A stretch of 64,000 bases of DNA from Eledone cirrhosa (GCA_964016885.1 OZ024754.1:6200001-6264000), one strand, 5' to 3'. Shown: positions 1 to 64,000, counted from the first letter of the stretch. A program made the numbers and translations. Notes: generated from the letters alone by a model not told the origin.

Positions 1-34365: not shown

Positions 34366-36171
34366 AAGTATTTATGTGAAGTCGCAATGGCCTTACAATC
34401 GTGAGTTCGATTCTCAGACATGGCTTGGTTGATTTAATAACCGGTTGTTTATTTTCTTATAGTTCTTTCATCACACATTCAGTAACCAATTCATTTTGCG
34501 TCCCTCTTCATATATAAAATTGTGTGTAACTTCTCCTGGTGGCTTTGAAGTGCAGCAATGGGTTGATTGGGTCAGTTTGGGGAATGTTAACCTCATGCAT
34601 CCCCTACGGATGGCCGTAGAGGATCGTACAAGAGGTTTACGTCCTTAAAATACTTATTTCGCCCTCTAACCTGGCATTGACCAAGGTTTAGCTAGCGGTT
34701 ACGCCCTTAAACTGCTCCTTTCACACTAAGTAGCCACTGAGGCCCTAGAGGTTCCTATGAGAAGTTTACGCCCGTAAACTGATTATACTTGCCATATTTC
34801 GGTATAATTTATTCCAATGGCTGCCCTTTCTAATGCCAACCACTTAACAGTGTTGACTAGGTGCATTGTATTAGCCTTGGAGAGGTCATTATGTGGTCAA
34901 CAAGATTAAAGGGTCCCCTCAGCCCTAGCCCCTACAGTGTCAGTTCAATCACCACCACTTTATAATGGTTACCTATTATGGGAACCAGCAGTTTGCCTGG
35001 AATGTCAAAAGACTAAAGGCTTCCTTACGTTTTTTAGGGGGGGGGGGGTTCCAGTGATTTTCCTGCAGCTGGTTCAAGACTGCAAACATGGCAAGAAGGT
35101 CAGGGGTCAAAGGTTTAGCAAGGATCAAGTAGTGAAAAAGAGAGAGAGAGATAACAAGTCATTATTTAACTGTTTATGGCTTCTTTATTAATGATAGATC
35201 ACTTCAGCCATACCACCAACATAAGTCAGAAATTATGGAATCTTTTTGCTTCGGTCAATCACAACACCTCCTGGCTAACTGCTATGAGAGGCACTGCACC
35301 ATTTTTATTCCTCACCGACATTTGTTACTGTGGCAACAGCTGCTATTGTCCATTCAGCCAGCAAGTGTCCAGCATATAAATTTATTTTCATCCATGCACA
35401 CAACACAGCCAGAAAAAGAACTCCTTGTAGCTAGGCAGCTTTGACAGAAATTCAGGTCTTTACCAGAACCAACAAAACCTCAGGGTTTTGGGTCAAATTT
35501 TAATTGGGGGGAGAGAGAGAGAGATAGAAAGAGAGTGAGAAAGAATATAGGACAAAATATATGAGAAGTAATTATTTTTTCATTTCTTTTAATATTAAAT
35601 GTGGTTGTGTTGCTTTGCTCTCCATCTTAATATTTTAACAATTGTGTTTTATTATATTTTTTTTTAAGATATCAATATTATTATTATCATTATTATTATT
35701 ATTATTAGTTCACTTCCCATTTCTCCAGTAATGCATTTCATTTCTTCAATGACTAATCTTTAACTTCCACTGAACATGGAAACTTTGCCAGTTTTAAAGT
35801 GTTGTAATCAAATGGGCAAGACCACACAGTCATATCAAAACTACACCTGAAATTCATAGCAATTTAAACAAACAGGCTTATCAAATCCATATTTCAACAG
35901 AAACTCCTACCTTGGAATATACACACAGACAAACATGCACAATGTACATGTGTATAATATACATATAAACACACACAGATATGTACATAAGTATGTGTAT
36001 GTATATTATTTATATATGTATGGATGTATAGGTAGTTTTTTGTATGTAAGTAATATCACATATCTGTATACACTTGTAAACATCAGGGAATCTGATGCAA
36101 TATTTATTTAATAATTTACAAATGCACACACTTTATTTTGAACATACATACATACATACATACACATATAT

Positions 36172-36203
<32 letters not shown>

Positions 36204-39200
36204 GTGAACTAGAGTAACCAAAAACGATATCTCGTATATATATATGCTTGTCCGATCCTTACAAATAACCACATAGTTGTGAGATTAACATGGGAGTATC
36301 TAATAGTGTGGCCAAGCAAGTCACACAACAGCACAAGGGAGTTACACTGAAACCCCTAAGATTGGAATAGTACAGAGAGGAAGGGACCTTGGTTCTCTAT
36401 GCCATAGGCCCTTTCCTTGGTGTCCTTAAACTGCAGGGATTTATATTTTTCAGATTAACTCCAGTCCATGTGAACAAGAGTATGATGGAGTTGATCCCAC
36501 CATCAAAAGATATCTTTCGGAATTTCTCCGATAAACGGATGTCTAATGAAACCAATTTTAATCATGTGTAATACATTGTCAACCATCAAGTGGACCCCCC
36601 GATAGCCCCTAATTTGGCAGTCCAACACGAGAGATAAAATGAATACATCACTGGGACCTCGTTTGGGTTTCATACATCAGGCCCAGGGATGGTTTCAGGG
36701 TTCTTGTCGGTCCTAGTGTTAGTTGGCACTGTGTGTTCAGTTTCCCTAGTTCTTGTGATGTGCTGTGACGAGTGAAAGAAAACATTGTTCCAGCATAGGA
36801 GAGAACACCCCTTAAGAGCCATGGATGGGATGGTCTTATAATCCTAAGAAAAAGGAAAAAATAACTAAATATGATGGCAGTGCCCCAGCATGGCTTTAGC
36901 CTGTCAGCTGGAACATAATAGAGTAACAATAGACACTTAAATTCACCAATCTCTGCAACAGATATAGACAAACTATGTTTCGCGATGAGAAGAAATCACT
37001 AAAAGAGGATCACTGAACATTCCTTGAAACAAATACAGAGTAACGACATAACTACTTGAACATCTAAAGGACATGGAGAACCTGCAATCTCACTTTATAC
37101 CCATAACAACAGACCTATGGCGAAGCCAATTATGGCAGCAATGAAGTGCTAAAAAAAAAAAATACATATCTATGCCTGATCTCTAAGAGAGATCCAATGT
37201 CACTGATCGCTGAAGAATGCTATCACTGGTTTCATTGGAAATATTTCATGATTAAATCTCACGATGGAAATCATGCAGGCATTAAGTTGTATGCTGTATA
37301 TATATAATACTTGTCATTAGAAGAGTTCTGTGATCATTACCACCAAGAAGAGAAAGAATTTTAGGACATATCAAATGGTTCTTAGCTTCTAAATCATCTT
37401 CCTTTGCATATATGACCAACCCTATCTATAATTATTGATGTGATGTATTTTCTAAGGACAGTTTCAGCTCTTCCCAATATTCATTTCATGAAGATATATC
37501 CATACGGTACATTATTAATGAAATCTAAACCAGCAAACTAACAAATGAGCAGAGATTTTGAGTAGCTGTATTGAAGGAGAAGGGGCTTAAAATGAATCTA
37601 ACTAGACCATCCAATAAATGAGCTTACAAAGCCAGATTCTGGCAAACTAGATCTGAGAAGAACAAAGCAGAGAATATTTTCCCCTGTATCCCACACCAAA
37701 CAATGACTAGATAACATAAGTTACTGAAAACATTATCCAATATGAAACAATATTCTCTCATCTCACTTCCCGACATGGTGTCTGCAATAACACCACAGAA
37801 TAGCGGAGCCTAATCATTTACATGGGCTAACTTGAACCTTTTTATTTACACCCACATGTTCCCATAAGATCAAGAATGTTTATTGATATTCCAAGATTGC
37901 TTTAATCCTCACAGGTCCACAGCTGGAAGTGATCCAGAAGAAATAATGTCAACAGGGATACTGAAGAAATCTCCATATGTATGTATGTATATGTGTGTGT
38001 ATATATATGTATATATAGTTAATTTTAGTTATGACTTTCTGCTCAAGAAATTTCACATTTGCTTGTTTTTAAATTCATGCATCCTTGCTCATTAGATACA
38101 TTATATAATTATACTAATTAATTAAACAATTAAAATAACAAAAAGGAAAGTACTCAGTGGAATAACAGGCATATATATAAACAAGCTGTATCCATTGGAA
38201 TGAGGAAAAAATAAAAAGAAAAGCAGTATTTTTGCTTAAAACTGAATTTAGGGAAAAAAAAAAAAAAAATAGCTTCAATAAAAAGGAAAACTAGGAAAAA
38301 AATGTGAATTCAGTTGAGATATCTTATATTTTATTTTATATATATATTTTTTTTTTCAACAACTAGACTTATTTTGTCTAAGGAAACTGTCAAGATGTGG
38401 ACATGGTCAGAAATCACCACACTCAACGTCAACCTCCACAGGACAGCTGAACAGAACAGTTAAACCAATGGCCTAGTTTGAATCCCGATTCCAAATGTTC
38501 AGTAAGGGAGAGGGGAGGAGGGATATGGGTGGGGAGATATTAGAAACAACAGAAGGATGGTGGAATTGTCCAGAAAAACTGGCCAAAACAAAGAGGCAGA
38601 AAAAGAAAAGTAAGATTGGGCCAACATTTTGTTGATTCAGGTTTTTTTTTTGTTTTTGAAAAGAAAAGTGAAGGGGGTAAAAACAACAACAACAACCACA
38701 AAAATGTGTTTTGCGGTGTAAGAAGGGGGTGCAGGTTGAGTAAAAGAGACAGGTTGTTGTTTAATGGTCTGATGGAGAAGAGACCCTTTGCATGTATATA
38801 ATATGTTTATGTGCATTTGTTGTGTGTGTGTGTGTGTGTGTGTGTATGAGATACGACTGTGTGGTCCACCACTATCTGGCTACAGTTGTTTCATCCAACA
38901 GAGATGCCACATATTGAACGACAGAAAGAGAGAGGTAGAGAGAGAGACAGCTAGAGAGAGCTATGAAAAAGAAAGCTACAGAAAGAGCTTCAATTACCTA
39001 TATATATATATATGTATATATATATATGGAGAGAGAGAGAGAGCGAGAAAGTAACAAGATATAGATTAGTTAGCCTTGCTGTCTTTTACGTTTTTCAGAT
39101 TACCAAATTCTAGAAAAAAATTGCAATGAAACACATATCTTAGTTATATATGGGGAAAAAAAGATAGAGAAAGAAACAAAAAGACAGAGAGAGAGAATCA

Positions 39201-39468
39201 GATTGAGAAAACCCCAAAACAAAAAAAAAAAAAAAAAAAAAAAAATCATATATAGTTGAATGGAATTCAAACCAATGTTTAAAATGTTCCAATTTCCTTG
39301 TAAAACTGAAGAAAGTTGAGAGTGGAGGATGAGAGCAGTTCCCCTCAAGCCGAGGGGTGTGGCATCTGTGTGTGTGTGTGAAGTAGAAACTGCTAAGATT
39401 GTATCTTTAACAAAGAAAACAGGCAGAAAGCACACTGGGTATGTAGTAAGGTCTGGCACCACAGTCTC

Positions 39469-39479
39469 TCATTGTAAAC
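39469..39479 (-). CDS. CNOT4: CNOT4 terminal coding segment (GLQ*), followed by 3' UTR toward lower coordinates
   Basis: Long polypyrimidine tract, then TTCCAG|GT TTA CAA TGA; U-rich sequence downstream; end of the UTR not determined. Confidence 0.75.
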
Positions 39480-42400
39480 CTGGAACAACAAAAAAAGAGA
39501 AAAAGAAAAACAAGGAGTTAAAAAATAGCTATGTGCTGTGGTAGTATCATACGGGGTCAGAAAAACTACTGAAGGTAGGTGTTCCTAAACTTTTTGTTTC
39601 ATTTATCTTCATGACAACCCACACTACCATATCCCTGCATTTCATAAAAGATCCAACATCACACAAATTGTGGAGGCACATGGCCTAGTGGTAAGGACAT
39701 TGAACTTAAGATCACAATGCCATGGGTTCGATTCCTGGGCTGGGTTGCATTCTTGAGCAAAACAATTCATTTCACATAACTAGTTATACTCAGCTGTTTA
39801 ACCCTGTGATAGACTACCATCCTGTCCAGGGGGAAGTCTTGTACTCTCAGTCGCTTCACATCATGAAACTGTGATAAGCACCAGCCTAACAAGCCTTAAA
39901 TGGCTTAAGACAGACTTTAGACTAAAGTATCAGGAAAGGTATCAAGCTGTAAGATATTCACGAAATATCCTGTCTCACCCATACCCAGATGGGCAGGGAG
40001 CCTGCATCGCGCTTACATACATTCCCTCACTCTACCGAGTGCTCAGAAAAGTTAGAGGACCACATTTGACTTACATGTTTGGAAGGATTTAGTAATATAG
40101 CAACTAACTTTCTCATTTATCTGGTGTTGAGAACATATAGGATCTTACATAAAATTATAATTGTTTCTACTTTTGGCACAAGGCCAGCAATTATCCAGTA
40201 CATTACTGGTACTTTATTTTATCGACCCCGTAAGGATGAAAGGCAAAGTTAACCTCGATGGGATTTGAACTCAGACCGTAAAAGGACCTAACATACATAA
40301 AATTATAATGAAATGTTTTAAGATAAATATAACACTTTCAAACAAACATCTTTTCGCACTTAGAGTTGCTGAAGCATGGAACTACCTGCATCAGTTGTTA
40401 GCTGTCGAAACACTGCATCCTTTAAAACCTCCATGCTTCCCGAAATTCACCAACACTACACCCGATATCTCCCCCCTCCATACACACGCACACATGCATT
40501 TCATGACTCATACACTGTTCATTTTCTTGACATTTGAACATTATTCTATGTACTATGCATGCACCTTTGATAAATTGTAGTGCACCTGAGCACTGTACAC
40601 AATAATTTCCTTATTATTTATGTATCGTTACAAAACAGGAACATTATTGGGCAGGTTGTTATCAAAAGAGTTAATCCAAAATAGAGATTTAGAGAAAAGA
40701 GCCATCTAAAGAAAATAGCTTACCCTCAGTCATCTTATGTGGTTCTGTAGTCTGAGTTGGGGGTCGGATCTGTGTATGAAAGCCCGGTGGAGGGTTGTGA
40801 GTCTGTGGCACCCAGCCAGCGCCTACAATTTGAAAATACTCAAGTTATTTACATCATTTAGAAATACTCAGATAAAAAGAAATTCAATTTAAATACAACA
40901 CAACACTAGGGATTGTGAAAATGTCTGGGAGAAGTTTAAGAATATTTAGACTATTAATCTCATTTTTCAAATCCAATCACACTATGTACCACATAAATTA
41001 AGATATTTGATGGCAATCAAGGATTAATTCAATTCATCATTTTTACGTTGGCATGGGTTGGACGGGACTTTTTAAAGCAATGTTTTACAGCTAAATGACC
41101 TTGTTGATACCAACTCGTTTAGTCAGTTCTTACAACACACAGGAAAGCAATGTATCTATTCTAAAATGGACAGACATGACTGAGTATTGATATAAATATT
41201 TACAAAGAAACACTTTAAAGACAAGACGAATTTTCTGAACAATCTTATGATAGGATTAAATAATTATTCTCAAAAGAAAAAAAAAATACAAACCCTTTCG
41301 TTGCAATATTACAGTTATATGGTTTCAATTAATTTTGGAAATAATAATTTGGAGGAATTTTATATAATTAATAATTTTTACTATAAAGCTGATGTTTGGA
41401 ACATGAACGTTTTAATATAAGTATAAAAATCCATTTAGTATCATAAAACCAGCAGCAGTTTCAGGTGGACTGGTGTCAAAAGGATTAAAAAAAATACAAA
41501 TACCTCGGTAACTATTAGAACATGTTTTGATGTTTTGTTTTCAGATGCTATGAAATGACAAATGCCCATGAAGAATCTAAAAGAGTCATGGTTTAATTTT
41601 AGTCTGTCAGCAATGTATTCATGTCTAAATGGGGAAATGCATTCACACTGACCTCTAACCGGAAAATGCTGTACAAAAGGCCTGTGTGTGTGACCTTGTG
41701 AATCAAATTCTGTCAGTTGTTGGATGGATTTCATCCAGTGTGGATTATCTGGCATATGTGAGAAATTACCTGCAAAAGAAATAACTGTGAATGTTGGAAT
41801 ATAGGATGAAATATAGACCTTGAAAAATCGCCAAAATACCAGGGTGGTTTTCACCCTGGGAATATCAATCTGTGGTACAAAACTGTCCATTAAATATCAT
41901 CATTTTTATTTAACATATCGTTCTTGCTAGCAAGAGATGGATGGGTCTTTACGAACAAAGTCAGAACTTTATCAGAGCTACTGAGGTCCCAGATGGGTCG
42001 GGAGCCTGCATCACGCTTACATATGTTCTCACATTCTACCGAGTGCTCAGATGAGTCAAGGGCCCTGCATTTCACTTACATGTTCCTGCACTCTGGCAAG
42101 TGCATGTTATCATGGCACCAACACTAGGAAGGTTGTCATGTCCCTGACATCTAAAGAGGCCTCCCTATTTAAATCTAAATCCTATCAATTTTATGGAAGA
42201 ATGTTTTGTTAATTTGTAATCTAAACACTAACTTAATGTAGAAACTATTAAAACAAAAAGTGTGGTCACAAAAGTTGGTATCAAAATAGTTAAAGATAAA
42301 TCCTGAAACTAAACAACTAGTTTGATGAACAATTTAATAACAAAGAACTAATGAAAGTGGACTTAGAGCATTTTATCATGGCACCAGCACTTCCACTTTA

Positions 42401-45400
42401 CTGGGTGAACTGAGTGCATTTTATCATGGCACCAGCACTACTTCCTTACAGATGCTTCTAAAGTCTGAATGGAATGAGAATAGTGAAAACAAAATCTTAT
42501 ACTTACTTTTTTGAGTAGGGTTACTTTGTGACTGTTGTATGGTACATGGTGTAGAGGAGGAGGGCTGCTGTTGTGGGGGAGGAGGTGGTTGGGATGGAGA
42601 TGCACCAAAGCTTATGTTGATATTTGGCAATAAGGCCCGCAAGCCATCTTGTAGATCTTTCAGATGAAAGCCATCGTGCTGATAGAAAGGAAGAAAAATA
42701 ATATTAATAATAACATTAACCCTTTCATTATTATATGGTAGAGAATTGGACATGTTTTGAAGCACATAGATACGGCCTTTTACATTCTGAGTTCAAATCC
42801 TGCCACGGTTAACTTTTCCTTTCATCCTTATGAGGTCGATGAAATAAAGTACCAGTAATACACTGGAGTCGGTAAAATAAAGTAGTAAGGTTGATTTAAT
42901 CGACTTTCCCCTACCCCAAAAATTCTTGGCCTTGTACCTAGATGTTGTAAGATTTTAATTTAAATAGTAACCCTTTAAAATGGGTGGTTTTGTTTCATAG
43001 AACTAGAGGCAATTTGGTATAAAATTGTTTAACAGGGGAGACAACCAGGAGAAAGGTAATCACTATTAATGTAAATTGGTACACCATTTGATTTAAATGT
43101 AATAAAATCTCGTATAAACTACATTTGCTTTTAATTTAATTTTATTTAACCCTTTAGCATTTACATTTCTATATATACTATTATTTTTTCGTGGTAAAGG
43201 CTTTATCTCAATCTATGAGGTTTTAATGTTATTTATTTTGAGAACAATAGCTTAACATCAGTATGAGTGGCTAGTTACAGCCGGTTTTAACAGAAAGCAA
43301 ATGTAGTTTATATGAAATTTTATTGCATTTCAGATGGCATTTATAACACAACAAAATGTTCTTGTATACAATTATGTTGGAACCCTTTAAAATGATTAAA
43401 ACAACAGCTTTGTTTCATAGAAACAGGTACAGCTTCAAGTGGTTTCATATAAAAGAGGGTTAAAGTAGGATGGTTGACTTACTTGTGTACTGTTTTGCAT
43501 GAGCTGCTCTTTACTCTGGAGATGCATTTCTGGTAAGACTGCATAAGAATTCTGCACAGGCTGTTGAGGTAATTTTGGTTGGTTGTAAATATATTCCACC
43601 ACTTTGCCACTATTGAATTCTACAAAAAGAAAACAAGGGTTTGTTTGTTCAATTACAAACACAGCAGATTGTCATAATACATCAACATTATATATTGTAG
43701 ATAGAATTAAATCAACATACCATATATAACCAAATATAAACTGAGAAATATGACCAAAAAACAAAAAACAAATGGTAAAAAGGGAGGTTGGCATATATAC
43801 GCTATCTAAACAATGTGTTGATTAGCTAAATGATGAGGGTTATTCTTACTCTATAACCAACAGACTGTCCCATATTACTGCTAAACACACTATCTCATAT
43901 ATCTGCGAAACACTATCCCATATTTCTACTAAACACTATCATCCCATATTTCTACTAAACACACTGTCCCATATTTCTGCTAAACACACCATCCCATATT
44001 CCTGTTAAACACACCATCCCATATTCCTGTTAAACACACTGTCCCATATTTCTACTAAACACACTGTCCCATATTTCTGCTAAACACACCATCCCATATT
44101 CCTGTTAAACACACCATCCCATATTCCTGTTAAACACACCATCCCATATTTCTACTAAACACACTGTCCCATATTTCTGCTAAACACACCATCCCATATT
44201 CCTGTTAAACCCACTGTCCCATATTTCTACTAAACACACCATCCCATATTTCTGCTAAACACACCATCCCATATTCCTGTTAAACACACTGTCCCATATT
44301 TCTACTAAACACACTGTCCCATATTTCTACTAAACACACTGTCCCATATTTCTACTAAACACACCGTCCCATATTTCTGCTAAACACACAGTCCCATATT
44401 CCTGCTAAACACACCATCCCATATTCCTGTTAAACACACTGTCCCATATTTTTACTAAACACACCGTCCCATATTTCTGCGAAACACACTGTCCCATATT
44501 TCTGCGAAACACACTGTCCCATATTCCTACTATAACAAAGAACTAACAAACAGTTTAATAACAAAGCCAGTGAAGACACCTTACCTTGTCGGAACATCTG
44601 TTGATGTAACTGTTGCTGCTGTTGTTGTTGCTGCTGTTGCTGCTGCTGCTGCTGTTGTTGTTGGTGTTGCTGCTGCTGCTGTTGTTGCTGCTGCTGCTGT
44701 TGGTGATGTTGCTGCTTTATTTGCTGCTGCAACTGTGGACTTAAATGACTTATAGAGAACCCTGGTGGTATGTTTGGAGTGTGGATTGGGGGTCGCATAT
44801 TATTTCTATAAGCTTGGTGTGCAATATTCAAAGTCTGCTGCTGAGGTTGTTGCTGTGGCGGTGTTGGTGGGTGTTGTTGTGGTTGTGGTGGTTGTGGGAG
44901 GTGGTGATGTGGGTGGTGGTGGTGGTGGTGCAGGTATTTAGGGTTTTCCCTGATATCTCTACTGCCATTCTCCTTCTCCATGAGATCAGCTAATGCTTTT
45001 GAAGATTCATTCCAAGGATCGAAACCTAAAAATACAAGAAATATAGTGAGGGACTGATAGACTGGTGTCCAGTGTTTGACAATGTAGGGTTTCAGATGAT
45101 TGTATAGTCTGGCTGAGCATGTGACAACCTCTAGTCTTGGTGCCACAATAAAATGCATCCAGTACACCATGTAAAATGTTAGTGTTGGTGCCACAATAAA
45201 ATGCACCTGGTACATACTGTAAAGTGGTAGTGTTGGTGCCATGAAAAACGCACTCAAGTAATTCAGCTGTAGAAACCATGCCATATATGAGATCGTTCTG
45301 AACTGTCTGTTCTCAAACAGTGACAAGCTGTCCAACTTACACCAGTGTGGAAAGCAGATGTAAAATGACAAAGAAATCACAATTAAAAGACAAAACTTGC

Positions 45401-48400
45401 AGGATGGGGCAACTAGACATTCTATTGTCTACAAAGCCAGCTTTTGTCAAATTCCAAGACCCATCTAGCCACAAAAATATGCACCTACCAAGCACTCATT
45501 TGCATCATCGAGCTATGTGGTTGTTGAGATGCAGCTTATAAGAATGGTGGATTTATGCAAGGTGGAAGTATTTGATTGTGTTTGCCTTTGACAAATCCTC
45601 AATGTTCATACATTGAAGTACATGAATAACTCTGCCGTTGCTGGACTGATTCCTTCAACAACTACTCAAAATGCACTTCAGTTGCTATGGCCAGGATCCT
45701 AGCTTAGCCTGTTAAAAAAGGTTAAAGTCTGCTTTAACATCAGCCTAGTACTTATCCTGGTTTCACCAGCATTAAGCAACTGAGAGTACCAGACTTCTCC
45801 CTGGACAGAATGCCAGTCCATCACAGAGTTAACTCCCAGCTACTGCTGGTACACATTTTCAGCTGAGTATACTGGATCAATGAGAAATGAAGTGTTTTGT
45901 TCAAATTCACATGCTAACCAGTTCAGAAATTGAACCCACAACATTATGATCATGAATCAAACACCCTTACCATTAGGCTACATCCCTTTCCATGAGTCAC
46001 ATTCATTTGTGATGTGGTAGTGCCAGAACCTTTTGTACAATGGTGAAATGGCAACGTGGATAGCTAGATTAATACAATCAAGTTAGATATTGAACTATTT
46101 ATCTCGTCTTCACATAATATATGGTGTTTACCAGTTGAATCAGGACTGATTACAGCTTCTGTTCATTATCTTGTGGATTGAATGGTTGGAGCTGACTCAA
46201 CCCATCCCAGGTGAACATATACGCGAGTACTTAATGACAGTTGTATGAGACTAGTTTGCAAAATCATTAAAGAAACCACCAAATATCTTCTTACCAAAAT
46301 TATCTTCTTGATAATGAACAAAATCATCAAAAAAAAACAAAACAAACAAGAGACATAAAAAATAAACACCAAATATCTTACCAAGATCATCATCTTGATA
46401 ATCAACACTCTTTGGTGCAAATCCAAACGCTGCTTGCCAATCAGTTGCACTTGTTACTGGAATTGTGTCTGGGATTTCCAGAGAAGGTAACGACTCTGGG
46501 ATTCCTGTTCAATAAATAGAACATGTTATAGAAATAGAATCTCAAATATTTCATCTTTATTGTTTTATATCCATTACTACACAGTAAGTAGCATTTGTGG
46601 GATAATATATATCACCAAAAGTTAATGACTGGGGGACCTATATTATCCAATATAACTAGAACTTAGGGAGGGACTATATGTACAGTTAAATAGGGAGAAA
46701 ACCAGGAATGAAAGACAACATCCCAGATCTCATTTGCTCACCGAGTGAGTTTGAAATCATCATATCAGAGCAAAGAAACAATGTTTCCATTAGTCTTTCC
46801 AATTGTTGATTCTATCCCCTATTTGAAACTCCTGGTAGAAGGAGTAATATGAAATAAAGCATCTTGCTGGTTTTTGGGTGAGTTGGTATCAAAATGGTTA
46901 AAATTTGAACTCATAATCACCTGCTCATTAAGTAATTCATTAGCTTCAACTCATTAAGACACTGTGCCTCATTATTTCTAGTTCAATAACTTGGTTAAAA
47001 GTAGAAACAACGATAGCAGGATTGATATACAGAATATTTAGGTCAAGCAGAAGGATGAAAGGCAAAGTTGACCTCAGTATGATTTGAACTCACAACACAA
47101 AGATCCAGAACAAATACTGCAGAACATTTTATCTGACGCTCCAACTATTGAGCCAATCATTCTTGCTTAACAAAGGTTTCTAATTTAACCCTTTAGCATT
47201 TAAACTGGCCATATCCGGCCAGAATTTTCTCACCTCTTTCTGTTCGAACCAGCAACCAGCTGTAACTGGCTTCTCATGATGTTACGGTATTTTTCTCAAA
47301 ATAAATAATATCAAAATCTCATATTCAATATTATGTGAGGTAAAGCCTTTACCATGAAAATACAATAATAAATATAGAGTGATGTAAATGCTAAAGGGTT
47401 AAGTAAGTGTTCAGCAGTTAAAGAGGAGGCAGAGGTCATTAAATCAACCCCAGTACCTTACTGGTATACATTCAGTATTGGTAGAGGGTCGGACCATGCT
47501 TTCCAGCATAGTTACGTCCCTTTACGACCTGAGTTCAAATCCCGCCAAGGTTGGCTTTGCCTTTCATCCTTACGGGGTCGATAAAATAAAGTACCAGTAA
47601 TGCACTGGGTAAATGCTAGCCTTGTACCTAAAGTAGAAACAATTATTTTATCAGCCTCAGAAGGATGAAAAGCAAAGTTGACCTTGGTGGGATTTGAACT
47701 CAGAACGTAAAGGTCTGTAACTACATGTCACAAAGCATTTTGTCTGTTCTAATGATTCTGACAACCCACCATCCAATAATAATAAAAAGAAAATGTCTCA
47801 CCCGTAGAATGCTGTATTGTGGAATTTTTTGTTGTCTCCCTCTCACTGCCACTAGAGAAGCCATTACCACTGAAAAATGAAAGACTGTCTGCATTCCTTT
47901 TTTCCAGCACTTGTCGTGATACCTGGTTTATGCCCATAAATGTTAAAGATGGATTCATTGCGGTAGCAAATGCATCATTCACGTGGACTGCTGAAGTTGG
48001 TGATGGTGCTGAGTAGGACGACGATGTTGAAACCCGGATATTTGGGGAATCAATTGAACCATTACTGTAATTTTCTACCCTGTATAATACAACATAAACC
48101 ATTACTGTAATTTTCTACCCTGTATAATACAATATAAACCATTACTGTAATTTTCTACCCTGTATAATACAACAAACCATTACTGTAATTTTCTACCCTG
48201 TATAATACAACATAAACCATTACTGTAATTTTCTACCCTGTATAATACAACATAAACCATTACTGTAATTTTCTACCCTGTATAATACAACAAACCATTA
48301 CTGTAATTTTCTACCCTGTATAATACAACATAAACCATTACTGTAATTTTCTACCCTGTATAATACAACAAACCATTACTGTAATTTTCTACCCTGTATA

Positions 48401-51400
48401 ATACAACATAAACCATTACTGTAATTTTCTACTCTCTATAATAGAACATAAACCATTACTGTAATTTTCTACTCTCTATAATACAATATAAACCATTACT
48501 GTAATTTTCTACCCTGCATAATACAACATAAACCATTACTGTAATTTTCTACTCTGTATAATACAACATAAACCATTACTGTAATTTTCTACTCTCTATA
48601 ATAGAACATAAACCATTACTGTAATTTTCTACCCTGTATAATACAACATAAACCATTACTGTAATTTTCTACTCTCTATAATAGAACATAAACCATTACT
48701 GTAATTTTCTACTCTCTATAATACAATATAAACCATTACTGTAATTTTCTACCCTGTATAATACAATATAAACCATTACTGTAATTTTCTACCCTGTATA
48801 ATACAATATAAACCATTACTGTAATTTTCTACTCTCTATAATAGAACATAAACCATTACTGTAATTTTCTACTCTCTATAATAGAACATAAACCATTACT
48901 GTAATTTTCTACTCTCTATAATAGAACATAAACCATTACTGTAATTTTCTACTCTCTATAATAGAACATAAACCATTACTGTAATTTTCTACTCTCTATA
49001 ATAGAACATAAACCATTACTGTAATTTTCTACTCTCTATAATACAATATAAACCATTACTGTAATTTTCTACTCTGTATAATACAATATAAACCATTACT
49101 GTAATTTTCTACTCTGTATAATACAACCAACCATTACTGTAATTTTATACTCTGTACAATACAACAGCAACATAAACCAATTACTGTAATTTTCTAAAAC
49201 AAAGAAACCTGAAATAGGTCATACACTTTATGAATGAGTTTTAGTTTAGTATTGCTGGCATTTTTATTATAATTTACGATTTTTCCTAGATTTGCCCCCA
49301 AATAAGTACTCAACCTGCATTTCTCACCTGCTCAACTATATGGAATTACAACTAGGCTGTGTCTTTTAGTGGCTCCCTCGCATGTGAACCATAACTGAAA
49401 TTCTCTACCCTGTACACTAGAACATTTTCTAAAAGAAACTCGACTTGTAGTTCAGTATTGCAGGCATTTCTTTTATTTTTAATTTATGGTTTTTCCTAAT
49501 AAATTCTTGACCTCCATTTTTCATCTACTAAATTATATAAAACTAGAGTTAGGTTGTGTCTTTTAGGGGCTCCCTCTAATTGCAATGGAATGGCTCTCCA
49601 ATCAGTCAAGAGAATTAAAAACTAAACCAAGACTTACATTGTTAATTTATCAGGATCTCGTTTGTCTCTGAGACATTTGTTCTGTTTGGTTGGTGTACTT
49701 GGTCTGTGAGTATGATGTCTGGTTGTGTTGGGCACTTTGTTACCGTTGAGGAGTCTCTCAGCACTGGTTGTCTTGCTACCAACTGGTGTAACATTACTCT
49801 CCACTATTGTGGTTCCAACAGTGGTCGCACTGCTTGTACCAACACCACTGTTTAGAACAGGCCACACTTCTTTGCTTGCATTGAGTGCTGCTTGTTGCTG
49901 ACTGGCTGCCAAACCAGATCCCACCACCAGAGAAGAGGAGGTGGAAGAAGCTGAAGAGGAAGAGGAGGAGGAGGAGGAGGAGGAAGAAGAGGAGGACCCT
50001 GTTGAAAGGAACTGCAGTTCTGTTGTTTGCTGAAGCAGCGTTGACTGTTGTGGTGGAGATGACTGTTCAACTGTGACAGGTGACGACGATTTTTTCCTAC
50101 TTGAAAATAAAAAAATACATGCATTAGCATCATCACTTCCACACTGTTCTTCAAACATTAGAATGGGCTGGATAGGTATGTAATTACAGAACTTAGATTT
50201 TTCAGAGATTAGACCACATATCAACATGATTTACTTACCTGGCCCTAAAAACAAATATAATGACATGTTTCAAAAGCTTTATTTCAGAGAATTTATTCTC
50301 ATCAAAGAAAATACAGGGTAAACATAAAATATTCCCCTGACTATAAAATATCATATCTCAGATACTATTTGAGATTTTACTTTTTCATTGTTTTAATTTA
50401 TAAATTTCAAGTTTAACCCTTTAATGTTCAAACCGGCCAAAATTCTCTACCTTTTTCTGTTGAAACTGGCTGTAACTGGTCACTCAAACTGATGTTAAGG
50501 TATTGTTCGTAAAATAAATACTTTCAAAATCTCAGATTCGATATTATGTGAGGTAAAGCCTTTACCATGAAAGTATAATAGTATATATAGAGTAATATGA
50601 ATGCTAAAGGGTTAAAAGTTTTTCTGAACAGTTTAAAGTTTTCAGTAATGAAATGACATTTATGAAACAAAAAAAACTCTGTGTTTTGTGCTCAGCCTAT
50701 ATTGCAACAGAAGAGTTACTGTGGAAACTGTGTCAATACCTAGATTACAAAGATGGATAAACCTTGTAACAGACTGACATCTACTCTCGATAACATATTA
50801 AGCTGGGATAAACTCCCACATGATGGATTTTTCGGCTACCATGTCTTGAAAACACTTTTAAAGATTGATAATTCAACAACTGGCCTTTTAAGGAGTTAGC
50901 TTTACGAACCCATGACAGGGTTTATGTTCATTGTATGGTACCTTTTCAGGTAATGTCTTACGGCTGGATGATCTTCCTGGCACAGTACAAGCCCTTTTGG
51001 TCACTTCATATGACATACAGTCTAGGTATGGCATGGTCCCATAACTCCTGACAACAGTCGTAGGAACACTATTGACAAACGTCGTTTCTTGGGCATTTTA
51101 AGCCTGGTGGAGTCCACCCCCCCCCCCCCCACCCCACCCCACCCCACCCAGGCCTGAGTACAGAAGATTTCTTCCAGAGAAAAATAACGAGAGAGAGGAA
51201 ATGAGACATACAGTTTTCTTATTCTAAATTGGATATACACACACTTTAGAAGATTGAAGATATACCCGGTGTTAAAAAGTAACGGCTGCTTACCTTGAAG
51301 TTATAGTTTTATTGGATGTTACATGGTTATTTGCTAAATTTTGGGAATTCATAAACTGTTCTAACAATTTCTGTTCATATTCTTGATGTTTACTGAAAAT

Positions 51401-54400
51401 AGGAGACAAAGATAAAAAATAAAATTACAATGGTTTCATATTTTGGTTTATTTAAAAACAAAGGAAGACGAAAGACAAAACCAATTACTTTAGTCATGTT
51501 GGTCCAAATACTTGCAAAAGAGTGCACTCCACTAAAGACGGATAGAAGTCAGGTGGTGGTGATAAACAAGGAAATGTATTGGGACATGTGGTGTTAAACA
51601 GGGAAATTATGTACTGACTTCGTCTGTGACAACTCATCCAGCCCTTCCTAGCAAGGAAAACAGCTGTTAAAGGATGATGCCACAGTAATTTTTGTGCGTA
51701 TGCCTAAGATTGAGTACCGCACACTTTCCAAGAGGTCAGGGTTAAAAGGTTCAAAGACAGATGAGAGTGAGGAACTTCATTAAGTGACCAACTTACCCCA
51801 TTTGCATTTCTTCTTTTGTGAAACTTGCTGCCTCTTCCCCTAACTCATGTAAATACATACAATCCTGTAAGAAGAGAGAGAGAGTGAGTGAGTGAGTGAA
51901 AAACATGTTATTAAGGTGAGGAAGTAATGTTGACCAATGCTAGGTGGATTAGTGGAGGTCAATACTGACCAAAACTGTGGATGGGTGGCAGAAATCTTTG
52001 AAGTTTAGACTGGAGTATGGCTGGTGTAACATTAACCAGAGATGGAAGGTTGAAATAATTTAGAGAAGGCTAAAAACAAATCAATGGTTGCTAGCACCTC
52101 ATGCTATCTTTTGTTTTTTCCAGACCATGTGGTTAGAACTACATTATCCAATGAAGTTTACCCTTTTTAAGACAGCATGACATGATTTCTTTACAGTTTA
52201 GCGGGTATTTTTAGCAGATAAAATGACAATACAATGGTTCCCCTGTTAGCTCACTGAAGCTCCTTCAATGGCCCAGGGACAATTTAAATGGAGCAATGTA
52301 GACAAAGAAACATCTAAATCTTAATTTACATGAACATATGGAATACAGAATAGATATTTATTTAACAAATGTCATCTCACTAAAGACTAAGCTCTCAGTC
52401 CAGCAGCAAATTGGCCTCTCTGTAAGCTCCAACAGTGTATTTAAGCACTTGTAACTTACTGATTTAGGGCATTGCGCTCCTTTGAGAAAGTGACTGCAGT
52501 ACTTTGTTGTGCCCAGTGATGCTTTCAGTGTCCGACCATCCACATGAACATTATTGACTGCTAAAATTGCTTTCAGAGCATCTTCAGATCTGTTGTATGT
52601 TACATATGCACTGGCACTTGGACCCTGCAAAAAACAAAAAACATTTAAATATATCAATCTCAAAAGCTAGAATCTCTGTACTATGATACAGGCCAGGCAT
52701 GGGGAACCTTTTTCGAGCAGTGGGTCGCATAGGATGTGGCTAATCATAAGGTGATTTGAAGATACAATTTTGAAATTAGGCATGTCATTCAGAAAACCAA
52801 ACAGGCCACAGTTTGTCCATGACAGAAATAAGTGACACATAAGTCTTTTCGTTATTAAACAATCCAGAGCTCCTAAGATATAAAACTGTATATATTAAAG
52901 TGCTTATCATTGTTTTTACATCCTCTTTTCTCTACTGGCATGGGTGGGTTGATATGTTTTTTAGATGTTTTACAGTTGGATACCCTTCCTGATACTAAAG
53001 GGTTAAAAACAAGTTTGATAATTCAAATGTTTATATCTTTATCTAGAGAAATTGTTGTGAAAATTTGCAGTAAACTAAAGACTTTAATTTTTAATATAAT
53101 AAAGTTGTAAGGATGTTAAGAGTTAATGATCAGCTTCTTTAAGAAAAAATAAACCCACATTAATATTGGATTCCATAATTTTCTTGTGTAAGACAATATT
53201 TATTTCTCTATCAAAAACAGTTTTAATACTTTTTACAGATATATGTTTACCAAATTTAAAAAGTACTCCTATCACCATTTGAAAACTGAGGAAACAAACA
53301 CTAATATATCCAGTAAGAACATCCAAAATCATTCAAGTCAACTCATTTGTTACCATATTTCTAATAAAAGACACTGGTTATGTATTTCAATTAACTTGGA
53401 AAATAATCAAGAATTTGGAGAGATTTAGTAATATAACTTATTTAACTGGTATTTGGAACATAACTTAAAACTTCTTATATAAAAACTATGGAAGGTTTTT
53501 GGATAGATATAAACACTTTAAAACAATTTTGTATCTTCAAATCAGGGGCAGTTTCAAGGGCTTTGGTATCAAAAAGGTTAACACATCATTAATGAGAACA
53601 CTTATAGGCTTTGTTTAGATTTATAACATCACGCAAAACAGAATTCTGTATACATAGAAATATATTTTGATAGAACAAAGGTAGAGACTTTAACACAATA
53701 TATAAAAAGGTCAAGTCAAATTACATACCTGGGCCCCTGCATAAGATGTACTTTGATTAATGACAACTTTGTGAATCTTTCCAAATTTACCAAAATATTC
53801 ATGCTTTTTTAATACATCAGGTTCTGCTAACCTTTGAGATAGACCCACAACAAAAACAAGATTTTTTTGAACAACTCTGAAATAAAAATAGAAAGAAAAA
53901 AATTAAAAACGAAATAAAAGGTTTGTTACCTGCGAAGGTTTCAAAACTGATATCCACGGGGAATTACTATAAAGATACGAGACTTACAAATCATAAAATA
54001 TTGCTATAAACAATAGGTAGAAGCTTTAAGGAAATAAAGTTTCTATATCATCAAACTATTAGGTTTCTGTAAAGTCCAACCATTTTATAATATAATTAAT
54101 ATTTCTTTCATTATTTTCATTTTCTTTGTTACATAATTGCCTCATGGTTTTAGAGTTCCTTTATATAAATTCTAAAAACTTAGGTAAAAACAAAGAGAAA
54201 TTCTCTAATCTTATTGTGAAAATATAATTCTAACATCTCTGCGTTAATGTATAGCAATGTTCTTGGCAATCCAAGTCTGCAATGTGCTTCTCATTAAGAG
54301 AACTATTTCCGTTACATCATTAATGCCCTTGAGAAAGAATTGAAGGTCACAATTTTGATATTTCCTCCCCACCCATTTATAAATATAGGGTTTCAATGGC

Positions 54401-57400
54401 CTAATTTAAAAAAAAAAAAATCCCAAGCTGCTAAAATCACCAAATAAAGATATTTTATTATTGTGCGACCAAATCTAAAATAAAGTAATGGCCTTGTTTA
54501 ATGTCAATCAAACAAATTATAAAACATGTAAAAGGAAAATATAGGTATATTTTTTTCAAATTAATTTCAGTGCCATTTAATCACCTCAAACATGAACATT
54601 TAATACTGGTAATGTCATAATTTACACAAGAACAATCATAACAGAATTATCAAAATCTCACTGCTTTGCCCCTGATTGACCAGGAAAAACATTAGGCTCT
54701 CTGGTTTAGTTAAAATTGTATTAGTTCTGAAAATACATCTGTTTAATATACAACACGTTTAATATACATCACGTTTAAAACATTACGGAGAAATTACACA
54801 TTTTAAATAGTGATTTCAAATATTTATGAATTTTCGAAATTAATAAAGCATAGAAAAGATGATTAAAAAAAAACTAAATCATTGAAATTAAGAGGAATTG
54901 ATGGGCATATTCCTTCATTGAAAGATATCAGCGTGCCTGTTTATCATTCTGTCCCAAATCTGTTCTGGTTTAGATCCCTTACACTTAGGTTTACCACAGT
55001 AATCACAGGTCCTTCAGTGACAATAAAAATATGCAATTTCAAAATATAAGTTCACACACGTATTTTAATCTTTGTGGTCACATTTTCCTTGTGAATATAG
55101 AAACTGTATAAAATTGAGAGAACCTCTTGAGTGATGATGCTATGATAAGTGCACCCAGTACACTCTGTAAAAGGGCTAGTGATCAAATGAAGACAATTGA
55201 GTGTAAATAGAATTCTTCAGCCTTATCGAGGACATGACAACTTCCCTAGTGTTGATGCCAGGATATAATGCACCCAATACACTCTGTTGGAGTCAGGAAG
55301 GGCATCAAACCATAGAAATCATGCCAAAAATGTAATGTACAAATGAAACATGTTCCTGAGACGCATCTCAGAAGGCAGAAACATCAAATAAAAACTGACT
55401 GTTTAACCCATAACAGTGTGGAAAGCAGGCATAAAACAATGATTCACTACATAAGTGACACAAATTTGATTTTACCAAATGAATAGATTTTGATTTAACA
55501 ACACTGGTGAAAAAAAAACAACAACAGCGAAAGGGACTTAAGTAAACATAGCTCAGAATACAACATCGTGTTCCAAGATTCCCCCCAAAATATCAAAAAC
55601 AGAAAAGCTTTTCATAATTGTTTGCAATTGTCACTTCAAAGTAGTCACTAATTTCTGTTCATGTTTTAGTCTCATGTCCTGCAAGGTGATCCTTCAATAT
55701 TTTGCTTATCATTCCAATCTTCCAAACAAATACTACGTAGCTCTTTGAGTTAAAACCGTAAAGGAAAGGGGCCTTTAACTGCCGATGGGGTTGTAAGGGT
55801 GCCATTTTGACACATGGCATATTTTGGACGTTTTAACCCTTTAGCATTTACATTACTCTATATTTATAATTGTATTTTAATGGTAAAGGTTTTACCTCAT
55901 ACAATTATCTCACATAATATCGAATCTATGAGATCTTGATATTATTTATTTTGAGAACAATATCTTAACATTGGAATGAGTGGCCAATTACAGCCAGTTC
56001 GATCAGAAAGAGGCGAGAGAATTCTGGCTGGATGCAGCCGGTTTAAATGCTGAAGGGTTAAACCTGGCAGAACCTATCCCTCTCCAGGCCTGAACACAGC
56101 CAATTTCTTCCAGAGAAAGTAGGACAGATAGATAGAAGAATAATCAACTCCAATACTGAACTGGGATGAAAGGTCAAGTTGACCTTGAGATTTTAATTCA
56201 GAGCGCAATGAGCTGGAACAAATTCCGAGGCATTTCTTATCCAATGTTCTAATGACTGCCATTCCCTGCCTTAATAATTAAAACATAGGCCCAGACGAAG
56301 TAAATAGGGCAAATTGTATCAGTGCACCTGAGCACTGTACACAATTTATTATTTATAATTCAATGGTCTTTTGGTTTTTTTTTCTAATATTTTGAAAAAT
56401 GCCAAAATTGACATGTAATCCTGGCAAAAGGAATTCAAAGAGTTACAAGAACATTAACAAGAACAACACCGTGAAAAACTGATACACCTACCTAACATTT
56501 GCTAAATGTTTTCTGTTTTCAGCTGCTTTCTGCTTCCTTTGTAGATCTTTCTGTCTCTTTTCTTTCTTTATCCTATGTAATCTACAGGACAAGATTCTGT
56601 ATTGTAAATACTTAAAATGAAACATCAGACAGTACAATTAACATATGAAATGTGGGGAAAGGTTTCTTCTCTCTTTCACTACCAAGTAACGATAATAGTC
56701 TAACAAATTACATTGAGAAAAAAAATGGTCTAAAACAATCACTAAATTAGGCACAAGCCAAGCAATTTTAGGGGAGGGTAAGTCGGTTGTACCAAGCCGT
56801 GCTCGACTGGTACTTTATTCTATCAACCAGGAAATGTGAAAGTTGACCTCAGTGGGATTTGAACTCAGAGCACAAAGTATTGGAATGAATACTGTAAAAG
56901 CATTCTATCCGATGTTCTAACATTTCTGCAAGTTGGTATTGAAAGGGTCTATACTAATCTTTCCAAAGAACCCTGTAGATACTGTAGAAACCTTTTCAAG
57001 CAAAGGGTTGAGAAGATTCTCCAATTGCGTCAAAGACTTGACAACCTCCCTAGAGCTGCTGCCATGCACCTAGTGCACCCTGTAAAGTAGTTGGTGCTAG
57101 GAAGGGAATACAGCTGTAGAAACTATGCCAAAACTGGAAAATATGTAAGTAATATGTGACTGATGGTCTGTCCAAGAAGACAGTTGCTTCAATTAAGTTT
57201 TGACTTACTGTAATAACTCATCTAACCTATACCAGCATGAAAAAAACAGATGTTAAGTGATGACAATGATGATAACACCATGGAAATACCCAACAAGTTC
57301 TATAATCAAGCCCAACTGGTAATTTTAACCTGGTATTCTTCCATACAAGAAGAACTCTATCCTAAATACAGAGACTAAGATGATGCCCTTAAATCAATCA

Positions 57401-57921
57401 TTAGCAATTATACAACATATGTTAATTAGATTAACATAATTATTTTAAAAATAAAAACTTAATATATTTCATAACTGTAAACTTTTACTTACTCATCCTC
57501 TGTGAGTGGTTTGAATTCTGCAGGGTCTTCAGGGTATTGCTAAAATAAGATTTTGTAGTGTGTATACAAGTAATAAAATGTTTTGTGTGTGTATATATAT
57601 AAAAGGAAAGACAAGGATCACAGGAGAACAATAGAATACAATGCTGGTATATTAGTTCAACGCTCGATTTATTTGATAAAAAAAGTCTTAATGTTTCAGA
57701 CACTACTCCTCCATTGGAAGATAGAAAAAGACAGAAGGGAGGCTGTTTGTGAGACAGAAGAAAAAGGATAGACAAGAGGTTTAAAAAAACAAAAAAAAAT
57801 CAGGAAAGAGAATAGCTAGGGGATAGGGTTACTATATGTTGAGTTTCCAAAACCATGGTTGGGGCAGTATATAAACCAATTTGACTTGTATTCCACCAAA
57901 AGTGTGATTTGGGCTTAAATC

Positions 57922-57963
<42 letters not shown>

Positions 57964-58104
57964 AGATCAAAAGATGGTTAAAGGAGTTCCATCTTTTGAT
58001 CTTATATATTATGTATACTCCAGTCCTACAAACTGTAGAGTGCTTCTTATCCGATATCTGCATTGCTTTATTGTACTACAATAAAACTCACCTCCTACAT
58101 TATA

Positions 58105-58136
<32 letters not shown>

Positions 58137-58327
58137 GGTTTCTTAATTATATGGACAAGGTTTAAAATTTTCATTACATTTATTGAGCTGTGACGTGCTT
58201 TTTGTGATTGATCAGCTCAAAATTCAATATGTATCTATTGGGCCAGACTCTGGAATCAAAAGCTCATCGGACTTATGGTAATGACAGAACGATTCCCTTA
58301 CAGCTTTGAGAAAATATGTATATATGA

Positions 58328-58420
<93 letters not shown>

Positions 58421-61400
58421 AAAGAAACAGTGAGAAAGGACAAATCAGAAGAGAAAACATTGAATGGGTCCCCAAGATTAGTGTTTCACATAGTGGTACC
58501 GTCAATTACGATCAGCGTTCGAGAGTGACCTGACATTAACAACTAATTAGGTGCAATCAATAACACTATCAGCAGTAGCAAGAAATCCCAGTAAATCAAT
58601 GAATGGGTGAATACTCCAGAGGGGGTACCCACAACATACCTTCCTACATGCAGGACACAACCCATTTTCATCTGTTCTTATTCTATGCCAACAAAATCTG
58701 CATATCTGTAAAGTATGAAAGAAAATCTCAAGTCATTTAAGCATTGTACAGAAATTTTATGACAACATTTTTTATATTAAAAACCCTGAAGTATAAAGTT
58801 TACCTCTTTAGCATTTAAACCAGCCATATCTGGCCAGAGTTCTCTCATCTCTTTCTGTTTAAACCGGCTGTAACCTGCCACTTGTACCGATATTGAGGTA
58901 TTGTTCTCAAAATAAATAACATCAAAATTGTATAGCATCGATATTATGTGAGGTAAAGCCTTTACTGTTAATGTAACATTTTATATTTTTAGTACTGCTA
59001 TGCTAACAAAGAATTGGCCATTTGAATTTGCTTATAATACATTCCTTCAGGTCTAATGATTTAGAAGAAATGTCTAAAAAAGGGTTTGTTAATTCAAATC
59101 TAGGCAGTGAATTGGCAGAGTTGTTAGAATGTCAGATAGAGTGCTTTGTGGTATTCATTTTGGTTCTTTGCTCTGAGTTCAAATCTTGCCAAGGTCAACT
59201 TTGCCTTTCATCCATTTGAGCTCCCTACATCTCTCTAGTGCTGGTACCATGATTAAATGCACTTGGTAGAATCTGGGTCCATATAATGAGATGCAGACCC
59301 CCAGCCAGTCTGGGAGGTCAGTAGCCCTGCTCCAGTATTAGCTGTCTTTGAAGACTTATCCAGCCCTTGTTAGCAGGAAAAGCAGACATTAAATGATGAA
59401 ACCTATCATGGCCACATCGAGATTCAGACTGGTAAACTTACTAATAATCATTAGAAGCAAGATTTCAACAACAACAAAAATACACAAGAGAAATCTACAT
59501 TCAATGATGTGTAAAAGTAGTTCTAAAAACAACTTTGCTAAGTACCAAAAACTCAGTAATACTAGCTCTGAGAAGTTCAGAAACTGGTTCTATCCATGTT
59601 GTCAAAAATGAAAAATAAAGAAAAAACTATTATTTTGGTTCATATTAAATATTTATAGCAACAGGTGGGTGTGCTGGAGTAAAGCTTAAACTACCAAGCT
59701 AAATGTGACATACTTGAGTTCTAACTACAGTTAAATACACTTCATTTGTTATGCCCTTGAGAAAGAAGAGAGCAGTGTCCTATTGTATGCCTCTTTATAA
59801 GACCTAAGGCTCCCATTCTATGTCAGAAATCAATAGTGGCTATAGCCTTTCTGAGGAGAAACCTGTTGTTAGAGTGATGCGTAAAGCTGCAAAACATTTG
59901 TAGCTCAGCCATTCATATGACAGAACTCATCTTACCTATTTCAACAACAACAACATCTACAGCTTCTTAAAAGTCCCCTACTGTAATGGCATGCAAGACA
60001 TGTAGTCAGCTGTTAGTAAGCAGCTAGAATCCTCATTAGCAACCACCACCACCACCACCAACAACAGTAACAGCAGCAGTAACAGCAACATGTCAGCCAG
60101 CCAAGTGAAGAAGAAATAGCTTTGACATAACCAAATACATAGACATAATGGTAGAATGCCAAGAGAGTACAATAAACAAAGAATTATGTTGTATGCAGAA
60201 ATATGAAAGGTACAAAAGAAATTACTCGTAAATAATAAACAATAAGATTAAGTCACACTAAGAAATCATGACTAACCCTTTGGATACTGAAACCAACCTT
60301 AGTTCTACAATTCAAACATGTTTATTTTAACCCTTTAACATTTACATTACTCTATATTTACTATTATATTTTCACAGTAAACACTTTATCTCACATAATA
60401 TTGATATTTATTTTGAGAACAATACCTTAACATAAGTATGAGTGGCCAGTTATGGCCGGTTTGAACTGAAAGAGGTGAGAGAATTTTGGCCAGTTTAAAT
60501 TATTCAAAAAATGATCTGATCATGCATATATCAATTGTGTCTTCAAAGTCATCACTTCATCATTTTTATATTGAATTTTCCAAGCTTGCATGGGTTGGAT
60601 GGGACTATTCCAAACACATAATAATAGAAAGTTATTTTATTAAATCCTTCCAGATTCTTTAATATTTTGAAAACTCTTTGAAAATCATAGCCAGTGTCTT
60701 TAATAAGAAATATGGTCACAAATGAGTTACAATTATTTAAAAATCATAAGCAATGTCTGTAAATAGAAATATAAGAGGTGGCCTAACGTCAGCTTTATTT
60801 TGTTTTTATGTTAAATGTTCACATGACTATAGTGACTACAAAATAACTTTTACTAGCAAATATGTTTAGTTTCTACAGATCATAGTGTGTATAGTAGCAT
60901 GTTGCTGAGATAATGGAACATAATGCCACTGTAGGTAGTAGTAGAGGTGGTGGTGATAGAAAGCTAACAGCTGAATAAGTTCAACAAAAAGCTAGAAAAG
61001 TGTAGGAGTCGAAATGATCTAATACACAAAAGGTCACATCTTAACAAGCCTGGCCATTCATTCTGTTAGAAAGTGTGAACAGTTTCACATGTTCAGCCAT
61101 ATTTTACCATCTGACAAAGCATTATCTTCTACCTTACGACAATGATTCCAAATCTAAAATATAGTTGACATCAATACCATTGAATCATCATCCTCATTTT
61201 TACATTAACTCTTCAATGCTGGCATGGATTAGACGGGTCTTTTTGAGGCTATGTTCTACAGCCAAATATCCTTCCTGACACCTGTATGTAGAAAACCTGC
61301 CAGAAACAGTTCTATACGAGTGAGACACGGTCACCCAACCAATCTTGCCTCAAGTGGGACAAACCGTCCAACCCATGCTAACGCAGAAGATGGACGTTAA

Positions 61401-61621
61401 ACAATGATATATACATACACCAACCCTTTTATTTGCTTTTTACAACACACAGGGATAGTGTACCTATTAAATACAGTATATACATACATCTGTATATATA
61501 TATATACACACACACAAGTGTCCCAAAAAATGTATACACATTTCAACAACATTCTAATGAATATTGCCTGTACATTTAATCAAAGTGTGTATACATTTTT
61601 AGGGACACCCTGTGTGTATAC

Positions 61622-61652
<31 letters not shown>

Positions 61653-63944
61653 TAGATACACATACACTGTCTATATATTATCACTGTCTATTTTCCATGC
61701 TTGTATAGGTTAAAAAGGTCACCATGTTTTGAGGTTAAAGTGGTAACATAATCCCGTCCTACTTGTAAGCTCAGATTTTTGGCTCGGTTTCTAAGGATGG
61801 ATGTCCTTTCTAATGCTAACCACTTTACAGAGTGGGCTGGATGCATTTTATTGTGGCACCAGCACTATCACTTTACAGAGTGGGCTGGGTGCATTTTATC
61901 GTGGCACCAGCACTATCACTTTACAGAGTGGGCTGGGTGCATTTTATTGTGGCACCAGCACTATCACTTTACAGAGTGGGCTGGGTGCATTTTATCGTGG
62001 CACCAGCACTACCACTTTACAGAGTGGACTGGATGCATTTTATTGTGGCACCAGCACTATCACTTTACAGAGTGGGCTAGGTGCATTTTATTGTGGCACC
62101 AGCACTATCACTTTACAGAGTGGGCTGGATGCATTTTATCGTGGCACCAGCACTATCACTTTACACAGTGGGCTGGGTGCATTTTATTGTGGCACCAGCA
62201 CTATCACTTTACAGAGTGGGCTGGGTGCATTTTATTGTGACACCAGCACTACCACTTTACAGAGTGGACTGGATGCATTTTATTGTGGCACCAGCACTAC
62301 CACTTTACAGAGTGGACTGGGTGCATTTTATCATGGCACCAACATAAATAAAACAGATTGGTTACAGATGTAAGATATCTTGAATCATTTATAACTTTGG
62401 CCGGGATTTTTACAGCCGGATGTCCTTCCTAACACTAACTACATTTACAGTGTGGAACTGGATAGCACCATTATGAGGAGGGACAGGCCAGTTGGCTGTG
62501 CCGTACCTTTACCCTGCTTACAGTGGAACCAGTTTGGGAGCCACAACCATATTTACCGACAAATGAAAATGTAACCTGATTATATAGGGAAATATAAATA
62601 TGTCAACTGCTACAGTGAGAAGTGTTCGAATGATGATAGCTGTGGCATGGAGGATACGCAGATGTTGGTCCAGAAAAAAAAAAAAAAAAGGACCAACCGT
62701 ACCTAACTCATTCACCTATTTGGAACATGCACACACACACACACACAAAACATGACTGATACGAAAAGGAAATAGCTAATGATGGGAAATTTCCAAAATA
62801 AAACAAGAGTTGTTCAATAATGGTAATAAAAGGCAGCAAATTGCCAGAATTGTTAGAAATGCTGGACTAAATGCTTTGAAGCATTTGTTCTGACTGAGCA
62901 CCATGAGTTCAAATCTTGCCTAGGTCAACTTTGCCTTTCATCTTTTCAGTGTTGATAAATAAAGAACCGGGTCCAGGGATAATGGTCTGGCGGAATTATT
63001 AAAATGTCAAATGGGATGCCTTGCAGTATCTGTTCCAACACTGTATGTTCTCAGTTCAAATCCTGTCTCCTAACAACAGGAAAGTGGTGAGGCTGCTGCC
63101 AGGAACAGCAGCCAACAGATATTACCAGAAATGGAAACGACTGATGGAAACAGTTTCCATGGTCCGATCTAAAGATTGGAATTTACCTTTCTTAATAGTT
63201 AATTCTTAAATTTCTTAAATGTCTCCAAGAAAATAAATATTCAATAAACACAAAAACATTGAACGACCAAATAACACAAATATAATAATCATCACAGAAA
63301 CTTTCTTTTTCTGGTTTACAATTTTTTTCTATTTCAAAGGGATAGTTCTTATGAAACAGAATATTTACATAGATATTAGCTACTCTCACCATCACTACAT
63401 ACCCCTTCATAAAGGAACACAAGGAAGATTTAAACACTGGACCACGAGTCTTCACATCCTCGTAACACAAGGAAGATTTAACCACTGGGCCACGAGTCTT
63501 CACATCCTCATAACACAAGGAAGATTTAACAACTGGGCCATGAGACTTCACATCCTTGTAACACAAGGGAGATTTAAACACTGGGCCATGAGACTTCACA
63601 TCCTTGTAACACAAGGGAGATTTAAACACTGGGCCATGAGACTTCACATCCTCGTAACACAAGGGAGATTTAAACACTGGGCCATGAGACTTCACATCCT
63701 CGTAACACAAGGGAGATTTAAACACTGGGCCATGAGACTTCACATCCTTGTAACACAAGGAAGATTTAACCACTGGGCCATGAGACTTCACACCCTCATA
63801 AAGGAACCCAAGGACCAGGTTAACCACTGGGCCATGTGCCTTCACATCCTCATAACACAAGCAAGATTTACATACCTGATAACCACATGTACAAGGGAAG
63901 AAATTTTTATCGTCTATTTCCAGAGGATCCATACATAGTGGACA
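39469..63944 (-). CDS. CNOT4: CCR4-NOT complex subunit 4 (E3 ubiquitin ligase); 17 coding exons in window, 5' end outside window
   Basis: Manually spliced exons all have GT..AG boundaries and consistent phases (2589 nt including stop). Product has a C4C4 RING, coiled coil, RRM, C3H zinc finger, DWQAAFGF/DDLGFDP motif, QDGLRALLPNINI, HWMKSIQQLTE and NPPPGF, all recognisable metazoan NOT4 blocks. Confidence 0.97.
39670..39880 (+). mobile_element. Second tRNA-derived SINE family (B); minus-strand copy at ~45750-45982
   Basis: Box A TGGCCTAGTGG, box B GGTTCGATTCC; body CCCTGTGATAGACTACCATCCTGTCCAGGGG...TACTCTCAGTCGCTTCA resembles, from memory, a conserved Deu/Nin-type SINE core. Confidence 0.75.
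40158..40290 (-). mobile_element. 5'-truncated SINE family A with 16-bp TSD (CNOT4 intron)
   Basis: TACATAAAATTATAAT at 40146-40161 and 40294-40309. Confidence 0.92.
40724..40822 (-). CDS. CNOT4: CNOT4 exon (AGWVPQTHNPPPGFHTQIRPPTQTTEPHKMTE)
   Basis: TTGTAG| and |GTAAGC, 99 nt, phase 1/1; conserved NPPPGF..RPP. Confidence 0.9.
41653..41769 (-). CDS. CNOT4: CNOT4 exon (NFSHMPDNPHWMKSIQQLTEFD...)
   Basis: TTGCAG| and |GTCAGT, 117 nt, phase 1/1. Confidence 0.88.
42507..42678 (-). CDS. CNOT4: CNOT4 exon (HDGFHLKDLQDGLRALLPNINISFG...)
   Basis: TATCAG| and |GTAAGT, 172 nt; conserved QDGLRALLPNINI. Confidence 0.94.
42735..42942 (+). mobile_element. SINE family A (diverged)
   Basis: GAGTTCAAATCC...TTTCATCCTTATGAGGTCGAT...GGCCTTGTACCTA. 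Confidence 0.8.
43483..43619 (-). CDS. CNOT4: CNOT4 exon (EFNSGKVVEYIYNQPKLPQQ...STQ)
   Basis: TTGTAG| and |GTAAGT, 137 nt; phase 1/0 bridges its neighbours. Confidence 0.85.
43865..44530. repeat. 25-bp minisatellite, ~26 copies (intronic)
   Basis: Unit CCCATATTTCTACTAAACACACTGT. Confidence 0.96.
44585..45025 (-). CDS. CNOT4: CNOT4 exon: CAF40-binding motif (GFDPWNESSKALADLMEKE), His/Pro/Gln-rich tract, PPGF, polyQ
   Basis: TTTTAG| and |GTAAGG, 441 nt, phase 1/1. Confidence 0.93.
45135..45370 (+). mobile_element. RTE 3'-end fragment; similar fragments at ~34815, 41035, 42370, 51630, 52915, 55140-55440, 57040-57275, 59350, 60560, 61190-61410, 61680-61820, 62400
   Basis: Share GGTGCCAC..AAAATGCAC, GGAAGGGCATCCAGCTGTAGAAA or CCCATGC..GC.TGGAA..GGACGTTAAA with the RTE 3' UTR. 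Confidence 0.75.
46382..46504 (-). CDS. CNOT4: CNOT4 exon (IPESLPSLEIPDTIPVTSATDWQAAFGFAPKSVDYQDDDL)
   Basis: GAACAG| and |GTAAGA, 123 nt, phase 1/1; conserved DWQAAFGF. Confidence 0.94.
47189..47398. mobile_element. TTAA-specific (piggyBac-type) MITE, 210 bp
   Basis: TTAA|CCCTTTAGCATTTA...TAAATGCTAAAGGG|TTAA. Confidence 0.88.
47430..47765. mobile_element. Plus-strand SINE A (47474-47645) inserted into an older minus-strand SINE A
   Basis: The host SINE is split at ACTGGTA...TTTATC by an opposite-orientation copy. Confidence 0.82.
47802..48079 (-). CDS. CNOT4: CNOT4 exon (VENYSNGSIDSPNIR...ADSLSFFSGNGFS...HST)
   Basis: ATACAG| and |GTGAGA, 278 nt; phase 2/1 fits both neighbours. Confidence 0.88.
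48057..49196. repeat. 40-bp (some 38-bp) minisatellite, ~28 copies, spanning a CNOT4 intron/exon junction
   Basis: Unit AACCATTACTGTAATTTTCTACCCTGTATAATACAACATA; the first copy overlaps exon 47802-48079. Confidence 0.97.
49638..50096 (-). CDS. CNOT4: CNOT4 exon, Ser/Thr-rich low-complexity region with poly-Ser
   Basis: Open frame 49634..50227, tandem acceptor CAAG/TAG, donor |GTAAGT, phase 2/2. Confidence 0.88.
50417..50611. mobile_element. TTAA MITE copy
   Basis: TTAA|CCCTTTAATG...ATGCTAAAGGG|TTAA, same internal sequence. Confidence 0.85.
51294..51392 (-). CDS. CNOT4: CNOT4 exon (KHQEYEQKLLEQFMNSQ...)
   Basis: TTTCAG| and |GTAAGC, 99 nt, phase 2/2. Confidence 0.94.
51797..51864 (-). CDS. 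CNOT4: CNOT4 exon, C3H finger end (DCMYLHELGEEAASFTKEEMQMG)
   Basis: TTACAG| and |GTAAGT, 68 nt, phase 0/2. Confidence 0.96.
52460..52624 (-). CDS. CNOT4: CNOT4 exon, RRM C-half and start of C3H finger (GPSASAYVTY...LGTTKYCSHFLKGAQCPKS)
   Basis: TTGCAG| and |GTAAGT, 165 nt. Confidence 0.97.
53729..53876 (-). CDS. CNOT4: CNOT4 exon, RRM N-half (VVQKNLVFVVGLSQRLAEPDVLKKHEYFGKFGKIHKVVINQSTSYAGAQ)
   Basis: TTTCAG| and |GTATGT, 148 nt, phase 2/0. Confidence 0.97.
55837..56057. mobile_element. TTAA MITE copy (opposite orientation); partial copies at ~43146-43300, 58800-58970, 60327-60500
   Basis: TTAA|CCCTTTAGCATTTA...TAAATGCTGAAGGG|TTAA. Confidence 0.85.
56492..56581 (-). CDS. CNOT4: CNOT4 exon, coiled coil (LHRIKKEKRQKDLQRKQKAAENRKHLANVR)
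   Basis: CTGTAG| and |GTAGGT, 90 nt, phase 2/2. Confidence 0.95.
56745..56930 (-). mobile_element. SINE family A (diverged); further fragments at ~47050-47160, 56160-56260, 59103-59216, 62830-62960
   Basis: GGCACAAG...ACTGGTACTTTATT...GGGATTTGAACTCAG. Confidence 0.75.
57493..57539 (-). CDS. CNOT4: CNOT4 exon (QYPEDPAEFKPLTEDE)
   Basis: TTTTAG| and |GTAAGT, 47 nt, phase 0/2. Confidence 0.95.
58640..58705 (-). CDS. CNOT4: CNOT4 exon, RING second half (ICRFCWHRIRTDENGLCPACRK)
   Basis: TTACAG| and |GTATGT, 66 nt; not in the ORF track. Confidence 0.97.
61821..62341 (-). repeat. 48-bp minisatellite (~11 copies) derived from the RTE 3' UTR
   Basis: Reverse complement GGTGCCACAATAAAATGCACCCAGCCCACTCTGTAAAGTG matches RTE 21327-21368. 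Confidence 0.93.
63416..63870. repeat. 48-bp minisatellite (~9 copies) abutting the RING exon donor
   Basis: Unit ACACAAGGGAGATTTAAACACTGGGCCATGAGACTTCACATCCTCGTA. Confidence 0.95.
63876..63944 (-). CDS. CNOT4: CNOT4 exon, RING first half (CPLCMDPLEIDDKNFFPCTCGYQ)
   Basis: TTTCAG| acceptor, |GTATGT donor, 69 nt, phase 0/0. Confidence 0.97.
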
Positions 63945-64000
63945 CTGAAAATGAACAAATATAAATATATTAGACAAATACTTTCATATTTATAGTCAAC

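Follow-up and report, generated by a model that had tools for sequence, protein, structure and literature searches.

The window analysed here, a 64,000-nucleotide stretch of Eledone cirrhosa DNA, carries a 40-bp minisatellite that reproduces one intron-exon boundary of its host gene. This gene, read from the minus strand, is CNOT4 judging by its domains and closest relatives, in agreement with the initial annotation: zf-RING_4 matched above the cut-off on two exons, RRM_1 matched one exon at 20.1 bits, just under the 20.7 cut-off, and the RRM exon is closest to bivalve proteins that carry the name CCR4-NOT subunit 4 (91-93% identity), hits that point to a mollusc host. The 16-exon model runs from 63944 to 40724 and has 852 codons open through the 49638/48079 junction, the start codon lying outside the model.

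The boundary concerned joins an upstream exon of 462 nt (49638..50099, minus strand; donor 49638, phase 2), an intron of 1558 nt (48080..49637, minus strand) containing the array and an older duplication, and an internal exon of 278 nt (47802..48079, minus strand; acceptor 48080/48079, donor 47802/47801), which is supported by spliced contigs and the open frame. The reading frame suggests the pairing of donor 49638 with 48079. The intron downstream of the 278-nt exon is 1297 nt long. A homolog search with the 92-aa exon gave no match at E <= 0.01, and none was obtained when this exon and the upstream one were compared by local BLAST with 120 CNOT4 relatives; the two exons are fast-evolving, so protein conservation is unable to fix the junction.

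Structure and reality of the array

The array (48057..49166, minus strand) was detected by Tandem Repeats Finder with a period of 40, 28.0 copies and 95% matches, and a motif scan of the minus strand found 28 acceptor-like units, the first at 49151 and the last at 48079, spaced by 40 bp except for four spacings of 38 bp. The initial annotation had claimed about 28 tandem copies of a 3' splice site, each made of the last 17 nt of the intron and the first 23 nt of the CNOT4 exon; the two methods agree with that number, and reading the units gave the same composition. One unit is the authentic acceptor, at which the exon begins (48079), and unique exon sequence follows this last unit only; the remaining 27 units are upstream pseudo-acceptors. 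The array is AT-rich (32% GC).

The description of the upstream units as some 27 near-identical acceptors was correct in number but not in near-identity. CAG is kept in 16 of the 27 upstream copies and GAG is found in 11, the junction types (slash marking the splice position) being CAG/G in 12, CAG/A in 4 and GAG/A in 11. Identity to the real site across -17..+23 extends to five copies, and across -40..+23 to three. In the variant map, the nine units nearest to the exon are all CAG/G, the GAG units are clustered in blocks, and degenerate 5' units lie at 49151 and 49193.

Tandem arrays are frequently mis-sized, and an assembly artefact or a gross over-expansion in the assembly would be an alternative explanation, to which we give virtually no chance. 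In the DNA-like run X17, which has the same organism code as the RNA-like run X20 described below and is possibly the very sample assembled, a single-copy contig with depth 14 spans 47694-48086, stopping 30 bases into the repeat. Over the first upstream unit (48098-48136), the depths in this run summed to 706 vs about 14 for single-copy sequence, that is, approximately 50-fold, which fits tens of copies. The internal variants are ordered along the array and also speak against an artefact.

Acceptor use and consequences of decoy splicing

The RNA-like runs examined were 3 of the 17 listed. These runs, X20, X1, and X8, were treated as RNA since their contigs skip the 1297-nt intron; none of them is recorded as RNA. 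X20 is from the same organism (0 differences) and is the sole RNA-like run from an organism known to carry the array, and X1 and X8 are from two relatives, covered as spliced contigs. One contig in each run covers exactly 47801-48079, skipping or abutting the 1297-nt intron; 344 bases of the X20 contig run on beyond the stretch. The word share of X20 (0.22) is in line with the fraction of the query that is exonic (0.227). Entry into the exon at 48079 was the main contig in all three runs. The depth of the bin 48036-48097 is exactly 44/62 of the exon depth in each of them (31.1, 26.1, and 84.9), demonstrating that none of their contigs enters the intron, and the neighbouring copy (48098-48136) has depth 0 in X20, X1, and X8, in contigs from which rare variants drop out. 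A decoy isoform was absent from the contigs of 3/3 RNA-like runs, contigs that miss rare forms and from which nonsense-mediated decay (NMD) hides decoy products. The main isoform uses 48079, and a small leak to the decoys is compatible with the contigs. The predicted bypass of the competing copies by the spliceosome is seen in these data.

The strength of the decoys was compared using a crude matrix built from the 15 other acceptors of CNOT4, whose leave-one-out range (-5.6 to 9.8) lets it rank sites roughly. The real site scored 4.9, the 12 CAG/G decoys 4.9-5.6 and the GAG copies about 0; on the intron-side signals, as far as this crude matrix measures them, about a dozen decoys equal the real site. 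The GAG copies had been regarded as poor acceptors, and they are weaker, but the AG signal is not removed from them: a new TAG, with a score of 2.4 or 0.3 vs 4.9 for the real site, arises two bases upstream.

Decoy use was expected to produce a premature stop, and this holds for 106 of 106 array AGs, each followed by a stop no more than 55 nt past the junction, with six junctions after it. Among the 147 AGs tested from about 49600 to 48062, the frame stays open only from 48079 and 48064. The second of these is an in-frame AG 15 nt inside the exon with a score of -6.5, which fits its not serving as the main site. Stops well upstream of later junctions make transcripts NMD targets, and by this junction rule the transcripts spliced to array AGs, with stops upstream of six junctions, would be such targets. 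This is the arrangement of unproductive splicing, where the alternative site gives a stop well upstream of later junctions, and any leak to the decoys would be removed by NMD.

Taken with the origin of the unit described below, these results make it probable, in our judgement, that the array is a minisatellite that grew locally from the CNOT4 boundary, of which the last copy alone is used in the transcripts found, and that it is tolerated, with a predicted effect close to neutral.

Regulation of CNOT4 output by copy number, as proposed in the initial annotation, would require a sizeable share of decoy-spliced transcripts, destroyed by NMD and growing with the array length, whether selected or not. 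Such tuning has some attraction: the 12 CAG/G decoys score like the real acceptor, all lead to premature stops, NMD would hide the products from contigs, and the human 6-16 and CBS VNTRs are described as using two pseudo-sites in the available part of the source (PMC1557585). We nevertheless consider it unlikely, as no decoy contig was found in 3/3 RNA-like runs (X20 alone being from a known array carrier), the amphioxus arrays known as mirages give no aberrant mRNA according to the accessible passages (PMC3087553, PMC3902484), and arrays are common enough in this genome to strike splice sites by chance. The proposed regulation is left without support from these runs, whose contigs are blind to rare or NMD-degraded forms. 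Were decoy use to increase with the number of copies, the array would count as an acceptor-side VNTR that influences gene dosage via NMD.

Recursive splicing, with the intron removed stepwise through the units, had been suggested as well. The acceptors are serial and a donor-like GT lies one base past each CAG/G, but no unit has AG/GT, re-splicing from the nearby GT leaves one extra base and shifts the frame, and the intron is just 1558 nt long. The known recursive sites are mostly in very long introns. AG/GT is absent from the array (0 occurrences), and the four AGGT of the intron (49511, 49327, 49314, and 49208) are all 5' of it. This mode of splicing did not stand up to these observations and is extremely unlikely here.

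Selection of the exon-nearest copy

Since three decoys do not differ from the real site anywhere in -40..+23, whatever decides between them is expected downstream, in the unique exon and its donor (47801). The exon would be recognised as a unit from this downstream donor, with the nearest strong acceptor winning (exon definition). Where introns are longer than about 250 nt, preference goes to the splice sites with the shortest distance across the exon, according to the available passages of a study of human data in which competing 5' sites were tested (PMC9225289). By analogy, this proximity rule may apply to the mollusc gene, where both flanking introns exceed 1.2 kb and 487 nt separate the upstream donor from the first array copy. 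The real exon measures 278 nt, compared with 318 nt or more if a decoy were used. A 300-nt exon cap as the sole selector was rejected, CNOT4 having other long exons of 441 and 462 nt. The locus is a natural test case, in which the match of three decoys to the real acceptor over this whole interval gives a clean argument for invertebrate exon definition.

The branch-like motifs of the authentic acceptor are at -29 and -23, both exon-derived, and at -16, intron-derived. The first two are predicted within that portion of the penultimate unit which derives from the exon (48097..48119, minus strand), in line with the earlier proposal that the preceding unit supplies such motifs. From its sequence, the live acceptor probably branches in a copy of its own exon.

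Each unit carries two 11-nt near-palindromes. An array of 6 units folds at -80.8 kcal/mol vs -45.7 +/- 11.6 when the units are shuffled (z -3.0, 2/300 as low), and a second folding test of the array gave z -2.76. In 16 other arrays (32 strand tests), no z was below -1.74; this control used 12 of the 13 sampled-genome arrays, the 144-bp array being omitted. The model places about 76% of the array in base pairs. The fold-back beyond that of shuffled units is not required by plain drift.

The near-palindromes and a fold-back stronger than in shuffled units and in the 16 other arrays suggest that the array pre-mRNA could fold into long imperfect hairpins hiding most decoys, with the structure protecting splicing beyond exon definition alone. 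We find this very unlikely. The authentic acceptor is equally paired, the unpaired probability of its CAG being 0.00-0.01 and that of -12..-1 being 0.12-0.16 in the models, as paired as the decoys, and equilibrium folding fails to single out 48079; arrays lacking such folding are tolerated elsewhere, as reported in the parts available of the amphioxus papers (PMC3087553, PMC3902484). Masking by hairpins as the selector was rejected on these models, which predict the real site to be no more exposed than the decoys. Instead, being self-complementary may have favoured the expansion of this seed at the DNA level.

A wider proposal joins several of these features: a self-complementary mirage would have captured the branch point that an essential exon uses, its hairpins (possible A-to-I editing substrates) and copy number together would set a measurable NMD-coupled leak, and the CNOT4 dosage would vary with the allele length. 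We give this combination a slim chance, and retain the tolerated, nearly neutral minisatellite as the preferred reading.

Origin of the array and comparison with known boundary repeats

A search of the own genome (3.0 Gb) with 141 bp, giving a lower bound, returned at least 11 matches, and 11 of 11 were inside the CNOT4 array; among the own-genome matches found, the unit is tied to the CNOT4 locus alone. X1 and X8 each differ at 7 of 279 bases, and at least 6 of these 7 lie beyond the first 23 nt. Conservation of the exon start in the two relatives suggests that the array was most simply copied from it. The minisatellite would have grown locally after being copied from the CNOT4 intron-exon boundary.

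The same intron holds an older duplication in two blocks, 49580-49380 and 49379-49120 (about 200 and 260 bp), which are 77% identical over 193 aligned columns, and the degenerate copy that the initial annotation had placed in an approximately 200-bp duplication was confirmed there. The first block (49380..49580, minus strand) contains an older degenerate copy of the intron end with 25 nt of the exon start and a pseudo-acceptor at 49409 (score -2.8). The second block (49152..49379, minus strand) ends in a partial unit without its own acceptor, joined at an 8-bp direct repeat. This repeat is present in both the intron end and the exon start, and at the array head the intron sequence turns into exon-type sequence at it; the first acceptor there looks as if deleted. 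The array may have been born by slippage or unequal exchange, given the 8-bp repeat on either side of the boundary and the one earlier duplication of that boundary.

The intact CAG/G state of the nine nearest units and the blocks of GAG units are a better fit to homogenisation spreading from the constrained end than to selection against the closest competitors. The latter was rejected, the intact copies being those nearest to the exon.

Minisatellite arrays are frequent in this genome, with 13 per 190 kb of sampled genome (19 stretches of 10 kb at fixed offsets, not random), 5 in the window, and 4 in the CNOT4 introns. Assuming 150,000-250,000 acceptors, 460-770 acceptor-spanning seeds per genome are expected by chance, as an order of magnitude only.

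The arrangement has already been described, as 'mirages' in amphioxus and as 'exon stuttering' in chicken, and the array mirrors the human F7 VNTR on the acceptor side. In the literature searched, no acceptor-side VNTR case was found, and a narrow search, with most subscription papers beyond reach, found no octopus papers on such arrays. The locus adds one more boundary-spanning minisatellite and extends mirages to a mollusc.

The available passages on the amphioxus mirages (PMC3087553, PMC3902484) describe arrays in the globin BflGb6, Adh3, troponin C, and PGBD5 genes that leave regular splicing intact and give no aberrant mRNA. As in these, the tandem units in CNOT4 consist of the 3' end of an intron plus the following exon's 5' part, spanning the boundary of their own host intron and exon, whose start is fixed by the RNA contigs. 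An AG is found in many, not all, of the units, here as CAG in 16/27 and GAG in 11/27. The origin is local, by the own-genome matches (at least 11, with 11/11 in the array) and the exon start conserved in the two relatives, and normal splicing is undisturbed, use of the authentic site being the main outcome in 3/3 RNA-like runs, in contigs where minor forms are invisible. The inner units are homogenised and the boundary units are more diverged, and by inspection the variant blocks and the degenerate 5' units (49151 and 49193) point to concerted evolution in CNOT4. Length variation among haplotypes, individuals or cells is a further mark of such arrays; the DNA contigs listed here come from one sample (S15). 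The sizes differ, with 28 x 40 bp in CNOT4 vs 3-6 x 150-160 bp in BflGb6 and units of 10-72 bp in Adh3, as far as the accessible text gives them; the CNOT4 array is also distinct in its mollusc host and its strong predicted fold-back.

Exon stuttering is described for the chicken dot chromosomes, with exon-edge copies in 236 chicken introns, according to the passages available (Hron et al. 2026, PMC12954441). There, as in CNOT4, local expansion copies the exon edge into the adjoining intron, and the introns of the gene hold unrelated arrays (four in CNOT4). The CNOT4 array is AT-rich (32% GC), whereas the chicken arrays are GC-rich, and splice acceptors are absent from the chicken passages available.

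In human, donor-side boundary VNTRs are described for F7 IVS7 (37 bp), 6-16, CBS intron 13, LMNB2, and PDGF; of these five, three are silent, and 6-16 and CBS use two pseudo-sites, according to the part of the source available (PMC1557585). Both in these VNTRs and in CNOT4, the end unit spans the exon-intron boundary, the pseudo-sites are identical, and the exon-nearest site is used. The CNOT4 array is on the acceptor side, unlike the human donor-side cases, and pseudo-site use in 6-16 and CBS contrasts with none here in contigs, within what the available source text covers. A leak to decoys has its precedent in these donor-side 6-16 and CBS cases, as presented in the same passages (PMC1557585).

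Possible alternative acceptors in CNOT4

We detected a second CAG at 48064 on the minus strand, 15 nt into the CNOT4 exon 47802-48079, and it is the only AG besides the acceptor at 48079 that keeps the frame. Judging from the reading frame, splicing to 48064 would lead to the loss of 5 codons from CNOT4. This acceptor was scored as poor (-6.5) by a crude matrix built from CNOT4's own acceptors, and the exon cover by the RNA-like contigs extends through 48079, beyond 48064. Candidate tandem acceptors with 3 nt spacing (50099 and 50096, minus strand) were found at the start of the 462-nt CNOT4 exon, with AAG first and TAG second, both in-frame.

Possible cassette in the older duplicated block

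A CAG immediately followed by a good donor motif is present at 49327 (minus strand) inside the older duplicated block. Together with the degenerate pseudo-acceptor at 49409, this donor motif would bound a hypothetical 82-nt cassette (49409/49327, minus strand) that contains an in-frame stop.

Repeats in CNOT4 introns and elsewhere

Other CNOT4 introns carry minisatellites of 48 bp (63416-63870, 9.4 copies; its first base lies 6 nt downstream of the donor 63876, which it resembles only faintly), 25 bp (43859-44537, 27 copies, starting 47 nt after the donor 44585) and 48 bp (61821-62341, 11 copies). The last resembles a dispersed repeat, which recurs at 45132-45241 and in two other stretches, L011 and L021. 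The CNOT4 exon 44585-45025 (minus strand) codes for poly-His and long poly-Gln runs.

Elsewhere, the window contains two very long AT-dinucleotide-like tracts, of 8.2 kb (21580-29829) and 2.1 kb (15835-17905), and a 75-bp minisatellite (10456-12151; 22.6 copies, 97%), the end of which is immediately adjoined by a GTT tract. A 44-bp satellite occupies the entire 10-kb genome sample L015:1-10000 (G000:C5:5000001-5010000).
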